From Candidatus Aminicenantales bacterium (GTDB taxonomy: Bacteria; Acidobacteriota; Aminicenantia; Aminicenantales; UBA4085): a stretch of DNA of 64,000 bases. The translations under genes were made by a program, and so were the position numbers. Shown one piece after another: positions 1 to 64,000 of the stretch. How positions within the stretch are numbered: position 1 is the stretch's first letter; every line of letters starts with the position of its first letter. The notes beneath the pieces are model-generated. The model was not told the DNA's origin. It searched no databases and was given only the letters and a program-made list of their open reading frames with translations. The stretch covers positions 104,173 to 168,172 of the forward strand of contig JBEKTZ010000008.1 in NCBI GenBank assembly GCA_049515535.1, in the 5' to 3' direction.

Positions 1-661
1 GGGGGTCAAGGCCGGCCTCCAAATGGTCGGCGATCTCGAGACGACGGTCGTGGCCTGGGCCGGGGACGGAGGGACGTTCGACATCGGCCTCCAAGCGCTG
101 AGCGGCGCGGCCGAGCGCAACGAAGATATCATATACGTCTGCTACGACAACGAGGCTTACATGAACACCGGCATCCAGCGCAGCTCCGCGACCCCAATGG
201 GGGCCTGGACGACCACGACACCGGTCAAGTTCTTCAAAGACCAGCCGAAGAAGGACATCGATGCGATCATGGCGGCCCACCGTATCCCTTATCAGGCCAC
301 AGCCTCCACTTCATACCCCGAGGACCTCTTCAAAAAGGCCAAAAAGGCGAAAGGCATCAGAGGGACGAAGTTTCTTCACATCTACGCGCCCTGCCCGACG
401 GGTTGGAAGAGCCGTCCGGAAGACGTGGTCAAGCTCGGCCGGATGGTCGTTCAAAACGGCATTTTCCCGCTTTACGAAATTAAGCATGGCGAAAAATACA
501 CCCTTAGTATGAAGATCAAGGACAAGAAGCCAATCGACGACTACCTCAAGCTCCAGGGACGGTTCCGCCATCTGAAACCCGATCAGATCAAGGGCATACA
601 GGAAGAAGTGGACCTGGCCTGGGCCCGCCTCTTGAAGAAGTGCGAAACGAACGGAGCGTGA
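1..661 (+). CDS. porB: 2-oxoacid (pyruvate/2-ketoisovalerate-type):ferredoxin oxidoreductase, beta (TPP-binding) subunit; 5' end lies outside the window
   Basis: Reading frame is open from position 2 (GVKAGLQ upstream of the first Met). TPP-binding beta-subunit motifs GDGG.FDIG and CYDNEAYMNTGIQRS are present. Length and C-terminus match the PorB/VorB family. Confidence 0.8.
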   Translation, partial: GVKAGLQMVGDLETTVVAWAGDGGTFDIGLQALSGAAERNEDIIYVCYDNEAYMNTGIQRSSATPMGAWTTTTPVKFFKDQPKKDIDAIMAAHRIPYQATASTSYPEDLFKKAKKAKGIRGTKFLHIYAPCPTGWKSRPEDVVKLGRMVVQNGIFPLYEIKHGEKYTLSMKIKDKKPIDDYLKLQGRFRHLKPDQIKGIQEEVDLAWARLLKKCETNGA

Positions 662-672
662 TCGAAGATTCG

Positions 673-1164
673 ATGAAAGGAAGAATTTTATCGATCGTCA
701 TGCTCTTGGCCGCGGGAGCGGCCGTTTTCGCCTCGCAAGTCGAGAATCAGCCCGCTCCGGCCTTTTCCATTAAAGACCTCACCGGAAAAACGCTGGCCCT
801 GGCCGATATGAAAGGCAAGATCGTCGTCCTCAATTTCTGGGCGACGTGGTGTCCTCCCTGCCGCGAAGAAATCCCGGACTTCGTCGAGTTCTACGGCCGG
901 AACAAGACCAGCGGCCTGGAAATCGTCGGCGTGTCCGTCGATGACATGACCGCCCGGGAGCTTCTGCCGTTCGTCCGGAAAAACAACATGAGCTACCCGG
1001 TGGCTCTCGTCACGGAGAAGATTCTCAAAAGCTATGGCCCGATCGAGGCCATCCCAACGACCTTCGTCATCGATAAGAAAGGGATCATCCGCCATGTTCA
1101 GGTCGGCATGATGGATAAAACTTCGTTGACGGGGCTGTTTCGGAAGTTATCGGCCGAAAAATAA
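673..1164 (+). CDS. TlpA/ResA-like periplasmic thiol:disulfide oxidoreductase (thioredoxin fold)
   Basis: WCPPC active-site motif. N-terminal signal peptide MKGRILSIVMLLAAGAAVFA. The first ATG is at 673; the track start at 640 is a GTG lying inside the preceding gene. Confidence 0.75.
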   Translation: MKGRILSIVMLLAAGAAVFASQVENQPAPAFSIKDLTGKTLALADMKGKIVVLNFWATWCPPCREEIPDFVEFYGRNKTSGLEIVGVSVDDMTARELLPFVRKNNMSYPVALVTEKILKSYGPIEAIPTTFVIDKKGIIRHVQVGMMDKTSLTGLFRKLSAEK

Positions 1165-1176
1165 ACCCATTCGACT

Positions 1177-1250
1177 CCCCGGGCTGAAGCCCGGGGTATA
1201 TTCAGGGTTAATACTGAGCGGCGCTTTTACCCCGATTTAAAAATCGGGGG
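1177..1250. terminator. Two tandem GC-rich hairpins between convergent genes (TlpA-like + / fabH -); probable bidirectional terminator region
   Basis: Perfect palindrome CCCCGGGC-tgaa-GCCCGGGG (~1177-1196) and a second hairpin CCCCGATTT-aa-AAATCGGGG (~1230-1249), lying between two convergent stop codons. T-tracts are weak. The first palindrome is also a repeat-family member (see findings). Confidence 0.4.
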
Positions 1251-1360
1251 TTTGCGCCGTCGAACGTATAAGCGGGCGCCGGGTGACGCCGTTCCTGGAG
1301 CCTCGCCGCGCTCTGCGGACGGATCTGTCCCGATCATATCTCCGACTTCGTTTCCGGCTC

Positions 1361-2356
1361 TCACCATTTGTAGACGATTGACGCCCAGGTGAAGCCGGCC
1401 CCGAACGCATCGAGGAGCATGACCGTCCCCGGCTTCAGCTTTTTGGCCTGCCGCAACTCGTGAATCGCGACGGGAATGCAGGCGACGGACATATTGCCGT
1501 AGCGGTCGATATTCACGTATATTTTTTCCTTGGGAACCTTCAGGCGTTCTCCCACGGCGTTGATGATTCGGATATTGGCCTGATGAGGGATAAAAACGTC
1601 CACGTCGTCTTTGGTCAAACCCGCTCTCTTCAACGCTTCCTCGGCCGCCTCGTCCATCCGCTTGACGGCGTGTTTGAAGACATCATTGCCTTTCATGTAC
1701 ATATAATGCCCGTCCTCGGCGACGGTTTGGTGAGACGCGGGTTTCAGTGTCCCGCCGGCCGGGACCAGAAGAAGACCGGCCAATGTGCCGTCCGCCTTCC
1801 AATAAGACGACAGCATTCCCATTCCGTCATGGCTTTCTTCGAGGACTGCGGCCCCCGCCCCGTCCCCCAGGAGGACGCACGTGCCGCGGTCCTTCCAATT
1901 GGTAACCTTGCTCAGCGTTTCGCCGCCGATCAAGAGAATCCGACGGGCCGTCCCGCTGAAAATGAGGCTTTCCGAGATGATCATTCCATAAAGGAAGCCC
2001 GTGCAACCGGCCATGACGTCAAACGCGGGCACCGTGCCCGCTTCGAGCTTCGCCTGGACCCAGCAGGCAGTCGAGGGGAAGACCGTATCGGGTGTGTTGT
2101 TGGCGACGATGATGAGATCGATGTCCTTGATCTCCAAGTGGGCGTTCTTGAGCGCCCGCCGCGCGGCCTCCACGCACAGATCGGATGTGGCCTGGTTCGC
2201 GGCGGCGATGTGCCTCTCGCGGACGCCCGAACGCGAGACGATCCATTCGTCCGTCGTATCGACCATCTTTTCCAAGTCGGCGTTGGTCAGGATTTGGTCG
2301 GGGACATAAAATCCCGTCCCCACGATTTTGATGCGTCTCTGTTTGTCCATGGCCAT
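1361..2356 (-). CDS. fabH: 3-oxoacyl-[acyl-carrier-protein] synthase III (beta-ketoacyl-ACP synthase III)
   Basis: Full-length similarity to FabH (IVGTGFYVP, active-site Cys in AGCTGFLYG, C-terminal GFGAGFTWAS). The ATG at 2356 is preceded by GGAGAGAAGGA. The upstream 17 codons in the track are probably not translated. Confidence 0.9.
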   Translation of the reverse strand: MAMDKQRRIKIVGTGFYVPDQILTNADLEKMVDTTDEWIVSRSGVRERHIAAANQATSDLCVEAARRALKNAHLEIKDIDLIIVANNTPDTVFPSTACWVQAKLEAGTVPAFDVMAGCTGFLYGMIISESLIFSGTARRILLIGGETLSKVTNWKDRGTCVLLGDGAGAAVLEESHDGMGMLSSYWKADGTLAGLLLVPAGGTLKPASHQTVAEDGHYMYMKGNDVFKHAVKRMDEAAEEALKRAGLTKDDVDVFIPHQANIRIINAVGERLKVPKEKIYVNIDRYGNMSVACIPVAIHELRQAKKLKPGTVMLLDAFGAGFTWASIVYKW

Positions 2357-2401
2357 TCCTTCTCTCCGATGATTTTTCTTAATAGCATAAGCCGCTTGAA
2401 T

Positions 2402-2430
2402 TTGCAAATCGAGCCCAACTCGGGTAGAAT
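2402..2430 (+). promoter_or_regulatory. sigma70-like promoter (-35 TTGCAA, 17-nt spacer, -10 TAGAAT) for the outer-membrane protein gene; the transcript would be nearly leaderless
   Basis: Hexamers are read directly from the sequence. The -10 ends ~9 nt before the ATG at 2440. Confidence 0.35.
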
Positions 2431-2439
2431 TTTCGAGCT

Positions 2440-3693
2440 ATGAAAAAGGAGCGGGTTTTATTGATTTTTTTCTTGTTGACGGCGACGCTGTCCATGTTTC
2501 CCGCTATCTCCTCCGCGCAGCTCGTTCTAGGCCAGTATGAGGGTGAAGCTCCGTTCCGGACCTGGAACACGTTTCCCTTTGCCGGCGCGGCCGCTCTCGG
2601 CCGGGGTGAAACTTGCTTTGCCCTGGCTTCAGACGCATCCTCGGCGCTGTCCAACCCGGCTCTCCTCCCCGGCCTTCCGAAATTCAGCCTGACGATCGGC
2701 GGCTATTATCAGGTCGCCGAATTCTACAAATACGGCCCGGTAAACACGGGAGTCATGGGAACGGAAAATAACATCGGGCAAGGGCTGTTTGGCCTGGATT
2801 CCGCCGGAGTGTCCTATTCCCTTGGCGGTTGGGCCTTCGCCCTGAACGTCTCTGTGACGGAGCTTTACAATCGGCCGGAAGCCAAATACGAAGAAACTTA
2901 CGGCGATGGCTCCGCCTATTTATTGGACTTCACCCAGGAGGGCATTCTCAGAAATATCAATTTTTCCATAGGGCGACGGATCTTTCCCTGGCTCAGCGCC
3001 GGCCTAGGGCTGAATTACGTGACCGGCAGCCTCCACAGGAAATTGTTGGAGCAGGAAACCCCGGTCGGCTATACGATCTCGGATCAGATTGGACAGGATT
3101 TCACGGGATTCTTCATTAACGGGGGCTTCCTGGTCGAGATTTCGGACAAATTCAAGGCCGCCGCGGTCTTCCGGACACCCTACGCGAAAAAGGCCGCGAA
3201 CAGCGGCGTCTTACGGTACAGCTACGCGACGTCGTCCGGTGCGCCGCCCGATATCGTCATATCGGCCTCATCGAATGATGTGGCCGAACAGCCGCCAATT
3301 CTCGGGTTTGGCTTGAGTTATGCGGTTCTTCCCGAGCTCGTCCTGACCGCGGACTCAACGTATTTCGCCTGGTCGAAATATAAGTTGGATGAGTTCGGAG
3401 AAAAGCAGGAGCGCGATTTCAAGGACATCGTCAAGCTTGGAGCGGGCGCGGAATATACGGCCCAGGCCGGGGTTTTCGGGGCTCAGGCCTCGATCCCGTT
3501 CAGAATCGGCCTCGTTTACGATCCGCAACCCATGAAAAACCCCGGTTCTTCTTATATCGCCTTCACTTTCGGAAACGGCGTGCATTGGAAAAACCTGCGC
3601 CTGGATCTGGGGGCCATGCTGGGCCGGGAATCGGGTTCCGGGAACAGCCTGGCCGTGAAAAGATTCGCACTTTCGCTCGGTTTTAACTTATAA
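2440..3693 (+). CDS. Putative outer-membrane beta-barrel protein (FadL/TodX-like size and organisation)
   Basis: Sec signal peptide MKKERVLLIFFLLTATLSMFPAISSAQ. Gly/Tyr/Phe-rich alternating hydrophobic strands throughout. No catalytic motifs. Family assignment is tentative. Confidence 0.5.
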   Translation: MKKERVLLIFFLLTATLSMFPAISSAQLVLGQYEGEAPFRTWNTFPFAGAAALGRGETCFALASDASSALSNPALLPGLPKFSLTIGGYYQVAEFYKYGPVNTGVMGTENNIGQGLFGLDSAGVSYSLGGWAFALNVSVTELYNRPEAKYEETYGDGSAYLLDFTQEGILRNINFSIGRRIFPWLSAGLGLNYVTGSLHRKLLEQETPVGYTISDQIGQDFTGFFINGGFLVEISDKFKAAAVFRTPYAKKAANSGVLRYSYATSSGAPPDIVISASSNDVAEQPPILGFGLSYAVLPELVLTADSTYFAWSKYKLDEFGEKQERDFKDIVKLGAGAEYTAQAGVFGAQASIPFRIGLVYDPQPMKNPGSSYIAFTFGNGVHWKNLRLDLGAMLGRESGSGNSLAVKRFALSLGFNL

Positions 3694-3704
3694 TAGACAG
3701 GAAC

Positions 3705-4757
3705 ATGAGAAAGAAAACTTGGGCTGTTTTCATTTTGATTTTTCTCACGAGCTCCGGGACGCTGCTCTTTTCCCAAGGCGGGCTCAACGGCGCCTATCAC
3801 TCCTATCTTGAGCTCGAAGCGGATATGCTGGCGCTCCAGCAGAAATACCCCAATATCGTCAAGGTCTTCGACATCGGCGACAGCGTGGAGAAACGAAATA
3901 TCTATGCCATGAAGATCAGCGACAACGTCGCTGTCGATGAGGACCAGGCCGAAATTCTCCTGCTGGGATGCCATCACGCCCGGGAATGGATCTCGGTCGA
4001 AGTCCCGTTCCTGATAGGAAAATATCTGGCCGAGAATTATGCCGTGAACCCCGACGTCAAACGCCTCGTGGACCAGAGCCAGATCTGGATCGTCCCTCTC
4101 GTCAATCCCGACGGACTGGAATATACGATTCACGTCTATCGCTACTGGCGGAAGAACCGGCGCGATAACGGCAAAGGCGATTTCGGCGTGGACCTCAACC
4201 GGAACTACGGCTATCAATGGGGCGTCGATAACGACGGATCGAGCCCCAATCCCGCCTCCTACGTTTATCGGGGACCGGCGCCGTTTTCCGAGCCGGAGAC
4301 GCAGGCGATCAGGGACCTTTTCCTGAGGAAAAATTTCCGGTCGCTGATTTCGTACCACAGCTTTTCCCAGACGATCATGTATCCCTGGGGCTATACCGAC
4401 AAGCTGGCGCCCGATACAGAGGCGCAAATGAGGGAGATCGCCGCGGCGATGTCGGCGAAGATCCAGTCGGTCAACGGCCGGCTTTACGAATACGGACAGT
4501 CCGGCAAAATCCTGTACGTCACGAACGGGGACGTGACGGATTGGGCCTACGCCATGAGCGGCATTCCAGCCTATACGATCGAAGTCCCGCCCATCGACGA
4601 GATCGGAGGCGGCTTTTTCAATCGGGAAGAAGACATCACCCCGATCCTGCAAGAAAACCTGCCCGCCGCCCTCTATCTCATCGATCGCACCATTCAGGAT
4701 TATCGGCCCCTGACTCAGGCCCCGTTCGATCTGCGCGCTTTGTTCTTCAAGAGATAG
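3705..4757 (+). CDS. Secreted M14 family zinc carboxypeptidase (carboxypeptidase T/A-like)
   Basis: Signal peptide. Zn-binding HxxE (HHAREW), NPDG, DLNRNY and a second His region typical of peptidase M14. Confidence 0.8.
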   Translation: MRKKTWAVFILIFLTSSGTLLFSQGGLNGAYHSYLELEADMLALQQKYPNIVKVFDIGDSVEKRNIYAMKISDNVAVDEDQAEILLLGCHHAREWISVEVPFLIGKYLAENYAVNPDVKRLVDQSQIWIVPLVNPDGLEYTIHVYRYWRKNRRDNGKGDFGVDLNRNYGYQWGVDNDGSSPNPASYVYRGPAPFSEPETQAIRDLFLRKNFRSLISYHSFSQTIMYPWGYTDKLAPDTEAQMREIAAAMSAKIQSVNGRLYEYGQSGKILYVTNGDVTDWAYAMSGIPAYTIEVPPIDEIGGGFFNREEDITPILQENLPAALYLIDRTIQDYRPLTQAPFDLRALFFKR

Positions 4758-4995
4758 CGATTGATCCGGTTCTTTCCGATAAATGAAGATGCCTCAGCCC
4801 GACGGCAAGGAGAAATAACCGCTGGACGCCCTATCGAATCTGCAACACGCCTCTTCGATCGAAAGAGAAGGACTTCCGTTCTGGATTCTTTGGCTTCTTC
4901 TCTGCATCATCCTTCTTCTCCTGGCCTTCATTTTTCTCCGGGATAGGGATCTCCGCCAGAGGCTGAATAAATTTCTTTCCGGCGCCAAGCGGCGG

Positions 4996-5535
4996 ATGAA
5001 GCGGACGCAGCTTCAGATCCGCCTGAACCGGGAAAAGAGAAGAAAGGGAGAGCTCTTAAGAGAGTTGGGCAAGAACGCCTGGCTGGCCAAGCTTCCCGAT
5101 AAGAAATACGATCCTCTTTTTCATAACCTCGAACAATTGGAAAACGAGGGTTGTGAGCGCCAAGCCGAATTGAAAGGCATTCTGGCCGGAATCATCGATC
5201 TTCAAAAGAAACAGGAGGATGCCCGCCAAACCCATAAACAGCTGACCAAGCTCAAAGAGGCCGGACAGAACCCGGACGGCCAGAGGATCCGCGCCGCTAA
5301 GGACGAGGAAAAGCGTCTCAAGAAAGAGATCAAAGACGACGAAAAGAAGATCAAGGCCGGCCAGGACGCGCTGAAAGATATCGACCGCCGGAAAGCGGAC
5401 CAGTTCATCCGGCTCGGAACCATCATCGACGAGGGCCGGCCGGAGACCAAGGATTTTCTGGGTTTTTACGTCCAGATCGACAAGAGCAACCGGCAAATCC
5501 TCCATTATATGAGCGAGATCGAGAAATTCCGTTAG
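4996..5535 (+). CDS. Hypothetical coiled-coil protein (K/E-rich), possibly with an N-terminal transmembrane extension from a non-ATG start
   Basis: Strongly charged heptad-like sequence. The same frame is open upstream to ~4819 and encodes a hydrophobic helix (ILWLLLCIILLLLAFIFL). A CTG at ~4822 lies 9 nt after AAGGAG. Confidence 0.4.
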   Translation: MKRTQLQIRLNREKRRKGELLRELGKNAWLAKLPDKKYDPLFHNLEQLENEGCERQAELKGILAGIIDLQKKQEDARQTHKQLTKLKEAGQNPDGQRIRAAKDEEKRLKKEIKDDEKKIKAGQDALKDIDRRKADQFIRLGTIIDEGRPETKDFLGFYVQIDKSNRQILHYMSEIEKFR

Positions 5536-5572
5536 GCTTTACCTCATTTCCCATCCGTCATAGAATTTAAAG

Positions 5573-6124
5573 ATGCCCAAGCCCCCGATATTCGCTCATA
5601 TCTGCTGCGCCCCCGATGCGGCGTACGTCGTGGAACTCCTTCAAAAAGATTATGACGTCACGGGATATTTCTACAACCCGAACATCGGACCTCCGGCTGA
5701 GTACGCTCTCCGCCTGTCCGAGACGCGCAAGGTCGAACGCATTCTCGGCTTCGGGCTGGTGGAAGGCGACTATGAGCAGGATCTATGGTCGAGACTCACC
5801 CGCGGGTTCCGGGGCGAACCGGAAAAAGGACGGCGCTGCGATATCTGTTACGCCCTGCGGCTCGATCGAACGGCGCGGAAAGCGGTCGAATCCGGGTTTC
5901 CCGCATTCACGACCATCATGAGCGTTTCTCCCTGGAAGAAGGCGGAGGTCATCAATAGGATCGGACGCCTGATCGGGCGAAAACACGGCCTTCGCTTCCT
6001 TGAAGCTGATTTCAAAAAAAAAGGCGGATTCCAAAAGAGCGTCGAGCTCAGCCGCCTTTACGGGCTCTATAGGCAAAATTACTGCGGCTGCATTTGCAGC
6101 CGGCGGGACACGATCAATAAATGA
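5573..6124 (+). CDS. queH: Epoxyqueuosine reductase QueH (DUF208 family)
   Basis: N-terminal HICCAPDA Cys cluster plus a C-terminal CGC..C pattern. Length ~180 aa, characteristic of QueH. Confidence 0.7.
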   Translation: MPKPPIFAHICCAPDAAYVVELLQKDYDVTGYFYNPNIGPPAEYALRLSETRKVERILGFGLVEGDYEQDLWSRLTRGFRGEPEKGRRCDICYALRLDRTARKAVESGFPAFTTIMSVSPWKKAEVINRIGRLIGRKHGLRFLEADFKKKGGFQKSVELSRLYGLYRQNYCGCICSRRDTINK

Positions 6125-8400
6125 ACGGCTCAGCGCTCCGGATCACGGTCTTCGGCGTCGTCCAGGGCGTCGGATTCAGGCCCTTCATTTATCGCCTCGC
6201 CGGACGTTTCGGCTACAAAGGCTGGGTCAAAAATGCCGGCCGCGGGGTCGAGATCCACATCGAGACCGAAAGAAAAACCTCCTTTAAAAAATTTCTCGAG
6301 GCGATCACGGCCGAAAAACCTCCTCTGGCCCGGATCGAGAGCTTGACGTCTGAGCGCGCGGGCTTCAAAGGTCATCAGGATTTCACGGTCAAAAAGTCCG
6401 GCAAAGGGAAGCGTTTCGTATTTGTCTCTCCCGATATTTCGACCTGCGCGAACTGCCTCGAGGATATCGCGAACCCCGAGGACCGCCGGTTCCGCTATCC
6501 ATTCACGAACTGCACCGACTGCGGCCCCCGCTACACGATCGTGACGGAGCTGCCGTACGACCGTCCCTCCACGACGATGGCCGGCTTCCCGATGTGCCCG
6601 GACTGTTCCGCCGAGTACGACGATCCCCGCGACAGGCGCTATCACGCCCAGCCGATCGCCTGTCCGCGCTGCGGCCCGTCGGTCCGGCTTCGCGAGGCGA
6701 AAACGGGCCGGGAGATCCCGGGAGGAATCGAGCGGGCTGCCGCGCTCATCGGGCAAGGCAAAATCCTGGCGATCAAAGGGCTCGGCGGATTTCATCTCGT
6801 CTGCGACCCCCTGAATCTCAAGGCCGTCCGCCGGCTGCGTCGGATCAAGGAACGGCGCACAAAGCCTCTGGCCCTCATGGCCCGGGATCTGAGGACCATC
6901 GAGAAATACGCCCCGATCTCGCCCGAAGAGAGAAAATTCCTTCTCTCCGAAAGGCGTCCGATCGTCCTTCTGAAAAAGAAAAGGGACATTCCCGGGATTG
7001 CCCCGAATCTCGACGACATAGGGTTCATGCTTCCTTTTACGCCGTTGCATCATCTTTTGCTCGAGGATATCGAGCTTATCGTGGCGACTAGTTCGAACAT
7101 GAAAGATGCCCCGATCATGAAAGACGAGAACGAAGGCATCCGGAGCCTCTGCGATGCCATCCTCGGCCACGACCGGCCGATCGCGATGAGAGCGGACGAC
7201 TCCGTGCTCAAGATCGTGGACGCGGCGCCGCTTTTTATCCGCAGAGCGCGCGGCTATGTCCCTTATCCGCAGAAGGTTCCGGCGGAGCTCCGCTCCTCCC
7301 GATCCATCCTGGCCTTGGGAGGCGAGCTCAAAGACACGGTCTCCATATATAAAAACGGCTATATCGTCACGAGCCAGTTCCTGGGCGACCTGGATGAATA
7401 CAAAAACCGGATCTATTTCGAAGAGACGATCGCCCATTTGACGAAATTGTTCGACCTCAAGCCGGATTGTGTGGTCACGGACCTCCATCCCGGCTTTCAT
7501 TCGACCCGCCATGCCAAAAAGCTCGGACTTCCCCATCTTCAGGTCCAGCACCATCATGCGCATGTCCTGGCCGGCATGATCGAACATGGGATTTCTCCAG
7601 GAACCAGGGTTCTCGGCGTCGCCTGGGACGGCTTCGGCTACGGCGCCGACGGAACGGCTTGGGGCGGAGAATTTCTTCTGGCCGACTATCTAACCTTCGA
7701 GAGGTTCGCCCATTTCGAGCCCGTCCCTCTGCCCGGCAGAGACCTAGCGGCCAAGCAGCCGTGGCGGATGGCCTTAGCCTATCTCCGTGAAGCCGGGGTT
7801 GTCCGCGTTCCTCGGTTAGGAACTCTCAGAAGCATCAAGGAAAGAAAAATCCGGGGGGTGAAGGCCATGATGGACGGCCGGATCCATTCTCCATTGTCGT
7901 CGAGTTGCGGCCGGTTGTTCGATGCCGTTTCCGCCCTCCTCGGCACCGCCCCGATCGAGAACGAGTTCGAAGCCGAGGCGGCCATGCGGCTGGAAGCAAC
8001 AGCCTCGGGACGCGAGAAAAGGCCCTATCCTTTTCTTATAACTTGCGAAAAAAAGCCCTTTCTGATCTCCTTCGCGGAAACTGTCCGGAGCCTCTTGGCG
8101 GACCTTGAGCGAGGCTTATCGCCGTCCCGGATCTCCGGAAAATTCCACGCCACGCTGGCCCGCGTCATCGTCGAAGTCGCACTGAAGGCGAAGAAGGAAC
8201 ACGGGATCGAAATCGTCGTTCTCAGCGGAGGGGTCTTTCTGAATGCGAAACTGCTTCGGCTCGCCGCCGAAGGATTGAGACAAAGGGGATTGAGAGTTTT
8301 AAGACCCCTTGGTTATTCTCCGAACGATGAATCTCTATCCGTGGGACAGATCGCCCATGCCTTGGCCCGGATGGGAAACAAGCGGACCCTCAAGCGCTAG
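6121..8400 (+). CDS. hypF: [NiFe]-hydrogenase maturation carbamoyltransferase HypF
   Basis: Acylphosphatase domain (VQGVGFRPFIY). Two CxxC-x18-CxxC zinc fingers. YrdC-like and Kae1/YgjD-like domains. Start overlaps the queH stop (ATGA). Confidence 0.9.
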   Translation: MNGSALRITVFGVVQGVGFRPFIYRLAGRFGYKGWVKNAGRGVEIHIETERKTSFKKFLEAITAEKPPLARIESLTSERAGFKGHQDFTVKKSGKGKRFVFVSPDISTCANCLEDIANPEDRRFRYPFTNCTDCGPRYTIVTELPYDRPSTTMAGFPMCPDCSAEYDDPRDRRYHAQPIACPRCGPSVRLREAKTGREIPGGIERAAALIGQGKILAIKGLGGFHLVCDPLNLKAVRRLRRIKERRTKPLALMARDLRTIEKYAPISPEERKFLLSERRPIVLLKKKRDIPGIAPNLDDIGFMLPFTPLHHLLLEDIELIVATSSNMKDAPIMKDENEGIRSLCDAILGHDRPIAMRADDSVLKIVDAAPLFIRRARGYVPYPQKVPAELRSSRSILALGGELKDTVSIYKNGYIVTSQFLGDLDEYKNRIYFEETIAHLTKLFDLKPDCVVTDLHPGFHSTRHAKKLGLPHLQVQHHHAHVLAGMIEHGISPGTRVLGVAWDGFGYGADGTAWGGEFLLADYLTFERFAHFEPVPLPGRDLAAKQPWRMALAYLREAGVVRVPRLGTLRSIKERKIRGVKAMMDGRIHSPLSSSCGRLFDAVSALLGTAPIENEFEAEAAMRLEATASGREKRPYPFLITCEKKPFLISFAETVRSLLADLERGLSPSRISGKFHATLARVIVEVALKAKKEHGIEIVVLSGGVFLNAKLLRLAAEGLRQRGLRVLRPLGYSPNDESLSVGQIAHALARMGNKRTLKR

Positions 8401-9223
8401 CTTCAGGATCGTTCTCCCTGTCTTCGGATCCTTTGTTCCTCATTTCCTTTTCTTGCTCCGGGGCCGGAATCTGCAAATGGAGTTTGAGGCCTCCGATCAG
8501 GGAGAGAATGAAATTCAAGATCACGCCCTTGAGGAAAGCGAGGACGCCGAAAACCAGAAATCCGATCACCCCGCCCGACAACCCGTCTATGAGGGCGCCG
8601 AAGAGCTTGCCCTGGAGATTGGCGAGCGAGGCCGGCAGAAACGTCAGATATTTCGAAAAATATCCCGTGGCTCCGGCAAAAACCCCGGCGACGACTCCGA
8701 TGAGAACGCCCAGGACGCCGCCGAACAGGAACAAAGACGACAGCTGGACCGAGCGCAAGGCAAAGGTTCCTTTTTTTTGGCGGATATTGATGATTTGTCC
8801 TTGGCCGATGGTCCCTGTTTCCCTAAAGATTTCCTTTCCGAAGCCGGTCGTTCTGCAATTCGGGCAAGTCATCAAAGGTTTTTGGAGTTTGGCGCCGCAT
8901 TTGGGACAAGTGGACCGTTCCGAGCCGAAGTTCCCTCCGCAGCGGGCACAGACGGCCGACTCCAGCTTATTTTCGAATCCGCAATAGACGCAGATCGCTT
9001 TCTTCTCCTTCTGCGACGGCGGCTCGGCCTGGATCCAATCCTTTCCGTCGAAGAAATACCACTTGCCCGTCTGGGCCCCGATCATCCAGAAGTGACCTTG
9101 GTCGTCCTTGATCCGCAGCTTTTTCATCTCGTCGATGAACTGCTGGCGGGAAATTTCCCCGGTTTGGAACCTTGCCTTCAGGTTGTTGAAGGCTTCGATG
9201 ACGCCGATGAACGAGTTTTCCAT
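8390..9223 (-). CDS. Double zinc-ribbon domain membrane protein (hypothetical)
   Basis: Two CxxC...CxxC ribbons (CVYCG...CARCG and CPKCG...CPNCR). Gly-zipper-rich C-terminal TM region. ATG at 9223 with GAAGGAGAGGGG upstream. Confidence 0.55.
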   Translation of the reverse strand: MENSFIGVIEAFNNLKARFQTGEISRQQFIDEMKKLRIKDDQGHFWMIGAQTGKWYFFDGKDWIQAEPPSQKEKKAICVYCGFENKLESAVCARCGGNFGSERSTCPKCGAKLQKPLMTCPNCRTTGFGKEIFRETGTIGQGQIINIRQKKGTFALRSVQLSSLFLFGGVLGVLIGVVAGVFAGATGYFSKYLTFLPASLANLQGKLFGALIDGLSGGVIGFLVFGVLAFLKGVILNFILSLIGGLKLHLQIPAPEQEKEMRNKGSEDRENDPEASA

Positions 9224-9250
9224 CGTTTTCCCCTCTCCTTCAGGCTCCAT

Positions 9251-9428
9251 ATTTGCAACTCATTTGTTTTCAGCCAATTCACAACTTGTTCATTATAATA
9301 AAGTTATGTGACGTGACGAAATTTTGTGCAAACTGTCGTATCTTCAACAATTTTCGTCAATTTAGCGTTAGGACGGTCCGCTTATCCACACTTTTTCCAC
9401 AGAATTTGTGAATAACTTTCTCTCGCAT
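9251..9428 (-). promoter_or_regulatory. AT-rich (~35% GC) promoter island upstream of the zinc-ribbon gene, containing TATAAT and TTGACG hexamers on the minus strand
   Basis: Sharp local GC drop. Hexamers are read on the reverse complement. It lies between the M50 protease stop and the zinc-ribbon start. Confidence 0.35.
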
Positions 9429-10439
9429 TCATGGCCATAATTGCTTTATGATGTCGATCACATTATACCCTTGGACGGGGTCGGGAATAAAGGACAGAAT
9501 GAAAATAACGAGCGCCAGACCGCCCATGATCTTTCTCCTCGTTCCCAAAGGCATCTCGGCGTCCCAAGTCGGAGGATGTTTCAGGCCGATGAGCAGGATA
9601 GCCGCGGCCCAAACGAGCCAGCCGGCCCAGAACAAGACGCCCAGGACCACGAAGACGCCCAAAAAAATACGGCCGACGGATTTTGACCGCGGACCGAGTA
9701 TCGCGTAAGCGATATGTCCGCCGTCGAGCTGGCCGATGGGAAAAAGGTTCATCGCCGTGACGAGAAGGCCGGCCCATCCGGCGAAGACGAGAGGATGATA
9801 GACGATAGCTTTACCCGGTTCCAGGCTCCCGAAACGAAAAGCCGCCAGGACTTTGAGAAAAAGAGGATCGCCCAGGAAAAGGGTTCCTTCCCTGGACAAA
9901 AGGTATACGGAGTTTTTCGAAGTCAGGAAAAGCCCGGCGACGAGCGTCGGAACCGACAGGACAAAGCTCATCAAGGGCCCGGCGATGCCGACGTCGAAGA
10001 GCTCGCGTTTTCGGGTGATCGGCGACTTGATCCTGATGAACGCGCCCATGGTCCCCAGGAGCGTGGGCGCGGGAATGAAATAAGGAAGAGTGGCCTTGAG
10101 GTGATAGCGGCGGCAGGTTAGATAGTGACCCATCTCATGCCCGAGCAGGATCAGAATGAGGGCCAAGGTGAAAAGCGCGCTCAGGAAGATGATCTGAGGA
10201 TCCTTGAACATCCCGGCATCCATCGCGAGATTCGGATCCCGGCTGATCTCTTCGGCATACTTATAGTTGGCGCTCCAACTCAGGCCGACGAAGAAAATCG
10301 ATAAGGCCGTCAGGACAAAAAGTGAGACGTTCAGCCAGGCCCGGTTCTTCCCAAAGAGCCAGGAAGTCCGCGGCACCTGAGACTGCGGCGCCTGAGGCCC
10401 CGGCGCCTCCAGTCCTCCGTCGATCCGATTCTCGTCCAT
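9429..10439 (-). CDS. M50 family (site-2 protease-like) membrane metalloprotease
   Basis: HEMGHY (HExxH) within a TM helix. Multiple TM segments. Start at MDENR, preceded by a hairpin terminator of the upstream ferredoxin gene. Confidence 0.7.
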   Translation of the reverse strand: MDENRIDGGLEAPGPQAPQSQVPRTSWLFGKNRAWLNVSLFVLTALSIFFVGLSWSANYKYAEEISRDPNLAMDAGMFKDPQIIFLSALFTLALILILLGHEMGHYLTCRRYHLKATLPYFIPAPTLLGTMGAFIRIKSPITRKRELFDVGIAGPLMSFVLSVPTLVAGLFLTSKNSVYLLSREGTLFLGDPLFLKVLAAFRFGSLEPGKAIVYHPLVFAGWAGLLVTAMNLFPIGQLDGGHIAYAILGPRSKSVGRIFLGVFVVLGVLFWAGWLVWAAAILLIGLKHPPTWDAEMPLGTRRKIMGGLALVIFILSFIPDPVQGYNVIDIIKQLWP

Positions 10440-10500
10440 GGGCTTATAAAAAAATAGGAGTGAGACCCTCACTCCTATTTTCAAGAAGTCCTTCTAAATA

Positions 10501-10746
10501 TCAGCCTTTGAGCTTCTTGTGCTTGGCTTCGAGCGCTTCCCGGCTCTCCTTGTGATCGGGATCGGGAACGCAGGAATCGACCGGGCAGACCGCGGCGCAT
10601 TGGGACTGCTCAAAACTCCCGACGCATTCCGAGCACTTGCCCGGATCGATGACATAGATCGTATCGCCCGCGGCGATCGCCTGATTGGGGCACTCAGGTT
10701 CGCAGGCGCCGCAGTTGATACATTCTTCCGTGATCTTGTAAGCCAT
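10501..10746 (-). CDS. 2x[4Fe-4S] ferredoxin
   Basis: [12 protein letters not shown] and [18 protein letters not shown] cysteine motifs. Confidence 0.85.
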
Positions 10747-10777
10747 GAATGATTCTCCTCAATGAAATAAAGATTAG

Positions 10778-10805
10778 ATTATAGCCTTTTTTTTCGAATT
10801 TTCAA
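10778..10805 (-). promoter_or_regulatory. Consensus sigma70 promoter for the ferredoxin gene (minus strand: TTGAAA, 16-nt spacer, TATAAT)
   Basis: Hexamers are read on the reverse complement. GAGGAG RBS and the ATG at 10746 follow. Confidence 0.45.
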
Positions 10806-10819
10806 GCGACCGGTCCCGC

Positions 10820-11476
10820 CTATTTCACGGCCTCGAGCTTCTTAACCTTGAGCGACGCGTCGTATCCATAATAGCTCTGGGCGTATTCCTCTTGGAGCTT
10901 TTTATAAAGTTTCAGGGCTTCCTGGATATCGCCTTTCTTCTCCAGGGCCTCGGCGTGTCGGAAGAGGACGGCGTCGACAAGATAGTCCTTCGGCTTCTCG
11001 TCCTCGATCTTTTTCAAAACGGCGATCGCCCGGTCATAATCGCCCTTCAGGACGGCGATCTGCGCGGCCAGGTCCTGGGCCTGATAATAAAAGAAGTCCT
11101 TGGCCCCGCCCTGGATCTTGCTCAACGCGTCCTGGGCCTTGTCGGACCGGCCCTGTTCGATCCAATAGGTCGCCAGGCTGATATACGCGATCCTGGAAAA
11201 TTTGCCATTGCCGGCCATTTGCTCGAGCTTGGCGACGTTCTCCGGGTTTTTGGCGAGGTCGGCCCGGATGTCCAGGATCTCTCCGACCGTCCCGCTTTCT
11301 TTTTTCACTTGCTGGGCCTTCAGGAACTGAAAACCGAAGAACAGGAGCAGCACAACCGCCGCGGCTGCGGCGGCGATGATGATTTCCCGCTCCCATGTCT
11401 TGACGAACCGCATAAACGCGTTCATGCCCGAGACGAATTCGTCTTCTTTGAGCTTCTTCTTGATCTCTCTTTTCAT
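10820..11476 (-). CDS. YfgM-like single-pass membrane protein with TPR repeats
   Basis: Charged N-terminus, one TM helix (IIIAAAAAAVVLLLFFGF), then TPR-like helical repeats. Architecture of the YfgM/UPF0070 family. Confidence 0.6.
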   Translation of the reverse strand: MKREIKKKLKEDEFVSGMNAFMRFVKTWEREIIIAAAAAAVVLLLFFGFQFLKAQQVKKESGTVGEILDIRADLAKNPENVAKLEQMAGNGKFSRIAYISLATYWIEQGRSDKAQDALSKIQGGAKDFFYYQAQDLAAQIAVLKGDYDRAIAVLKKIEDEKPKDYLVDAVLFRHAEALEKKGDIQEALKLYKKLQEEYAQSYYGYDASLKVKKLEAVK

Positions 11477-11589
11477 GGCGCTTTCCTTTCCTTGAAGGCC
11501 GAGTCCGGATGCGGCCTATTTTTTATCATATTCCCTTTGAAAAGCCAAGAGCGGCTGAAACCCCCGGACGCAAAACGCGGCGTCGAGGC

Positions 11590-12066
11590 TCAGCTGAACA
11601 GTTTTATCGCCAGGGCCGCCAGGTCTTTCGCATAGATATCGCAGGATTTGAGCGACCGTTGGTCCGGACGGCCGATGGACACCGGGCCATAGTGGTCTCC
11701 GCGGGGTTCTCCTTGGATGATCAGGCCGTGGATCAGAAGGGCATTCAGGATATCCAGGACCGTAGTCTCGTTGCCTCCGGCGATATTGCCCGACGAGGCG
11801 AACGCCCCGCCTACACGCCCTTTGAGCTTGCCGTGGAATTTGACGCTCTCGTCCAGAAGCTTTTTCAGAGGCCAGGCCATGGTCCCGTAATACGTCGGCG
11901 AGCCGAAGACCAGGCAATCATAATGGAGGAGGTCGCCGGGAGCCGTGGCTTCGACCTTTTTGAGATCGGTTTCCAGGTCATTCTTGCGGAGGGCATCCGC
12001 GATCCTGATCGCCATCTTTTCGGTATTTCCCGTCTTGGAATAGTAGCAGACAAGAGCTCTTGGCAT
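11590..12066 (-). CDS. Flavodoxin family protein (FMN-binding)
   Basis: Flavodoxin signature YYSKTGNTE near the N-terminus. ~158 aa. Confidence 0.8.
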   Translation of the reverse strand: MPRALVCYYSKTGNTEKMAIRIADALRKNDLETDLKKVEATAPGDLLHYDCLVFGSPTYYGTMAWPLKKLLDESVKFHGKLKGRVGGAFASSGNIAGGNETTVLDILNALLIHGLIIQGEPRGDHYGPVSIGRPDQRSLKSCDIYAKDLAALAIKLFS

Positions 12067-12204
12067 GATCGGTTCTCCTTGGAAGCTTAATCATAGCACG
12101 AAGATCCCGCCGGTGTTAAGTTTCCCCGCGAAAAACCTCTCCGTAAACTGGGTCCGGACCGCCCCGGCGTTGCCAGCGGGTCGGGATTTCATTACACTGG
12201 CTCC

Positions 12205-14508
12205 ATGAAAAAGACTCTTCTTTCCATTTTCTTCCTCGCTTTTCTGGGGATGGCGGCGAGTCCGTGCGCCGCCGAGATCCGGCCTCAGCCGTCGTCCCAT
12301 GATCTCGTTTTTCGCTCGCCGGCCAAGACCTGGGACGAAGCCGTCCCCCTGGGCAACGGAATGGTCGGAGCTCTAGTCTGGCAGAAGGGGGCGAAGCTGC
12401 GGTTATCGCTCGACCGGGCCGATCTTTGGGATCTGCGCCCCGTACCGAATTTGAGCGCACCTGAATGGAAATTCCGCTGGGTGGTCGAGCAGTGGAAGAA
12501 GAACGACTACAAGCCCGTCCAGGACAAGTTCGATAAACCTTATGACGCCGATCCCGCGCCCTCGAAAATCCCGGCAGGCGCCCTGGAATTCGATCTCGCC
12601 GCTTTCGGTTCTCCGGAAAGCGTCCGGCTGTTCGTCAGCGAAGCCGTTTGTCGCATCCAATGGCCGGGAGGAGAGTCGCTCGAGACGTTTGTCCACGCGA
12701 CCAAACCCATGGGCTGGTTCCGGATCAAGGGCGCCGGGAAGGATATTGCGCCCAATCTGATCATGCCTCTCTACCAGGCTGCCGAAGACGGCGGCGACTT
12801 AAATCCCGTCACGGGTCAAGGCCTGAGAAGATTGGGTTATGAACAGGGGCGGGTCCGGCCGGCCGCCGACCTCCTGACCTATCATCAAAAAGGATGGGGC
12901 GAATTCTATTACGACATCGCCGTCGCCTGGAAGCGGAGCGGGGCGGGCGATATCGAAGGCGTCTGGAGCATCAGCTCGAAATTTTCGGACGATAAAAAAG
13001 AATCGTCCGCGGAAGCCATCGTCAGGTCCGAGCTCGCCCGGGGATTCTCCGTGAATTTCGACGAACACGCCGCGTGGTGGAGGAATTTCTGGTCCCGTTC
13101 TTCCGTAACCGTGCCGGACGATGTCCTCGAAAAGCAATGGGTCCTCGAACAATATAAATTCGGCTCCGCCGCCCGGCGCGGCGCGCCCCCCATTTCCCTG
13201 CAGGCCGTCTGGACCGCCGACAACGGAAAGCTCCCTCCATGGAAAGGCGATTTCCATCACGACCTGAACACGCAGCTCAGCTATTGGCCCTGTTACTCCG
13301 CCAATCATCTCGAGGAAGGGCTGGGCTTTCTGGATTGGCTCTGGGAGCTGCGGCCCGTATTCAAGAAGTACACGAAAGCCTATTTTGAAACAAACGGATT
13401 GAACGTTCCCGGCGTCTCGACGCTCGCCGGCGAACCGATGGGCGGCTGGATCCAGTATTCGTTCGGCCCCACGGTCGGAGCGTGGCTGGCCCAGCATTTC
13501 TACCTGCACTGGCGCTACAGCATGGACCGGAAGTTCCTCGAGGACCGGGCCTATCCCTGGATCATGGATGTCGCCGTGCATCTCGACGAATTATCGCGGC
13601 GCGACGAGCGCGGCCGGCGCAGGCTCCCGGCGAGCTCAAGCCCGGAGATCTTCGATAACAGCGCGAAGGCCTGGTTCGCCGAGACCACGAACTTCGACCT
13701 GGCCCTCATCAAATGGACATTCCAGACGGCGGCCGAACTGGCCGCGGAACTCGGCCGGACGGGAGAGGCGAAAAAATGGAAGACGATTCTCGGCGAATGG
13801 CCCGATTTCGCCGTGGATCCGAAGCTCGGCTTGATGTTCGCTCCGGGCGTTCCCTACGCCGAATCTCACCGCCATTTTTCCCATCTTATGGCCTTCCATC
13901 CCTTCGGCCTCATCGATTGGTCGCACGGCCCGAGCGACCAAGCGGTCATCAAAAACACCCTCGCCACGCTCGACAAGATCGGTCCGGATTTGTGGTGCGG
14001 CTACTCGTACAGCTGGCTGGGGAACTTGAAGGCCCGGGCCTTCGACGGCGACGGGGCGGCCCAGGCGCTCAAGATCTTCGCCGCCTGTTTCTGCCTCCCC
14101 AACAGCTTTCACGTCAACGGCGACCAGTCCGGCACGGGCAAATCGAAATTCACGTACCGGCCGTTCACGCTCGAGGGCAATTTTGCCTTCGCGGCCGGCC
14201 TCCAGGAAATGCTCCTCCAAAGCCACACCGGCGTCATCCACCTCTTCCCCGCTGTTCCGGATTCATGGAAAGATATATCGTTCAACGACCTCCGGGCCCA
14301 GGGAGCGTTCCTCGTCTCGGCCAAGAAGACGAACGGCCAGGTGATGGAAGTCCGCATCGTTTCGGAGAAAGGCGGCAAACTGAAGCTCCTGAACCCCTTC
14401 GAGTTCGCCTTCACAGTCGACGGACTCTGGCGGCGTCCCAGCGAAAAGCTCATCGAGCTCGAGACCCGACCGGGCCAGGAGATCCGTCTCGAAGCCCATG
14501 ACGAATGA
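12205..14508 (+). CDS. Secreted six-hairpin glycoside hydrolase, GH95-like (alpha-L-fucosidase family architecture)
   Basis: Signal peptide. ~770 aa. The segment HHDLNTQLSYWP resembles the GH95 N-x-N-T-Q-M-N-YWP catalytic region. Assignment is by motif only. Confidence 0.55.
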   Translation: MKKTLLSIFFLAFLGMAASPCAAEIRPQPSSHDLVFRSPAKTWDEAVPLGNGMVGALVWQKGAKLRLSLDRADLWDLRPVPNLSAPEWKFRWVVEQWKKNDYKPVQDKFDKPYDADPAPSKIPAGALEFDLAAFGSPESVRLFVSEAVCRIQWPGGESLETFVHATKPMGWFRIKGAGKDIAPNLIMPLYQAAEDGGDLNPVTGQGLRRLGYEQGRVRPAADLLTYHQKGWGEFYYDIAVAWKRSGAGDIEGVWSISSKFSDDKKESSAEAIVRSELARGFSVNFDEHAAWWRNFWSRSSVTVPDDVLEKQWVLEQYKFGSAARRGAPPISLQAVWTADNGKLPPWKGDFHHDLNTQLSYWPCYSANHLEEGLGFLDWLWELRPVFKKYTKAYFETNGLNVPGVSTLAGEPMGGWIQYSFGPTVGAWLAQHFYLHWRYSMDRKFLEDRAYPWIMDVAVHLDELSRRDERGRRRLPASSSPEIFDNSAKAWFAETTNFDLALIKWTFQTAAELAAELGRTGEAKKWKTILGEWPDFAVDPKLGLMFAPGVPYAESHRHFSHLMAFHPFGLIDWSHGPSDQAVIKNTLATLDKIGPDLWCGYSYSWLGNLKARAFDGDGAAQALKIFAACFCLPNSFHVNGDQSGTGKSKFTYRPFTLEGNFAFAAGLQEMLLQSHTGVIHLFPAVPDSWKDISFNDLRAQGAFLVSAKKTNGQVMEVRIVSEKGGKLKLLNPFEFAFTVDGLWRRPSEKLIELETRPGQEIRLEAHDE

Positions 14509-14511
14509 TAA

Positions 14512-14818
14512 GCGGGCGCCGTGTTTTTGCGCCACCGGCCGACAGCCAGCGAGGACTATTTGGCGAAAAAACCGTCCGGGGGGGGTGAGCGGGCACGGCC
14601 CTGCTTCGCCTAACGAAGCAGGGAGCGAGCCGACGCCAGAGCCGGTTTCCTCGCCACCGCTCAATCCCCAGCGAGGACTATTTGGCGAAAAAACCGTCCG
14701 AGGGGTGAGCGAGCACGGTCCCGCTGCGCGAACGCGGCGGGGAGCGAACCCCGAGGCCGAGCCGCGCACGCGCTCGCCGGGCGCGCGGGCGGCGTGTTTT
14801 TTCGCCAAATAGTCCGAG
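14512..14818. repeat. Intergenic repeat block: ~2.5 copies of a ~130-155-bp unit. The complete copy is bounded by 20-nt terminal inverted repeats (GGACTATTTGGCGAAAAAAC ... GTTTTTTCGCCAAATAGTCC)
   Basis: Direct repeats begin at ~14549 and ~14671 (CAGCGAGGACTATTTGGCGAAAAAACCGTCCG...GTGAGCG.GCACGG). The inner hairpins differ but keep their pairing. A partial right end (CGCCGTGTTTTTGCGCC) sits at ~14516. Confidence 0.6.
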
Positions 14819-14884
14819 CGTTTCTTGACTTGCTCCAACCCAAATGATAGAAAGACATTTCCCGCATTCTTCAAGGAGGTTCGC

Positions 14885-17551
14885 ATGACAAAAGGACTGA
14901 AAAACCTGATGTTCGGATCGCTGGCCTTTCTTGTCGTAGCCGGATTCCTCGCCGCCCAGACGACGCCCGAGGCGTTCCTGGGCTTCAAGGTCGGCGCGGA
15001 CCGGAAGCTCGCCGATTACAACCAGATCAAGGCTTACTTCGAAAAACTCTCTCAAGAAGCGCCGAAAAAGCTCAAGCTCCTGACCATCGGCGAAAGCACG
15101 ATGAAAAAGCCCATGATCATGGCCGTGATCACCTCGGAAGAGAACATGGCCAAGCTCGACGCTTATCGCGAGATCATCAAGAAATTGCGCGACCCGCGAA
15201 CGCTGTCCGTCGAAGACGCCAGGAAACTGGCCAAGGAAGGCAAGGCGATCGTCCTGATCACCTGCAGCCTCCACTCCACGGAGATCGCCGCGTCGCAGAT
15301 GTCCATGGAGCTGGCCTATGACCTGGTCACGGGCAAGACACCGTTCGACGCCAAAAAGGTCTTAAGCGACGTCATCGTCCTGCTCTGTCCGACGCACAAC
15401 CCGGACGGCATCCAGATGGTCGTGGACTGGTACAAAAAATACTTGGGAACCAAATACGAAAGCGGCAGCATGCCCTTCCTCTATCATTATTACGCCGGCC
15501 ACGACGACAACCGCGATTACTACATGATCAACCTCGCCGAAACCAAGGCAATCACCAAGGTCCTTTATTACGACTGGCTGCCCCAGGTCCACATCGACGA
15601 ACATCAGCAAGGTTCCAACGGCGCCCGGCTCTTCATCCCGCCGCTGATGGACCCGCCGCTTCCCAACATCCAGCCGCTCGTCTGGCGGACGGTCAACCTC
15701 ATGGGAACGGCTATGGCCTACGACCTGCAAAAGAACGGGATGAGCGGCGTCGTCAACGGCCGGAGCTATACCGGCTGGTACATCGGCGCCTGCGACGACA
15801 CACCCTGGCTGCACAATGTCATCGGCATCCTGAGCGAGGCGGCTTCGGTCCGCCTGGCCACTCCCATCTACATCGAGCCGACCGAGATCCCGAAATCTTT
15901 CAACGAAAAAATGATGGATTTCGTCGATCCCTGGCCGGGCGGCTGGTGGCGCCTGCGGGACATCGTCGACTACGAGCTCGTCCTGTCCCAGAGCCTGGTC
16001 AAGACCGCCGCGCTCAACAAGGAAGACCTTCTCTTCAATTTCTATATGATGAACAAGACCGCGGTCGAGAAAGTGGACAAGAACCAGCCCTACGCCTTCG
16101 TCATCTCCGCGAAACAACACGATTACCCGACCATGCTCAAGATGATCGACGTCCTGCAGCTGGGCGGCATCGAGATCTATCAGGCCAAGGCCGATTTCAT
16201 CGCCGGCGATAAATACTATCCGGCCGGCTCCTTCGTCGTGAAAATGGCCCAGCCCTACAAGGCCTACGCCTGGGCGATCCTGGAAAAACAGAAATATCCC
16301 GATATGCGGGAATACCCCGGCGGCCCTCCCCAACCGCCTTACGACAATGCCGGCTGGACGCTCCCCATCCAGATGGGCGTCGCCTGCGACCAGGTCAAAG
16401 AACCGTTCGAGGCCAAGCTCGAAAAAATCGACAAGGTTCCCTATCCGCAGGTTCCGGCGGGGCAAGGGAACGGCGCGTATATCGTCCTGGGCTCACAGAT
16501 CAACGCCTCATATCCGATCGTCTTCGCCCTTTTGAAGGACGCCAAAGCCGAAGTCTGGCGAACCAAGGCCAGAATCGCCAAGAAAGACTATGATATTCCG
16601 GCCGGAAGCTTCATCGTCAAGAACGGGCCCGATATCAAAAAAGCGCTCCCCGGCCTTCAGGCCAAATATCACCTTTCCGTCATCGATCTCGACGACGCCG
16701 CGGACATCGCTAAAGCCCCGCTCAAGTTCCACCGCGTCGGTCTCTACCAGTCATGGCGCGGCAACATGGACGAAGGTTGGACCCGGTACATGTTCGACGA
16801 TCTGGGCATTCCCTATACGACCCTCCACAACGACTATTTCAAGGGCACGAAAGAGAAGAAAACGGACATCAAAGCCGACTACGACGTCATCGTTTTCGCC
16901 GACGAGAACGGGGCCATGATCAAATCGGGAACGCGCGGCGCCGGCGGGCCGGGCGGAGCCGGTGGACCGGGCGGAGCCGCGGGCGGCGGGCCGGCCGCAG
17001 CAGCTCAGCGGCCGACGAGCTCGACGACCCCTCCGGAATATGAAGGCGGAATCGGGCAGGAAGGCGTGGACGCGCTGAAAGCGTTCGTCGAGAAAGGCGG
17101 CACGATCGTCCTGCTCAACCAGGCCTGCACCCTGGCTTTCAGTGAATTCGAAATCCCGGCCCGCAATGCCCTCCAGAGCGTGGACCGGACGAAATTCTTC
17201 TGCCCGAGCTCGGTCCTGAAGATCCTCGTGGACAACGAGACGCCAATCGGCTACGGCATGCCCAAGGAAGCCGGGGCGATGTTCGTCAACAGCCTGGCCC
17301 TGGACACGTCCTCGCCCGGCTTCGAATGGGACCGGAAGGTCGTCGCGAGCTATCCCGAGGACGGCGTTCTCATGAGCGGCTGGCTTGTCGGCGAGGACGT
17401 CATCGCCCGCAAAGCAGTGGTCGTGGATACGAAATACAAGGAGGGGCATATCGTCCTCATCGGCATCCGCAGCCAGAACCGCGCCCAGTCCCACGGCACG
17501 TACAAGTTCCTGCTGAACGGGCTATTGTATCCGGATAAAGAGGAAAAATAA
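14885..17551 (+). CDS. Large secreted M14-like metallocarboxypeptidase domain protein with a Gly-rich linker and a C-terminal domain of unknown function
   Basis: Signal peptide. HxxE (SLHSTE), NPDG and a His-rich region consistent with M14. Linker GTRGAGGPGGAGGPGGAAGGGPAAAA. ATG at 14885 with CAAGGAGG upstream. Confidence 0.6.
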   Translation: MTKGLKNLMFGSLAFLVVAGFLAAQTTPEAFLGFKVGADRKLADYNQIKAYFEKLSQEAPKKLKLLTIGESTMKKPMIMAVITSEENMAKLDAYREIIKKLRDPRTLSVEDARKLAKEGKAIVLITCSLHSTEIAASQMSMELAYDLVTGKTPFDAKKVLSDVIVLLCPTHNPDGIQMVVDWYKKYLGTKYESGSMPFLYHYYAGHDDNRDYYMINLAETKAITKVLYYDWLPQVHIDEHQQGSNGARLFIPPLMDPPLPNIQPLVWRTVNLMGTAMAYDLQKNGMSGVVNGRSYTGWYIGACDDTPWLHNVIGILSEAASVRLATPIYIEPTEIPKSFNEKMMDFVDPWPGGWWRLRDIVDYELVLSQSLVKTAALNKEDLLFNFYMMNKTAVEKVDKNQPYAFVISAKQHDYPTMLKMIDVLQLGGIEIYQAKADFIAGDKYYPAGSFVVKMAQPYKAYAWAILEKQKYPDMREYPGGPPQPPYDNAGWTLPIQMGVACDQVKEPFEAKLEKIDKVPYPQVPAGQGNGAYIVLGSQINASYPIVFALLKDAKAEVWRTKARIAKKDYDIPAGSFIVKNGPDIKKALPGLQAKYHLSVIDLDDAADIAKAPLKFHRVGLYQSWRGNMDEGWTRYMFDDLGIPYTTLHNDYFKGTKEKKTDIKADYDVIVFADENGAMIKSGTRGAGGPGGAGGPGGAAGGGPAAAAQRPTSSTTPPEYEGGIGQEGVDALKAFVEKGGTIVLLNQACTLAFSEFEIPARNALQSVDRTKFFCPSSVLKILVDNETPIGYGMPKEAGAMFVNSLALDTSSPGFEWDRKVVASYPEDGVLMSGWLVGEDVIARKAVVVDTKYKEGHIVLIGIRSQNRAQSHGTYKFLLNGLLYPDKEEK

Positions 17552-17608
17552 GCTCAAAACCGAGAGCGAGCCGTCTCTTCCGGGCGGCGGGCTCACCGTC
17601 CATAAAAA

Positions 17609-17641
17609 AAGGGGCCGCCTTCCGGCAGCCCCTTTTTCTTC
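17609..17641. terminator. Bidirectional intrinsic terminator (A-tract, GGGGCCGCC/GGCAGCCCC hairpin, T-tract) between the convergent M14-like and M42 genes
   Basis: AAAAAAAGGGGCCGCCTTCCGGCAGCCCCTTTTTCTTC read directly. Confidence 0.55.
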
Positions 17642-17651
17642 TCTAAATGAA

Positions 17652-18926
17652 CTACTTCCACTCCTCGACGATGGCCGCGATAAGGCTGGTCAAGCCTTCG
17701 AGATCGCTCTTGACGATCTTCTCGATGAAGGAATGGGCGGAGGTCCCGGCCCATGACAGCGGGATATCCACGGCGCCGTCGGCGACGAAGACCGAGCCGT
17801 CGTTTCCGCCTCGCGAATTCCTGATCTGGATCGGAATTTTATGCGCCTCGGCGATTTTCGCGACCTTGAAGATCTCGGTCTTGGGCGTGACGTTGCTCGT
17901 GTCGATCGAGCGAAGCACGGCCCCCTTGCCGAGCACCGCATCGGCGAACCGCTTGTTCTCGAGAGGCGAATCCGAAGAGACGAACGTGTCGACGGCAAAG
18001 ACATAATCGGGCTTCATGACCTTGGCCAGCGCCTGGGCGCCGTAGAGGCCGATCTCCTCTTCCACGTCCCAGGCAAAGGTGACCGTCTTCGTTTTGATTT
18101 TCGACCAGTCGAACTGGAGCGCGACGGCCAGCAAAGCGGCGCAGCCGGCCCGGTCATCCACCGCGCGCGTGGCCAAGATGTCAGGGGAGAGATCCACGAT
18201 TCTCTTTTTGAAGAGAACCTGGTCGCCCTCGGCGACGCCGAGATCGCGGACTTCCTTTTCCGTGGAAACCCCGAGATAGACTTCAAAGATATCGGCGGCG
18301 GCTTGCGCCTGGACGGGGTTCTGGGCCGGAGCCTGCGCGGCAAGTTTTGTCTGAGCGGGCTGCGCGGCCGGCTTCTGAGCCGGAGTCGATGCCGGAACGG
18401 TGCCGCGCTGAGGCGCGGGCTGGCCTTGAGGAGGATTTTGCGTCGACGCCTGGGGGGCCGATGTCCGCGTGGGAGCGGCGGCCGCGGTCGGGCCCTGATA
18501 GTAATCCGGCTTGGGCTGGATGATGCCCTCGACCGGTCCTTTAGCCGTATAGATGATAAACGGCCGGGCTTCGCAAGTTTGGGGCAGCAGTCCGCCCCGC
18601 GCCTTCAGCATGACGGTTCCCTGCGGGGTGAGTTTATCGACAACGAATCCCAGTTCGTCCAGATGGGCCACGATGAGAATATGCGGATTCCCCGACCCGA
18701 CCGTGAACCAGACGTTGGACTTCGCGTCCCTCTGGACTTTGAGCGACGACGGCAGGACGGACTGGACAAAATCCGCGACTTTCCCTTCCTGGCTGGAGAG
18801 GCCCGGCACGAGGACGATCTTTCGGAGGAGATCCCAGCTCGAAGCGGTGGGCACGTTCTGCTGGGCCGAAACCGCGAGGTTCAAGGTCAACGCCGACAAA
18901 ATGATGATAAAAGCTGTTTTTCTCAT
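17652..18926 (-). CDS. Secreted M42 family (TET/FrvX-like) aminopeptidase with a Pro/Ala/Gln-rich insertion
   Basis: Signal peptide. M42 metal-ligand motifs AHLDELGF and DDRAGC. A ~65-aa P/A/Q low-complexity insert. Confidence 0.75.
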   Translation of the reverse strand: MRKTAFIIILSALTLNLAVSAQQNVPTASSWDLLRKIVLVPGLSSQEGKVADFVQSVLPSSLKVQRDAKSNVWFTVGSGNPHILIVAHLDELGFVVDKLTPQGTVMLKARGGLLPQTCEARPFIIYTAKGPVEGIIQPKPDYYQGPTAAAAPTRTSAPQASTQNPPQGQPAPQRGTVPASTPAQKPAAQPAQTKLAAQAPAQNPVQAQAAADIFEVYLGVSTEKEVRDLGVAEGDQVLFKKRIVDLSPDILATRAVDDRAGCAALLAVALQFDWSKIKTKTVTFAWDVEEEIGLYGAQALAKVMKPDYVFAVDTFVSSDSPLENKRFADAVLGKGAVLRSIDTSNVTPKTEIFKVAKIAEAHKIPIQIRNSRGGNDGSVFVADGAVDIPLSWAGTSAHSFIEKIVKSDLEGLTSLIAAIVEEWK

Positions 18927-20035
18927 TTGATCCTCCCGGATTGAGCCAGTTGGAAGACCAGCGTTTTTAAGAACTGAACGTCTTTAAGATCGATGATTTC
19001 CGACGGCGTCTGCGCGAATTTGACCGGCAGCGCCAGCATGAGGGCCTCGGTCCCGTCTCCGGCCAAGCCGCTCAAGAGAGCGGAATCCACGCCCGACTGG
19101 TATTGAAGCGGGATCTTGTTCTCACGGGCGACAGCTTCCACGGCGTCTTTGAGCTTCGGCGCGCCGTCCTTCGGCAGGATGAGGACGGGGCCTTTGCCGA
19201 GGGCCGGTCCCTGTTCACTCCGTTCGGCGGGAACGCCGTCGATAAGGATCGCCGCCTTGGGCTGGAGCGTCTTTTTGGCGCGGATAGCGCCGAGCGAGGA
19301 CCTGGCGCCCCCCGAACGGGTGGGATATTTCGACTGGGCCATCCAGGCGAGGACGATTTCCTTGGAGAGTTTCGCCTTGCCCAGCTCGTCGGCCAGCTCC
19401 AGAAGCAGCGCGCATGAGGCTTTCTGGCCAAGCGACGGGCCGGCCCACCTGTCATTGGCCAGGGTGCTGATCTCGGGCCAGAGCGTCACGGCGTCGAGGT
19501 TCTCGACGCCTTTTTTCCTGGCCTCGTCCTCCGACCGGACGCCGATGTCCACATAAGCGAGGTCGAGGGAGAAGTTTTTGAGCTCTTCGCGCCGCTCGCG
19601 CGTGAGCAAATGCATGGCCGGCTGGACGACGATCCCGTAGAGAAGCCCTTTCTGCGTGGATATGACCACCGGATGGCCGAGCAGATAATTATCGAAATTC
19701 GGATGCGGCTGGGAGGAGCGGTCCAAGCGCAAATATCCGTCCGGGGTGATGCCGCTCACGAACCAGCCGTACTCATCCAGGGCCGCCAGGATCGCGAGGC
19801 TTTTATCCCCCGACCCGAGACGGGCATAGAGGCTCCCGAGATTGTCCTTTTCCACGGCGTTTTTCGGAAGATAGGACATGATCTTGGCGGCCAGCGCCTC
19901 CTCGTTTCCCAGGACCGAGGGAATGGAGACGGCCTCCCGGATCAGGTCTTTGATCTCATACGAGGCCGCGGAAGTCGCTCCGAAGACGAGGAGCAGCACC
20001 GCGGGCCAAATCCTGCCGCAAATCCTTTTTTTCAT
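18923..20035 (-). CDS. Secreted M42-like paralog with degenerate metal-binding residues (probable pseudo-peptidase)
   Basis: Same fold-level similarity, but AALDEYGW (His to Ala) and NDRWAG (Asp to Asn). Signal peptide. 4-nt overlap with the downstream M42 gene. Confidence 0.6.
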   Translation of the reverse strand: MKKRICGRIWPAVLLLVFGATSAASYEIKDLIREAVSIPSVLGNEEALAAKIMSYLPKNAVEKDNLGSLYARLGSGDKSLAILAALDEYGWFVSGITPDGYLRLDRSSQPHPNFDNYLLGHPVVISTQKGLLYGIVVQPAMHLLTRERREELKNFSLDLAYVDIGVRSEDEARKKGVENLDAVTLWPEISTLANDRWAGPSLGQKASCALLLELADELGKAKLSKEIVLAWMAQSKYPTRSGGARSSLGAIRAKKTLQPKAAILIDGVPAERSEQGPALGKGPVLILPKDGAPKLKDAVEAVARENKIPLQYQSGVDSALLSGLAGDGTEALMLALPVKFAQTPSEIIDLKDVQFLKTLVFQLAQSGRIK

Positions 20036-20062
20036 GCGATCTCCTTTTGGTGAATCGACGGC

Positions 20063-20123
20063 GGCTGGGGCCCCGGGCTTTGCCCGGGGGTCCACTTCCG
20101 CCGCGAAGGCTCGTCCCTTGACG
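20063..20123. repeat. REP-like GC-rich palindromic element. It is an inverted copy of the element at 54385-54440
   Basis: Its reverse complement reads CAAGGGACGAGCCTTCGCGGCGGAAGTGGACCCCCGGGCAAAGCCCGGGGC, nearly identical to 54385-54440. The core is CCCCGGGC-N4-GCCCGGGG. Confidence 0.5.
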
Positions 20124-20128
20124 GATCG

Positions 20129-22354
20129 TCATTTCTTGAGGAAGCGGCCGAAGAAGTCGTCGGCCGCATTGAACGTGCGCAGCCATTTACGGAAGACCAG
20201 GAAGTCGTGCACTTCATCGGGATAGACAATGAGCTCATGATAGATGTTCCGCGCCCGCAATAGCTGCACGAGTCCGGTCAACTGCGAGAACTCCACGTTG
20301 CGATCGTCATCGCCCTGGACCAGCAGCACGGGCGACGTCCACTTGTCCACCGTGGCGACCACCGACGATTTGAACGCGACGTTGTTGGTGTCCAGCGAGT
20401 TCCCCCAGAGGTGAACGCCGGCGATGTCCACGCCGGCGGCGAAGAGGTCCGAGTTGCGCGAGAGACCCATCGCGGTGAGCAGGCCGCCGTAAGACAAGCC
20501 CCACAACCCGATCCGCTTCGGATCCACGTCGGGCCGCGACTGGAGATATTTTGCCGCGGCATAGATGTCCTGATACTCGGAGGAGCCGCCCTGGCCGCGG
20601 TTGGCAGCCATGCGAAAATCCCGGCCGTAGCCGATGCCGGAGCGGTAATTCACCGAGATGACGACATAACCCTTGGCGGCGAAATACTGATTGACGGCAT
20701 AGGCCAGGTGATAGAAGAACATGTAGTGGTAGCCGAGCAGCATCTGGCGGCCGGGACCGCCGTGGGTGAAGAGGATCGCCGCCCGCTGTTCGCCGGGACG
20801 GATGTCCTTCGGCAGGAAGAGCTGGGTATGGAACTTCAGGCCGTCCTCGGCCGTGAGGATGATCTGTTCCGGGACGACATGGTCTTCGAGGGGAAAGCCG
20901 GCGGGAAGTTTCGTGATGATATCGGTCTTCCCGTCTTGCGTCTCGACGACGGCGATCGAGAGCGGGCGCTTCGCGTCCGCGTACATGATGGCGACTTTGG
21001 CACCGGAAGCGAGCGGCGCGGGCGATGTCTCGATCCCATCGCCCGTGGTGATCTGGACGGACGGCCCTCCCGCCGTCGGCGTACGCCAGAGATCCCGGCG
21101 GTCGATGTCGCCGGCGTTCGAGCTGTAGAAAAGGCTTTTACCGTCCGCCGAAAATCCGATGGTCTCCGCTTCTCCCTCCCCCGGAGTGATGTCGACCGGC
21201 GCCGTATCGGGCCCGCCGGTTGCCGGCACGGAATAATAATGCTGCCAGTTATTGCGTTCGAGCCGGAAGACCAGATGATCTGCCTCCCATTGGATTTCCC
21301 TGATCGCCCGGAAGGAGGCATCGTCGAGCGGATCGCGCCAAACCTCTTCGGTTTTTCCCGACTCCAAATCGAAAACCAAAAAGGCGAGGACATGCCCGTC
21401 CTCGAATTTCGCCGATTGGAATCCCGGACTCGAAGCGATCTTCGGCACCGCCTCTTCTTTCGCCGGAGGCGCGGCCGGGACCGCGGGTCTCGCCGGAAAC
21501 TGACCCCGCCCCGCGGCGACCGTGGCGAGAGCCGCGGCGGTGATCTGGGAAAACGTCGAGCCCGGCCGGCGGATGAAGGCGATCTTTCTGCCATCGGGAG
21601 ACCAAGCCGGGCTGGTATCCTTATCGACCGAAGGCGCTATATACGTGATCCTGCGGCTGGTATGCTCGTAGATACCGATGAAACCATGATCCTTCCGGTC
21701 GCTGACGAAGGCAATCTTCCTGCCGTCGGGCGACCAGCGCGGATCGGCGTTCGTGCCCCACGCGCGGAACAGCGGATAGCGCTCATCGAGCTCCGGACCG
21801 GCCCCGACGCCGGCCGGACTTTTCAATTTCCTGCCCGGCTCCCGGACGGGAACTTCGTAGATCTGGCCGTCTTTCACGAACAGCACCCATTGCCCGTCCG
21901 GAGAGAGCTCCGGCCCCCTTGCCGCGGTCAAGCGAAAAGGCTTTCTCTCATTCGTCCGGACCGCCCAGATCGCCTGTTCGCTGCCGTCGGGGAACGTCGA
22001 GGGATTGGCGTTCCAGCCTTCCCGGTTCGGGTCCGAACCGCGGACGAAGATCACGACGGCGCCGTCGTCCGAAATCGCCAGGCTTTTTGTCTCGGTCCCG
22101 TCGTCCGCGGCAAAATCGGTCAGACGGACAGGCTTGAAGTCCGGAGCCGCGGCGGTATAAACGTTACGCTGTCCCTGTTCGAACTCGATCCAGGCGATGC
22201 GGTCGGCCTTTTTTGCGGAGACCAGTTCCAAGGGGATGGGAGCGCTCAACACCTGCTCGATGGAGAAAGGTTTCTGGGCGAAGATGGAAGGAGCCAGAAG
22301 CAGGACGGCGAGGGCAAGGCTCCCCATGGACGCGCGAAGGCGGAATTCTTTCAT
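20129..22354 (-). CDS. Secreted S9 family serine peptidase (prolyl oligopeptidase/dipeptidyl-peptidase type) with an N-terminal beta-propeller
   Basis: Signal peptide. TolB-like propeller repeats. Catalytic GWSYGG-type motif (GLWGLSYGG), plus DDD and H of the alpha/beta-hydrolase triad near the C-terminus. Confidence 0.85.
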   Translation of the reverse strand: MKEFRLRASMGSLALAVLLLAPSIFAQKPFSIEQVLSAPIPLELVSAKKADRIAWIEFEQGQRNVYTAAAPDFKPVRLTDFAADDGTETKSLAISDDGAVVIFVRGSDPNREGWNANPSTFPDGSEQAIWAVRTNERKPFRLTAARGPELSPDGQWVLFVKDGQIYEVPVREPGRKLKSPAGVGAGPELDERYPLFRAWGTNADPRWSPDGRKIAFVSDRKDHGFIGIYEHTSRRITYIAPSVDKDTSPAWSPDGRKIAFIRRPGSTFSQITAAALATVAAGRGQFPARPAVPAAPPAKEEAVPKIASSPGFQSAKFEDGHVLAFLVFDLESGKTEEVWRDPLDDASFRAIREIQWEADHLVFRLERNNWQHYYSVPATGGPDTAPVDITPGEGEAETIGFSADGKSLFYSSNAGDIDRRDLWRTPTAGGPSVQITTGDGIETSPAPLASGAKVAIMYADAKRPLSIAVVETQDGKTDIITKLPAGFPLEDHVVPEQIILTAEDGLKFHTQLFLPKDIRPGEQRAAILFTHGGPGRQMLLGYHYMFFYHLAYAVNQYFAAKGYVVISVNYRSGIGYGRDFRMAANRGQGGSSEYQDIYAAAKYLQSRPDVDPKRIGLWGLSYGGLLTAMGLSRNSDLFAAGVDIAGVHLWGNSLDTNNVAFKSSVVATVDKWTSPVLLVQGDDDRNVEFSQLTGLVQLLRARNIYHELIVYPDEVHDFLVFRKWLRTFNAADDFFGRFLKK

Positions 22355-22406
22355 GCTCGATCTCCCTTCATTTGAAATAAAAAAAAGACAGGGATCTTTC
22401 AGCGCC

Positions 22407-22793
22407 TCAGCCTTTCAGGATCTGTTCGGCCCGGTCGATATTGGAAACGTCCAAGATGACGGACTGGGTATCCCCTCTGCGGCTGAGCGTTCCATAGCAA
22501 TAATCGATATTGATCCCCTCGTCTCCAAGCTTGCTCGTCAACTCCGCCAGGGCGCCGGGCTTGTTCTCGAGGTCCACGAGCAGCACGTCCCGAAGCTCAT
22601 GATTCGCGTATTCTTCGTGTTTGGACAGCGCTTTGACGGCCTTATTGAGGTTCTTGACGTAGATCTTGGCCGTCTCCTGGAAAACGCCGATGGCCTCGAT
22701 ATTGATCTCCTCTTCGGCCAGGTAGGTGCAGAGATTTCCCAGCGTTGACGGCTTGTCGTCCAGAAGGACGAAAATTTCGGTGATGCGTTCCAT
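22407..22793 (-). CDS. ACT domain-containing protein (tandem ACT)
   Basis: Two ~60-aa ACT-like repeats (VLLDDKPSTLGNL... and LVDLENKPGALAELT...). Confidence 0.6.
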   Translation of the reverse strand: MERITEIFVLLDDKPSTLGNLCTYLAEEEINIEAIGVFQETAKIYVKNLNKAVKALSKHEEYANHELRDVLLVDLENKPGALAELTSKLGDEGINIDYCYGTLSRRGDTQSVILDVSNIDRAEQILKG

Positions 22794-22854
22794 GTGTGCC
22801 CCTCCTCGATGATCTTGGGGTCGGACCTCCGGCTTCGGAAGTCCGATTCCTATC

Positions 22855-24279
22855 TTAATCGAAGATCTTGCCGGGGTTCAAGATGCCGTTCGGATCGAAC
22901 GCCCTCTTGATTCCCCTCATGAGGCCGATGTGCTCCGGCGACAGGCTGCGGGAGAGATATTTCTTTTTGACCAGCCCGATGCCGTGCTCCCCCGAAATGA
23001 CGCCTCCGCGGGCGAGGCCGTCCTCATAAATCTCCTCGCGGATCTTGTCGAACGCTCCCCGCCATTCGGACTCAGGGACCGGGACGATCCGGCCGTTTTC
23101 ACAGCGGGCCTTCATGATGTGCGTATGGACGTTCCCGTCGCCGGCGTGGCCGAACGTCGGCAGCCAGAGCCCGTATTTCGCGGCGATCGCGCGGACGCGC
23201 TTGACGTGGGCCGCGATCTGTCCCCGCGGGACGCAGACGTCCAGAATCTCGATGGTATCCTGCTTGATGGCCTCGTAAATCTTGCTCCGGATGTCCAGGA
23301 CGTCAGCCTGTTTTTTGGGGGTGTCGGCGATGAAAACGTCCAGCGCCCCATGATCGAGCGCGATCGCGGCCGCGCTCTGCGAGAGACGGTCCATTTCGTC
23401 TTCGTCCGCCGCGTCGAGAATGATCAGGAGGTGCGTTTCACCCAGGGAACAAGGCCATGACTTCCGGAGACGATCCGCCGAGATCATGATCACGTCGCAG
23501 GGCATGAATTCCAGGGCGATGGGCAGGATGTTCTTGAGGAGAAGCGGGACGGTCTCGATCGCGGCATCAAGCTCGTCGAAGGGAACGATGAGCGAGCGCG
23601 TCATGGGAGGCTTAGCCAGGAATTGAATGACGGCCTTGGTCACGATCGCCAGGGTCCCTTCCGAGCCGATCATGAGATGGAGCAGGTTATAGCCCGTGCT
23701 GTTCTTGATGAGCTTGCCGCCGAGGTCGAGGATATCGCCCTGCGCCGTCACGATCTCCAGCCCGCGGACATAATTACGAAGGACGCCGTATTTCACGGCC
23801 CGGCTCCCGCCGGCGTTCGTGGCAATCATGCCGCCGATCATGGCGCTCTCGTCTCCAGGGTGAGGTGGGAAATAGAACCCCGCATCCTCGACGGCCTGTT
23901 CGAATTGCCCGAGGGTCAGCCCCGCTTCGACCACGGCCATCTGGTTGGCAATGTCGATTTCGAGGACCCGGTTCATGCGCTCGAGGGAGAGGACGATGCC
24001 GCCCGGCGCCGGAACGCACCCGCCGCATAGTCCCGTCGCCCCGCCGCGGGGCGTCACGGGAATTCTCTCGCGATCGGCGACTTCAAGGATCGCCGCCACC
24101 TGAAAGGAGGACTGCGGTTTCAAGACGAGTTCCGGCATCCGGCCGATATCGCGAAGCGAGAACTCGTCGTGGCTGTAATCGACCATTCCGTCGGGCTCGG
24201 TAATGGAATTTTTCCGGCCGACGATCTCGATGAAAACCTCCCGGATTCCCGGGTCCAGCGTAGAACTCTTCACGCTCAA
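22855..24279 (-). CDS. FAD-linked oxidase (GlcD/D-lactate dehydrogenase family)
   Basis: FAD-binding PCMH domain motifs (RGGATGLCGG) and a C-terminal FAD-oxidase domain (HAGDGNVH). Confidence 0.8.
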   Translation of the reverse strand: MSVKSSTLDPGIREVFIEIVGRKNSITEPDGMVDYSHDEFSLRDIGRMPELVLKPQSSFQVAAILEVADRERIPVTPRGGATGLCGGCVPAPGGIVLSLERMNRVLEIDIANQMAVVEAGLTLGQFEQAVEDAGFYFPPHPGDESAMIGGMIATNAGGSRAVKYGVLRNYVRGLEIVTAQGDILDLGGKLIKNSTGYNLLHLMIGSEGTLAIVTKAVIQFLAKPPMTRSLIVPFDELDAAIETVPLLLKNILPIALEFMPCDVIMISADRLRKSWPCSLGETHLLIILDAADEDEMDRLSQSAAAIALDHGALDVFIADTPKKQADVLDIRSKIYEAIKQDTIEILDVCVPRGQIAAHVKRVRAIAAKYGLWLPTFGHAGDGNVHTHIMKARCENGRIVPVPESEWRGAFDKIREEIYEDGLARGGVISGEHGIGLVKKKYLSRSLSPEHIGLMRGIKRAFDPNGILNPGKIFD

Positions 24280-24400
24280 CTTTTATCATAAGAAATAAGG
24301 AGACACAATACCTATTTCCTTACACTTATTTCCCCATGCGCGCCCCGAATTCAAGGAACCGGGAATCATGCCACGCTATGGAATTAGTGATAAAATGCGT

Positions 24401-24427
24401 GTCAACGAAAGGGCCTTTCCGTTCGTT
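24401..24427 (+). promoter_or_regulatory. Possible ECF-type autoregulatory promoter (GTCAAC-N17-CGTT) upstream of the sigma factor gene
   Basis: AAC-N17-CGT spacing resembles ECF promoters. It lies ~20 nt upstream of the ATG within an AT-rich island. Confidence 0.3.
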
Positions 24428-24446
24428 TTCATAGATAGACAGGATC

Positions 24447-25022
24447 ATGGAAGAAGAAAAGTCCATCCAACTGGCCAGGGAAGGGGATCCCGGAGCCTTA
24501 CGCGCCCTTTATGACGGGCATCGACAGCGGGTTTTGTCACTGGCCTATCGGTATCTCCGAAACCGGGCGGACGCCGAAGATGTCCTGCAGGAAACGTTCA
24601 TCAAGGCTTATCATTCCCTGTCCCGCTACAACCCGGATAAAGGCCTGAATTTCTCCTGCTGGCTCAACAAGATCTGCATAAACGCCAGTATCGACGCCCT
24701 GCGGAGAAACAGGGTCAAGGGGATGCCCGTCACTGCCGTCGGGGACGTGGCCGATATGCCGGACCCATCGAACTCTTCCGATCCCGAGCGGACGGCGCGG
24801 AATAGGGAAATTCGCGAACGGATCGATAGCGCTTTGAACGACTTATCCCCAAAGCAGCGCATGATTTTCACTCTGCGGCACTATCAGGAATACAGCATCC
24901 GGGAGATCGCGGAACACATGGAATCGACCGAGGGAAGCATAAAAAAACATCTTTTTCGGGCCGTCGAGACGCTCAAAAAACGGCTCAAACGGTTCGTCAT
25001 GGAGGACGGCTATGAAGTGTGA
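24447..25022 (+). CDS. RNA polymerase sigma-70 factor, ECF subfamily
   Basis: Region 2 (DVLQETFIKAY) and region 4 (SIREIAEHMESTEGSIKKHLFRA) signatures. ~190 aa. Confidence 0.85.
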   Translation: MEEEKSIQLAREGDPGALRALYDGHRQRVLSLAYRYLRNRADAEDVLQETFIKAYHSLSRYNPDKGLNFSCWLNKICINASIDALRRNRVKGMPVTAVGDVADMPDPSNSSDPERTARNREIRERIDSALNDLSPKQRMIFTLRHYQEYSIREIAEHMESTEGSIKKHLFRAVETLKKRLKRFVMEDGYEV

Positions 25023-25743
25023 CACAGCTAAAGGCCTGATCATTCTCGATCTCTACGGCGAGCTCGGAGACGCCGAAAAGGCCGGACTCCACGATCACAT
25101 CCAGCGCTGCCGCGCCTGTTCGGAAGAGCTGGCCCTGACAAAAAAAGTCTTCAGCCTGCTCGATGACAACCGGCCCGCCGAAGCGCCGGCCGCGGATTGG
25201 GAAAAAGCGTGGCGCGGCATCCAGGGCGGCCTGTCGCGCCCGCCCTCGAACCGCCGTTTCTTCGGTCTGCCCGGCCGGCGGTGGGTCTTCGCCGGATCGG
25301 TCCTCACCCTGGTCTTGATCGCCGGGATCCTCATCGGAAAATACGGCCTCGCTCCTTCTTCCCCGCCGGCCGCCATCGCGGCCCGGACGACTCCGGATTC
25401 CTCCTCTTCCCCCAACGGCATCCGGCCGGCCTTCGCCGCGCACCTCGACGACCTCAAGCCGATCCTTGTCGATTACGCCCATTTCGAACCGGGCGAGAAG
25501 GCCGGGCAAAGGATCGCCGTCGACGAAAATGTTCTCCGCGGACTCATTCTTCAAAACCTTCTCTTGAAAAGAAAACTCGCGGAAAAGGACCCGGCAGCGG
25601 CCGATCTTTTAGACGATATCGACGTCGTCCTCAGGGAAATCACGAACCAGGGAGCGCAAGACGCTCAATCCCCGGCCCAGATCAGAGATCTGATCGAGCG
25701 GCGGGATATCCTTTTTAAATTGGAAATCTTGAAAAAGATCTAG
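25012..25743 (+). CDS. Putative anti-sigma factor (zinc-finger, single TM)
   Basis: 11-nt overlap with the sigma gene. N-terminal HxxxCxxC (HDHIQRCRAC). One TM helix. Confidence 0.6.
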   Translation: MKCDTAKGLIILDLYGELGDAEKAGLHDHIQRCRACSEELALTKKVFSLLDDNRPAEAPAADWEKAWRGIQGGLSRPPSNRRFFGLPGRRWVFAGSVLTLVLIAGILIGKYGLAPSSPPAAIAARTTPDSSSSPNGIRPAFAAHLDDLKPILVDYAHFEPGEKAGQRIAVDENVLRGLILQNLLLKRKLAEKDPAAADLLDDIDVVLREITNQGAQDAQSPAQIRDLIERRDILFKLEILKKI

Positions 25744-25754
25744 GAGGAATACCC

Positions 25755-27005
25755 ATGAAAACCATGAAAACGATCTTCGTCATCCTTGCTTTCGGCCTGA
25801 TCTTCGGAAACATGGCCTCGGCGCAGGTCAAAGACGCCGACAAGACAAAGGAAACGATCGACAGAGCCAAGGAACAGATCCAGCTAGCCTATGACCAGGC
25901 CAAAAAAGCCATCAGCCTCAAGGACTGGAAAACGGCCATCGAAGCCTGCCGGAAGATCGCGGCCGAAAACGGCAAAAGCGGCTATTACGGAGAATCCCTC
26001 TACTGGCTCGGCTACAGCATGGACCGATTCGCCAATTCGCTCGAGGACATGAAACTGCAGTTCAAGAATAAGGAAATGGCGATCGAAGAGCTGAATGTGC
26101 TTCTCCAAAAGATGCCGGAAAGTACATGGGCCAGGGACGCCAAGCTCCTTCGGCTCGAGATCGCCGAAGGACTGGCCAACAAGGGCCTGTCCGGTTACCA
26201 GAAATACATCGACGAAAGTCTGGCGGGCGGCGTTGCCGAAGGCGTGAGTGGCGGCGTGGCGGGCAGCGGCTGGAACCAGAAAAAGACCGACGCCGATACG
26301 AAACTGTACTGGAACCAGAAAAAGACCGACCCCGATACGGAACTGAAGCTCGTCGCTTTGGATGCGCTCATGCAGATGGACAGAGAGAAAGCCTTCCCGA
26401 TCCTCGAGAAAATGGTCCGGGAGGAGCAAAAACCGGAACTCAAGGAAAAGGCGCTTTTCGTCCTCAGCCAGTCTAGAGATCCAAAGGTCGTTCCGATCCT
26501 CGCCGAGCTGGCCACGAAAGATCCCTCGGACAAAATCCGGCAGACGGCCGTTTTTTGGCTCGGGCAGAGGCACGACGACGAGAGCCTGGCCGCCTTGTTG
26601 AAGATCTACGACGCCGCGGCCGCCGACTCGAAGCTCAAAGAGAACCTGATCATGGGCTTTGCTCAGAGCAAGAACGAGAAGGCCGGGGCCAAGATAATAG
26701 AAATCGCTAAAAACGACAAAGACCCCATAGCCCGGGAACGCGCCGTCTTCTGGCTGTCGCAGAGAAAGGGAGATGAGGTCCTGGCCGTCCTCCTGGATGT
26801 CTATTCTCAAACGGACAACGCGAAGCTCAAACAACAGGTCATCTTTTCCATCGCCCAGAACAAGAGCCCCAAGGCCGTCCAGACGCTGATCGACATCGCC
26901 CGCAAGGAAAAAGACTTTGAAATGAAAAAACAGATCGTCTTCTGGCTCGGCCAATCGAAGAGCGAGGAGGCGATCAAGTTCCTCAAGGAAATCCTGGATA
27001 AATGA
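25755..27005 (+). CDS. Secreted HEAT-repeat protein (PBS-lyase-like repeats)
   Basis: Signal peptide. Reiterated ~31-aa repeats with an A(V/I)FWLGQ core. Contains an in-frame 39-bp tandem duplication. Confidence 0.6.
   Translation: MKTMKTIFVILAFGLIFGNMASAQVKDADKTKETIDRAKEQIQLAYDQAKKAISLKDWKTAIEACRKIAAENGKSGYYGESLYWLGYSMDRFANSLEDMKLQFKNKEMAIEELNVLLQKMPESTWARDAKLLRLEIAEGLANKGLSGYQKYIDESLAGGVAEGVSGGVAGSGWNQKKTDADTKLYWNQKKTDPDTELKLVALDALMQMDREKAFPILEKMVREEQKPELKEKALFVLSQSRDPKVVPILAELATKDPSDKIRQTAVFWLGQRHDDESLAALLKIYDAAAADSKLKENLIMGFAQSKNEKAGAKIIEIAKNDKDPIARERAVFWLSQRKGDEVLAVLLDVYSQTDNAKLKQQVIFSIAQNKSPKAVQTLIDIARKEKDFEMKKQIVFWLGQSKSEEAIKFLKEILDK
26270..26347 (+). repeat. Perfect-frame 39-bp tandem duplication (2 copies) inside the HEAT-repeat gene, encoding WNQKKTD(A/P)DT(K/E)L(Y/K)
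   Basis: CTGGAACCAGAAAAAGACCGAC.CCGATACG.AACTG repeated head-to-tail with 3 mismatches. Confidence 0.7.
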
Positions 27006-27023
27006 CGGGATGGACGGGCAGCA

Positions 27024-28160
27024 GTGAAAAACATCACGTCAAAAGCCATCTGGAGTGGAGCGATCGCGGGATCGCTCCTTTTTATCACCCTGTTCGGCGC
27101 CGTTTTAGCGGCGGAGGAAAAACCGGCGTTTCTGAGCGGCAAGGTCCGGGACTTGAGCGGACAAAGCGTCTCTCTCGACAAAAAGCTGGAATCGGCCCGG
27201 ACGGAATTCCAGAAATCCGGCGGCGGAAAGATCTATTTCGCGGCCTATGAGTTCCTGAGCCGGCACAAGATCCGCAGGGGAAACTCCTATGGCGCCGGAG
27301 AGGGGTATGTCGTCAGCCCCAAAGAGTCCAAGATCAAGATCGAGGAAAAAGGCCGTGGATGGAACCAGGTCGGAACGGAAACGGACACAAAAGACGCTTC
27401 CTCGCCGGCCGCCCTTCTCATCCTCTACGACGCCTCCAAGAACGGGGAGATCCTGGACGTCGCTATCCTCGATAACGACCAGACCTATGATTTTGCCGAG
27501 GCCGCCGTGTTTTGGCTCGGCCGGGCGGATAACACGGAGAGCGTTTCGTTCCTGGAAAGATCCTTCGACGCGGCCAAAGGCGCATCATCGCTTCAAAAAA
27601 ACGTGATCTTCGCCGTCGGCTGCCATCAGGATCCCCGGGCGTATGCGTTCCTCAAGAAAATCGCCATCGGATCGGACGACAACAAAATCAGAGAAAGCGC
27701 CATTTTCTGGCTGGGAAATTACGGCGACGCGAAAAGCCTGGCCGATCTCAAAGACATCTTCGCCAAGGAAAAAAGCGATTCCGTCAAAAAGCAGATCGTT
27801 TTCGCCCTGCAGTTGAGCCGGCAAAAAGAAGCCGTTGAGGAGCTGATCCGGATCGCCAGACAGGACGCGAGTCTGGACGTCCGCAAGCAAGCCGTTTTCT
27901 GGCTGGGGCAAAAGGCTTCCGCCGAAAGCATCAAGGCGCTCAAGGACATCGTCGGAGAGCCGGACGAGGACACCAAATTGAAGGACCAGGCGGTCTTCGC
28001 CATCAGCCAGCTCCCCAAAGACAAATCCGTGCCGATGTTGATCGACATCGCCAAGTCGAACAAGACCGCGTCCATCCGGAAGAACGCGATCTTCTGGCTG
28101 GGGCAAAGCGGCGATCCCGCCGCGCTGAAATTCTTCGAGGAGATCCTCCTGAAGAAGTAG
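27024..28160 (+). CDS. Secreted HEAT-repeat protein, paralog of the preceding gene
   Basis: Signal/TM segment followed by the same A(V/I)FWLGQ repeat architecture. Confidence 0.6.
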   Translation: MKNITSKAIWSGAIAGSLLFITLFGAVLAAEEKPAFLSGKVRDLSGQSVSLDKKLESARTEFQKSGGGKIYFAAYEFLSRHKIRRGNSYGAGEGYVVSPKESKIKIEEKGRGWNQVGTETDTKDASSPAALLILYDASKNGEILDVAILDNDQTYDFAEAAVFWLGRADNTESVSFLERSFDAAKGASSLQKNVIFAVGCHQDPRAYAFLKKIAIGSDDNKIRESAIFWLGNYGDAKSLADLKDIFAKEKSDSVKKQIVFALQLSRQKEAVEELIRIARQDASLDVRKQAVFWLGQKASAESIKALKDIVGEPDEDTKLKDQAVFAISQLPKDKSVPMLIDIAKSNKTASIRKNAIFWLGQSGDPAALKFFEEILLKK

Positions 28161-28165
28161 GGAAA

Positions 28166-29986
28166 TCAAAAATCTTTGACGGCGGCGATGATGTGACGGG
28201 CGCTGATCCCGTATCGATCCATCAACTCGTCCGGCTTGCCCGAACGGGGAAGTTCCCGGACGCAGAGGTGCTTGATCCGGGCGCGGCCCGCCAGGGCCGA
28301 GGCCACGGCCTCGCCCAATCCGCCGGCCTCGAAATGATCCTCGACGACGACGGCCCGGCTTCCCGTTTCGGCCACGTTTTTCAAGATGGTCTCGCCATCC
28401 AGCGGCTTGACGGAATAGGCATCCACGACGCGGATCCCGAGGCCCTCTTTCTTCAATTCTTCATAAGCCTTGAGCGATTCGAAGACCGTGATGCCGGCGG
28501 CGATCACCGTCGCCTTGTCGTTCTCGCTCTTCCTCAGCACTTTCGACCCTCCGATCGGGAAGGCATCATCCTTGGCATAGAGCAGGGGCACCGCCGGCCG
28601 CGTCGTGCGGATATAACACATGCCGCGATGCCGGGCGGCGGCCTCGACGCACGCTTCCGCCGCGTACGCATCGCTCGGATAGAGGACGACGCAACCGGGG
28701 ATGGGGCGAAAAATCGCCAGGTCCTCGAGACCCATCTGGGACGGTCCGTCCTCACCGATGCTCACTCCGACATGCGATCCGCAGATCTTGATGTTCGAGA
28801 GCGAATACGCCGCCATCCGCGCCTGGTCGTGGGCGCGGCTCAGGAACGCCGCGAACGTCGCCATGAACGGGATGTATCCCTTGGCCGCGAATCCCATGCC
28901 CATGCCGACCATGTTCTGTTCGGCGATGAACGACTGGAACGACCGCCTGGGGAACGCCTCGAAAAACTTGTCGGCATATGTCGAGTTTTTGACGTCGCCG
29001 TCGATGACGACGATGCCGCCATGAGTTTTGCCGAGCGCCAGAAGAGCATTGCCGTAAGCCAGCCGCGTCGCGGTCTTGTCTTTGTAGGCGGTTCTTTCGA
29101 AAGTCATATTCCTCTCGAACTCCGGCCGCGCCGTTTTTATGGGAGGACGGACGAAGGACGCGGCGTCTACCTCGGGGAGCGGGCCGATTTCTTCGAGCGC
29201 CGCCCGCAACTCATCTTCTTTCAACGGCTTGCCATGCCATCCGTTCTTGTTTTCCGTGAACGAAACGCCTTTGCCTTTGATGGTCTTGGCCAGAATGACG
29301 GTCGGCTTACCGCCCCTGCCGATCTTCTTTAGCGCGTCCAGAATCGCCCTGATTTTGTGACCGTCAACGCGCAGGACATCCCATCCGAACGCCCGGAATT
29401 TTCCGGCGAAAGCCGCCACGTCGTACTCGTGCATGGTCGCCTCGGACTGGCCGAGCCGGTTGATATCGACGATGGCGCACAAATTGTTGAGCTTAAAAAA
29501 AGAAGCGGCGTTCGCCGCTTCCCAGACCGATCCTTCCGCGCACTCGCCGTCGCCCATGACGACGAAGACGCGGCCCGGCGACGCGCCGAGCTTCATGGCC
29601 GCGGCCATGCCCGCGCCGACCGAAAGGCCCTGGCCGAGCGAGCCCGTGGCCGCCTTGATCCAGGTCATCCGCGGCGTCGGGTGGCCTTCCAGATCGCTCG
29701 TGAGCTTCCGCAACTCCATGAGGTCCCGGAGAGGGATGATGCCCGCCTCGGCGTAGGCCGCCCATAAAATGGGCGCCGCGTGCCCCTTGGAGAGAATGAG
29801 TTCGTCGTTTCCCCAATCCTCGGGATCCTTGGGATTGAAGCGCATCTCGCCGAAAAACAGGCAGGACATGATCTCGGCCAGCGACAGGCAGGTCGTCGGG
29901 TGGCCGGAGCCCGCTTTGGTCGTCATCATCAGGGAATGGATACGAAGTTTCGTGGCGATCTTTTCCAGGGCGGCGATGCGGTTCAT
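28166..29986 (-). CDS. tkt: Transketolase (short, single-polypeptide form)
   Basis: N-terminal TPP-binding region (GHP..., GDG.., EG) and C-terminal pyrimidine-binding/C-terminal domains. 606 aa. Confidence 0.85.
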   Translation of the reverse strand: MNRIAALEKIATKLRIHSLMMTTKAGSGHPTTCLSLAEIMSCLFFGEMRFNPKDPEDWGNDELILSKGHAAPILWAAYAEAGIIPLRDLMELRKLTSDLEGHPTPRMTWIKAATGSLGQGLSVGAGMAAAMKLGASPGRVFVVMGDGECAEGSVWEAANAASFFKLNNLCAIVDINRLGQSEATMHEYDVAAFAGKFRAFGWDVLRVDGHKIRAILDALKKIGRGGKPTVILAKTIKGKGVSFTENKNGWHGKPLKEDELRAALEEIGPLPEVDAASFVRPPIKTARPEFERNMTFERTAYKDKTATRLAYGNALLALGKTHGGIVVIDGDVKNSTYADKFFEAFPRRSFQSFIAEQNMVGMGMGFAAKGYIPFMATFAAFLSRAHDQARMAAYSLSNIKICGSHVGVSIGEDGPSQMGLEDLAIFRPIPGCVVLYPSDAYAAEACVEAAARHRGMCYIRTTRPAVPLLYAKDDAFPIGGSKVLRKSENDKATVIAAGITVFESLKAYEELKKEGLGIRVVDAYSVKPLDGETILKNVAETGSRAVVVEDHFEAGGLGEAVASALAGRARIKHLCVRELPRSGKPDELMDRYGISARHIIAAVKDF

Positions 29987-30098
29987 GGATTCCTCTCTCC
30001 CTTCATTTCACGGCCGGGTGCTCGTGAAGGGAACATTATATTTTTTTTTCCTGTTCGGGACAATTCCCTGAGATCGAAGGAAAACCGGGCCTCGAAGC

Positions 30099-31262
30099 TC
30101 AGGACAAGCCGCGGAGGGCCGCCGCGAAATCCTCTAAAAGATCGGCCGTCGCTTCGACGCCGACGGAAAGCCGGATCAGGCCGTCCGAGATGCCGAGCCT
30201 CCGCCGGTCTTCGGGGTTCATTCCCAAATGCGAAGTGGTCGCCGGCCGGGTCATCAGCGTCTCGACCCCGCCGAGACTCGGGGCGATGATCGGAAGTTTG
30301 ACGTTGCGCATCAAGGCCTCGGCCGCGGCCACGCCGCCCTTTAATTCGAAACTCAACATCCCCCCGAAGCCGTCAAAGAGACGGGCCGCGCGGTCGTGGC
30401 TCGCGCCGCCCGGCAAGCCGGGATAATTCACTCGCGCGACCGAGGGATGAGCGGCGAGAAAGCGGGCCGTCTTCATGGCGCTTTCGTTCTGGAATCGCAC
30501 GCGGAGGGCGAGGGTCTTCAGCCCGCGGTGGAGCAGGAAACAGGCATGGGGATCCATCGAACCGCCCAGATGATCGAGCTTCAGGAGGACCTTCCCGACG
30601 AGGTCCGCCCGGCCGATGACCGCTCCGCCGACGATGTCCGAGTGCCCATTCAGATATTTCGTGCAGGAGTGGAGCGAAAGGTCGAAGCCGCGCTCGGCCG
30701 GCCGGAAATTGACGGGCGTGGCGAACGTGTTGTCGATCATCGAAACGAGCGAATGGGCCCGGGCGAAGGCGACGACGGCTTCGAGGTCGGGAACCTGCAT
30801 TAGGGGGTTGTCGATGGATTCGACGTAAATGGCGCGCGTCGTCGGCCGGAGCTTTCCTTTCCAGGAGCCCGGATCATCGATATCGAGGAAATCGTGGGCG
30901 ATACCGAACGAGGCGAGGTGCCTGGTGAAGAAATCGTGCGTCCCCCCATATAGCGATTCCTGGGCGAGGATGTGGTCGCCGGCGGATGCGACGGCGAGGA
31001 GCGCGGTCGTGATGGCCGCCATGCCGCTCGCCGCCACGAGGGCGGCCTCGGCGTTCTCGATCGAGGCCAGCTTGCGATGGAGGACGGTGTGGTTCGGCGT
31101 GTTGTTGAGCCGGATGTACTTGATATCGTGGTAATGTTCGGCTCCGGCGTATTCATACATGGCCGATTGAAAGACCGGCAGGCTAACCGCGCCGAGGACG
31201 CCCGGCCGGATCTCGCCGGCATGGATCAATTTTGTTTCGATAGTCATGTCCTTTCGCGTCAT
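30099..31262 (-). CDS. Cys/Met-metabolism PLP-dependent enzyme (cystathionine gamma-synthase/beta-lyase/methionine gamma-lyase family)
   Basis: PLP-lysine motif SCTKYLNGHSD. ~387 aa. GGAGG RBS before the ATG at 31262. Confidence 0.8.
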   Translation of the reverse strand: MTRKDMTIETKLIHAGEIRPGVLGAVSLPVFQSAMYEYAGAEHYHDIKYIRLNNTPNHTVLHRKLASIENAEAALVAASGMAAITTALLAVASAGDHILAQESLYGGTHDFFTRHLASFGIAHDFLDIDDPGSWKGKLRPTTRAIYVESIDNPLMQVPDLEAVVAFARAHSLVSMIDNTFATPVNFRPAERGFDLSLHSCTKYLNGHSDIVGGAVIGRADLVGKVLLKLDHLGGSMDPHACFLLHRGLKTLALRVRFQNESAMKTARFLAAHPSVARVNYPGLPGGASHDRAARLFDGFGGMLSFELKGGVAAAEALMRNVKLPIIAPSLGGVETLMTRPATTSHLGMNPEDRRRLGISDGLIRLSVGVEATADLLEDFAAALRGLS

Positions 31263-31329
31263 GGAGAAGCCTCCTCACGAAAATTGAATAAGCGGAATCG
31301 GGCAGGACGATCCGGACGGACGGCCGTTC

Positions 31330-32358
31330 TCAGCTCTGCCAGGAGCGCGGGAAGAAGATTTTCTCATACAAGGTCAGGGCGTAGCGATCGGTCATGCCGG
31401 CTATGAAATCTCCCACGCGTTTCTCAAGCGGATCTCCCTGCGGATATTCCTTGATATAGTCTTCGGGATGCTTGCTCAGATAATCATAGAGGTCGCGCAT
31501 GATCTTCTCGGTCTTGCGCAGCTCCTCGCGGGCGGAAGGGTTGTAATAGACGCGTTCGTACAGGAAATCCCGCAGCTCGACCACGGCCTTCATGATCTCG
31601 TCGCTCATGGCGATCCGATCGAGATTCGCTTTCGCGCTGGATTCCACGACGTCCACGACCATTTTGTCGATGCGCGTCGCATGCCAGCGGCCGAGGACCC
31701 CGACCAGGTGGCGCGGGATGTCGGTCTCCTTGATGATGCCGGCCCTCAGCGCGTCGTCGATATCGTGATTCACGTAGCCGATCACGTCCGAAACGCGCAC
31801 GATCTGGCCTTCGAGCGTCGCCGGCAGGTCCTCTTTTTTCCGGTCCAGGATCTTGCCGCGGCCTTTGGAGTGGCGGGAGATGCCGTCGCGGACCTCGAAG
31901 GTCAGGTTCAGGCCCTTCCCATCATACTCGAGCTTATCCACGACGCGGAGGCTCTGCTCATAGTGGCTGAACCCTCCGGGAAGGAGCTTGGCCAGCGTCT
32001 CTTCCCCCGAATGGCCGAAGGGCGTGTGACCGAGGTCGTGGCCGAGGGCGATGGCTTCGGTCAGGTCCTCGTTCAGCCGCAGGGCTTTGGCGATCGTCCG
32101 GGCGATCTGGGAGACTTCGAGGGTATGAGTGAGGCGCGTGCGGTAGTGGTCGCCGAAGGGCGCCAGGAAAACTTGCGTCTTATGCTTCAGGCGGCGGAAC
32201 GACTTGCAATGGAGGATGCGGTCCCGATCGCGCTGGAAAGCGGTCCGGAAGGCGTGGGGCGCTTCCTGCCGCACCCGACCTTTCGTGTCCCGGCTCAGGC
32301 AGGCCTTGGGCGAAAGGATCTGGGCTTCGATCTCCTCGAGCTGTTCCCGGATGTTCAA
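31330..32358 (-). CDS. dGTP triphosphohydrolase-like HD-domain phosphohydrolase
   Basis: HD motif ([10 protein letters not shown]) and a conserved N-terminal [10 protein letters not shown]...[11 protein letters not shown]. Apparent TTG start. Confidence 0.8.
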
Positions 32359-32474
32359 GATCTTGACCTCGACGGAAGTATCTTAACTTAAATGACGCGC
32401 CCGATAAAGCCCCCACGAGCAGAGAAACGAAGCGGAAACGATTCTCAGGTACCATTTGACGAGCGGCGATTATG

Positions 32475-32642
32475 CCCCGTGGCTTGCCACGGGGAGCCGC
32501 TCGAGAGGAATCCAAGGGGGAGTCGCCCCCTTGGTCGCAGGGCGGGGTTTCATGCCCCGCCCGAGAAGGGGAGGCAGGGCGCACCGTTTTGTACCTAGAG
32601 TACAAAACGGTGCGCCCGTTGGAAGGGGTCTTCCCCTCCAAG
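32475..32642 (+). repeat. Multi-hairpin conserved intergenic element, copy A (candidate structured ncRNA or mosaic REP element)
   Basis: Order of parts: H0 hairpin, CCAAGGGGG-N-CCCCCTTGG, TCGCAG, variable hairpin, CGAGAAGGGGAGGCAGGG, variable hairpin, CCGTTGGAAGGGGTCTTCCCCTCCAAG. The second copy at 58980-59129 has the same order, with different but base-pairing variable hairpins. Confidence 0.4.
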
Positions 32643-32671
32643 TTGACTTTTGGCCCTTTAGGCATTATTAT
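32643..32671 (+). promoter_or_regulatory. sigma70-like promoter (TTGACT, 17-nt spacer, TATTAT) immediately 3' of repeat copy A, driving the small ORF
   Basis: Hexamers are read directly. AAAGGAGGG RBS and the ATG at 32704 follow. Confidence 0.45.
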
Positions 32672-32703
32672 AGGCATTATTAATAGTCCATAAAGGAGGG
32701 ACC

Positions 32704-32997
32704 ATGAAAGACATCCCGAAAGCCCCGCCATCTAAGCTCTACCATTGGAAGAAGCTTATTGAGACACTCGAAAAAATCGATCCCATCGCCGCCGTTACGA
32801 GCATCACGATGGAGCCAATTTATCCGCCGACGGTCAGGGGCGGCAAGAAATATATTCACGCCGCGAGCGTCGAATTTAGCACGGGGATCCCGTTGTTCAA
32901 AGATTTTCCCAACATCAGGTATTCAGCTCGTTTGTGTCTTGAGCACCAAGACGAGTGCTGGTGGGACATCGTCGCCTGTCCCAATATCAAGATTTAA
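32704..32997 (+). CDS. Small hypothetical protein (97 aa) with a C-terminal Cys/Trp cluster
   Basis: Strong RBS (AAAGGAGGG) and an upstream promoter. Motif CLEHQDECWWDIVAC. No recognisable family. Confidence 0.45.
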   Translation: MKDIPKAPPSKLYHWKKLIETLEKIDPIAAVTSITMEPIYPPTVRGGKKYIHAASVEFSTGIPLFKDFPNIRYSARLCLEHQDECWWDIVACPNIKI

Positions 32998-33089
32998 AAA
33001 ACCCGATCTTCGACTGAATCTGATCTCTGGCGGATAGGTCTAGGTCGATCTTTTTGCCTTCAAGGCCCCCTTCTGATAAAATTTCTTTC

Positions 33090-33749
33090 ATGTCCCTCAT
33101 CGGAGACAACGTCGCCAGGGTCTTAGCGGAACTCCCCCCGGGCGTCGAGCTCGTCGCGGCGGCCAAGACAAGGACACCCGCGGAAATCCTGGAAGCCGTC
33201 GAGGCCGGAGTGCGGATCATCGGCGAGAACTACGTCCAGGAAGCGGCCGAAGCTTTCGCCGCGATCGGGCGCCGGGTGAGATGGCACGGCATCGGCCATC
33301 TCCAGACGAACAAGGTGAAAAAGGCGGTCGAGATTTTCGACCTGATAGAAACCGTGGATTCCCTGGATCTGGCCGGGGAAATCGACAAGCGCTGCCGGAA
33401 TGCCGGCAAAGCCCTGCCGGTTCTGATCGAAATCAACAGCGGCGATGAAGCCCAAAAATCCGGCGTCCGGCCGCAAGAGGCCGAGGCGCTGATCAGGGAA
33501 ATCGCCATTCTGCCGAATATCAGGATCGAGGGTTTGATGACGATGGGACCCTTCGAAGGGAACCCGGAAGACGCCCGTCCTTATTTCAGGATCACGAAAC
33601 GGCTCTTTGATGAATTCCAATCGCTCGGCCTGCCCGCCGTGGCCATGAAGCGGCTATCGATGGGTATGACCAATTCCTACCGTGTCGCTCTCGAGGAAGG
33701 GGCGACCATGGTCCGTATCGGAACGGGCATCTTCGGCCCGCGGTTTTGA
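33090..33749 (+). CDS. yggS: YggS family pyridoxal-phosphate homeostasis protein
   Basis: Alanine-racemase-N-like fold motifs (AAKTRT PLP-lysine region, GENYVQE, HLQTNK). ~220 aa from the ATG at 33090. Confidence 0.8.
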   Translation: MSLIGDNVARVLAELPPGVELVAAAKTRTPAEILEAVEAGVRIIGENYVQEAAEAFAAIGRRVRWHGIGHLQTNKVKKAVEIFDLIETVDSLDLAGEIDKRCRNAGKALPVLIEINSGDEAQKSGVRPQEAEALIREIAILPNIRIEGLMTMGPFEGNPEDARPYFRITKRLFDEFQSLGLPAVAMKRLSMGMTNSYRVALEEGATMVRIGTGIFGPRF

Positions 33750-33784
33750 ACGCTCCCGTTCAAAACTCATCCGGGGCGCCGTGT

Positions 33785-34729
33785 TTAAATAAAAATCCCC
33801 TCCGTCCAGCCGAGCTTGATGAGCTCGATCAGGCTCGGATCGCTTGTCCCCAACTTGTGCCGCGAGTCCGCCAGAGCGATATGGTGGGCCGAAGTTTCGA
33901 GCGGCTGAGCCTCGCCGAAAACCTGCAGCCGCTTGGCTTCGATGACCCGAAATCCGGTGCTGTCCACGGCCACGGGATCCTGCCCGACGATCAAGCCCTT
34001 ATACGGCCAGAGGTATTTTTCGTTGAAGCCGCTCGGCCCGATGTTGTGGAACTGCGGCGTGAGCATGACCAGGATGTTCAGCTTCGTCTTGTCCTTGACA
34101 ATGGGCAAGCTCCAGATCGTGGCCAGGTCGGCGCAGGCGTCGTTATGGTACTCGGACGGCTTGGGGACGAACTGGATGTAATTCTTGATGCAGCTCCCCA
34201 TCCCCGCCCAGTAGTGGACCCGGGCGGGACGGGCGTTGATCAGGACGGTTGAGTTCTGGAAGATCGGATTGCTCAAAACGCCTCGGTCTGCGACCGCGAC
34301 TCGGTCGGCGGGCACGCCGGCGTCCAGGACCCTTCGCTTGATCGCCTCCTCGACCTCTTTGCCCGTCGGCAGGGACCGCCAGGCGTTGGTCTTGATCCCG
34401 ACGGTGTCGCCGGGCTTGACGATCTTTTTCCAAGCGGCCACCGGATCCTTCTCACCGAAGAGCGTCGTGACCGCGTCGTCCAGCATTTTTTGGATCACCG
34501 CGCCGTCGAACGTCTTATTGTCCGCGGCCACGGCGTTCGCGTCCCGGACAAGGACGACCCGCGACGCATGGGCCAGGGATTTGATCGTCGCGACCCCCCC
34601 GGCGCTCGCCGCCCGCGGCGTCGGCGCGACCGCCGCGGCGCCCGTGCAACAGCAGCCGATCGCCCCAGCGATGGGGGTGACGGCGGCCGCCTTCAGAAAA
34701 TCGCGGCGGGTGATGGTTTTCTTTTTCAT
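33785..34729 (-). CDS. Tat-exported protein of unknown function (possibly DUF362-like)
   Basis: Twin-arginine signal MKKKTITRRDFLKAAAV with AAGGAGG RBS. No catalytic motif identified. 4-nt overlap with the upstream gene. Confidence 0.5.
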   Translation of the reverse strand: MKKKTITRRDFLKAAAVTPIAGAIGCCCTGAAAVAPTPRAASAGGVATIKSLAHASRVVLVRDANAVAADNKTFDGAVIQKMLDDAVTTLFGEKDPVAAWKKIVKPGDTVGIKTNAWRSLPTGKEVEEAIKRRVLDAGVPADRVAVADRGVLSNPIFQNSTVLINARPARVHYWAGMGSCIKNYIQFVPKPSEYHNDACADLATIWSLPIVKDKTKLNILVMLTPQFHNIGPSGFNEKYLWPYKGLIVGQDPVAVDSTGFRVIEAKRLQVFGEAQPLETSAHHIALADSRHKLGTSDPSLIELIKLGWTEGIFI

Positions 34730-35646
34730 ATTCCGGTTTTCCTCCTTTGCTCGACTTTCGCCAATATTTCCTTCGCCGTCTCGGCCGACGGCGCGCCGAA
34801 GACGACGGCGATCAGATCCTCCCGGACCGTCGCCCCCGTCCATTTGTTGTCTTCGCTTCGGAATAAGCCGGACGCTCCGGAGCCGGGCATGGCGATCCTC
34901 GCGAACTTCTCAAAGGCCTCGGACGCTCTCTTGGGCCCGGGATACTTGATCAGCAGCAAAATGCCGTTTCGTCCTTTCCATCCCGGCTTGGCGAGCACGG
35001 CCTCGGACGTCGGGTCGAGGTCCAGGACGTTTTCCCGGTCGACGAAAAATAAGCGGTTCAGAATGATATGGTTGTGAAGATAATGAACGATCTTTTTGTC
35101 CGCGAACTCGGCCGGCAGCATATTCAAGAGGGCCGGCTTCCTTCCCTCGCCTTGGATCGCGGCGGCGATGGCTCCGCCCGCGGCGAAGAGCGCGGCTTTC
35201 GTCTCGGCCGTCTCCGCTTCGGCGGTGATCGCGACGAAATAGCGGTCTTTCCAAAATGAGAGCAGTCCGCCGTTATAGGTCGCGTCCTGTCCAACGTCGG
35301 CGGCCTCCCCTTCCAGGTCGTTGGTGAAGACGCCGAACGCGTCGTGCGCCGAGCCCATGTCGAAGAAATCGATGACGATGTCGGAGTTCCCCGGCTTCCT
35401 CAAGCGGCGGGAAAGCAGGGCCTTGAAATCATAGGCCCGATAGATCTCTCCAGCCCCGTCGATATAATCGAAAATGGTCTGCGGATCGTAAAGCTGGTCT
35501 TTGTCTTCGGCCTTCCAGCCGAGGACGTCCCCGGGAAGAAACGATTTCAACCGGTCCGCTGAGGTATCTTGCGAAGCGCTCATGGCGGCCTTCCCGGCAA
35601 GAACGAGCAGAAGAACCGCGAGGCCGGGTCGGAAAACCCTTCTCAT
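34726..35646 (-). CDS. Secreted hypothetical protein
   Basis: Signal peptide MRRVFRPGLAVLLLVLAGKAAMSAS. Co-directional and overlapping with neighbours in the ior/acd operon. Confidence 0.45.
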   Translation of the reverse strand: MRRVFRPGLAVLLLVLAGKAAMSASQDTSADRLKSFLPGDVLGWKAEDKDQLYDPQTIFDYIDGAGEIYRAYDFKALLSRRLRKPGNSDIVIDFFDMGSAHDAFGVFTNDLEGEAADVGQDATYNGGLLSFWKDRYFVAITAEAETAETKAALFAAGGAIAAAIQGEGRKPALLNMLPAEFADKKIVHYLHNHIILNRLFFVDRENVLDLDPTSEAVLAKPGWKGRNGILLLIKYPGPKRASEAFEKFARIAMPGSGASGLFRSEDNKWTGATVREDLIAVVFGAPSAETAKEILAKVEQRRKTGI

Positions 35647-35686
35647 CACCGGAGATTTTATCAAAACTCGATTTGGGAGGGAAGGG

Positions 35687-38047
35687 TTATCTTCGCCCGC
35701 CCGCTTTGCTCGATTTCAAGCGGAAATTCACGTATTTGCGGAGGAACTTGACCGCATCGTCCGAGCGCCGGAAAACGGGGATTCCCGCCTCTTCCATTTG
35801 CGCCACCATGGGATCATAGGGAGCGCCCGCGTCGACGTTGACGACGAATGGCTTGTCGGTCGCGCGGAAGATCGCGATGAGCCGCGACGACGTGCTGTCC
35901 GGGCTATGGATCGTTTCCGGGTAGCCTTCGCCCGGCGCCAGCGTCTGCATGGCCGGCGTCATCGGCACGGGCGAGATGACGGCGCAATCCACGCCGGGAT
36001 CTTCGAGGAGCGCCCGGGCGCACTCGCAGAAAACCGCGTCATTGGCGACGGGGGTCACGTCAAGCGGGTTCTTGATGTCCTGGAGCTTGTCGATGCCGAG
36101 CGGCGCCAGGGCCCCGGCCAACCGCTTTTTCGTCGCGTCCGAAAGAGCGGCCAAGACGAGGCTCTCGCCGTTTCTGATGCTGTCCGACATGATCACGCTT
36201 TCGAAACCGGCGTTGCTGAGCAGACCGACGCGGTTGCCGCGCGCGGTTTTTCCCGCCAGGTCGCCCAGGCCTTTGATCATGTTTTCGAACTCGAAAATGC
36301 CGTCGGCGACAAAGACGCCGGCCTCTTCGAGCACGGCCTTGCAGACGTCGTATTCGCCGGCGACCGAGGCCGTATGGCTCGAGGTCGCCAGCCGTCCTTC
36401 GGGCGTCCGGCCGCTCTTGTAAAAGACGACCGCCCGCCCTTCTTTCCCGGCGATGTCCCTGGCCGCTTCGGCCAGAAGATAGCCGTCGCCCGGCTTGAAT
36501 CCCTCGGCATAGACGGCGAAAATTTTCACGTCGTCTTCGTCCTTCAAATAGTTCAGGTAGTCCGAAAGGCGGAGGTCGATCTGGTTGCCGAGCGACACGC
36601 CGTAGAGCGGCTCGTAGCGCTGGAGCTTGCTGACGCGACTGATCAGGAACGCCCCGCTTTGACTGATATAAGCCAGGTTCGACGTCGCGGTCTTCGGGAA
36701 TTTGAGCTTATGCTCCGGGATGAACGTCGTGTCGTACCGCCCCGGTTTGGAGTAGATGCCAAGGCAGTTGCCGCCGTTGACGACGGGGGTGAGGCTGCCC
36801 TGGGCGCGGCCGTCGGCAATGAGGCCGGTGATCCGCTCCTCCAGGCTGTGTGTCCCTTCTTTTTCCCCCATCCCTCCGGCGATGATGATGACCGAGCGGG
36901 CCTTGCCGTGGGCGATCAGGTCGGCCATGACGCCATAACACTGGTCGGCCGTGAGGGTGAGGACGAACAGGTCCACGGTTTCGGGAAGCGAGGCGACGTC
37001 CGGGACGCAGAGGCAGCCTTCGATCTGCCGCGGCCCGGGCTTGACGACGTAAACGCGCTCGGGAGGAAACCCGTTCTTCAAGACATTATTGAGGATGATA
37101 TGCCCGAGGTTCATCTTCTCGGAAACGCCGATGACGGCGATGGACGCCGGACGCAGAAGACGCCGGATCTCGGCGAACGGCCGGCCCGTGATGCCGATAT
37201 GCCGCCGCGAAAAGCGGCACAGCCCGTCGAGCGGCAGGAGTTTCCCGGCCCGTACCACGAACGGATTGACCTCGGCTTCCTCGATGACGTAGCGGCCGCC
37301 CGGCCGGAACGGCGAATAATGAGCGGCCAGCCCGCAAAATCCCGAATAAACGTCGCGGAGCTCCGCCGCGCCGAGGACGGCCGGCCGGCCGCGGAAGGGC
37401 TTGACCAGCTTGTCGTAGACGGCGAGCGGCTCCAGATGGGCCGAAACATCTTTTTTCTGAAGGAGATGCGCGGACGCGATCGACGTCGCTTTCCCCTCCT
37501 TGATTCTCGCGTTCAAATATTCGACTTCGACGCCGCCCGCCCCCATCGTGACGATCGGCCCGAATTCCCGCGAATTTCTGACACCGATCAAAAGCTCCGT
37601 CCCGAAGCCGACTTTTTCGTAATCCACCATTTCGCAGACGAGGACTCCGCGGACGTCCCGGCCGATCTCTTCGAGCGACGGGACAGCGGCGCCGTCGTGC
37701 CGGCCATGCGTCCCGGACCATTCCAGGAATCGGCGGGGGACTTCGGCGAGCATGCTCTTGATGCCGGCATTGACGGCCGCGGCGGCGTTCTTGACGAACA
37801 GGACTCCACCGACGTCGGTCTTGTGCTGGATGAGCGGCGCGACGATCTTCAAAACGAGGCCGGCCGACTTGAACCCGGCCAGCCTTTTGGCCCGGACAGC
37901 CTGCCCGCGTTTCACGAACACGAATCTCGGCGTCCGGATCCCGGCCTCTTTGAGCATCTGATAAACTTCATGTTCGAAGAGAAAGGAGCGGCCGTCGTTC
38001 TCGGCGCGGGCGAAGATCGGGTCGATATTCTTGAAAGGAATCGTCAT
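35687..38047 (-). CDS. acd: Acetyl-CoA synthetase (ADP-forming), fused alpha/beta (NDP-forming acyl-CoA synthetase family)
   Basis: CoA-binding and succinyl-CoA-synthetase-like ligase domains plus an ATP-grasp domain in one ~787-aa polypeptide. ATG at 38047 with GGAGA RBS. The long + strand ORF 35501-38374 is antisense to it. Confidence 0.8.
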   Translation of the reverse strand: MTIPFKNIDPIFARAENDGRSFLFEHEVYQMLKEAGIRTPRFVFVKRGQAVRAKRLAGFKSAGLVLKIVAPLIQHKTDVGGVLFVKNAAAAVNAGIKSMLAEVPRRFLEWSGTHGRHDGAAVPSLEEIGRDVRGVLVCEMVDYEKVGFGTELLIGVRNSREFGPIVTMGAGGVEVEYLNARIKEGKATSIASAHLLQKKDVSAHLEPLAVYDKLVKPFRGRPAVLGAAELRDVYSGFCGLAAHYSPFRPGGRYVIEEAEVNPFVVRAGKLLPLDGLCRFSRRHIGITGRPFAEIRRLLRPASIAVIGVSEKMNLGHIILNNVLKNGFPPERVYVVKPGPRQIEGCLCVPDVASLPETVDLFVLTLTADQCYGVMADLIAHGKARSVIIIAGGMGEKEGTHSLEERITGLIADGRAQGSLTPVVNGGNCLGIYSKPGRYDTTFIPEHKLKFPKTATSNLAYISQSGAFLISRVSKLQRYEPLYGVSLGNQIDLRLSDYLNYLKDEDDVKIFAVYAEGFKPGDGYLLAEAARDIAGKEGRAVVFYKSGRTPEGRLATSSHTASVAGEYDVCKAVLEEAGVFVADGIFEFENMIKGLGDLAGKTARGNRVGLLSNAGFESVIMSDSIRNGESLVLAALSDATKKRLAGALAPLGIDKLQDIKNPLDVTPVANDAVFCECARALLEDPGVDCAVISPVPMTPAMQTLAPGEGYPETIHSPDSTSSRLIAIFRATDKPFVVNVDAGAPYDPMVAQMEEAGIPVFRRSDDAVKFLRKYVNFRLKSSKAGGRR

Positions 38048-38115
38048 GGCATCGTCTCCGTTCACAAAAAGGGACAGGGATCCCCTTCCGAAATGAGGTC
38101 CATGTCCCGGAATTT

Positions 38116-38700
38116 TTATCCGGCGGCCCGGCGCCCCAATTCAAAAGCCCTGAGATTCGCCTCGAGGATCTTGTCGCCGCGCGGGGCGAAAAGGACCTTG
38201 ATGAATTCCCGCAGGGATTCCTCGCTCACGGCCAGGTCTTTAGCGGCGGCGCCGAGCAAGACCGTGTTCTGGGCTTTGCTCGTCCCCGCCTCCTTGGCCA
38301 GAGCTTCCGAGTCGATGACGAGGCTGTCCTTGAGCCCCCGAATATGGGCGAGCAGTTTTTCCTTGTCCGGATAATCGGGAATGTTGACGAACGGCGCGCT
38401 GCTTGTGATGACCTTGCCTCCGGGATGAAGGAAATCCAGATAGCGGAGCGCCTCGAGCGGCTCGACGCTGAGGATGAGGTCGGCCTCGCCCCGGGGAATG
38501 AGGTCGCTGTAGATCCGGTCTCTCGACAGCCGAAGGTGGGACTGGACGGCGCCGCCCCGTTGGGCCATGCCGTGGACCTCGGCCTGCTTGACGTTGAAGC
38601 CTTCCTTGAGCGCCGCGTTATCGATGACGAAAGCGATGGACAGAATGCCCTGCCCTCCGACCCCGGCCAGAATGATGTCCTGCTTGCGATGTGAGGCCAT
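38116..38700 (-). CDS. iorB: Indolepyruvate:ferredoxin oxidoreductase beta subunit
   Basis: IorB/pyruvate-ferredoxin-oxidoreductase-gamma fold. N-terminal ILAGVGGQG motif. ~194 aa. Confidence 0.8.
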   Translation of the reverse strand: MASHRKQDIILAGVGGQGILSIAFVIDNAALKEGFNVKQAEVHGMAQRGGAVQSHLRLSRDRIYSDLIPRGEADLILSVEPLEALRYLDFLHPGGKVITSSAPFVNIPDYPDKEKLLAHIRGLKDSLVIDSEALAKEAGTSKAQNTVLLGAAAKDLAVSEESLREFIKVLFAPRGDKILEANLRAFELGRRAAG

Positions 38701-38710
38701 GGCCCTCCTC

Positions 38711-40306
38711 CTATCCCCTGTTCTTCTTGCGGGCTTCTTCGAGGCATTCCCGGTCCGCCACGATCACGGACAATCCTGGATGCCCAATCTCTTCCTTCAG
38801 GATCCGGACATTTTTATCGTGGAACTTGGGCAAGGGAGTGATGACCCGGATATGCTCTTTCGGCACGCCTGCGCCCTCGATGATCTTCAGGAGCCGGTCG
38901 CCCGTGGTGAAGCTCGGTTGGCCGCCGGTCATGGCCACCGTGCCGTTGTCGAGGATGATGACGACCATAGGGGTATTGGAGGCCGCGGCGCTGAGCAGAG
39001 GAGTAATGCCCGAATGGCCGAATGTCGAATCGCCGATGACGGCGACCGCCGGAAAGACGCCGGCCTCGGCCGCGCCTTTGGCCATGCCCACGCTGGCCCC
39101 CATGCAGACGCACGAGTTGACGGCGTTATAAGGAGCGAAATAGCCGAGGGTGTAACAGCCGATATCGCTGAAAACGTTGGCTTTGCTCATCCCCTCCAAG
39201 GCTTTGTTCAGGGCCTTGAACGTATCGGCGTGCGGACAGCCCACGCAGAGTTGGGGCGGGCGGCCCGACAGTTCGAAATCGCTCGCCGCCTGCCGCTCGA
39301 GCGGCTTCAGACCCAACGCGGACCGGACGGTTTCCGGCGACAGCTCGCCGGCGAGAGGGAGGTGTCCGCTGAGCTTGCCAATGAGCTTTTTCCCGGGAAT
39401 GCCGTAGAGCCCCTTGATGCCGCGCTCGATCAGGGGATAGCCTTCCTCGGCCACGAGCACGGTTTCCACGTGGGCGACGAGCTTCCTGACCAGCTCCTCG
39501 GGAATGGGATATGTGGAGATCTTGAGGACCGACGGCTTCCTGGCCTCGGTCCGGATATTTTCCAGGACATAATTATAGGCGATGCCCGAAGCGATGATGC
39601 CCAGGGATTTGTCATCGGGGTTCAATTCCAGGCTGTTGAAGCGCGATTCATCGGAGAATTTAACCAGCTCGGGTTGGAGATCGAGGATCCGCTTGAACCG
39701 GGGCCGGGCGATCATGGGGAGGAGCGTCCAATGCTGCCGCGCCCCGTAATGGAGGTCGTTTTGCGGGCGGGCCTCGCGCGTCGCCACGCCGGCCCGGCTG
39801 TGCGACAGCCGCGTCACCATCCGGATCATGACCGGGATGTCCATTTTTTCGGAAAGATCGAACGCTTCGCGCGTCATGTCATAGGCTTCCTGATGGTCGG
39901 CGGGCTCATAGCAGAAGATCTGGGCGAACTGGGCGTAAAAGCGGCTGTCCTGCTCGTTCTGGGAGCTGTGCATGCTCGGGTCATCGGCCACGACGACGAC
40001 GAGCCCGCCGTTGGCGCCCGTGAGCGAGGCGCTCATGAACGGGTCCGCGGCCACGTTCAGGCCGACGTGCTTCATCGAGACGAGCGCCCGCTTACCCGCG
40101 AAGGACGCGCCGAGGGCTTCCTCGAAAGCCGTTTTCTCGTTCACCGACCAGGCTCCGCTGAAGGCCTTCGTTTTCAGGGAAAGCCGGATCAGGTATTCCA
40201 TGATCTCCGAGGCTGGAGTCCCGGGATAGGAGTATCCGGCCGTCAGGCCCGCGTGGACGGCGCCCAATGCCACCGCTTCGTCGCCGAGCAATATTTCTTT
40301 GTTCAT
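38711..40306 (-). CDS. iorA: Indolepyruvate:ferredoxin oxidoreductase alpha subunit (TPP-dependent)
   Basis: N-terminal MNKEILLGDEAVALGA...GYPGTP, a TPP-binding GDS..G region, and a C-terminal Cys cluster (CVGCPH). Confidence 0.85.
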   Translation of the reverse strand: MNKEILLGDEAVALGAVHAGLTAGYSYPGTPASEIMEYLIRLSLKTKAFSGAWSVNEKTAFEEALGASFAGKRALVSMKHVGLNVAADPFMSASLTGANGGLVVVVADDPSMHSSQNEQDSRFYAQFAQIFCYEPADHQEAYDMTREAFDLSEKMDIPVMIRMVTRLSHSRAGVATREARPQNDLHYGARQHWTLLPMIARPRFKRILDLQPELVKFSDESRFNSLELNPDDKSLGIIASGIAYNYVLENIRTEARKPSVLKISTYPIPEELVRKLVAHVETVLVAEEGYPLIERGIKGLYGIPGKKLIGKLSGHLPLAGELSPETVRSALGLKPLERQAASDFELSGRPPQLCVGCPHADTFKALNKALEGMSKANVFSDIGCYTLGYFAPYNAVNSCVCMGASVGMAKGAAEAGVFPAVAVIGDSTFGHSGITPLLSAAASNTPMVVIILDNGTVAMTGGQPSFTTGDRLLKIIEGAGVPKEHIRVITPLPKFHDKNVRILKEEIGHPGLSVIVADRECLEEARKKNRG

Positions 40307-40501
40307 ATCGAATTCCTCACGATGAAGCCTGGTGTTTTCGAAAAAGAAAGGCCAGGATACAACCGTCTCGAAAAAGAGTCAAGGCGGCCTTATTCCAATT
40401 AATTCGATAATTCCTATAAATTTATGTTGTATTAGGCGCGGGCTTGGAATATGATAAGGATAGTTGGTCTTTGTTCGTTCTTTTCGACAAAGGAGACCGG
40501 G

Positions 40502-40957
40502 ATGATCAAGCTTTCGACCAAAGGGCGTTACGGAACCCGGCTGATGGTCAATCTCGCCCGTCATCATAAAAACAGCAACCGGGCCGTCATCCTGAAAAAC
40601 GTGGCTACGGAAGAAGGCATATCCATCCGCTACCTCGAACAAATTATCATTCCCCTGAAAATCAACAAGCTCGTCAAAAGCATCCGGGGGGCCGGCGGCG
40701 GCTACATCCTCGGCCGGGAACCCGCCGACATCAAGATCTGCGACATCCTGGAGGCTTTGGAAGGGACGTGCAGCCTGGTCGATTGCCTCGAAGACGAGAC
40801 GTTCTGCGATAAGATCAAATCCTGCGGGACCTACGAGATCTGGAAGGGAGCCACCGATCTGCTGAGAGATTACTTCACCCGGATATCGCTCCAGGACGCC
40901 TTGGAAATCTGCGAGAAGAAAGCCGCGGGCTCCAGGAAAAAAGGAAAATCAAAATAA
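40502..40957 (+). CDS. Rrf2 family transcriptional regulator (IscR/NsrR-like, three conserved Cys)
   Basis: N-terminal wHTH (STKGRYGTRLMVNLA). C-terminal CSLVDC...C...C cluster ligands. GGAGACCGGG RBS before the ATG at 40502. Confidence 0.8.
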   Translation: MIKLSTKGRYGTRLMVNLARHHKNSNRAVILKNVATEEGISIRYLEQIIIPLKINKLVKSIRGAGGGYILGREPADIKICDILEALEGTCSLVDCLEDETFCDKIKSCGTYEIWKGATDLLRDYFTRISLQDALEICEKKAAGSRKKGKSK

Positions 40958-40971
40958 CGCGGCCCGCCGCG

Positions 40972-42360
40972 ATGGCAAAGATCTTTCGATTTCTGGCTTC
41001 GATCAAGCTGGCCATCATCCTTCTGATCCTGCTGGCCGTCGCCTCCATTCTGGGGACGCTGCTTCCCCAGATACCGCGGGGCTTCGAGCCGCAGGCGTCC
41101 GCGGATTGGATCGCCTCGTTCCAAGAGCATTATGGAAAGGCCGCCGTTTTTTTCGAAAAGCTGCAACTCATCAAGGTCTACCGTTCGGCCTGGTTCCTCG
41201 TGCTTCTCGGGATCTTCGCTCTCAACCTCATCGTCTGCACGCTGATCCGCCTCTCCCCCAAATATCGGAGGGCGTTCCGGCCGCGCCTCGAAAGCGATCC
41301 CGGAAATCTCCTGGCGCTCAAGACGAGCGCCCGCTTCAAGGCGAACGCGCCCGTGGCCGAAACCGCGGGCGAATTGAAAAGACTCCTGGCCGCCGCGCAT
41401 TACCGGGTCAGAGAGGCCGGCCGGGAATCCCGGATTCTTTATCTGGCCCGGAAAAGAATCTGGGGAATTTTCGGGTCGGACGTGGTCCATCTCGGCCTGC
41501 TCGTCGTTCTTGCCGGCGGTATCCTCAGCGGCGCGGGAAGCGTCCGGAGTCAAATCGAATTCTTCAACGAAGGAGACCTCAGGCCGGTCCCGGGCGCGGC
41601 CTTCGATCTTCGTCTCGACAAATTCGTCACCGAATATTATCCCGGGGGAAGCGTCAAGTCATGGAAAAGCACGCTGACCGTCCTCGAGCGACAAAATCCC
41701 GTCCGGACCCGGGTCGTCGAAGTCAACCGTCCCCTGACTTATCAAGGATATTCATTCTATCAAATGAGCTACGGCTGGAAATGGGACGAGGTGGCCGTCG
41801 AATTCTGGGTCAAAGAAAAAAGCGACGCGGCGTTTCTCCGCAAGCTCAAGCCCAAGATCGGCGAGCGGGTGCTCCTGGACGATAAAGGGCAAACATCGAT
41901 CTCCGTCGAGCGGTTCATTCCCGATTTCGTCCTCGGCGAAGGGAATAAGCCCGAGACTCGATCTCTTCAACCCGGCAACCCGGCCGCTCTGATCAAAGGC
42001 TTTCGCGGAGGAAAAGAAATCTTCTCGGGTTGGATCTTCGCCGACTTTCCAGATTTCGCCCAGATGCACGGCGCCGCGGAAACCGACCTCGTCTTTGAAT
42101 TCAAGAGATTCGACGCCGGGCAATTTCCGGTCATCGAAGCGGCCAGAGACCCGGGTGCCGTCCTGATTTGGCTCGGCTGCGCCCTGGTGATGCTCGGCCT
42201 CGGCCTCGCCTTCTACTGGCCGACCTGGGAAATCAAGGCGTCGCTCGCGGTGAGCCAGGGCAAAACCGAGGTGATCCTGGGCGGTATCGCAGCCAAGGGC
42301 CGGGAGGCGTTCGGCGCCGAATTCGAACGGATCGGGACGTCATTGAAGAGAACAAAATGA
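40972..42360 (+). CDS. resB: Cytochrome c biogenesis protein ResB/Ccs1 (System II)
   Basis: N-terminal TM helix, large periplasmic domain, C-terminal TM helices. ResB-like N-terminus (SIKLAIILLILLAVASILGT). Confidence 0.75.
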   Translation: MAKIFRFLASIKLAIILLILLAVASILGTLLPQIPRGFEPQASADWIASFQEHYGKAAVFFEKLQLIKVYRSAWFLVLLGIFALNLIVCTLIRLSPKYRRAFRPRLESDPGNLLALKTSARFKANAPVAETAGELKRLLAAAHYRVREAGRESRILYLARKRIWGIFGSDVVHLGLLVVLAGGILSGAGSVRSQIEFFNEGDLRPVPGAAFDLRLDKFVTEYYPGGSVKSWKSTLTVLERQNPVRTRVVEVNRPLTYQGYSFYQMSYGWKWDEVAVEFWVKEKSDAAFLRKLKPKIGERVLLDDKGQTSISVERFIPDFVLGEGNKPETRSLQPGNPAALIKGFRGGKEIFSGWIFADFPDFAQMHGAAETDLVFEFKRFDAGQFPVIEAARDPGAVLIWLGCALVMLGLGLAFYWPTWEIKASLAVSQGKTEVILGGIAAKGREAFGAEFERIGTSLKRTK

Positions 42361-43154
42361 ACGAATCGACTCTTTTTCTCATCGCCTTTATCTTTTATGT
42401 TCTTTCGACCATTTTTTATTTAATTTATTCCGCCCGCCTTTTTTCCCCGAAGCCCGGCCTGGCGAAAGCCGCTTCCGCTCTGGCTGTCTCCGGACTCCTG
42501 CTTCACACGCTGGCCCTCATCTTCCGGACGATCGAAAGCGGCCATGCGCCGTTCACGGATATGTACGAGTCGCTCTCGTTCCTCTCCTGGGCCTTAGTCA
42601 TCGCCTTCATCATCATCGACAGAAAATTCGGGATCCCCAGGATCGGATTTTTTCTCATGCTGATCGTCATTGGCCTTGTCGCCTTGGCCTCGTCCCCGCT
42701 CATGCCCAAACAGGCCATGCCGCTCGTCCCCGCTCTCCAAAGCTACTGGCTCTGGCTCCATGTTTCGGTGACGCTCGTCGGGGAGGCCTTCTTCGCCGTC
42801 GCCTTCATCACGAGCCTCATGTATCTCTCGACCCGGGACCCGGCAAAAAAGGAAAAGATGGACGCCGTGAGCTATCGCTGCGTAGCCGTCGGATTCCCGC
42901 TGTTCACGCTGGGCGGACTCGTCTTCGGCATGATCTGGGCCTTCCGGGCCTGGGGGACCTACTGGAGCTGGGATCCGAAAGAAGTCTGGAGCCTGATCAC
43001 CTGGTTCGTCTTCGCTCTTTACCTCCACGCGCGGATCGTCATGGGCTGGAAAGGGAGAAGAACGGCCGTCATCGCCGTCCTCGGCTTCCTGGCCGCCCTG
43101 TTCACCTACTTCGGCGTGAACTATCTGCTCTCCGGCCTGCACAGCTATGCCTGA
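42357..43154 (+). CDS. ccsA: Cytochrome c-type biogenesis protein CcsA/ResC (System II heme handling)
   Basis: Trp-rich WWD-type motif (WGTYWSWDPKEVWSL). Multiple TM helices with conserved His. ATGA overlap with resB. Confidence 0.8.
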   Translation: MNESTLFLIAFIFYVLSTIFYLIYSARLFSPKPGLAKAASALAVSGLLLHTLALIFRTIESGHAPFTDMYESLSFLSWALVIAFIIIDRKFGIPRIGFFLMLIVIGLVALASSPLMPKQAMPLVPALQSYWLWLHVSVTLVGEAFFAVAFITSLMYLSTRDPAKKEKMDAVSYRCVAVGFPLFTLGGLVFGMIWAFRAWGTYWSWDPKEVWSLITWFVFALYLHARIVMGWKGRRTAVIAVLGFLAALFTYFGVNYLLSGLHSYA

Positions 43155-43283
43155 ACCAGCGACGATGCCGGGAAACACCGGCCCCGATCATTCATTCATG
43201 GGATTTCGCCGGAGGAAGGATTTGACTCCGCGGATACGCGAACATAAAATGAAAGAGCCTTCGAAATCGCAAAGGAGAAACAC

Positions 43284-43805
43284 TTGAGGAAAGCGCTGAT
43301 TCCCGCCGCGTTTATCGCCATCGCCGTTTTTGCCCTCGCCGTGCTGAGCCAGGAATTCACCTATATCGGCGCCCAGAAATGCATGCCCTGTCACAAAGGA
43401 GAAAAGATCGGGATGCAAAGCCCGATCTGGGAAAAAAGCGCCCACTCCAAATCCTTCGTCGCGCTGAGCTCAGATCAAGCGGCAGCCGCCGCCCAAGCCC
43501 TGGGCATCAAAGATCCGGCGAGCGCTCCTCAATGTCTGAAGTGCCATTCGCCGCTCTTCGAAAAAGCCCCCGATCTCAAATCCGAGGCTATCGGCTGTGA
43601 AGTCTGCCACGGCCCCGGCAGCGAATATAAGAAGATGAGCAACATGCTGAACAAGGAAGCGGCCGTCAAGGCCGGCCTCAAGGTTTACGGGAGCCCGGAA
43701 GCCATAAAAACAGGGTGCCTCACCTGCCACGCCAACGCTCACGGCAAGACGTTCGATTTCGCCGCGGGTTGGGACAAAATCAAGCATCTCCGTCCGGGGA
43801 AGTAA
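43284..43805 (+). CDS. Tetraheme c-type cytochrome (secreted)
   Basis: Four CxxCH motifs (CMPCH, CLKCH, CEVCH, CLTCH). Signal peptide. TTG start 7 nt after AAGGAG. Confidence 0.75.
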   Translation: MRKALIPAAFIAIAVFALAVLSQEFTYIGAQKCMPCHKGEKIGMQSPIWEKSAHSKSFVALSSDQAAAAAQALGIKDPASAPQCLKCHSPLFEKAPDLKSEAIGCEVCHGPGSEYKKMSNMLNKEAAVKAGLKVYGSPEAIKTGCLTCHANAHGKTFDFAAGWDKIKHLRPGK

Positions 43806-43837
43806 GAGCGGCCGGAAGGATCCGGCCCGGATCGTGA

Positions 43838-44314
43838 ATGGCCATCAAGGAAATTCTCAAGCGAGCCGCGACCGCCCTTCTCATCATTGCGGGCGCTGCG
43901 ACATTAGCGCGCGCAACGACAAACGAGGATTGCCTGGCCTGCCACGGCGATAAAGCCCTCAAAAACGCCGCGGGTCGCTCGATGTTCGTCGATCCGGCGG
44001 CCTTCGCCGCTTCCTTCCACGGCCGGGCCGGGCTGGGCTGCACGGACTGTCACTCGGACCTCAAGAACGTCCAAGATTTTCCCCATATCCAAAACCTCCA
44101 GTCCGTTCGCTGCGCCTCATGCCACCAGGGCTTCGGTCGCCGCCGAGACCTGCCGTGGAGCCGGATCCACGCGGCCTCAAAGACGCCGGAAAACATTTGG
44201 GGAACGATCGTCAAGACGCTCTACCTCGTCCTCATTGTAGGGCTGATGGCGGCGTTCCTGGCGTTCATCGCCGCGGATCTCCGGCAGTGGAAAAGAACCG
44301 CATGGAAACGCTGA
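43838..44314 (+). CDS. Triheme c-type cytochrome with a C-terminal membrane anchor
   Basis: CLACH, CTDCH and CASCH motifs. Signal peptide. C-terminal hydrophobic helix. Confidence 0.7.
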   Translation: MAIKEILKRAATALLIIAGAATLARATTNEDCLACHGDKALKNAAGRSMFVDPAAFAASFHGRAGLGCTDCHSDLKNVQDFPHIQNLQSVRCASCHQGFGRRRDLPWSRIHAASKTPENIWGTIVKTLYLVLIVGLMAAFLAFIAADLRQWKRTAWKR

Positions 44315-45129
44315 CCGGGAACGGGCTCCTCCGCGACGACGAAATCATCCTCCGGATGAGTTTCGCCGAGCGGGCCCAACACATCCTGTTGATCATGACC
44401 TTTGCCGTCTTGATCGTCACCGGGCTCCCCCTCGTCTTGTTTAAAGCTCGGTTTTTCTCATGGCTCATGCCGTCCGCCGCGGCCTTCAATATCCGAGGCA
44501 TCGCGCACCGCGCCGCCGCGATCACGCTGATCGCCGATATCCTTTGGTATGCGGCTTACGCGGTCTTCACGGCGCGCGGGCGGGCCCATTTGCGAGAAAT
44601 GCTTCCGCGCCTTGCCGACCTCCGTGATGCTTGGCGGCTGTTTGGGCACAACTTCGGTCTGACCCAATTCCTGAATGCAAAGGGATGGTTCCGGAATTTT
44701 TTCGACAAGCATCCCGCCTGGCTGTTCCGCGAAGCGCCCGAGTTCGGCCGCTACAGCGTCTTCGAAAAATTCGAATTCTGGTCCATGGCCTGGGGCTCGT
44801 TGATCATGATCCTCAGCGGATTCTTCATTTGGGACGCGGATCTGACGATCAGGATCTTCCCGCTCTGGGTCCTCGATCTTTTCGTCATCATCCACAGTTA
44901 CGAAGCCGTTCTCGCCTTCCTGTCCATCCTCATATGGCACATGTACAACGTCCATCTCAACCCCGACGTTTTTCCGATGAGCCGGATTTGGCTCGACGGC
45001 AAGATCACGGGCCGCGAGCTGCGGACGCATCATCCCCTGGAATACAAGAAAATCCTGGAAGAGCGGAAGATAGCGAAGGGGAGCGGTGAGGATGATCTCA
45101 GCGGAAATGATCGAAGCCGCGGCGCTTGA
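44302..45129 (+). CDS. Membrane di-heme cytochrome b subunit (FdnI / Ni-Fe-hydrogenase b-type cytochrome family)
   Basis: N-terminal R.SF.ER..H....TF.VL..TGLPL signature of PF01292-type cytochrome b. His residues within 4-5 TM helices. Start overlaps the preceding gene by 13 nt. The track start at 44119 is an upstream in-frame extension. Confidence 0.55.
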   Translation: METLTGNGLLRDDEIILRMSFAERAQHILLIMTFAVLIVTGLPLVLFKARFFSWLMPSAAAFNIRGIAHRAAAITLIADILWYAAYAVFTARGRAHLREMLPRLADLRDAWRLFGHNFGLTQFLNAKGWFRNFFDKHPAWLFREAPEFGRYSVFEKFEFWSMAWGSLIMILSGFFIWDADLTIRIFPLWVLDLFVIIHSYEAVLAFLSILIWHMYNVHLNPDVFPMSRIWLDGKITGRELRTHHPLEYKKILEERKIAKGSGEDDLSGNDRSRGA

Positions 45130-46105
45130 GCTCGACCGTTTTCCCGGCCGCCCGATATCTCAGCCCTTCTTTTTTCCCTTCGATCCTTCCGATCCTCGAC
45201 AGCGGGCGGCCGAATTTCCGTTCGAAACCGGCCGTGATTCTTTCATAGCGGTCCGGCCGGATCGTCGCCAGCAGGCAATAATCTTCGCCGCCCGCGGCCG
45301 CCAGGCCCCGGACGTCCCAGCCGTATTTTTTGCCCGCGCGCCGGAGCGGTCCTGACAGGGGAAGATCGTCCAGGTCGACGACCGCTCCGCAATGGGACCG
45401 TTCCATGATCCGCCGCAGATCGGAATCTATGCCGTCCGAAACATCCATCATCGCCGTCACGTCATCCCTCGCCGCCAGCCAGGCGCCTTCGGCCAGGTGG
45501 GCGCGCGGCCGGTGATGCCGGCGGATGAGATGCGCCTCGTCTTTTCCCCGCGGCAGATCATCGAGAAGGACGCGCAGCCCGGCGCCGGAATCCCCTAAAA
45601 ACCCCGTGACGCCTATGATGTCGCCGGTCCGGGCGCCCGAACGCAACTTCAAGCGCGTCCTCCGGACCCGGCCGAGAACAACGACATTGATCACGATGGG
45701 TCCCGGCGATTGGGTCGTGTCGCCGCCGAGGAGTCGAACGCCCGAGGCCTTGGCCTGTTCCGCCATTCCCCGGAAGAACGCATCGAGCCATTCGACATCG
45801 ATCTTGCCGGGAATTCCAAGAGAGAGAAAAGCCGAGCGCGGCGATCCGCCCATGGCCGCGATGTCGCTCAAATTCACGGCCAGCGCTTTGACGCCCAGGT
45901 CGCGCGGCCCGATTTCGCTCCTGAGAAAATGGACGTTTTCGATGAGCATGTCGGTCGTGACGAGGAGGCAGGCGTCTTTTTTCCAAGGCAAGACCGCGGC
46001 GTCGTCGCCGATACCGACGACGCCGGGCGGCAAATCTTTTGAAAACGCCGGCGAGAACCTCCGGATGAGGCCGAATTCGCCGATGGCCGACAGTTTCAAC
46101 TTCAA
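45098..46105 (-). CDS. thiL: Thiamine-monophosphate kinase
   Basis: AIR-synthase-related fold with the ThiL N-terminal motif (GEFGLI...GDDAAV...TTD). Confidence 0.85.
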   Translation of the reverse strand: MKLKLSAIGEFGLIRRFSPAFSKDLPPGVVGIGDDAAVLPWKKDACLLVTTDMLIENVHFLRSEIGPRDLGVKALAVNLSDIAAMGGSPRSAFLSLGIPGKIDVEWLDAFFRGMAEQAKASGVRLLGGDTTQSPGPIVINVVVLGRVRRTRLKLRSGARTGDIIGVTGFLGDSGAGLRVLLDDLPRGKDEAHLIRRHHRPRAHLAEGAWLAARDDVTAMMDVSDGIDSDLRRIMERSHCGAVVDLDDLPLSGPLRRAGKKYGWDVRGLAAAGGEDYCLLATIRPDRYERITAGFERKFGRPLSRIGRIEGKKEGLRYRAAGKTVELKRRGFDHFR

Positions 46106-46749
46106 GACCTCTTCGCCCGATGGAGGTCAAGGACTTTCCTCAGCCGCCGCGCCGCGGCCTCGGGATCGACGGCCGCGCAGACGGCCGATACGACGGCCAA
46201 CCCGTCCGCGCCCGCATCGAGGACCTGCCCGGCGTTGGAATCGTTGATACCGCCGATGGCGACCAGGACATGGCGCGAATGCTTCCGCATCCGGCGCAGG
46301 CCGTCCAGTCCCCAGGCCGCGGCCGTATCGGTTTTGGTCGGCGTCGGGAAGACCGGGCTGACGCCGAGATAATCGACGTCCCATTCCTCGGCTTTCACCG
46401 CCTGGGCCGCATTCTCAACGGAGATTCCGACGATGGCGCCGTGTCCCAGGATCCTGCGCGCGTCCTCATAGGGAATATCCTTTGGACCCAAATGAACGCC
46501 CTCGGCTCCGACGGCGAGCGCCACATCGAGACGGTCGTTGATGATCAGCGGGATGCCGCGGGGCCCCACGATCTTCTGGATCCGGCGGGCCGTCGCGATG
46601 AACTCCCGGATCGAGAGGGCTTTTTCGCGGAGTTGAACCGCCGTGACGCCTCCGCGCACCGCGGCCTCGATCACGGACTCGACAGAACGGCTTCCGGCCA
46701 GATTCCGGTCCGTGACTAAATAGAGACCGAAATCGAGCGCTTTGTTCAC
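46102..46749 (-). CDS. thiE: Thiamine-phosphate synthase
   Basis: LYLVTD start region and TIM-barrel ThiE motifs (GVHLG, GVSPVFPTPTK). Probable GTG start overlapping the thiM stop (GTGA). The Arg-rich upstream extension in the track overlaps thiM and is probably spurious. Confidence 0.8.
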   Translation of the reverse strand: MNKALDFGLYLVTDRNLAGSRSVESVIEAAVRGGVTAVQLREKALSIREFIATARRIQKIVGPRGIPLIINDRLDVALAVGAEGVHLGPKDIPYEDARRILGHGAIVGISVENAAQAVKAEEWDVDYLGVSPVFPTPTKTDTAAAWGLDGLRRMRKHSRHVLVAIGGINDSNAGQVLDAGADGLAVVSAVCAAVDPEAAARRLRKVLDLHRAKRS

Positions 46750-47549
46750 GGGCCTTCGATTTTCAAGCGGCCGGAGATATCGTCTTTTGAAAGCCGGTAG
46801 AGCGCGTCGAAGAAATGCATCTCGAAGCTGCCCGGTCCGCGGGCTTCTATGCCCGCCATTTCGCCGGCGATGCCCATGACCGCCATGGCGTGAGCCGCCG
46901 CGCGCAGAGGCGAAGGGTTGATAGCCGCGAAAGCGCCGGTCAAAGCCGAGGCCGCGCAGCCCATGCCCGTCACGCGCGGCATGAGCGGATGGCCGTTGGC
47001 TACACGAACGACGGCCTCGCCTTGGACAATGACGTCGATGGGACCGCTGACGCTCACGGCGCATCCGAAACTCCGCGACAGGCCTCGGGCGGCTTCAAGC
47101 GCATCCTCGGCGCGGTGCCGGCTGTCCACACCCTTGGTTGCGCGCTCGGCAAAATGAAGCGCCCGGATCTCAGAGGCGTTGCCCCGAAGAATGGTAGGCC
47201 GCCCTTCGTGCAGGATGTGGAGGGCGGTCTCCGTCCGGAACGGCGTGGCTCCGGCGCCGACAGGGTCCAAGACGATGGGGATGCCTTTGGTCCGGGCCGC
47301 CCGCGCGGCCTTGAGCATGGAGGCTACCCAAGACACGCTGAGCGTCCCGATGTTGAGCACAAGCGCGGCCGCCAGATCGACGATGTCCTCGACCTCCTCA
47401 GCCGCCTGGGCCATGACCGGCGAAGCGCCGATCGCGAGCAGGGCGTTGGCGGTCGTATTCATCACGACGTAATTGGTGATGTTGTGGATGAGAGGAGCCT
47501 CTTCACGAATGCGTTCGATGTCCCGCCAGATGCCTTCGAACTCGCTCAT
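46746..47549 (-). CDS. thiM: Hydroxyethylthiazole kinase
   Basis: ThiM family similarity (NITNYVVMNTTANALLAIGASPVM and the Cys-containing ATP region). Confidence 0.85.
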   Translation of the reverse strand: MSEFEGIWRDIERIREEAPLIHNITNYVVMNTTANALLAIGASPVMAQAAEEVEDIVDLAAALVLNIGTLSVSWVASMLKAARAARTKGIPIVLDPVGAGATPFRTETALHILHEGRPTILRGNASEIRALHFAERATKGVDSRHRAEDALEAARGLSRSFGCAVSVSGPIDVIVQGEAVVRVANGHPLMPRVTGMGCAASALTGAFAAINPSPLRAAAHAMAVMGIAGEMAGIEARGPGSFEMHFFDALYRLSKDDISGRLKIEGP

Positions 47550-47705
47550 GGTCGACCCTCCCGAAAGAATTCTTCGGCTTCCCCGGAGCGACGAGCAAGA
47601 GGAATCATTCCCCCCGCGCGCCCGATAAAGTCAAAGGGCGCTTTCCTAAGCTCCCCGTCCCGAAAAAAAGCCCGGCCCGTATCTCCGTGAATGACAACCG
47701 GACGT

Positions 47706-48218
47706 TTATTTCTTCATCTTCGGACAATCTGAGCCCATGGGACAGCCCTCTTCGTTGTGTCCCGCCATGCCGCCCTTGCCCTCTTTCATCTTCGCCGCCC
47801 AGTCCTGGATCTTCTTCACGGTCTCGGGGCTCTTGGCCGAAAGCGTGATCGTCACTCCGTCCTTGGTATTGGTGAATGTCTTCTCGACGTCCTTCATCAT
47901 CATCGGGCAGCTTTCCATCTCGCCCTGTTTCGTCGGCGCACCCTGCATCATCATTCCGCCCATGGGCTTCGCCGCGTCGTTGGGAGTCAAATATTTCTCC
48001 GGGCTCTTGGTGAACTCGGTCTTGCAGCCCTCGCTGCAGAAATAATATTTCGTCCCCTTGTAGTCGGCGGTATATTTAGCCCCGTCGATCTTCACCGACA
48101 TGCCGCAGACCGGGTCTTTGGCCGTTATGGCTCCGGTAGGCTGCTGGGCAATTCCCGTCGCGACGAGGATGAGCGCTGCCGTCAGAAAAATCATCAGCGT
48201 TTTCGAGTTTTTAAGCAT
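47706..48218 (-). CDS. Secreted YHS-domain, Met-rich copper-binding protein (putative periplasmic Cu chaperone)
   Basis: Signal peptide. YHS/TRASH motif (CGMSV...YYFCSEGC). Met-rich tracts (MGGMMMQG, CPMMMKD). Adjacent to copA. GGAGG RBS before the ATG at 48218. Confidence 0.6.
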   Translation of the reverse strand: MLKNSKTLMIFLTAALILVATGIAQQPTGAITAKDPVCGMSVKIDGAKYTADYKGTKYYFCSEGCKTEFTKSPEKYLTPNDAAKPMGGMMMQGAPTKQGEMESCPMMMKDVEKTFTNTKDGVTITLSAKSPETVKKIQDWAAKMKEGKGGMAGHNEEGCPMGSDCPKMKK

Positions 48219-48351
48219 TGGGACCTCCATGAATTTAGGTTTGATTTAAAAGTTATCATATACTTAAATGATAAAAATAATCAAGTTTAGCCCCCGTTCC
48301 GGAGGTGCGCGCCGCATCCGGAAGTCCGGACGCCTGCCGGGGGCTTTTCGC

Positions 48352-50604
48352 TCACGTTATGGAGGCCCGCCGCAGCCGCAGCGAATTCAAGACCACGGAC
48401 ACCGAGCTCGCCGCCATGGCCGCCGAGGCGATCATCGGATTCAGCTGCAAGGGATAGAGGACGCCCGCCGCCACCGGAATGCCGATGACGTTGTAGATGA
48501 ACGCCCAGAACAGATTCTGTTTGATCGTGCGGATCGTCCGCCGGCTCAGCACGATGGCCTGGGCCACGCCGTCGAGGTCGTCCTTGATGAGCGTGATGTC
48601 CGCCGCCTCCATGGCCACGTCCGTCCCCGACCCGATGGCGATGCCGATATCGGCCTGGGCGAGGGCCGGCGCGTCGTTGATGCCGTCGCCGACCATGGCG
48701 ACTTTTTTCCCGGATTCCCTGAGCCTTTGGATCTCGCGGACCTTGTCGGCCGGCAGGAGCTCGGAGACGACGGTCTCGATCCCGGCCAGCTTCGCGACGG
48801 CCTCGGCCGTCCTCCGATTGTCGCCGGTCAACATGACAATCTCCAAGCCGAGCCGTTTGAGCCGATCGACGACCAGGGCGGAATTCTCCTTGAGCGTGTC
48901 CGCGATGGCCAGGAGCCCGGCCGGACGTCCATCCGCCTCGATATAAACGGGGGTCTTCCCCTGGCGCGACAGCTCTGCCGCGCGTTCCGCGAACGCTCCG
49001 AAATCGATCCCCCGTTCAGCCATAAGCCGCTCGTTTCCAATGGCGATCCTCCGTCCATCGACGTCGGCTTCGATCCCCAGGCCTTCGAGCACCCGGAAGT
49101 TTCCGGTCTCGGAGAGCGCGATATCCCTATTCAGAGCTTTTTTCAGGATAGCCTCGGCCAGAGGGTGTTCGGATGTCTTTTCGGCGCTCGCGGTCCAGCG
49201 GAGCACGTCCTCTTCGGAAAAAGGGGCCGCCGCGAAAAAGTCCGTCACTTCGGGCTCGCCCTTGGTAAGCGTTCCCGTCTTGTCGAAAACGATCGTCGTG
49301 ATCCTGCCGGCCGTTTCCAGGCTTTCGCCGCCCTTGATCAGGATCCCGTTTTCCGCCCCTTTTCCCGTCCCGACCATGACCGCCGTAGGCGTGGCCAGAC
49401 CCAAGGCGCAAGGGCAGGCGATGATCATCACCGCCACGAAATTCAAGAGGGCGGACCTTAGGGCGGGCTTGCTGCCGAAGGCCATCCAAGCGCTGAAGGT
49501 CAAAATCGCGATGGCCATGACGACCGGGACAAAATAGCCGGCGATGACATCGGCCAGGCGCTGGATGGGCGCCTTGGAACCCTGCGCTTCCCGGACGAGC
49601 CTGATGATCTGGGCCAAGGCCGTATTCATTCCGACCTTGGAGGCCCGGAATTCAAAGCTGCCGGCCTTGTTCATTGTCGCGCCGATGACCTCATCGCCTT
49701 CTCTTTTTTCGACGGGCAGGCTTTCGCCGGTGAGCATCGATTCATCGACGGCGGACCGCCCTTTCGTGACGACGCCGTCCACCGGCAGCTTTTCGCCGGG
49801 CCTGACGACCACGATATCGCCGACGGCGACATCCTTGACCGGAATATCGATTTCGGCGCCGTCGCGCCGCACGCGGGCCGTTTTCGGTTGGAGGCCGATC
49901 AACTTTTTGATGGCTTCGGACGTCTGCCCCGTGGCCCTGGCTTCGAGCATCCGGCCGAAAAGAATGAGGGTGATGATGACCGCCGACGTATCGAAATAGA
50001 CCTCGGGCGGGGCGATCCCACCGGCCGCGAAAAACGAAGGGAAAAGCGTTGCTGCGGCGCTGTAAAGATAGGCGGCCGATGTGCCCACGGCGACGAGAGT
50101 GTTCATGTCCGCCCGGCCGTGTCTCGTCGCCGCCCAGGCGCCTTTATAAAAGCGACGGCCGATCCAGAATTGCACGGGCGTCGCCAAGGCCCAGAGAAGG
50201 ATATGATTGTTGAGAAAACGCGGCAGCCAGGGGAAGAATTGGGGGGAGCTGCCCAAGAAAATGACGGCACTGAATCCCAGCCCGACCCAGAAAGCCCGAT
50301 TTAACGTCTTGAATTCACGCTCCCGGACCAGGCGCTCGGCGTCTTCCCCGTTTTCTCCTTCAACCTTGATGACTTCGTAGCCGGCCGACTGAATCGCTTT
50401 TTCGATGTCGACGGGCTTGATGAGCCGGGGGAGGAAAAAGACCGTCGCCCGGGCCGTGGCGAAATTGACGTTGGCGTTCTCGACGCCGGCCAGGTTTCTC
50501 AAGGCCTTCTCAATATTGGCCGCGCAACCGGCGCAGTTCATTCCTCCGATCGGCAGATCGATCCGCTCGGCTTTATCGGCTTTATCGTGAATTTCAGGTT
50601 CCAT
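48352..50604 (-). CDS. copA: Copper-translocating P1B-type ATPase
   Basis: N-terminal HMA domain (GMNCAGC), CPC transmembrane motif, DKTGT phosphorylation site, and GDGINDAP. Confidence 0.9.
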
Positions 50605-50720
50605 GTCTTTCAGTATAGCAGAGATCGAGGCCGTTTCCAGCCGTTCCGTTCCGTGCCTATCCTTGACGGCCCGCGGACTGGCACATACAATAGGGCGGCA
50701 TTCGAAGAAGGACGCGCATC

Positions 50721-51725
50721 ATGAAGAAAGAGCAAATTCCGGGCTGGATCCTGATGATCGCCGTCGGCGTCGTCTCCATGATCCTGTCAAACCTGGTCAC
50801 GGCCGGCGGCAAGCATCCCCTGGAGGCCACGGCCCTGGCCGTCGTCATCGGCATCCTCGCCCGCAACCTGGGCCTCGTCCCGAAAATATTCCATCCCGGC
50901 ATCAAGGCCTTTGAAAAATTCCTGATCTGGGGCGTCATTCTGATCGGCGCCACGCTGAACTTCAAGGATTTCCGGTCCCAGGGACCGAAGATGCTCACGA
51001 TCATCCTGGTGACCATGCTCGTCAGCTACTTCGTCATTTACGCGCTCGGGCGGCTTTTCAAACTGCCCTGGTCGCTGTCCACGCTGCTCTCGGTCGGAAC
51101 GACGATCTGCGGCGGCTCGGCCATCGCCGTCACCGCCCCATTGATCAAGGCAAAGGAGGAGGAGACGAGCTACGCCATCGGAACGATCACGCTTTGGGGG
51201 CTCGTCGCCATCCTTCTCTATCCGAAGCTCGCCCAACTCGTCGGCGCAAGCGATATCCAATTCGGCGTCTTCGCCGGAACGGCCATCCACGCCACGCCCC
51301 AGGTTGTCGGCGCCGGATTCATCTTCTCCGACCTGGCCGGGAAAACCGCCACAGCGATCAAACTCGTGCGCAATTGCTTCATGGCCCCGCTCGCCTTTTT
51401 CATCGCCGCCTGGTACACGAAAACGTCCATCGATTCCGCGAAAAAAGACCATCAGCGCGTCAACTTCGCCAAGGCTTTTCCTTGGTTCCTGTTCGGTTAT
51501 TTCATCATGGCCGGCCTGAACACCGCCGGGTATTTCACGAAGGCCGGCCTCGACGGACTGACTTGGCTGGGACGGTTTTTGATCATCGTCTCCATGGCCG
51601 GTATCGGGCTAAACACGGTCTTCGCCACGTTCAAAAAGGTCGGGCTGAAGCCGCTTATCGTCGGCCTCCTCGGCGCCCTGGTCGTCGCCAGCGTGAGCGT
51701 CACGATGATCGCCCTTATGCTCTAG
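50721..51725 (+). CDS. YeiH/UPF0324 family putative sulfate-exporter-type membrane protein
   Basis: ~10 TM helices with Gly-rich reentrant-like segments characteristic of PF03601. Confidence 0.65.
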   Translation: MKKEQIPGWILMIAVGVVSMILSNLVTAGGKHPLEATALAVVIGILARNLGLVPKIFHPGIKAFEKFLIWGVILIGATLNFKDFRSQGPKMLTIILVTMLVSYFVIYALGRLFKLPWSLSTLLSVGTTICGGSAIAVTAPLIKAKEEETSYAIGTITLWGLVAILLYPKLAQLVGASDIQFGVFAGTAIHATPQVVGAGFIFSDLAGKTATAIKLVRNCFMAPLAFFIAAWYTKTSIDSAKKDHQRVNFAKAFPWFLFGYFIMAGLNTAGYFTKAGLDGLTWLGRFLIIVSMAGIGLNTVFATFKKVGLKPLIVGLLGALVVASVSVTMIALML

Positions 51726-51806
51726 CGGCTGGATTTTGTCTCACTCTTTTCCGGGAAGGAAAAAGAAAAAAGTGCGGATGGCCGGCATACCGGCTTCCTC
51801 CGCAAG

Positions 51807-52946
51807 TCAAGCGGCCGGCGAACCGTCCGTCGAGCCGTTTAAAGCGTGGTCGATGATCCCACCGCCGAGGACAATGTCGCCGTCGTAAAAAACGACGGCT
51901 TGCCCCGGCGTGATGGCGCGCTGCGTCTTTTCGAACTCGACAAGGACTTTTCCTGAATCCCGCGGCGTAATCGTAGCCGGGGCTTCGACGTGTTTATAAC
52001 GGATCCTCGCCCGCGCCGCCCGCGGCTCCGCCGGGCCTTCTCCGGAGATCCAGTTCACGTCCGATGCTTCGAGCCCGCGCCGATAGAGGTCCTCGTTCTT
52101 TCCGGCGACGATCGTATTCTTCCCGACATCGATGGCGACGACATAGAGGGGGTGCGGCGCGGCGATGCCCAATCCCCGTCGCTGGCCGATCGTAAAATGG
52201 GCGATGCCGCCATGCGTCCCGATTTTTTTCCCGCGCGTATCCACGATCGGGCCGGAACGAAACGCGTCGGGCCATCGTTCCTTGAGAAAGCGGGGATAAT
52301 CGTCGTCCGGAATGAAGCAGATCTCCTGGCTCTCCGCTTTCTCGGCAACCGGCAGATTGTATTCAGCGGCCAACCCGCGGATCTGTTCTTTCGTGTATTC
52401 CCCGACCGGGAACAGCGTTCGGGTCAGCTCGGCCTGCATCAGCGGGTATAAAAAATAGGACTGATCCTTCGCTGCATCAATCCCTTTCCGTAAAAGCCGT
52501 CGCCCGGACGCGGGATCGACGCCCCCTATCGCATAGTGCCCCGTCGCCACGAAATCCGCGCCGAGCGCCTTCACCCGTTCGAGCAGCAGGCCGAACTTGA
52601 TGAACCGGTTGCAGCGGATGCAGGGATTCGGGGTCCGGCCGCGGCGGTATTCCCGGCAGAAATCGGCGATGACGCTCGCCTCGAACTCAGGCCGGAAATC
52701 GACGACGAAATGAGGGATTCCGAGGGCGATCGCTACGCGGTTCGCGTCTTCCTGGGCCTTCCAGCCGCAGCAGCTCCTCAAATTCTCGGAACGACAGGCT
52801 TCTCTCGGCAGGGAAAAGAGATTCATCGTGACGCCGATGACGTCATAGCCCTGTCCCTTGAGAAGGGCCGCCGCGACGGATGAATCCACGCCGCCGCTCA
52901 TGGCCACGCCGACGACGCCTTTGGAATTTCCTGATTTTCCTTTCAT
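51807..52946 (-). CDS. mnmA: tRNA-specific 2-thiouridylase
   Basis: PP-loop SGGVDSS, catalytic Cys residues and a C-terminal beta-barrel. Typical MnmA length. Confidence 0.9.
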   Translation of the reverse strand: MKGKSGNSKGVVGVAMSGGVDSSVAAALLKGQGYDVIGVTMNLFSLPREACRSENLRSCCGWKAQEDANRVAIALGIPHFVVDFRPEFEASVIADFCREYRRGRTPNPCIRCNRFIKFGLLLERVKALGADFVATGHYAIGGVDPASGRRLLRKGIDAAKDQSYFLYPLMQAELTRTLFPVGEYTKEQIRGLAAEYNLPVAEKAESQEICFIPDDDYPRFLKERWPDAFRSGPIVDTRGKKIGTHGGIAHFTIGQRRGLGIAAPHPLYVVAIDVGKNTIVAGKNEDLYRRGLEASDVNWISGEGPAEPRAARARIRYKHVEAPATITPRDSGKVLVEFEKTQRAITPGQAVVFYDGDIVLGGGIIDHALNGSTDGSPAA

Positions 52947-53058
52947 GGCATCCTGGATGATCGGTCTCGAGGCGGAGTCATTTTACCATGCTTTTCCAGG
53001 GGCCGGAAGGGCGGCGTTCTTGGCGGAATCACGGTACCACGGTCAGATCCGCCCTCAT

Positions 53059-53087
53059 TTGCCATGACCCGCTTTTTATGCTAAAAT
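53059..53087 (+). promoter_or_regulatory. sigma70 promoter for yebC-ruvC (TTGCCA, 17-nt spacer, TGCTAAAAT extended -10)
   Basis: Hexamers are read directly. AAGGAG RBS and the ATG at 53117 follow. Confidence 0.45.
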
Positions 53088-53116
53088 TTCTGTGATTCGT
53101 ATCTTAAGGAGATCAT

Positions 53117-53869
53117 ATGTCCGGACATTCGAAATGGGCCTCTATCAAACATAAAAAAGCCGCCACGGATTCCAAGCGGGGCAAGGTTTTCACCAAGATC
53201 ATCCGCGAGATCGCCGTCGCCGCCCGCAACGCCGGAGGCGACCCCGACATGAATCCGCGCCTGCGAAAGGCCATCCAGGACGCCAAGAACGTCAACATGC
53301 CGGCCGACAACATCAAGCGGGCTATTTTGAAAGGCACGGGCCAGCTCGAAGGCGCCCAGTACGAAGAAGCCATCTACGAAGGCTACGGCCCCGGCGGCGT
53401 GGCCATTTATATCACCGCGCTTTCCGACAACAAGAACCGCACGGTTTCCGAGCTCCGCCATATTTTCATGAAGAACGGCGGCCAGATCGGGACGCAGGGC
53501 TGCGTCGCCTTCCGCTTCAAACGCGGGGGCTACATCGACATCGACAAGGACAAAGCCGAAGAGGAAAAGCTCATGGACATCGCCCTGAACGCCGGCGCCG
53601 AGGATATCAAAGACGACGGCGATACCCTGGAGATCGTCACGACGCCGGAAAAGTACGAGGCCGTGATCGAGGCCGTCAAGGCCGCGGGAATCGAGATCGC
53701 GGATTCCAATGTCGGCTATATTCCCCAGGATTATACGAAGCTCGAAGGCAAACAGGCCCAACAGGCGCTGAAACTCGTCGAGGAGCTCGAAGACCACGAC
53801 GATGTCCAGACCGTGGCCGCCAACTTCGACATCAACGAGAAGGAAATCGCTCTGTACGAGAACGCCTGA
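53117..53869 (+). CDS. yebC: YebC/PmpR family DNA-binding regulatory protein
   Basis: Highly conserved N-terminus MSGHSKWASIKHKKA and three-domain YebC architecture. Confidence 0.9.
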   Translation: MSGHSKWASIKHKKAATDSKRGKVFTKIIREIAVAARNAGGDPDMNPRLRKAIQDAKNVNMPADNIKRAILKGTGQLEGAQYEEAIYEGYGPGGVAIYITALSDNKNRTVSELRHIFMKNGGQIGTQGCVAFRFKRGGYIDIDKDKAEEEKLMDIALNAGAEDIKDDGDTLEIVTTPEKYEAVIEAVKAAGIEIADSNVGYIPQDYTKLEGKQAQQALKLVEELEDHDDVQTVAANFDINEKEIALYENA

Positions 53870-53880
53870 AGCCGGAGCCG

Positions 53881-54381
53881 ATGAAGGTTCTCGGAATCGA
53901 TCCCAGCAGCCAGTCCACGGGATACGGGATCATCGAATTCACCCGGCAGCAATACGTGGTGCTGGACTACGGCACGATCAAGCCGACACGAAAGGCGCCG
54001 CTCCACGCAAAACTCCGCGAAATCAAGAGCGGCGTGGACCGGCTGCTCGAAAAGCACGCGCCCGAAGAAGTCGCCATCGAAAATCCCTTTTACGCCCGGA
54101 ACATCCGGACCGCCATCACCCTGGGACAGGTGCGCGGGGCCGTGCTCGTAGCCGTGGCGGAGAGCGCGCGGCCGCTCTTCGAATATTCTCCCCTCGAAAT
54201 CAAAAAAGCCGTGACCGGCTACGGTCAGGCGGACAAAACTCAGGTCGCGACCATGGTCAAGGCGCTGCTGAATCTCACGGACGATAAAATGGAAGAGGAC
54301 GCTTCAGACGCCCTGGCCTGCGCTTTCTGTCATCTGAATACGCGGCTGTACCAGAAGAACATCGAGGAATCGGAGTTTTAG
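53881..54381 (+). CDS. ruvC: Crossover junction endodeoxyribonuclease RuvC
   Basis: RuvC catalytic Asp/Glu framework (VLGIDPS...E...D...). ~165 aa. Confidence 0.9.
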   Translation: MKVLGIDPSSQSTGYGIIEFTRQQYVVLDYGTIKPTRKAPLHAKLREIKSGVDRLLEKHAPEEVAIENPFYARNIRTAITLGQVRGAVLVAVAESARPLFEYSPLEIKKAVTGYGQADKTQVATMVKALLNLTDDKMEEDASDALACAFCHLNTRLYQKNIEESEF

Positions 54382-54384
54382 GTC

Positions 54385-54440
54385 AAGGGACGAGCCTTCG
54401 CGGCGGAAGCGGACCCCCGGGCAAAGCCCGGGGCACCGGC
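54385..54440. repeat. REP-like GC-rich palindromic element in the ruvC-ruvA spacer (direct copy of the 20063-20123 element)
   Basis: CAAGGGACGAGCCTTCGCGGCGGAAGCGGACCCCCGGGCAAAGCCCGGGGC. Followed by a further GC-rich hairpin up to ~54500. Confidence 0.5.
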
Positions 54441-54558
54441 TGGCGCGGGGGTGCGGGCCAATGCGCCCGCCCCGGCCGCCGTGGACGTCATTTTTCGGAA
54501 TCGGTCCGGGATTCTTCATTTTGCTTTCCCCTTTCATTTATTTTAAAATAGCCGCGAT

Positions 54559-55149
54559 ATGATCGCGTATCTTAAGGGGACGATTTTCCGTAAACTCCCC
54601 GGCCAGGTCGTCATCGACATCGGCGGCGTCGGTTATTGCGCGGCCATTCCTCTGACGACGTATTTCAAGCTGGGAGAGGTCGGCGAGCCCGCGGAACTGC
54701 TGATCCACACCCATCTCACGGACAATGCCCTGTCGCTTTTCGGATTCGCGACCGAGGACGAGCGGGACCTCTTCCTCAAGCTCATCGGCGTGTCCGGGAT
54801 CGGGCCGAAGCTGGCCATGAACATCCTCTCCGGAATGAACGCGGTCGAGCTCGTCGACGCCATTCAAAAAAGCGACGTCGGCCGGATTTCGATGATCCCG
54901 GGGATCGGAAAAAAGACCGCCTTGCGGATCGCCATGGAGCTGCAGGACAAGCTCGACAAGAAAGAGAAGCTCCTTTCGGCCAAGGGGTCGCAGGAAAAAG
55001 AGGACCTGATCTCGACGCTCCTCAACCTCGGCTTCCGGCGGAAGGAAGTCGAGCGGGTCGTGGATGAGACGCTCCGGGCCCATTCGGAAGAGAAGGCGGA
55101 GTTCGAGAAACTCCTTCGGGAATGCCTGCGAACATTGGCTAAGGTCTGA
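54559..55149 (+). CDS. ruvA: Holliday junction branch-migration complex subunit RuvA
   Basis: OB-fold N-terminus (MIAYLKG), HhH motifs (GIGPK, GIGKKTA), and a C-terminal RuvB-interaction domain. Confidence 0.9.
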   Translation: MIAYLKGTIFRKLPGQVVIDIGGVGYCAAIPLTTYFKLGEVGEPAELLIHTHLTDNALSLFGFATEDERDLFLKLIGVSGIGPKLAMNILSGMNAVELVDAIQKSDVGRISMIPGIGKKTALRIAMELQDKLDKKEKLLSAKGSQEKEDLISTLLNLGFRRKEVERVVDETLRAHSEEKAEFEKLLRECLRTLAKV

Positions 55150-55195
55150 ACCATGGAGAGAAGGGCGCGCCCCGCGGGGCCCGCGATGACATGAA

Positions 55196-56248
55196 ATGAA
55201 GATTAAAGACACGCCCGCCATCCTGACCCCGGTCCGCACCAGGGAGGACCTGCTCTTCGAGGACAGCCTCCGGCCGCGGAGCTTCGATGAATTCATCGGC
55301 CAGGAAAGCGTCAAATCCAACTTGAAGGTTTTTATCGAGGCCGCGCGCAAAAGGGACGAGCACCTCGACCACGTTCTTTTATACGGCCCGCCGGGCCTGG
55401 GCAAGACGAGCCTGGCCTATATCATCGCCAAGGAGATGGGCGTCGGCATCAAGCCGACGGCCGGGCCGGTGATCGAGAGGACGGGCGACCTGTCGGCGAT
55501 TCTATCCAATCTCCAATCGAAGGAGATCCTTTTCATCGACGAAATCCACCGCCTCCATCCCTCGGTCGAAGAGATCCTGTATTCGGCCATGGAGGATTTC
55601 AACCTCGACATCGTCATCGGTCAGGGACCGAGCGCCCGCAGCCACAAGCTGAAGCTCAAGAAATTCACCCTGATCGGCGCGACGACCCGCGCCGGCCGGA
55701 TCACGGCCCCGCTGCGCGGGAGGTTCGGCATCATCCACCGGCTGGACTATTACAAGAACGAGGACATCCGGAAAGTCATATTGCGGGCGGCGGCCATTCT
55801 CAAAGTGAAGATCGATGAAGCCGGCGCCGAGCAGATCGCGTTGCGCGGCCGCGGCACGCCGCGCGTGGCCAACCGCCTCCTGCGCCGCGTGCGCGATTAT
55901 GTGGACGTCAAAGGCCAGGGCGTGATCACGGCCAAGGAGGCCCGCGGCGCGCTGGACATGATGGACGTCGATTCCCTGGGGCTGGATGACGTGGACCGCA
56001 AGATCCTCCTGACCATCATCGAGAACTTCGGCGGCGGTCCCGTCGGGGTCGGGACGATCGCCGCGGCCATCGACGAGGAAAAAGACACCATCGAATCCAT
56101 CTACGAGCCGTTCCTGATGCGCATCGGCTTCCTCGACCGCACGATCCGCGGCCGGAAGCTGACGGCCAGGGCCTACGAGCATCTCGGGTTCTCTTATCCG
56201 CATAAAGGGTCCGCCCCGCCGCGTCAGAAAAAGTTGTTCAAAGATTAA
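55196..56248 (+). CDS. ruvB: Holliday junction DNA helicase RuvB
   Basis: Walker A GPPGLGKT, Walker B DEIH, sensor motifs and the winged-helix C-terminus. Confidence 0.95.
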
Positions 56249-57283
56249 GTGCTGATCTCCGAGTTCGACTTCGATCTCCCGCCCGGGCTCATCGCCCAGA
56301 ACCCTCTCCCCGATCGCGACGCGTCGCGGATGATGGTCGTCCGGCGCAAGGAAGAAAAAATTCTTCACGCGCGATTCGGGGAATTCCCGGCGTATTGCCG
56401 CGAAGGCGACGTCCTCATCCTCAACGACACCAAGGTCATCCCGGCCAAGGTCTGGGGGAAGAGGGGCGATGCGTCGGTCGAGTTTCTGTTCATCAAAGAA
56501 AAAGAGCCGGGATTGTGGGACGTCCTGTGTAAACCGGCCAAGAAAGTGCGAGCCGGGGATAGGATCAATTTTCCTGACCGGCTGGCGGCCGAGGTCGTCG
56601 AGGCGGACGGGGAAGGCCGCCGCGTTCTGAAATTCGCGGTCCTCGACGTCCTGGACCATCTCAAAAAAATAGGCTTCGCTCCTCTGCCGTCCTATATCAA
56701 ACGCAGGAAAGAAGATGCCGGCGCGCGGGCCACGGATCTCAGCCGGTATCAAACGGTGTTCGCCGCCAAGGAAGGCGCCATCGCCGCGCCGACGGCCGGT
56801 CTGCATTTCACGCCGCGCGTTCTCGACGACATCCGGAGAAAGGGAGCCCGGATCGCCGAAGTCACCCTCGATGTCGGGCCGGCGACATTTCAGCCGATCC
56901 GGGTCGAGCGTCTGGAAGATCACAGGATGCTCGAGGAAACATATGAGATACCGAACCGCGCGGCCCGGGAAATCAACGAAGCGAAAGAAGAGAAGCGGCC
57001 CGTGGCCGCCGTCGGGACGACGGTCGTCCGGACGCTCGAAAGCGCCGCCGAAGCGTCTTATCGTGTCCGGCCCGGCCGGGGCGCGACGTCGCTTTTCATC
57101 CGGCCCGGCCATGCATTCAAAATCGTGGACAGGCTGCTGACAAATTTCCACCTGCCGAAATCGACTTTGCTGATGCTGGTCGCCGCTTTCGCCGGCCGCG
57201 ACCTCATTCTGGCCGCCTACCGCGAAGCCGTACGCGAGCGTTACCGCTTTTTCTCCTACGGCGACTGCATGCTCATTCTTTAA
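56249..57283 (+). CDS. queA: S-adenosylmethionine:tRNA ribosyltransferase-isomerase
   Basis: QueA N-terminus (LISEFDFDLPPGLIAQ) and conserved core. GTG start directly after the ruvB stop. Confidence 0.9.
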   Translation: MLISEFDFDLPPGLIAQNPLPDRDASRMMVVRRKEEKILHARFGEFPAYCREGDVLILNDTKVIPAKVWGKRGDASVEFLFIKEKEPGLWDVLCKPAKKVRAGDRINFPDRLAAEVVEADGEGRRVLKFAVLDVLDHLKKIGFAPLPSYIKRRKEDAGARATDLSRYQTVFAAKEGAIAAPTAGLHFTPRVLDDIRRKGARIAEVTLDVGPATFQPIRVERLEDHRMLEETYEIPNRAAREINEAKEEKRPVAAVGTTVVRTLESAAEASYRVRPGRGATSLFIRPGHAFKIVDRLLTNFHLPKSTLLMLVAAFAGRDLILAAYREAVRERYRFFSYGDCMLIL

Positions 57284-57381
57284 TTTCGGTGACAGACAAC
57301 TCAACCGCTAAATTCCGCTCGATCGAATTTCGGCAATGCGTTGTCTGTCACCGAGAGAGGATTTACGGCAGCGCTTTATTT

Positions 57382-58749
57382 CTAAGCCGTGATGATCCCC
57401 AGCGGTGGGTTGGTCTTCCACTTGCCCCGTGTGAAATCGGGGATCTCGACAGGCCCCCCCCTTTTCGCCACTGAGGCGCAGCTCGCTCCGACGATCGCGC
57501 TCCAGGCCGCCGCGTCATAGACGTCCTGATCGAGCGGCTCGCCTTTACGGAGCGACCAGATGAGCCGGTAATCCTCGATGTAATCCATGCCGCCGTGGCC
57601 TCGGCCTTCGCCTTTCGCGGAGATTGCCTTCCAGAGCGGATGTTCGAACTCGGCGGCGAACTTCTCGAAATCGTCCCATTCATGGGCCTTGGCCGCTTTT
57701 CCCTCGATATAGATCCGGTCGGGCCATTTATGGGCGACGCCCTTCGTCCCCTGGACGAGGTTGATCCGGGTATAGGGCCGCGGCAGGTTGGTGTCGTGGA
57801 TGAGAATGATCGTCTTGCCGAGCCTGGTCCTGATCAGGCTCGTGTTGACGTCGCCCAGGACGAATCTTTCCTGCGCCTGGGGCGAATCCGGGCCGAACGT
57901 ATCCACGGCATATTCATGGAGCCCGCGCGTCGGTCCGCTCAGGGAGACCAGGAAATCGAACGCATCGCCCCGGTTGATGTTCAGGCACTGGGCCACGGGG
58001 CCCAGGCCGTGCGTCGGGTAGAGGTTGCCGTTGAGCTTCTGCGCCCAGGCCCGGCGCCACAGCCCTTCGCCTTCCTTGCTGAATTTGACCTCGCGCAAAT
58101 CATGCAGATATCCGGCCTCGGCGTGGAGGACCTCGCCCAGGACGCCTTTGCGGACGAGGTTCAAAGTCATGAGCTCGATCCGGTCATAGCAGCAGTTCTC
58201 CATCATCTGGCAGTGCTTGCCGGTTTTCTCGGCGGTCTCGACGAGCTTCCAGCAGTTTTCGAGGCTCATCGCCGCCGGCACCTCGGTCGCCGCGTGCTTT
58301 CCGTTTTCCATGGCCGCGACGCAGACCGGGACGTGCCACTCCCAGGGCGTGGCCGTCATGACGAGGTCTAGATCCTCTTTCTCGCACATCCGCTTGAAGT
58401 CCGTGGGGCCGTTCGAGTAACCCGTCGGCAGGGGCTGCCCCGCGGCGACGACCCATTTCTGGGCCCGTTCGACTTTGGCCGGGACAATGTCGCAGATGCC
58501 CTTGATCCGGACGCCCTCGATGTTCAAGTAGTTTTGGACGTGGGCCGAGCCCATGCCGCCGACCCCGACGAACCCGACGTTCACGGTCTCGATGGGCGCG
58601 ACCTTGAACTGGGTGCGGGCTTCGCCCTTGACTTGGGCTTCAGCGGCCTTGACCGGCTTCAAACCGGCCAGCGCCGTCCCGATCCCGGCCATGGCACCGG
58701 CTTTGAGAAAATCTCTTCGACTCGGGTTCTTGACGTCGTCGCTCATCAT
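57382..58749 (-). CDS. Tat-exported Gfo/Idh/MocA family NAD(P)-dependent oxidoreductase
   Basis: Twin-arginine signal (SRRDFLKAGAMAGIG). Rossmann GFVGVGGMG. Gfo/Idh/MocA C-terminal domain. ATGATG start with GGAGGG adjacent. The upstream 103 codons in the track overlap the repeat region and are probably not coding. Confidence 0.75.
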   Translation of the reverse strand: MMSDDVKNPSRRDFLKAGAMAGIGTALAGLKPVKAAEAQVKGEARTQFKVAPIETVNVGFVGVGGMGSAHVQNYLNIEGVRIKGICDIVPAKVERAQKWVVAAGQPLPTGYSNGPTDFKRMCEKEDLDLVMTATPWEWHVPVCVAAMENGKHAATEVPAAMSLENCWKLVETAEKTGKHCQMMENCCYDRIELMTLNLVRKGVLGEVLHAEAGYLHDLREVKFSKEGEGLWRRAWAQKLNGNLYPTHGLGPVAQCLNINRGDAFDFLVSLSGPTRGLHEYAVDTFGPDSPQAQERFVLGDVNTSLIRTRLGKTIILIHDTNLPRPYTRINLVQGTKGVAHKWPDRIYIEGKAAKAHEWDDFEKFAAEFEHPLWKAISAKGEGRGHGGMDYIEDYRLIWSLRKGEPLDQDVYDAAAWSAIVGASCASVAKRGGPVEIPDFTRGKWKTNPPLGIITA

Positions 58750-58979
58750 CCCTCCATATGTGGATATTTCTCTCAACTTATATCGAATCGTCGCCAAGAA
58801 GTAAATCCCCCGCGCATTTTGGACAAAGCCGTCCTTAACCGTAGTACAGTTTCCAAGACGAGTTATATTTCCTATGTCACCAGAGCAAAGGATATGCTGC
58901 TCGGAACCCATCCGAGAGCGAGAGCGGGCATGGTTCGGAAATAAAATTTCCGAGAGCGAGAGAAAGGCCGAGCGGATTT

Positions 58980-59129
58980 GAGGATTTGGGCTCCGGCCCA
59001 AATCCTCGGGGACTCCAAGGGGGCATGCCCCCTTTGGTCGCAGTCCTATGCGGAGCATAGGGCGAGAAGGGGAGGCAGGGACGGCGGGATTTTCCCGCCG
59101 GACCGTTGGAAGGGGTCTTCCCCTCCAAG
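58980..59129 (+). repeat. Multi-hairpin conserved intergenic element, copy B
   Basis: H0 (GAGGATTTGGGC-tccg-GCCCAAATCCTC), then the same conserved linkers as copy A, with compensatory different stems. Preceded by two CCGAGAGCGAGAG direct repeats. Confidence 0.4.
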
Positions 59130-59188
59130 GGCGCGGGTGGGAAAATCCGCGTGGTGACGAGCGGCATATCCTGCGCGAGCCGTCCGGC

Positions 59189-59217
59189 TTGACAAAAACG
59201 CGAAAGACGGCTATTGA
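59189..59217 (+). promoter_or_regulatory. sigma70-like promoter (TTGACA, 17-nt spacer, TATTGA) downstream of repeat copy B, driving the lipoprotein gene
   Basis: Perfect -35 hexamer. Weaker -10. Confidence 0.4.
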
Positions 59218-59246
59218 ATGGAAGACTCGCCGAACAAGGACAAACC

Positions 59247-59669
59247 ATGAGAAAGGCCATCGCCGTATTGATGATTCTCGGCATCGCCGGAGTTTTATTG
59301 AGCGTGCCGGCCTGCAAAAGCAAATCCGGAGAGACGGCGGACGAAGCCGAACAAGCCCGCCTCGATTCGGAGCAGGCCGTGGCGGACGCGGCCGCGGCGG
59401 CGGAAGCCGCCAAACTGGCGGCCCCCCCTCCTCCTAAAATCAACGACGATGTCTACGCCGAGATCCGGGCGAGGTCATCCCTCTTGCTGGACAAATACAA
59501 GGACGACCCAGCCGCGGCTCAAAAGAATCTCGATGCCCTTTACGAAAAATTCCAGGTGACGATCGAGGAGTTCAAGGCCTTCGAAGCCAAACAGACGCCC
59601 CAGCACCGGGGGGAACTCGAACGGAAGGTCATGGACTTCATCCAAAAATTCGTCCACGAATACCGGTAA
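59247..59669 (+). CDS. Probable lipoprotein, Ala/Glu-rich, unknown function
   Basis: Signal peptide ending LSVPAC (lipobox-like). Low-complexity helical mature region. The first ATG is at 59247 (the track start is TTG). Confidence 0.5.
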   Translation: MRKAIAVLMILGIAGVLLSVPACKSKSGETADEAEQARLDSEQAVADAAAAAEAAKLAAPPPPKINDDVYAEIRARSSLLLDKYKDDPAAAQKNLDALYEKFQVTIEEFKAFEAKQTPQHRGELERKVMDFIQKFVHEYR

Positions 59670-59674
59670 TCCCG

Positions 59675-61255
59675 TCAATGCAATAGTGGACGCTTTTTGT
59701 TCCACCGTTCGCGCAGCCGGATCGAATCCAATCCGACGTAATTGCCATTGGCCAGAAGGTTCCTGCCGACGCATTCCAGCCGGAGCGTGTGCTTTCCGGG
59801 CGCGAGCTTGAAACTGCCGAGGTAATTGTCCTTGACCTGGAGATCCTTCGAGTAGAAATCGTAGTCGGCGATCTTCTGGCCGGCCATGTAATCCGCCGGC
59901 TGCCGGACGTTCTTCCCATCGAGGAAGATCCTGTAACTGCCGTAATCCGGGGCGTACGTAAATCGCAGGATCAAGCCGCGGTATTCTTCCTTCTCGATCT
60001 GGAAATCGACGTCGAGCGCCGGGCTTTCGCTGGCGGGCATGAAAAAGACCTGGCCGTCGCCGGTCCAGTCGAAGCCGTTCTGGAGCTCGAGGACGCCGGG
60101 CGTATGTTTAGCCGTCGGGACAAGGGTTTTTCCCTCGATCACGATATCCAGATTGGGCAAGAGCCGCTGAGCGAGCGGCGGCAGCGTGGTGAACCGCTTG
60201 GGCTGCCCGACTTGATACCAGAAGGCGACGGTGGCGATATCGTCCTCGCGCTCGACGTGGCCTTCGATTTTCCCGCTTTCGGTTTCGTCCTCGCTGATCC
60301 AACCCTTGTGCTCGATCTCGAACCGCAGGGATTTCGTGAACCTGACCGGATCGGCGATATGCCAGCGATAGAGGCAATATTCCGTCCCCAAGTCCTCAAA
60401 ATCCGTGCTCATGTAGGTGCAGCCGAAATAAGGGAAATTAGCCTCGTTGAGGCCCCAGGCCATGAGGAAATAATCCTCCGTCCCGGTGCCCTGAATCGTC
60501 GGCGACTTCTCGCCGTCCACGTAAAACTTGGCGTCGCCTTCGCCGAACCAGAGTGGGCTGCGCGACCGTGCCGAGAGGACCGTTCCGACGTAGTGGCCCT
60601 CGCCTTCCGCGTCGAGAATGAGATAGTCCCGGCCGGTCTTTTCCGGAAATTCGTTCCTGTACTGGGCGCAAAAATAGCCCGTTTTATCCGGGAGCTTCTC
60701 CTCCTCGGTATAATCGATGTGATAATAGAAGCTGCGGACGTTTTTCCGGCTCTCATTGGTGATGGTGATGAGGCCGCGTTTGTGAAACGGCATGGCCCAA
60801 TAACAGTTGTAGCCGTCGCCGCCCTCCACCTGGACCGGGACGGACTTGAGCTCCTTGCGGAGGCCGAAGCCGGCCCCGAAGAAATCGCCGATCGGCGCCT
60901 CGACCGCGGGCTCCGCGGCGCCGTCCCAGTACATGCGGAGGATGATTTCATCAGGACGGGCCGATCCCGTCGCTTCAAGCCAGTTCGGCCGCGCCTCATT
61001 GAACGTCAACCAAATATGGCGGATAACCGCCGGGCTTTTGATATCGGCAAGAACCTTGGTCTCCCCCGGCGCCACGATCTTGATCCGGTCGGCGTTGCTG
61101 TCGGGATTCGGATCGGCCGAGGTCACGGCGCGCGCCCGGCCGGATTTGACCTGGGCCAGGCCGGTCAGATCCTGCCCGCGCGCATCGAGAATCACGCTAA
61201 AAAAGATAAGGGTCGCTAAAAACAAATCGATCGCAATTTTTTCGTGTTGGCGCAT
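59675..61255 (-). CDS. Secreted protein of unknown function (beta-rich, possible glycoside-hydrolase-like DUF)
   Basis: Signal peptide. ATG with AAGGAGG RBS. No confidently recognisable catalytic motif. Confidence 0.45.
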   Translation of the reverse strand: MRQHEKIAIDLFLATLIFFSVILDARGQDLTGLAQVKSGRARAVTSADPNPDSNADRIKIVAPGETKVLADIKSPAVIRHIWLTFNEARPNWLEATGSARPDEIILRMYWDGAAEPAVEAPIGDFFGAGFGLRKELKSVPVQVEGGDGYNCYWAMPFHKRGLITITNESRKNVRSFYYHIDYTEEEKLPDKTGYFCAQYRNEFPEKTGRDYLILDAEGEGHYVGTVLSARSRSPLWFGEGDAKFYVDGEKSPTIQGTGTEDYFLMAWGLNEANFPYFGCTYMSTDFEDLGTEYCLYRWHIADPVRFTKSLRFEIEHKGWISEDETESGKIEGHVEREDDIATVAFWYQVGQPKRFTTLPPLAQRLLPNLDIVIEGKTLVPTAKHTPGVLELQNGFDWTGDGQVFFMPASESPALDVDFQIEKEEYRGLILRFTYAPDYGSYRIFLDGKNVRQPADYMAGQKIADYDFYSKDLQVKDNYLGSFKLAPGKHTLRLECVGRNLLANGNYVGLDSIRLRERWNKKRPLLH

Positions 61256-61502
61256 GGGGCCTCCTTGCCGGTTGCTCTTTCCATCCATTCATTCTTATTG
61301 GCGAGTCGGCTGATGTCAAGAGTCTATCGGCGGCAAAAACGAAACGAGCATAAGCCGAACGGGCCGCAAAATCATGTCCTTTTTCCGGCTGAGAGGCTGA
61401 GTCCGCGTTTTTTGGAGGGATCTGCCCGAGTCCCCCTTTTTTGACTTTTCACCTCCGAAACGATAGGATGATTTTTTCATGAATCCGGGGAAGGAAAAAT
61501 CC

Positions 61503-63416
61503 ATGGCCGCTCAACGAACCCTGCCTCAGCTCTTTGAGGACTCCGTTCACCGGTTTCCCGGCAACATCCTGATGTGGGAAAAGAAGACGGACCGCTATGT
61601 CGGGACGACCTATGCTGAGATGCAGGTTCTCGTTCACAGGTTCGGCTCCGGCCTGATCAGCCTGGGCGTAAATAAGGGGGACAGGATCGGCCTCGTCTCC
61701 GAGGGCCGGAACGACTGGGTGATGAGCGAACTCGGGATTCTTTTTGCCGGCGCGGTCAACGTGCCGATCTCGGTCAAAATCGACGCGCTCGCCGACCTCA
61801 AGTTCCGGTTGGCCCATAGCGGATGCCGGATGGTCATCGCTTCGCAGGGCCAGATCGCCAAGATCCGGCAAATCAAGAATGACCTGGCCGAGCTCGAGAG
61901 AATCATCGTTCTCGACGAGCTGCAGGCATACGAACATGACGAAATCTCCGCCCGAACCGTCCTCAAATTGGGGGAGGATTTCCTGGCACACGGCAAGCAG
62001 GTCTTCGCCGCGCGATGGCAGTCCATCCTGGAAAACGATCAGGCCAATATCTGCTACACGTCCGGAACGACCGCCGACCCCAAGGGAATCATCCTCACCC
62101 ACCGGAATTACACGGCCAATATCGAACAATCGATGGCCCTCGTCCACGGCACGGAGGACTGGTGCTCCTTGATCATCCTTCCCTGGGACCATGCCTTCGG
62201 CCACACCTGCGGCGTCTATACGCTCATGAAGCTTGGGGCGAGCATCGCCTCGGTCCAATCGGGCAAAACGGCGTTGGAAACGCTCAAGAACGTTCCTCTC
62301 AATATCAAAGAGACGCGGCCGCATATCCTTCTCAGCGTTCCGGCCCTGGCCAAGAATTTCCGGAAGAACATCGAGAAAGGCCTTCGTGAAAAAGGGCCCA
62401 AAATCGAAACCCTGTTCAAGAAAGCCCTCGCCCTCGCCTACGATTACAACGCCGAGGGCTGGAACCGGGGCATCGGAAAGAAAAAAATCAAAAGGCCCAT
62501 CCTCGCCCTTTTCGACCTGCTGATCTTCAAGAAGATCCGAGCGAACTTCGGCGGCCGCTTGCAGTTTTTCGTCGGCGGCGGAGCGCTCCTCGATATCGAA
62601 CTCCAACGCTTCTTTTACGCCATCGGGATCCCTATGCTTCAGGGATACGGTCTGACCGAGGCCGCGCCCGTCATCTCGGCGAATTCCATGGACGCCCACA
62701 AGCTCGGGTCCTCGGGCCGCGTCGCGCCCGGCCTCGAGATCAGGATCTGCGACGAAAAGGGAAATCCGCTGCCGACCGGGGCTAAAGGAGAGATTGTTGT
62801 CCGCGGCGAGAACGTCATGGCCGGATACTGGAAAAACGAAAAAGCGACCCGCGCAGCGCTCCGCGACGGCTGGCTCTATACGGGCGACATCGGATATCTG
62901 GATGAGGACGGATTTTTATATATTTTGGGCCGGATGAAGAGTCTGCTCATCGCCGACGACGGCGAAAAATTCAGCCCGGAAGTCATCGAGGAGGCCGTGG
63001 CGGAGAATTCCCCTTATATCGAGCAGTTCATGCTTTACAACAATCAATCCCCCTGCACGGTTGCGCTTCTCGTCCCCGACAGAGCGGCCGTTTTGGGAAA
63101 GTTGAAGGCCGACGGCTTGTCCTGCCAAACCCCGGAAGGCCGGGAAGCGGCCCTGCGGCTCCTGGAAAAGGAAATCAACGCGTACAAGGAAGGCGGAAAA
63201 TTCGCCGGGATGTTTCCGGCGCGCTGGCTGCCTTCGGCCGTGGCCGTTCTCGGCGAGCCGTTCACGGAACAGAATCAGATGGTGAATTCCACGATGAAAA
63301 TCGTCCGGGACAAGATCGCGGAGTTCTACAAAAACAGGATCGACTATCTTTTCACGCCCGAGGCCAAGGACATCGTCAATCCCCAGAACCTGACGATCGT
63401 CGGCCGGTTCGAATAG
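61503..63416 (+). CDS. Long-chain fatty-acid--CoA ligase (AMP-dependent synthetase/ligase family)
   Basis: AMP-binding motif YTSGTTADPKG. Conserved GYGLTE and an Asp/Lys C-terminal domain. GAAGGA RBS before the ATG at 61503. Confidence 0.85.
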   Translation: MAAQRTLPQLFEDSVHRFPGNILMWEKKTDRYVGTTYAEMQVLVHRFGSGLISLGVNKGDRIGLVSEGRNDWVMSELGILFAGAVNVPISVKIDALADLKFRLAHSGCRMVIASQGQIAKIRQIKNDLAELERIIVLDELQAYEHDEISARTVLKLGEDFLAHGKQVFAARWQSILENDQANICYTSGTTADPKGIILTHRNYTANIEQSMALVHGTEDWCSLIILPWDHAFGHTCGVYTLMKLGASIASVQSGKTALETLKNVPLNIKETRPHILLSVPALAKNFRKNIEKGLREKGPKIETLFKKALALAYDYNAEGWNRGIGKKKIKRPILALFDLLIFKKIRANFGGRLQFFVGGGALLDIELQRFFYAIGIPMLQGYGLTEAAPVISANSMDAHKLGSSGRVAPGLEIRICDEKGNPLPTGAKGEIVVRGENVMAGYWKNEKATRAALRDGWLYTGDIGYLDEDGFLYILGRMKSLLIADDGEKFSPEVIEEAVAENSPYIEQFMLYNNQSPCTVALLVPDRAAVLGKLKADGLSCQTPEGREAALRLLEKEINAYKEGGKFAGMFPARWLPSAVAVLGEPFTEQNQMVNSTMKIVRDKIAEFYKNRIDYLFTPEAKDIVNPQNLTIVGRFE

Positions 63417-63493
63417 GTCGGGCGCGTTGGGTCCATCTTCGGAGAAAGGCCCAGGATTTGAAGAAGGAGCATAAAACTGGTAGACTATTTCGC

Positions 63494-63835
63494 ATGAAGC
63501 AGGACCGGGCCATGCAGGAAAAGCTCGAGGACATCCTTTACCCCGCAACGGAAGCCAAATCCTTCCGGATCACGGTCGGTTTCGGGTACAAGATGGGGGA
63601 CGCCTACAAGAAAGCCGTGATCCTCGCCAAGAAGAATCCCACATATAAGGAAGAAGGCGAAGGAGAATGGATCCGTCATTCTGCGGTCTTTACGCCGTCG
63701 GAAGCCGACGACCTCTTCGAGCTTTTCAACCTCGTCCATGATTGGGATACGACCGAGGTCCTGGTCAACCACAAGAAGCTCCCCTACGGCCACCAGTTGT
63801 GGCTCCCCCTGATGTGGTTCTACCGTATCAAATGA
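63494..63835 (+). CDS. Hypothetical protein
   Basis: ORF only. Start uncertain (the track start is TTG). No recognisable family. Confidence 0.3.
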   Translation: MKQDRAMQEKLEDILYPATEAKSFRITVGFGYKMGDAYKKAVILAKKNPTYKEEGEGEWIRHSAVFTPSEADDLFELFNLVHDWDTTEVLVNHKKLPYGHQLWLPLMWFYRIK

Positions 63836-63883
63836 ATACAGAAGCGGAAGGCGCTTCTTTATAATTCCAGAATCGGCCTTCCC

Positions 63884-64000
63884 TCAATCCTCGATCCTCA
63901 GGGCTTTCATTTTATTGAAGAGCGTTTTGCGGCTGATGCCGAGAGATCTGGCCGCCCGCGTCTTATTGCCTTCCGACTCGCGCAAGGCTTTTTCGATGAG
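63884..64000 (-). CDS. C-terminal Fis-type HTH of a sigma-54-dependent (NtrC-family) transcriptional regulator; the gene continues beyond the window
   Basis: Minus-strand translation LIEKALRESEGNKTRAARSLGISRKTLFNKMKALRIED*, the classic enhancer-binding-protein HTH_8 motif. Confidence 0.6.
   Translation of the reverse strand, partial: LIEKALRESEGNKTRAARSLGISRKTLFNKMKALRIED

Follow-up and report, generated by a model that had tools for sequence, protein, structure and literature searches.

The DNA analysed here is a single stretch of 64 kb, in the following called the window. In it, a GH95-family glycosidase gene (12205–14508, + strand) is followed by the gene for a large M14-family peptidase (14885–17551, +), both assigned by Pfam, and the spacer between them measures 376 bp. 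The nearest named homologues of the M14 protein belong to MAGs of Candidatus Aminicenantes/Acidobacteriota. The spacer harbours a block in which a small palindromic repeat of the MITE/REPIN-like kind, without coding function, is present about 2.3 times in tandem, arranged as a remnant (unit 0), a truncated copy (unit 1) and a complete copy (unit 2).

Tandem units in the GH95–M14 spacer

The block is marked by an exact 20-mer, GGACTATTTGGCGAAAAAAC, present at 14553–14572 (+), 14675–14694 (+) and 14796–14815 (-). The first of these copies is the left-end sequence of unit 1, and the other two are the left and right terminal inverted repeats of unit 2, the right one being the exact reverse complement. 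They agree at 20 of 20 positions and extend to 24 nt with two mismatches. When the window was shuffled, no match to the 20-mer with up to three mismatches occurred in any shuffle. An exact 33-mer, CCAGCGAGGACTATTTGGCGAAAAAACCGTCCG, is found twice, 122 bp apart. On these counts the 20-nt perfect inverted repeat and the tandem units described in the initial annotation stand. The period, given there as ~130 bp, is 122 bp, and the arms of the bounded unit, placed ~150 bp apart, are separated by 101 nt within a complete unit of 141 nt, or 149 nt including the shared GCGA/GAGC flanks.

Unit 0 (14512–14534, +) begins 4 nt past the GH95 stop codon and comprises the 3' arm of hairpin 1, the T run and CGCCA (GCGGGCGCCGTGTTTTTGCGCCA). 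It is 91% identical to 14785–14807, in agreement with the partial right end that had been noticed ahead of the first copy. A comparison of junctions places a non-repeated CC-N12 stretch (14535–14548, +) between it and unit 1. All three internal junctions, two in the window and one in the copy L008 described below, read CGCCA-CC-N10-12-GCGA-GGACT, and their N10-12 stretches are mutually unrelated. Unit 1 (14549–14670, +; 122 nt) is truncated within the loop of hairpin 1. It is a mosaic in which the first 33 nt are those of unit 2 and the core, GAGCGGGCACGG...GAGCCGACGCCAGAGCCGGTTTCCTCGCC, resembles up to the hairpin 1 loop the single unit of the relative L005 (84% over 74 nt), and this mosaic structure shows recombination between copies. 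Outside the 33-mer, units 1 and 2 are about 80% identical, and their 20-mer ends are 100% identical. Unit 2 (14671–14819, +) is the complete element and consists of GCGA, the left inverted repeat, hairpin 2, hairpin 1, the right inverted repeat and GAGC.

An ORF of 104 aa runs across the block, for which no genuine homologue was found among 1.84 billion protein representatives; two matches were rejected as unrelated tandem-repeat proteins. Likewise, a chimeric six-frame translation compared with 5.8 billion proteins gave nothing at E<=0.001.

The Logan short-read contigs of SRR7028477 that carry the flanking genes stop at window position 14575 (position 12371 of L004) and restart at 14793 (position 1 of L003), both points lying inside the repeats, where such breaks are expected. 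Several independent short-read contigs (L003, L004, L018 and L019, the latter two at their position 1) end about 90–310 bp upstream of the M14 gene.

No further copy of the inverted-repeat unit was found elsewhere in the 64-kb window. Furthermore, the exact 20-mer had no true match in 185,579 GTDB representative genomes (one per species), two hits in Saprospiraceae and Cohnella being due to chance; together with the few loci known, this suggests that there may be few copies and that the family may be narrow. In viral contigs the exact 20-mer had 0 matches, and looser patterns (GGCGTGTTTTTTCGCCA and a gapped descriptor of the family, called family A below) returned chance matches only. Plasmid and phage collections held no match to the block. 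Both the single occurrence in the window and the lack of a true match in the representative genomes would suit a purely local tandem duplication and inversion of an ordinary terminator region, without any dispersal. The initial annotation had kept this reading for the case that the unit be absent elsewhere in the genome and have neither transcript nor structure support; the 20-mer search in metagenomes speaks against it.

Copies at other loci and variable spacers

An exact scan of JGI metagenomes with the 20-mer returned five hits, two of which, L008 and L011, are true, while L009, L010 and L012 were rejected as chance matches in AT-rich coding DNA. In L008 (Ga0315278), which stems from a sister population of Aminicenantes, the unit at 896–1046 runs on the strand opposite to window 14671–14819, to which it is 93.4% identical over 151 nt, and a second, partial unit comes after it. 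This site, with a CitMHS-like transporter on one side and a small membrane ORF/GH29 fucosidase on the other, is unrelated to the window locus, and the window holds no homologue of the transporter. L011, from an independent sample, has the same junction as L008 but only the first 54 nt of the unit. Dispersal of the unit is thus shown by a 93%-identical copy at an unrelated locus. Since this copy is found in two independent assemblies and members of the family exist at further loci, we regard a purely local duplication as extremely unlikely. The designation "MITE-like" in the initial annotation is substantiated by the same copies and by the differences between orthologous spacers.

These differences are considerable. 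In L013, which shares 98% of amino acids with L011, the unit is absent and only CCGAGCCC is present beside the -35 hexamer, and the orthologous transporter spacers of L014–L016 (87% aa) contain nothing of the unit. At the window locus itself, no relative is closer than L005 (M14 95% identical in amino acids, flanks ~94% in nucleotides), which comes from the metagenome that also yielded L008. Its spacer of 178 bp holds a single unit with both hairpins and the linker motifs, without the 20-mer and without a T run. A third locus lies between TPR and flavodoxin genes in L006 (4790–4935), an 83%-identity relative, and carries a unit without the inverted repeat; the orthologous spacer of the window (11477–11589) is empty. 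Hence, orthologous spacers of populations whose flanking genes are 90–97% identical differ in the presence and form of the unit. The genes around the units change far more slowly than the unit content, and units that are nearly identical stand at unrelated sites. As the mosaicism shows, part of this polymorphism could be explained by recombination between copies rather than by transposition.

Counting all copies, the inverted-repeat form is known from two unrelated loci (the window and L008/L011) and the wider family from about four loci in ~200 kb of related DNA, in which nhmmer and blastn searches with the units revealed no loci beyond those reported here. A module of the wider family is also present at window position 58922. 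Both full copies have the same flanks, GCGA|...|GAGC, which leaves the limits of the element ambiguous, and no target-site duplication was established.

From the copies a common architecture was derived. Read in the + sense of the window, it begins with GCGA-GGACTATTTGGCGAAAAAAC in the inverted-repeat form, followed by GAGCGRGCAYGG, hairpin 2, GAGMGANCC with ~7 nt, and GAGCCG-hairpin 1-CGGCGTG, in which the loop of hairpin 1 is TYGCCGG. The right end is TTTTTTCGCCAAATAGTCC, or ~18 nt in the forms without the inverted repeat, and then GAGCSC. The linkers are conserved between copies, whereas the hairpin stems are unrelated in sequence and length. Hairpin 2 has 9, 10 or ~18 pairs, the arms of hairpin 1 are GTTTCC, ATTTTCC or CGCACGCGC, and all of these hairpins are stable (-16 to -26 kcal/mol). 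The inverted-repeat unit is thereby shown to belong to a wider family without the inverted repeat, in which the same linker motifs surround unrelated stems.

Several other rearrangements were seen in the same spacers. In L011, an insert at 3786–3885 is made up of the left inverted repeat together with a degenerate hairpin 1 and a tail rich in A and T, and lies between the two copies of an unusual 12-nt direct repeat, CAAGGGCTCGGA; L013 (1100–1160) has one 12-mer and no insert. This is either an unusually long insertion duplication or the result of a deletion between direct repeats. In L006, a gene of the beta-lactamase family (8142–9881) is located between GH95 and M14, and this junction is therefore also a site of gene gain or loss. 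L017, an 81%-identity relative, has in its GH95–M14 spacer (9700–9792) several hairpins, one of them unrelated and with a perfect ~45-bp stem, and a GC-rich insert in the spacer upstream of the -35 hexamer of the TPR gene (7200–7340). It appears that these spacers have repeatedly received hairpin elements of different kinds.

Fold, a probable terminator and the M14 promoter

Hairpin 2 of unit 1 (14599–14623, +; CCCTGCTTCG/CGAAGCAGGG) has a perfect stem of 10 bp (-17.4 kcal/mol), and that of unit 2 (14720–14741, +; CCCGCTGCG/CGCGGCGGG) has 9 bp including one G.T (-17.2 kcal/mol). The internal hairpins therefore differ between the units and still pair, just as the initial annotation had it. Hairpin 1 of unit 2, GCCGCGCACGCGC-TCGCCGG-GCGCGCGGGCGGC, has its stem at 14761–14793 and is followed by GTG and T6 (14761–14802, +; -24.9 kcal/mol). 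Checked against shuffled sequences, the block as a whole folds better on both strands, with z = -4.1 for the + strand and z = -2.9 for the - strand. As a single strand, the complete unit is predicted to form a three-way structure, in which the inverted repeats enclose the two GC-rich hairpins.

A comparison of unit 2 with the L008 copy yields 10 differences, and all 55 predicted pairs withstand them. Among the changes are a compensatory exchange of a GC for a CG pair and two of C to U that give G·U. Only 4 of the 10 differences fall in paired columns, though 73% of the columns are paired (P = 0.03). In the fold model this pattern speaks for a single-stranded fold that is under selection or within which repair takes place. 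The structural constraint suspected earlier is thus supported for the two full copies, and it would equally be expected of a transposon that moves as hairpins of single-stranded DNA.

One may ask if the block encodes a structured RNA, either a stabiliser or attenuator in the 3'-UTR read through from GH95 or an sRNA ending at the hairpin 1 terminator. Its strong fold, its terminator-like 3' end and the compensatory and G.U-compatible changes on the + strand of the full copies would agree with this, as does the better folding of that strand there (-94.6 vs -82.5 and -87.6 vs -78.7 kcal/mol). It is the - strand, however, that folds better in units lacking the inverted repeat, so that the fold is not assignable to RNA over DNA; the evidence on the functional strand, that of the G.U pairs included, conflicts likewise, pointing to + in the full copies and to - in the units without the inverted repeat. 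Moreover, Rfam has no match in the window at the gathering score and no meaningful one in 14400–14950 even at E<=1, where a single lncRNA match (E = 0.15) is spurious. No promoter-like site precedes any unit, and at L008 the genes on either side of the element are divergent, so that it receives no read-through from an upstream gene. Nor is the element conserved in close relatives, including the 95%-identity relative L005. We therefore consider a structured RNA, which the initial annotation had proposed in a long form, quite unlikely.

On the + strand downstream of GH95, the terminator scan finds the pattern of an intrinsic terminator, with the GC-rich stem 14761–14793, GTG and T6, and this is the only terminator-like site between GH95 and M14. 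Judged by this pattern, hairpin 1 and T6 of unit 2 probably act as the intrinsic terminator of GH95. Between the divergently transcribed genes at L008 a terminator has no obvious use, which fits a selfish element whose local effect is incidental. A further stem of 8 bp, CCCCGGGC...GCCCGGGG, occurs three times in the window (1177–1196, 20071–20089 and 54415–54433), each time near the end of an ORF, and may represent a small REP-like family of terminator hairpins.

The M14 gene has a promoter-like site of its own, native and outside the element (14825–14853, +). It reads TTGACT-17-TGaTAGAAA, with TTGACT at 14825–14830, a 17-nt spacer and the TG-extended -10 hexamer TAGAAA at 14848–14853, and is followed by a GGAGG ribosome-binding site. 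A strict consensus scan misses it because position 6 of the -10 hexamer is A. The site is kept in the window, L005, L006, L007, L017 and L019, whether the element is there or not, and is located downstream of the block; the suggestion that the block is an attenuator for the peptidase island is thus not supported.

The 20-nt inverted repeats could also be the recombination sites of an invertible DNA switch that flips a segment of 101 or 223 nt, since perfect inverted repeats surround a short segment just upstream of a gene. Such a switch is extremely unlikely here. The segment encloses no promoter-like site, the M14 promoter being located beyond the repeats, neither an invertase nor a recombinase domain is encoded in the window, and the interior is nearly palindromic, so inversion would alter little.

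The shared GAGC flank of the element ends 5 nt upstream of the M14 -35 hexamer, and at three unrelated loci the CCGAGC end of the family stands 0–5 nt from a native -35 hexamer, in constant orientation to the downstream gene. CCGAGC is not a general promoter feature, as in the DNA examined it was found in intergenic promoter context only at element-bearing loci. The abutment reflects either a target preference or merely the place where insertions survive.

It is from this arrangement that a host-selected regulatory cassette might be deduced, in which the three 20-mers and/or the linkers would serve as sites for a regulator or nucleoid protein, or the element as an UP-like promoter module, given that its A/T tracts lie ~20–35 nt upstream of the -35 hexamer. 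The fixed orientation at three unrelated loci fits this idea, as does the conservation of linkers and not of hairpin stems, and both inverted-repeat loci neighbour fucosidase genes, GH95 in the window and GH29 in L011/L014. Yet the closest relatives either lack the element or have a different form of it, despite conserved promoters and genes, the similarity covers the whole 150 nt including the hairpins and not merely short sites, and no regulator gene is adjacent; besides, where spacers are short, the stretch before the -35 hexamer is simply the one that can tolerate insertions. On balance a regulatory cassette appears unlikely.

Relation to known repeats and a possible mode of spread

Bacterial MITEs such as the Correia elements of Neisseria, ERIC and RUP are 100–200 bp long and non-coding, with terminal inverted repeats, and form long hairpins. 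They reside in intergenic regions beside promoters or terminators, vary between strains and can terminate transcription or alter promoters; elements of this type have defined target-site duplications (e.g. TA) and cognate IS families. The unit described here likewise has terminal inverted repeats, the same ones in L008, a length of 141–149 nt, no coding capacity and a dispersed occurrence at non-homologous sites. In its size, inverted repeats, folding, intergenic site and strain variation it resembles the Correia, ERIC and RUP elements, but differs from them in showing neither a clear target-site duplication nor a parent IS in the window and the fetched loci.

The BIMEs of enterobacteria are mosaics of REP palindromic units and linker motifs, with conserved palindromes and linkers of few types. 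Similar to these, the arms TGGCGAAAAAAC and GTTTTTTCGCCA alternate in the block five times in the order R-L-R-L-R, and a modular mosaic with linker motifs is located at the 3' end of a gene. The window family differs from BIMEs in having conserved linkers and hairpin stems that are unrelated between copies.

REPINs are doublets of REP sequences that form hairpins and are mobilised by RAYT tyrosine transposases; they have conserved inverted ends and a less conserved hairpin-forming spacer with compensatory changes, and their tandem clusters consist of units parted by short non-repeated DNA (PMC3116915). The same features are found in our element, whose two inverted ends are highly conserved and whose spacer, though less conserved, still forms a hairpin and shows compensatory changes; its site is extragenic. 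Also as in REPIN clusters, units with flanking sequence are set apart by short non-repeated separators, and decayed or truncated single copies exist beside intact ones. A REP, however, is a short palindrome (20–40 nt) tagged GTAG or CGTC (PMC3733652), whereas the 20-mer GGACTATTTGGCGAAAAAAC is not self-complementary and has neither tag, only ATAG/CTAT. The unit is also longer than a REPIN (141–149 nt vs 70–110), and few copies are seen in place of hundreds. A REPIN system typically comprises tens to hundreds of copies in a genome and a single-copy RAYT gene with the same repeats on its flanks; the window contains no RAYT gene. As it lacks the tagged short palindrome, we do not file the element as a REPIN, though it works like one.

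From Acidobacteria, tyrosine transposases have been described that are flanked by inverted repeats, which can form repeat families (PMC3733652). These TIR repeats form moderately abundant families, and the TIRYTs include a distinct acidobacterial group (PMC3733652). By their description, the TIR repeats and TIRtrons of TIRYTs share with our element the long terminal inverted repeats, the occurrence in dimers or clusters and the phylum (PMC3733652); a difference is that no known transposase gene is flanked by the inverted repeat found here.

A search for such an enzyme was negative within the DNA at hand. Pfam detects no transposase, recombinase or Y1 domain in the ~50 ORFs of the window, which belong to ordinary metabolic genes, and the gene tables of the fetched loci list no transposase of any kind. 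The window contains no tRNA gene. It does contain, beside thiamine-related genes (TMP-TENI, AIRS), a region of 692 nt without an ORF of at least 100 aa (47065–47756), in which neither a TPP riboswitch nor another Rfam family matches at the gathering score.

Taking all evidence together, we think it likely that the block is a non-autonomous, dispersed palindromic repeat in the form of a small tandem cluster, which locally acts as terminator for GH95 and as insulator. The unit would spread, or have spread, by transposition in trans, with the enzyme presumably encoded elsewhere in the genome. Candidates are a tyrosine transposase (Y1, of the RAYT/TIRYT type), with hairpins of single-stranded DNA as its substrate, and a DDE transposase, for which the inverted repeats would be the recognition sites. 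The likeness to REPINs and the existence of acidobacterial tyrosine transposases flanked by inverted repeats make a Y1 enzyme as plausible as a DDE transposase. The tandem arrangement may have arisen as in the tandem clusters of REPINs, by duplication or by recombination between copies, and unit 1, a mosaic, joins the 5' 33 nt of unit 2 to a core like that of L005. Hairpin 1 and T6 of unit 2 would most likely end GH95 transcription and insulate the M14 promoter a few bases downstream.

Other hairpin-rich elements of the window were noted as well. A second family, B, is represented at 32455–32645 (+) by five perfect hairpins (z = -8.3), with conserved linkers TTGGTCGCAG, GAAGGGGAGGCAGGG and CCGTTGGAAGGGGTCTTCCCCTCCAAG and variable stems between them. 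This array ends directly at TTGACT upstream of a small + gene at 32704. Further copies of family B are located at window 59010–59129, at L017 13755–13889 (79.5% over 151 nt, a non-orthologous site) and at L007 376–612. Between a divergent GH109-like gene and a + gene, window 58889–59172 (+) holds an element of ~285 nt, bounded by a 15-nt inverted repeat, AGGATATGCYGCTCG, with ~7 hairpins (z = -7.06) and followed by GAGCC...TTGACA. It is a mosaic, with a 5' family-A module (GAGCGGGCATGG-hairpin-GAGCGAGAG) and family-B linkers in its middle.

Three less ordinary traits, namely conserved linkers around hairpins that are unrelated, the close placement next to -35 hexamers and the existence of a second, mosaic family, leave a small chance that families A and B together are a distinct kind of modular element, in which conserved single-stranded linkers frame exchangeable hairpins, an inversion of the REP/BIME principle. 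Such elements would be directed to the upstream edges of -35 hexamers, or retained there by selection, in fixed orientation. These could be, for instance, promoter-homing transposons of single-stranded DNA, or mobile terminator/insulator cassettes exploited by the host to separate densely packed transcription units.

What is present is a previously undescribed repeat family, of a well-known selfish intergenic kind, in an uncultured lineage of Aminicenantes (Acidobacteriota). Small palindromic repeats are hardly described in these uncultured bacteria, and a literature search yielded no paper in which Aminicenantes and inverted repeats are mentioned together. In short-read assemblies of these genomes, such elements cause breaks precisely in the intergenic spacers; they also alter the content of spacers between populations whose genes are ~94% identical, and can bring ready-made terminators next to promoters. 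On present evidence the element is of an ordinary kind, and its host lineage is what is new. Should the placement at -35 hexamers and the pattern of conserved linkers and variable hairpins prove true across whole genomes, the family would lend itself as a model for the way in which mobile hairpins shape the boundaries of transcription units.

Follow-up and report, generated by a model that had tools for sequence, protein, structure and literature searches.

A predicted exported pair of M42 aminopeptidase paralogues in Acidobacteriota, one without a metal site, as a candidate composite enzyme

Enzymes of the M42 family are usually regarded as homo-dodecamers of the cytoplasm that work downstream of the proteasome. 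In the unrelated M16 clan, which has a different fold, the mitochondrial processing peptidase and the bacterial M16 alpha/beta enzymes combine an active metallopeptidase with a homologous inactive subunit that lacks the metal ligands; the inactive subunit supplies a flexible loop for substrate handling, and the two genes often lie side by side. Within M42, heteromeric systems have been described. Duplicated M42 paralogues of Pyrococcus horikoshii co-assemble into a PhTET2-PhTET3 heterododecamer (PMC4220976; Appolaire et al. 2014), and in Bacillus subtilis a heteromeric YtoP-YsdC pair is supported by in-cell crosslinking and modelling (PDB 9a5r; PMC10090944). The dimer is the building block of TET particles (PMC8993905; PMC4220976).

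We analyzed a window of 64,000 nucleotides from a Candidatus Aminicenantales bacterium, in which two overlapping genes on the minus strand encode M42 paralogues. Gene A (18923..20035; 370 aa), the ATG of which is preceded by GGAG, encodes a predicted exported and, by its residues, catalytically dead M42 paralogue; its product is 100% identical to a database protein (P0001) from Candidatus Aminicenantales. Gene B (17652..18926; 424 aa) encodes a predicted exported M42 aminopeptidase with a full dinuclear metal site. At the coupling junction (18923..18937, minus strand), GGGAGG at 18932-18937 is followed by ATGA at 18923-18926, in which the TGA of gene A and the ATG of gene B overlap. Both proteins matched the Pfam profile PF05343 (Peptidase_M42), protein A with 111.4 bits (cut-off, 23.2 bits; profile positions 1-290 of 292) and protein B with 173.8 bits, and the best matches in a PDB sequence search were MJ0555 for A (E = 1e-27) and PhTET1 for B (E = 4e-36). 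The open reading frames, the junction sequence, and the PF05343 matches bore out the claim of an earlier note that this is an M42 gene pair with a 4-nt overlap. Public annotations of pair members read 'M20/M25/M40 family metallo-hydrolase', 'FrvX', 'endoglucanase', or 'hypothetical protein', so that current annotation masks both the dead A subunit and the A/B pairing.

A and B share fold and Pfam family with the canonical M42/TET enzymes (PhTET1, PhTET2, PhTET3, MJ0555, TmPep1050, and Streptococcus pneumoniae PepA), and the full seven-residue catalytic set and a chamber loop with its key histidine both exist in the pair. The canonical enzymes, however, are homo-oligomers with the metal site and the loop histidine on every chain, whereas here the two elements lie on different chains or domains. 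PhTET2-PhTET3 resembles A/B in that two M42 paralogues of gene-duplication origin would share one particle, which for A/B we infer; but both PhTET subunits are active, with differing specificities, and cytoplasmic, whereas one A/B partner is predicted to be inactive and both are predicted to be exported. In addition, PhTET2-PhTET3 was modelled from homodimeric blocks (PMC4220976), while the conservation in A/B fits only heterodimeric ones. YtoP-YsdC likewise pairs M42-family paralogues in a bacterium, with neither a fusion form nor split catalytic elements reported for it. The likeness to the M16 enzymes is one of working logic and not of membership.

To locate the catalytic positions, A and B were aligned with PhTET2 and PhTET1. 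The M42 TET definition comprises seven catalytic residues, which in PhTET1 are H62, D64, D173, E205, E206, D/E228, and H307, and five glycines, G44, G77, G85, G86, and G211 (PMC12516491). Protein B retained all seven catalytic residues (H88, D90, D257, E290, E291, D313, and H398) and four of the five glycines (Ser at the G44 position), and all catalytic positions were kept in 118 to 119 of 119 B homologues. In protein A, five of the seven were lost (PhTET2 H68 to A85, D182 to G203, E212 to S235, E213 to K236, and H323 to Q342), only D70 and D235 being retained (as D87 and D266); the degenerate positions fall within 19010..19783 on the minus strand. Three of the five glycines were present in A, with Ser and Gln at the G85 and G86 positions. 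The earlier note had proposed an alignment with M42 references as a check on its claim that the upstream copy lacks His and Asp ligands and the downstream copy keeps them. Both parts stood, and the loss in A proved wider, extending to the Glu-Glu pair and the C-terminal His. Of its two motif comparisons, AALDEYGW in A was indeed the counterpart of AHLDELGF in B, but NDRWAG had been misaligned with DDRAGC, the true counterpart of which is SLGQKASC, 10 residues downstream. By the M42 TET residue definition, A thus classifies as a non-peptidase homologue, and metal-dependent aminopeptidase activity is predicted for B from its intact site.

With five catalytic residues gone, A might be taken for a decaying duplicate without function. 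The pattern of its conservation effectively refutes this, and we give decay next to no probability. More than 110 loci, with identities as low as 44%, have an intact A reading frame, and the same degenerate residue states are found family-wide: none of 114 A homologues had the catalytic residue at the H68, D182, E212, or E213 position, the D182 position was Gly in 111 of them, and the E213 position was Lys or Arg in all 114. Twenty columns are invariant in A, among them that of the loop histidine treated below. The dN/dS ratios against the closest loci were 0.14 to 0.25 for A and 0.11 to 0.19 for B, values that are rough in that dS was 0.8 to 1.6 and near saturation; on this measure both genes are under purifying selection. 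More than 100 independent genomes and contigs share the ligand losses of A, the gene overlap, and the signal peptides; given this recurrence, these features of the pair are not due to chance.

Conservation of the pairing in related genomes, another check that the earlier note had proposed, was evident from both sides. B lay directly 3' of A in 36/36 evaluable A-seeded genome loci, and in 78/78 B-seeded metagenome loci that could be evaluated the gene immediately upstream of B was A, so that no B-family gene without A was found among the latter. The A-seeded search used a narrower A alignment, the broad one (54 sequences) having no sufficiently conserved stretch. An [AG]TGA overlap was present in all 36 A-seeded loci (in 7 read from the junction sequence as ATGA or GTGA) and in 71 of the 78 B-seeded loci; 107 of the 114 loci thus retain coupling by overlap. 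The remaining seven B-seeded loci were considered as possible in-frame A-B fusions, a possibility that was rejected because a stop codon is followed there by a 12-nt spacer with AGGAG. Such constant adjacency of dead and live paralogues, with coupled junctions and, elsewhere, in-frame fusions, follows the logic seen in the mitochondrial processing peptidase.

The fusions came to light among the best library representatives for B, of which 60 of 150 were at least 600 aa long; 53 of these 60 resolved as tandem M42 proteins. A profile search then yielded at least 415 tandem A-B fusion proteins, the named ones all from Acidobacteriota. Among 120 N-domains, the H68 position was His in only one, and Trp, Arg, or Leu predominated at the E213 position; among 120 C-domains, all six ligand and catalytic positions were kept in every one. 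An AlphaFold model of a 702-aa fusion had a pLDDT of 93.7 and a pTM of 0.92, with only the linker (residues 344-361) disordered, so that the predicted arrangement of N- and C-domains is confidently fixed; superposed on PhTET1, the model gave a target-normalised TM score of 0.91. For some fusion proteins Pfam PF27529 is listed. In a neighbour-joining tree, A grouped with the fusion N-domains in 176 of 200 bootstraps and B with the C-domains in 142 of 200, support values that are approximate because some bootstrap distances were saturated. A and B never clustered together, which points to a single old duplication.

These results bear on whether A and B act together at all. B could in principle be a self-sufficient exported homo-oligomer, with A a separate binder, chaperone, or inhibitor encoded in the same operon: some M42 enzymes act as homo-oligomers or dimers, PhTET2 H123Y and H123F mutants keep reduced activity (PMC8993905), and operon neighbours may not interact. 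We consider such independence improbable in view of the in-frame fusions, for which the model packs the two domains with confidence, the prevalence of translational coupling, the constant presence of A beside B in the 78 evaluable B-seeded loci, and the reciprocal pattern of loss described below.

That pattern concerns the chamber loop. Its motif in A, QPAMHLLTRERR (residues 138-149; 19589..19624, minus strand), includes His142, the equivalent of PhTET2 H123. At the PPH-motif position, A has PAMH with His142 and B has PDYY with Tyr142. The loop histidine was invariant in A homologues (114/114) and in fusion N-domains (120/120), whereas it was found in 0/119 B homologues (Tyr in 100, Phe in 14) and in 2/120 C-domains. 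The loop was 20 to 21 residues long in all 114 A homologues but ranged from 14 to 80 residues among B homologues. Ranked by 12-residue windows, the most conserved parts of A were the start of the PDZ-like dimerisation domain, followed by the chamber loop; the most conserved windows of B were the metal-ligand motifs. In PhTET2, H123 is reported, in cautious terms, to lie near the active site of a neighbouring subunit, and the 'adjacent subunit' is not expressly equated with the dimer mate; its distance from the active site in crystal structures runs from about 4 to more than 20 Å, and the H123F, H123Y, and H123K mutants had reduced activity, so that the loop histidine matters (PMC8993905). As the loop histidine absent from B is invariant in A, a contribution of A in trans, to catalysis or to the binding of substrate, is most likely. 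The dead subunit retains one catalytic loop that the enzyme lacks, and A and B therefore probably function only as a pair.

The best reading of these data, which we regard as reasonably probable, is an exported A:B heterodimer with a single composite active site. A and B would be two halves of one exported aminopeptidase. Translational coupling would lead to synthesis of A and B at a ratio of about 1:1, both would be exported unfolded through the Sec pathway, and they would assemble outside the cytoplasm into a heterodimer that is the counterpart of the canonical M42/TET homodimer building block. B would provide the dinuclear metal centre and the catalytic Glu and A no metal site; instead, the A loop with H142 would reach across the dimer into the active site of B, where it may hold substrate or help to activate water. 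B's own loop, for its part, would face the dead site of A. The enzyme would then be of the half-of-sites type, each heterodimer having one composite active site, and its role may be to trim extracytoplasmic peptides from their N-termini and so feed a peptide-scavenging bacterium.

A second possibility is that the A:B complex is real but A is merely structural, regulatory, or substrate binding, for example by stabilising B, setting oligomer size, or tethering, and that the loop histidine is conserved for an unrelated reason. Linkage and fusions show a partnership and not the role of each part, and the top conserved window of A does lie in the PDZ-like domain. The Lys or Arg at the E213 position of all 114 split A proteins may likewise mark a repurposed pocket, although this fails in the fusion N-domains. 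Left unexplained are the reciprocal distribution of the loop histidine and the fixed length of the A loop against the free length of the B loop; we accordingly judge such a limited role of A unlikely, while allowing it an appreciable probability. The earlier note had described a hetero-oligomeric exported peptidase with a non-catalytic scaffold subunit. Linkage, fusions, selection, and the N-termini support the former, contact between A and B and the oligomeric state being what we infer from them; as to the latter, A has lost its catalytic residues, but with an invariant loop histidine 'scaffold' is probably too passive a term.

The loop of B holds the insertion that had been described as about 65 Pro/Ala/Gln-rich residues in the active copy. 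This was corroborated as a disordered stretch of 66 residues (146-211; 18294..18491, minus strand), assigned from composition and pLDDT. The 70 residues from 143 to 212 include 20 Ala, 13 Gln, 13 Pro, and 7 Thr, and in the AlphaFold model pLDDT was below 50 over residues 148-210, where secondary structure was absent. Loops of at least 33 residues occurred in 48 of 119 B homologues, with a P/A/Q/S/T/G fraction of 0.79. Tandem Repeats Finder detected no DNA tandem repeat under the insert, which thus does not represent a recent repeat expansion. By our own estimate, six 66-residue inserts, if they faced a chamber of about 60 Å (PMC8993905), would take up about half its volume.

Under the composite-site reading, a B loop that faces the dead site of A would be relieved of constraint, so that the histidine could be lost and disordered inserts tolerated. 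Against such a freed loop counts the conservation of its start, P-[RK]-P-D-Y, which indicates that the B loop reflects more than mere drift. A fuller history, to which we would give slightly less than an even chance, is that an exported M42 enzyme was anciently duplicated and that complementary loss made the heterodimer obligate, one copy keeping only the trans-acting loop histidine and the other only the metal site. The two would have remained split genes in Aminicenantes and become a single fused chain in other Acidobacteriota, and in the active chain the freed loop would then have taken up long disordered P/A/Q insertions. The TET complex reportedly depends on its catalytic residues to stay structurally intact (PMC12516491); a metal-free A may therefore block formation of a dodecamer, and the quaternary structure could differ from that of known M42 enzymes. 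Inserts and metal-free A together may have abolished the closed tetrahedral cage and left an open M42 architecture outside the cytoplasm that would be without precedent.

Export was judged by a simple heuristic (a basic n-region, a hydrophobic h-region, and small residues at -3 and -1). It assigned a signal peptide to residues 1-23/24 of A (MKKRICGRIWPAVLLLVFGATSA followed by AS; 19964..20035, minus strand) and to residues 1-21 of B (MRKTAFIIILSALTLNLAVSA followed by QQ; 18864..18926, minus strand). The N-terminus of A has a positive n-region, a 17-residue hydrophobic core, and small residues at -3 and -1; in the AlphaFold model of B, a helix (residues 2-19) precedes the domain. Signal-peptide-like N-termini were found in 108 of 113 A proteins, 110 of 116 B proteins, and 103 of 120 A-B fusion proteins, compared with 4 of 22 canonical single-domain M42 representatives, the other 18 having none by the same heuristic. 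The Sec signal peptides claimed for both paralogues were therefore recovered in A and B and across both families. The word 'secreted' holds for predicted export across the inner membrane but goes too far for any more specific final location (periplasm, surface, or medium).

The N-terminal hydrophobic segments might instead be uncleaved, leaving the pair cytoplasmic or membrane anchored and not exported and soluble. The signal call for A and B comes from the heuristic, and some A homologues have, late in the h-region, a Cys that could be a lipobox, which would allow anchoring. Both N-termini nevertheless follow the classical n/h/c scheme, with sites of the Ala-X-Ala type, and form an extension of about 25 residues that has no counterpart in canonical M42 proteins; across more than 200 A/B homologues they are conserved in type and not in sequence, as seen in the signal region of A. 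A signal anchor, moreover, would still leave both domains outside the cytoplasm. We attach only a small probability to retention or anchoring and proceed with predicted export.

The arrangement is apparently undescribed in the M42 family: in the literature searched, no relevant paper on exported, periplasmic, pseudo-, or Acidobacteria-linked M42 proteins was found, an absence that is no proof. If correct, A would be the first M42 pseudoenzyme subunit, and the pair would belong to the first family-level exported clade, within that literature. The pair also amounts to a natural experiment on a question under debate in TET/M42 enzymology, namely whether the loop histidine acts on the active site of the neighbouring subunit, as evolution has placed loop histidine and metal site on separate chains or domains more than 500 times. 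It would likewise be a clean case of complementary degeneration from a homo-oligomer to an obligate hetero-oligomer, with split and fused states available for comparison. Acidobacteriota, including Aminicenantes, are abundant in soils and sediments, and a family common among them may contribute significantly, as an extracytoplasmic aminopeptidase, to the turnover of peptides and nitrogen in the environment.

The surroundings of the pair vary among loci, with a GlcD-like oxidase upstream and M14, acetate kinase, fumarase, or a POT transporter downstream; a POT-family peptide transporter follows B in 7 loci. In the window, the pair is flanked by S9 and M14 peptidases that also carry signal peptides by the heuristic. 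Both the transporter and these neighbours speak for the composite-enzyme reading. The upstream S9 peptidase was considered as a conserved third partner and rejected, there being no S9 match beside A in 38 genome loci. A scan for promoter and terminator consensus sequences gave background-level matches only and missed a hairpin after B. This strong hairpin (17598..17640, no strand assigned) separates B from the convergent M14 gene and is bordered by an A-run and a U-run; its RNA folding energy was -31.8 kcal/mol (z = -6.2 versus shuffles), and we read it as a terminator that could act for both B and the M14 gene.

Gene A (20035..18923, minus strand) encodes 370 amino acids and was followed directly by gene B (18926..17652, minus strand; 424 amino acids), the stop codon of A and the start codon of B sharing ATGA, the 4-nt overlap described previously, with GGGAGG 5 nt upstream of the B ATG. 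A strong hairpin (-31.8 kcal/mol, z = -6.2), with an A-run on one side and a U-run on the other, lay 3' of B, between B and the convergent gene. Both proteins matched nearly the entire Pfam Peptidase_M42 profile, and their top solved-structure matches were archaeal TET aminopeptidases. A was 100% identical to a protein of a Candidatus Aminicenantales metagenome-assembled genome.

The earlier note had claimed metal-ligand loss in the upstream gene and called for an alignment to confirm it. A, B, and approximately 230 homologues were therefore aligned with PhTET2, MJ0555, and PhTET1, archaeal M42/TET enzymes whose sequences were taken from HMMER output and whose numbering was verified. PhTET2 H68, D70, D182, E212, E213, D235, and H323 corresponded to H88, D90, D257, E290, E291, D313, and H398 in B, and every one of these positions was retained in 118 to 119 of 119 B-family sequences. 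The corresponding residues of A were A85, D87, G203, S235, K236, D266, and Q342, so that most ligands were absent. Among 114 A-family sequences, D70 was retained in all and D235 in 100; H68 was never His (Pro/Ala/Gly), D182 was Gly in 111, E212 was Thr/Ser, E213 was Lys/Arg without exception, and H323 was His in only 21. The claimed loss thus stood, but the pairing of NDRWAG with the DDRAGC motif did not; the true counterpart in A is SLGQKASC, which strengthened the conclusion. Set against the seven catalytic residues and five glycines that define M42 peptidases (PMC12516491), B possessed 7/7 and 4/5 and A possessed 2/7 and 3/5, placing B among the predicted M42 peptidases and A outside them. 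Decay of gene A was ruled out by dN/dS values of 0.14 to 0.25 against its closest orthologues (B, 0.11 to 0.19) and by 20 invariant columns in a 54-sequence A alignment with identities down to 37%. A is almost certainly a conserved dead paralogue.

The chamber loop (PhTET2 residues 120 to 138) governs TET2 activity via the conserved His H123 (Gauto et al., PMC8993905); activity is reduced in H123F/Y/K variants, and in the dimeric building block the loops of both monomers touch each other (PMC8993905). The loop His was invariant in the A family (114/114; motif QP[AS]MH) and occurred in none of the 119 B-family sequences, most of which had Tyr (100) or Phe (14) instead. Exactly at this loop, B carried an Ala/Gln/Pro/Thr-rich insert of 66 residues (146 to 211), the low-complexity insert of approximately 65 residues that had been noted in the active copy. 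AlphaFold gave insert residues 148 to 210 pLDDT values below 50 and no secondary structure and modelled the remainder of B well; no DNA tandem repeat was found under the insert. Measured between the His position and the DIG motif, the loop was always 20 to 21 residues in A and 14 to 80 in B, with loops of at least 33 residues in 48 of 119 B homologues (P/A/Q/S/T/G content, 0.79). The loop was also the second most conserved 12-residue window of A, surpassed only by the beginning of the PDZ-like dimerisation domain, and the top windows of B were all metal-ligand motifs. Since the loop His occurs only in A and the metal site only in B, the aligned residues indicate that each has lost the complementary half of the canonical catalytic apparatus.

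Conservation of the pairing in relatives, another point raised in the earlier note, was examined by two scans. A scan seeded with A (one genome per species) yielded 38 loci, all in Aminicenantes-type MAGs; B directly followed A in 36/36 evaluable loci, each junction having an [AG]TGA overlap and a ribosome-binding site of the GGAGG type, and of the other two, one stopped at a contig edge and one had a broken A. Against ascertainment bias, a B-seeded scan returned 80 metagenome loci, and A was directly upstream of B in 78/78 evaluable loci, 71 of which showed the 4-nt overlap; the other 7, a sub-lineage (L079, L081, L082, L091, L092, L094, and L097), had a 12-nt spacer that contained AGGAG (TGA AGGAGAGTAAAG ATG). 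The A-B partnership is very probably obligate. At the locus with the broken A (L037; 2.4-Mb Aminicenantes scaffold, near position 6600), A ended after approximately residue 201 beside a 20-nt palindrome, GACAGTTACTCGTAACTGTC, and no B gene followed; this could reflect mobile-element insertion, deletion, or misassembly.

Natural fusions emerged when B was searched exhaustively against 1.8 billion cluster representatives: among the best 150 matches, 60 proteins had at least 600 amino acids, and 53 of these comprised two M42 domains in one chain. A profile of the two-domain proteins matched at least 415 proteins, and all those with an organism name were from Acidobacteriota (Blastocatellia, Acidoferrum, Acidiferrales). 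In 120 fusion proteins, all six ligand/catalytic positions were retained by every C-domain (120/120) and lost from the N-domain, where H68 was His in 1, D182 was Asp in 0, and E213 was Glu in 3. The loop His was present in 120/120 N-domains and 2/120 C-domains (Trp in 78, Tyr in 36). The reciprocal pattern thus recurs within one polypeptide, which, by the classic gene-fusion argument, suggests that A-like and B-like modules act 1:1. The AlphaFold model of a 702-residue fusion, P0447 (pLDDT 93.7, pTM 0.92), was disordered only in the inter-domain linker (344 to 361), had an ordered N-domain loop (pLDDT 86 to 91), and matched PhTET1 by Foldseek with a target-normalised TM of 0.91. In a neighbour-joining tree, A grouped with N-domains (176/200) and B with C-domains (142/200), and A and B never clustered together, pointing to a single old duplication before the split and fused forms diverged. 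Some fusion proteins, including P0411, P0449, and P0453, had a precomputed match to Pfam PF27529, which may model part of the degenerate N-domain.

We propose that an A:B heterodimer, or an N:C pseudo-dimer in fusions, would form one composite active site, with B giving the metals and catalytic Glu and A the loop His in trans; action of the A loop in trans is the reading we somewhat favor from the residue pattern. The B loop would point at the dead pocket of A and hence be unconstrained, leaving it free to vary and to take up the disordered insert. The PhTET2-PhTET3 complex has been modelled from homodimeric building blocks (PMC4220976). Here, homodimeric blocks would place the His of A beside dead sites and leave the sites of B without His; because of this mismatch, the conservation pattern argues specifically for heterodimeric blocks. 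A tetrahedral (AB)6 assembly is possible but questionable for two reasons: catalytic residues are reportedly required for TET complex integrity (PMC12516491), and six 66-residue inserts (approximately 44 kDa) would, if compact, occupy an estimated 53,000 Å^3, about half of a 60-Å-wide chamber (approximately 113,000 Å^3; chamber size from PMC8993905). Linkage, fusions, and the reciprocal pattern together support and sharpen the earlier suggestion of a putative exported hetero-oligomeric peptidase with a noncatalytic subunit.

Sec signal peptides had been proposed for both paralogues, and A (MKKRICGRIWPAVLLLVFGATSA followed by AS) and B (MRKTAFIIILSALTLNLAVSA followed by QQ) each had an N-terminal extension of approximately 25 residues before the canonical M42 start point. 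A simple n/h-region heuristic was positive for both, for 108/113 A homologues, 110/116 B homologues, and 103/120 fusion proteins, and for 4/22 canonical single-domain M42 representatives. The A/B-family N-termini were conserved in character and not in sequence, the pattern expected of real signal peptides, and both proteins are very probably exported. Two canonical single-domain M42 proteins (P0302 and P0315), with all ligands and the loop His, also had convincing signal-peptide-like N-termini, so that exported M42 enzymes may occur beyond the A/B family.

The A-B pair differs from the known heteromeric M42 complexes: PhTET2-TET3 consists of two active cytoplasmic paralogues, whereas here one member is predicted to be dead and the pair exported, and no dead subunit has been reported for YtoP-YsdC. 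Among 8 million papers searched, nothing relevant was found on M42 proteins that are exported, periplasmic, pseudo-enzymes, or linked to Acidobacteria. Mitochondrial processing peptidase is an active/inactive M16 pair and, although unrelated in fold, would be the closest functional analogy.

An S9 peptidase gene (20129..22354, minus strand; signal peptide, PD40 repeats, DPPIV-type N-terminal region, and S9 catalytic domain) lay upstream of A, and the 93 nt separating its end from A contained no minus-strand terminator-like site. None of the 38 genome loci was found to have this gene beside the pair. In 23 loci, the position upstream of the pair was occupied instead by the GlcD-like FAD oxidase, which in the window is located further upstream (22855-24279), so that the S9 and ACT-domain genes resemble a local insertion. 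Convergent to B was an M14-like protein of about 890 to 900 amino acids with a signal peptide (14825-17551, plus strand; likely true start, ATG 14885). Its Pfam M14 match was limited to residues 68 to 232, no NCBIfam match was found, and it carried its own Gly/Ala/Pro-rich low-complexity stretch (...GTRGAGGPGGAGGPGGAAGGGPAAAAQRPTSSTTPP...) and a large uncharacterised C-terminal part; at least 14 other loci had this gene as the downstream neighbour of A-B (61 to 83% identity). In the seven loci of the 12-nt-spacer sub-lineage, a POT-family peptide transporter (MFS/POT; PTR2, 33.7 bits) followed B on the same strand, tying the pair to peptide uptake, and the neighbouring exported peptidases and transporter fit extracytoplasmic peptide scavenging. 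A few kilobases from the peptidase cluster were two adjoining plus-strand HEAT-repeat genes (25755-27005 and 27024-28160), the first with an ERAP1-like C-terminal domain match of 32.1 bits, below the 38.2 cut-off.

Follow-up and report, generated by a model that had tools for sequence, protein, structure and literature searches.

A four-gene operon for an ECF sigma factor, a ZAS-type anti-sigma factor and two exported HEAT-repeat paralogues, predicted from sequence in Acidobacteriota and Gemmatimonadota

Four co-directional ORFs on the + strand of a 64-kb stretch of Candidatus Aminicenantales DNA (the window, meaning the whole stretch, with positions counted from its first letter) encode an ECF sigma factor, a ZAS anti-sigma factor and two exported HEAT-repeat paralogues, between positions 24447 and 28160. 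On sequence grounds they appear to form a self-contained, self-regulated operon, found in the same order in two phyla and located behind a single conserved candidate promoter of the ECF type, TGTCAAC-N17-CGT. The ECF sigma factor and its RsiW-like ZAS membrane anti-sigma factor are probably co-transcribed, and the two paralogous exported alpha-solenoid proteins are predicted to be products of the same operon. No literature on this four-gene module was found, and the main text describing the ECF groups makes no mention of HEAT or Gemmatimonadetes.

The ORF coordinates give, from the sigma gene to the last HEAT gene (HEAT-B), an 11-nt overlap followed by gaps of 11 nt and 18 nt, exactly the spacing read in the first-pass annotation. 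The overlap of the anti-sigma start with the sigma stop by 11 nt is also the commonest junction in related loci, and the junctions kept across loci are -11, +10 to +12 and -4. In the window, a GGAGG is contained within the 11-nt gap between the anti-sigma gene and the first HEAT gene (HEAT-A). The downstream neighbour of HEAT-B, a transketolase-like ORF (28166-29986), is convergent, so that the operon presumably ends at HEAT-B.

A predicted autoregulatory ECF-type promoter, identified by conservation, is located on the + strand at 24400-24430, and is composed of a -35 element TGTCAAC (24400-24406), a 17-nt spacer and a -10 element CGTTTT (24424-24429). Its end is separated by 17 nt from the sigma ATG, and the sigma gene probably uses an AGGA at about 24440 as its ribosome-binding site. 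Of 57 related loci, 42 carry the sequence TGTCAACgAA-N17-CGT(T/A)T 5' of the sigma gene, and the spacer measures 17 nt in 41 of these. The strict pattern occurs once per locus in 36 loci, each time upstream of the sigma gene, and no second match was found within the roughly 13-kb loci. In the 64-kb window the site at 24400-24430 is the sole exact match; its PWM score is 29.4, and the next-best site, which falls within a coding ORF, scores 15.6. The site is probably autoregulatory. ECF factors typically have a co-transcribed cognate anti-sigma gene and an autoregulatory promoter whose -35 element is of the AAC type and whose -10 element is of the CGT type, and both features are predicted here.

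The sigma factor (24447-25022, + strand, 191 aa) belongs to group 4 of the sigma-70 family, the ECF group, whose members contain the sigma-2 and sigma-4 domains only and measure about 170-220 aa. Sigma70_r2 (residues 21-89, 2.9e-22) and Sigma70_r4_2 (residues 123-176, 2e-16) are its only domains, and the sigma70-ECF family TIGR02937 is matched at 1.6e-37 (128.7 bits, cut-off 42.9). No NCBIfam equivalog cut-off is reached (107.8 bits vs 209). The closest solved structures are those of SigW from Bacillus subtilis (5wuq_A, 2.8e-18), of an ECF factor named sigma-H (6in7) and of RpoE (1or7).

The anti-sigma factor (25012-25743, + strand, 243 aa) is a single-pass protein, recognised by its zinc motif, its AF2 model and its transmembrane helix. 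Residues 1-74 form a cytoplasmic ZAS-type domain, residues 92-111 (about 25285-25344) a hydrophobic helix taken as transmembrane, and residues 137-242 (about 25420-25737) a helical C-domain predicted to be periplasmic. The HxxxCxxC motif that characterizes Class I, or ZAS, factors is found at residues 29-36, within the N-terminal helical domain; across 44 homologues the three residues of H29-x3-C33-x2-C36 never vary, and at least 90% of the homologues keep C3. In the AF2 model, helices 3-14, 20-32, 34-52 and 63-74 span residues 3-74, with a pLDDT above 90 over residues 1-50, followed by the transmembrane helix and the helical C-domain. The match to zf-HC2 is weak (19 bits vs a cut-off of 22.2), as are the other anti-sigma matches. 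The top structural match in the PDB is RsiW (5wuq_D), with a TMt of 0.68 over 62 residues and a weak E-value of 0.38; the C-domain has no sequence relative in Pfam or PDB. At a threshold of E <= 1e-10 the family comprises 1,435 cluster representatives, almost all of them full-length matches (230-290 aa). Together, the sigma domains, TIGR02937, the zinc motif and the transmembrane helix bear out the ECF sigma/anti-sigma pair of the first-pass annotation.

In HEAT-A (25755-27005, + strand, 416 aa) a signal peptide (residues 1-23, ASA/Q) is followed by a TPR domain of the BamD/YfiO/CpoB type (about 25-156), a linker of low complexity (about 153-194) and an array of about 7 PBS-type HEAT units (195-416). 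HEAT_2 is matched at 1.3e-29 (102.7 bits, cut-off 27.7) and HEAT_PBS at 3.2e-13 (49.2 bits, cut-off 20.9), and the homologues recovered exceed 1,000. PF13525 (YfiO) was matched by the N-domain of every one of 8 orthologues, at 9e-11 in the best case; the protein of the window scores 19.8 bits as a whole and 23.9 bits for the N-domain alone, where the cut-off is 25. When a profile of this domain was compared with the PDB, BamD (2.6e-4), YbgF (4e-3) and CpoB (0.017) were matched. BamD/YfiO and CpoB/YbgF, which are likewise periplasmic, are thus its best PDB and Pfam matches, but the window protein scores below or near the Pfam threshold and is an orthologue of neither. BamD/YfiO proteins are recognised by a lipobox Cys, about five TPRs and an above-threshold HMM score; HEAT-A is not a BamD orthologue, because its signal peptide, as read from the sequence, lacks the lipobox Cys and its domain is only about 130 aa long, instead of about 245, besides being fused to a HEAT array.

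In HEAT-B (27024-28160, + strand, 378 aa, GTG start) residues 1-31 form a signal peptide or N-terminal anchor and residues 37-167 a beta-rich N-domain; in the AF2 model of the protein (pLDDT 87.9, pTM 0.82) the array (170-375) contains 13 helices, corresponding to about 6.5-7 PBS-type HEAT units. HEAT_2 is matched at 7.7e-26 (90.7 bits, cut-off 27.7) and HEAT_PBS at 52.5 bits (cut-off 20.9). The N-domain matches no family and has no sequence relative in Pfam or PDB, its profile giving no PDB match at E <= 10. By Foldseek against the PDB, the HEAT part matches alphaRep/PBS-HEAT designs (E about 1e-7), deoxyhypusine hydroxylase and CpcE/CpcF. Both proteins show the features of the PBS-lyase type of HEAT repeat, namely tandem helix-turn-helix units of about 31 aa and scores above threshold for PF03130 and PF13646. 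They are 32% identical over 267 aa (E = 7e-38) and colinear throughout the array, and the FWLG(Q) motif was read 3 times in the translation of HEAT-A and 4 times in that of HEAT-B, at a spacing of about 64 aa. Signal-peptide-like segments are kept at the N-terminus in 13 of 13 HEAT-A and 40 of 44 HEAT-B homologues. The two paralogous secreted HEAT-repeat proteins announced in the first reading of the DNA are confirmed by the HEAT_2 and HEAT_PBS matches, the identity and these segments.

For the three non-sigma products (the anti-sigma C-domain, HEAT-A and HEAT-B) a periplasmic location is thus predicted. As neither the anti-sigma C-domain nor the N-domain of HEAT-B belongs to a known family, the operon shows no conventional sensor domain. 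The HEAT and TPR folds, which are protein-binding scaffolds, contain no catalytic motifs.

The conservation of the gene order was analyzed in 60 genome loci retrieved by using HEAT-A, where sigma, anti-sigma, HEAT-A and HEAT-B follow one another nearly everywhere the contig permits. By phmmer, the same order was found in 48 of 69 loci; the loci without the full order mostly correspond to contig ends or to anti-sigma factors too diverged for phmmer, and the residual exceptions are a few loci with internal deletions and those lacking HEAT-B. The order is also found in 6 sampled, more distant metagenome or MAG contigs, and a search from a distant member of the anti-sigma family produced one contig with a sigma gene upstream and a gene for a signal peptide and TPR protein downstream. 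Carriers within the Acidobacteriota include Aminicenantes, Thermoanaerobaculia, Bryobacteraceae, Polarisedimenticolia and Acidobacteriaceae. Gemmatimonadota show the same gene order, with shorter versions of HEAT-B (248-258 aa) that lack the N-domain. HEAT-B is absent from L043, L046, L049 and the L071 subfamily, and is therefore not indispensable; L071 itself is a three-gene form, composed of sigma, anti-sigma and a 311-aa TPR-HEAT protein. No fifth conserved gene was found beside the operon, and the flanking genes vary between loci. In L066 and L070 the anti-sigma C-domain and HEAT-A appear to be paired without a sigma gene; this pairing was discarded as a sign of physical partnership, because it is located beside an N-run and a contig end. 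The search for HEAT paralogues next to ECF pairs in other genomes, proposed together with the original observation, has thus given a positive answer, and a lack of conserved linkage is decisively contradicted, because the order is kept across Acidobacteriota and Gemmatimonadota. The linkage of the HEAT genes to the ECF pair is not accidental, and a functional tie is supported by these sequence comparisons.

HEAT-A contains a tandem in-frame duplication of 39 bp (26270-26347, + strand), encoding WNQKKTDADTKLY / WNQKKTDPDTELK. TRF assigns it a period of 39 at 26270-26345, with 1.9 copies and a score of 138. The two copies (26270-26308 and 26309-26347) are identical at 36 of 39 bases and encode residues 173-185 and 186-198, so that the duplication in a HEAT gene described in the first-pass annotation is real. 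It had been called fresh, which needs qualification: L001, at about 93% nucleotide identity, shares the duplication, with the identical 3 inter-copy differences and an additional 6-bp insertion, and the site falls in the linker, outside the repeat array. L072 (95-97% nucleotide identity) has exactly one copy, and the duplication is missing from orthologues whose identity is 66% or lower. The site lies within the TPR-HEAT linker, where the first HEAT helix has its N-cap; the linker is hypervariable, ranging from 12 to 93 aa among orthologues.

The same duplication had been taken to show a repeat array that is actively expanding or may be phase-variable; on this explanation HEAT-A would be a variable surface or periplasmic protein whose array expands and contracts. 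The length polymorphism anticipated at 26270-26347 is indeed seen among close relatives, L072 having 1 copy, the window 2, and L001 2 with 6 bp added, and further short tandem repeats occur in orthologue linkers (GYRTESDQG twice in L020). Nevertheless, the unit is 13 aa long and sits in the linker, vs a HEAT unit of about 31 aa, and no other tandem repeat was found by TRF within the two HEAT genes. The array itself is not actively expanding, because it is colinear between HEAT-A and HEAT-B. Only two copies are present, with 3 differences that are fixed and common to genomes about 93% identical. Contingency loci are characterized by a hypermutable tract and on/off switching through a frameshift or altered promoter spacing: here no homopolymer or short-unit tract is found, the 39-bp unit is intragenic and divisible by 3, and all variants, for a total of 3 alleles, are in frame. 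Phase variation finds no support, because an in-frame, two-copy change in a linker provides no on/off switch. The expanding-array explanation is largely refuted, and we regard it as extremely improbable; the floppy TPR-HEAT tether tolerates the duplication, which is an indel due to slippage or recombination and has no regulatory role.

The organization of the operon recalls that of RpoE-RseA-RseB(-RseC) and AlgU-MucA-MucB (ECF02), where an autoregulated ECF sigma gene is likewise followed, in one operon, by a single-pass anti-sigma factor and by one or more exported proteins; HEAT-A and HEAT-B are proposed here to gate the anti-sigma factor from the periplasm as RseB and MucB do. Unlike RseA, the anti-sigma factor described here is of the ZAS type (HxxxCxxC); unlike RseB/MucB, HEAT-A and HEAT-B are TPR/HEAT solenoids and do not belong to the MucB_RseB family, which is not found among their Pfam and NCBIfam matches at E <= 1. 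The carrier phyla also differ, and the sigma-E promoter is of another type than TGTCAAC-N17-CGT. SigW-RsiW of B. subtilis (ECF30) provides the closest structures for both regulators, a single-pass anti-sigma factor with a ZAS motif and a promoter of similar AAC...CGT logic, the SigW consensus being TGAAAC-N16-CGTA. The extracytoplasmic domain of RsiW is, in contrast, unrelated, the sigma score reaches no equivalog cut-off, and the sigW operon is not known to contain HEAT or TPR genes downstream. The comparison with ExoR-ExoS/ChvI is a functional analogy only, with no homology claimed: there, as is proposed here, the activity of a membrane transducer is set by an exported alpha-solenoid repeat protein that binds its periplasmic part, but the repeats are Sel1 instead of HEAT/TPR, and the transducer belongs to a two-component system rather than to a sigma/anti-sigma pair.

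The module may be an autonomous, positively autoregulated ECF operon for envelope signalling, with the HEAT proteins as periplasmic co-sensors together with the anti-sigma C-domain, after the model of RseB or ExoR; we assign this leading reading about an even chance. HEAT-A (TPR, flexible tether and about 7 HEAT units) and HEAT-B (about 7 HEAT units behind a novel beta domain) would assemble in the periplasm with the anti-sigma C-domain and serve the sensor as the part that binds a ligand or partner. They could shield the anti-sigma factor from proteolysis or expose it to it, in the way of RseB on RseA or of the Sel1-repeat protein ExoR on ExoS; since sigma would induce them, they would also reset the system, by negative feedback. 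The single conserved promoter per locus, the conserved order, the kept junctions and the self-contained character of the unit favour this co-sensor role, as do the lack of a conventional sensor domain, the protein-binding folds and the predicted periplasmic location of all three partners. Against it, co-transcription suits an effector role equally well, HEAT-B is dispensable in some loci, and its N-domain is missing from the short Gemmatimonadota versions.

The HEAT proteins could instead be the output of the system, as envelope-protective scaffolds or chaperone-like factors induced on sigma release, whose TPR might dock, like BamD or CpoB, on the outer-membrane assembly or on the Tol-Pal/peptidoglycan machinery. 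Their genes lie within the autoregulated operon, so that the proteins would rise with sigma activity, and are its only visible local targets, since no other strong PWM or strict-pattern site is found nearby (15.6 vs 29.4 in the window, no second strict match in the roughly 13-kb loci), although such targets were visible only within 64 kb. Effectors are encoded in other ECF operons, for example sigV-rsiV-oatA, and the N-domain of HEAT-A resembles BamD, YfiO, YbgF and CpoB; this likeness is, however, weak for the window protein (23.9 bits vs 25), which is no BamD orthologue for the reasons given above, and the conservation data fit a regulatory role too. We consider an effector role possible, if on the unlikely side. 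An envelope-stress scaffold had already been suggested on first reading: an envelope-related role is plausible, because the three non-sigma products have periplasmic parts and HEAT-A a BamD/CpoB-type TPR. The phage or metal shield suggested beside it finds no support, as PADLOC gave only a generic HEAT-ARM match and no DOHH-like His-Glu metal motifs were seen by eye in the HEAT translations. Very unlikely, in our judgement, is a CpcE/CpcF-like heterodimer, attaching or removing a cofactor on a periplasmic client. Two adjacent paralogous proteins of the same repeat type (PF03130 and PF13646 significant) as CpcE/CpcF, NblB and alphaRep would suit it, as would the CpcE/CpcF structure listed by Foldseek (5n3u, E about 5e-4) and weak NCBIfam matches to NblB and a 'putative lyase'; but the latter are far under the family cut-offs (NblB 29.6 and 39.4 bits vs 300, PRK09687 20.6 and 36.1 vs 275), so that neither protein is a member, and generic designed HEAT repeats are the top structural matches. 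HEAT-A and HEAT-B are, moreover, exported and ECF-linked, carry extra N-domains and occur in non-phototrophic lineages, and no linked genes for bilins or other cofactors are seen at the loci.

Within the co-sensor reading, the anti-sigma C-domain, HEAT-A and HEAT-B might constitute a hitherto unrecognised periplasmic sensor complex that reports the state of outer-membrane or cell-wall assembly, through the BamD/CpoB-like TPR, to the ECF sigma factor; this more specific proposal is speculative and rather doubtful. If true, the complex would fill in Acidobacteriota and Gemmatimonadota the role that RseA/RseB-sigma-E plays in Proteobacteria, and it would put to use two domain families without Pfam or PDB relatives, the helical anti-sigma ectodomain and the beta domain of HEAT-B.

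The four genes lie on the + strand exactly where the first-pass annotation had placed them: the ECF sigma factor (24447-25022), the anti-sigma factor (25012-25743) and two exported HEAT-repeat proteins, HEAT-A (25755-27005) and HEAT-B (27024-28160), with an 11-nt overlap followed by gaps of 11 nt and 18 nt. The gene at 28166-29986 is convergent, so that the unit ends with HEAT-B. The annotated sigma / anti-sigma pair is borne out by domain content. The sigma factor (191 aa) contains Sigma70_r2 and r4_2 domains only, and matches TIGR02937 at 1.6e-37. The single-pass, ZAS-type anti-sigma factor (243 aa) carries the zinc motif H29-x3-C33-x2-C36, invariant in 44 homologues, followed by a transmembrane helix (92-111) and a helical C-terminal domain. 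The nearest structure to its N-terminal domain is RsiW (Foldseek TMt 0.68, but with a poor E of 0.38), and the sigma / anti-sigma core resembles the SigW/RsiW pair. No NCBIfam equivalog cut-off was reached by the sigma factor. Across the 64-kb window, whose GC content is 53-63% and whose nearest relatives are Candidatus Aminicenantes MAGs, neither Rfam families at the gathering threshold nor tRNA genes were found, and a terminator scan produced counts at shuffle level.

HEAT-A (416 aa) and HEAT-B (378 aa) are PBS-type HEAT-repeat proteins with conserved signal-peptide-like N-termini and, as had been proposed, clearly paralogous: they align colinearly over the entire array, with 32% identity over 267 aa (E = 7e-38). 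In HEAT-A the signal peptide ends in ASA, before Q, without a lipobox. It is followed by a TPR domain of about 130 aa, matching PF13525 (YfiO/BamD) in 8 of 8 tested orthologues (best 9e-11), whose profile finds BamD, YbgF and CpoB as best PDB matches (E = 2.6e-4 to 0.017). A low-complexity linker, the composition and length variation of which suggest disorder, then leads to about seven HEAT units. The AF2 model of HEAT-B (pLDDT 87.9, pTM 0.82) starts with a disordered signal segment at residues 1-31, followed by a beta-rich domain modelled with confidence (37-167) and thirteen HEAT helices. Searches of Pfam and PDB returned no sequence relatives for this beta domain or for the anti-sigma ectodomain. 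The HEAT arrays also give sub-threshold ERAP1_C matches and Foldseek matches to M1 aminopeptidase C-domains, and M1-family aminopeptidase genes adjoin the cassette in two unrelated loci from other genomes (L066:2735-4317 and L069:5130-8769); the link is probably generic solenoid similarity plus coincidence. Assignment to a defence system was rejected, PADLOC yielding just a generic HEAT-ARM_XIII repeat match.

Conservation of the cassette was evaluated by scanning one genome per GTDB species with a degenerate pattern; the ORFs of the 60 loci obtained were then searched by phmmer with the four window proteins. The order sigma / anti-sigma / HEAT-A / HEAT-B, on a single strand, is kept in essentially all sufficiently long loci, from many Aminicenantes, Thermoanaerobaculia, Bryobacteraceae, Polarisedimenticolia, Acidobacteriaceae and 'Candidatus Angelobacter'. 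The cassette was also recognised, by gene calling near more remote homologues of HEAT-A, in Gemmatimonadota and another three metagenomic lineages. The linkage of HEAT genes to ECF pairs thus extends to other genomes, in Acidobacteriota and Gemmatimonadota alike. To limit ascertainment bias, a distantly related anti-sigma family member was used as a second starting point: on its short contig, a sigma-4 fragment lies upstream, and a gene encoding a signal peptide and a TPR domain, matching the HEAT-A N-domain profile at 7e-11, lies downstream. Judged by sequence matches, the anti-sigma family is large and coherent, with 1,435 cluster representatives at E <= 1e-10, nearly all of them full-length matches of 230-290 aa.

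Spacing is similarly constrained. The 11-nt overlap is the commonest value at the sigma / anti-sigma junction, the gap between anti-sigma and HEAT-A measures 10-12 nt (in the window it includes GGAGG), and a 4-nt overlap is frequent between HEAT-A and HEAT-B. HEAT-B is missing from the three-gene form in locus L071, as well as from L043, L046 and L049. No fifth conserved gene was found among the related loci, where flanking genes vary. An apparent pairing of the anti-sigma TM/periplasmic part with HEAT-A without a sigma gene, in L066 and L070, once seemed to favour physical partnership; it was rejected as an artefact, because an N-run (L066) or the contig end (L070) lies immediately upstream.

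Three co-assembled MAG contigs (L015:3975-5543, L025:5457-5990 and L047:5219-5985) keep promoter and HEAT genes, and are internally deleted in the sigma / anti-sigma part: sigma residues 1-125 are fused straight into HEAT-A in L015, about 800 nt, from about sigma codon 11 to anti-sigma codon 88, are missing from L025 relative to L044, and sigma residues 1-81 are followed by anti-sigma residues 29-243 in L047. These may be either real population variants or assembly artefacts. Many MAG records with an Aminicenantes-type cassette (L003, L009, L010, L012, L020 and others) are titled 'uncultured Eubacteriales bacterium', 'uncultured Clostridia bacterium' or 'uncultured Actinomycetes bacterium'. 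Such labels look like placeholders or errors, and should therefore not be used to define the phyletic range of the cassette.

Upstream regions were aligned by eye, and a PWM was built afterwards. A motif composed of TGTCAACgAA, a 17-nt spacer and CGT(T/A)T was found upstream of sigma in 42 of 57 loci, with the 17-nt spacing in all but one of them (41/42); its -35 block starts at a median of about 49 nt before the sigma start codon. More distant Acidobacteriota carry CTAACC-N16-CGTCTAA in its place. Both types share the AAC...CGT architecture, which is typical of ECF promoters. In 36 loci the strict pattern has exactly one match each, in every case immediately before the sigma gene; the window likewise has a single match, at 24401-24427. 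The next-best PWM site in the window (34028, minus strand) scores 15.6, about half of the top value, and was taken as a chance match because it falls inside a 352-aa coding ORF. Since the promoter is conserved, occurs once per locus and has no comparable second site in the window, the operon is very probably autoregulated, and would itself be the only local target of the predicted promoter type.

Other elements were seen near the promoter. Just upstream of it, many related loci (L005, L002, L019, L045, L046, L048, L049 and L061) carry an inverted repeat with GC caps, GGGGGACAC...GTGTCCCCC, between A-rich and T-rich runs, with two copies in L002; a degenerate equivalent, aaggagacacaatacctatttcc, is found at about 24290-24325 of the window. 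Either a bidirectional terminator or a REP/MITE-like element is conceivable. An extended -10-like element of sigma-70 type, TGATAAAAT, occupies 24388-24396, 3 nt upstream of the ECF -35 block; it is also present in L001, L042 and L002, with variants in L005 (CTAAAAT) and L004 (TGTTACAAT). A TAnnnT hexamer is found at this position in 14 of 42 loci vs about 10% expected. The element may be a housekeeping promoter for basal expression, placed in tandem with that of the ECF type. Within the 17-nt spacer, the window carries a palindrome, GAAAGGGCCTTTC (24407-24419), near-identical to GAAAGGGCTTTTC in L001 and absent from other loci.

The 39-bp in-frame tandem duplication reported in HEAT-A, at 26270-26347, was recovered by TRF with a score of 138, the copies sharing 36 of 39 bases. 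The 13-residue copies (173-185 and 186-198) fall within the linker between TPR domain and HEAT array. The second of them N-caps the first HEAT helix with a conserved K-K-x-D-P-[DE] motif, which is present only once in orthologues. Length polymorphism at the site was observed in two close relatives. L001, about 92-93% identical to the window at the nucleotide level over a syntenic stretch of about 8.5 kb (93.6% within the HEAT-A segment), also has two copies, with the same three differences between them as in the window; in addition, 6 bp are inserted and the Gly/Val tract is shorter by 12 bp. In L072, 95-97% identical, there is exactly one copy, and the Gly/Val tract is again shorter. As L072 is nearer to the window than L001, the simplest history is that the duplication arose in the common ancestor and that one copy was later precisely lost from L072; alternatively, populations may have exchanged the segment by recombination.

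Orthologue linkers range from 12 to 93 aa and are filled with short tandem repeats (GGVE, LEGLE, EEPE), so that the duplication site is a tolerated indel hotspot in the tether. Independent duplications in other linkers (GYRTESDQG twice in L020, EEPEEPEEPE in L037, the near-repeat EEPEESEEPE in L018) support a general hotspot. A motif G-W-N-Q-x-x-T-x-x-D-T-K is common to both paralogues in the window's lineage: GWNQKKTDADTK (26268-26306) at residues 172-184 of the HEAT-A linker, and GWNQVGTETDTK (27354-27392) at residues 111-123 of HEAT-B, in a low-pLDDT loop of the beta domain. The resemblance is lineage-specific, since the Trp is missing in 13 of the 14 other HEAT-B orthologues compared; it is possibly a coincidence or a small conversion tract.

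Operon structure, conserved promoter motif, scaffold-type folds and predicted periplasmic parts of all three non-sigma products are established, and the readings of the system differ in what HEAT-A and HEAT-B would do. With about even confidence, we propose that both bind the ectodomain of the anti-sigma factor, for which they would do the sensing and gating in the manner of RseB or ExoR, in a system working like an RpoE-RseA-RseB-type operon; being sigma-induced, they would also provide feedback. By membership tests, the HEAT/TPR proteins fall outside the RseB, BamD and CpcE/F families. The main rival, in which the two proteins are envelope effectors induced by the sigma factor, fits the data equally well, and is held more tentatively. 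A CpcE/F-like lyase pair is unlikely. The HEAT part of HEAT-B matches CpcE/CpcF in structure, together with designed alphaRep proteins and deoxyhypusine hydroxylase; no catalytic or metal-binding motifs were seen when the translated sequences were read by eye. The duplication had been read as the sign of a repeat array that is actively expanding or may be phase-variable. All alleles are in frame, which makes phase variation unlikely, and the HEAT array itself is unchanged, the duplication being confined to the linker; the idea of an expanding array was accordingly dropped.

In the literature searched (HEAT repeat/PBS lyase with ECF/anti-sigma), no paper linked HEAT-repeat proteins to ECF systems: specific combinations led only to an unrelated Solibacter genome paper, and a broad search to heat-shock papers only. 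The main text of the ECF classification paper mentions neither HEAT nor Gemmatimonadetes; the genomic context may already be listed in the ECF Hub. The cassette is real, widespread and uncharacterised, and its mechanism is of a sort to be expected from an ECF system.

Pairs of ECF sigma and anti-sigma factors are a major signalling device of bacteria. To our knowledge, only a minority of them have an established input, and least of all those of Acidobacteriota, Aminicenantes and Gemmatimonadota, which are abundant but barely cultured. The duplication matters less, as an illustration of an inter-domain tether acting as indel hotspot. The module as a whole is large, HEAT-A having over 1,000 homologues and the anti-sigma factor about 1,400 cluster representatives (E <= 1e-10). 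Being compact, with a sharply defined predicted promoter, it is directly testable in a cultured carrier, and its two unclassified periplasmic domains are targets for structural studies. A co-sensor role of the HEAT/TPR proteins would represent a new coupling of envelope state to transcription; as effectors, they would define a new class of periplasmic scaffold.
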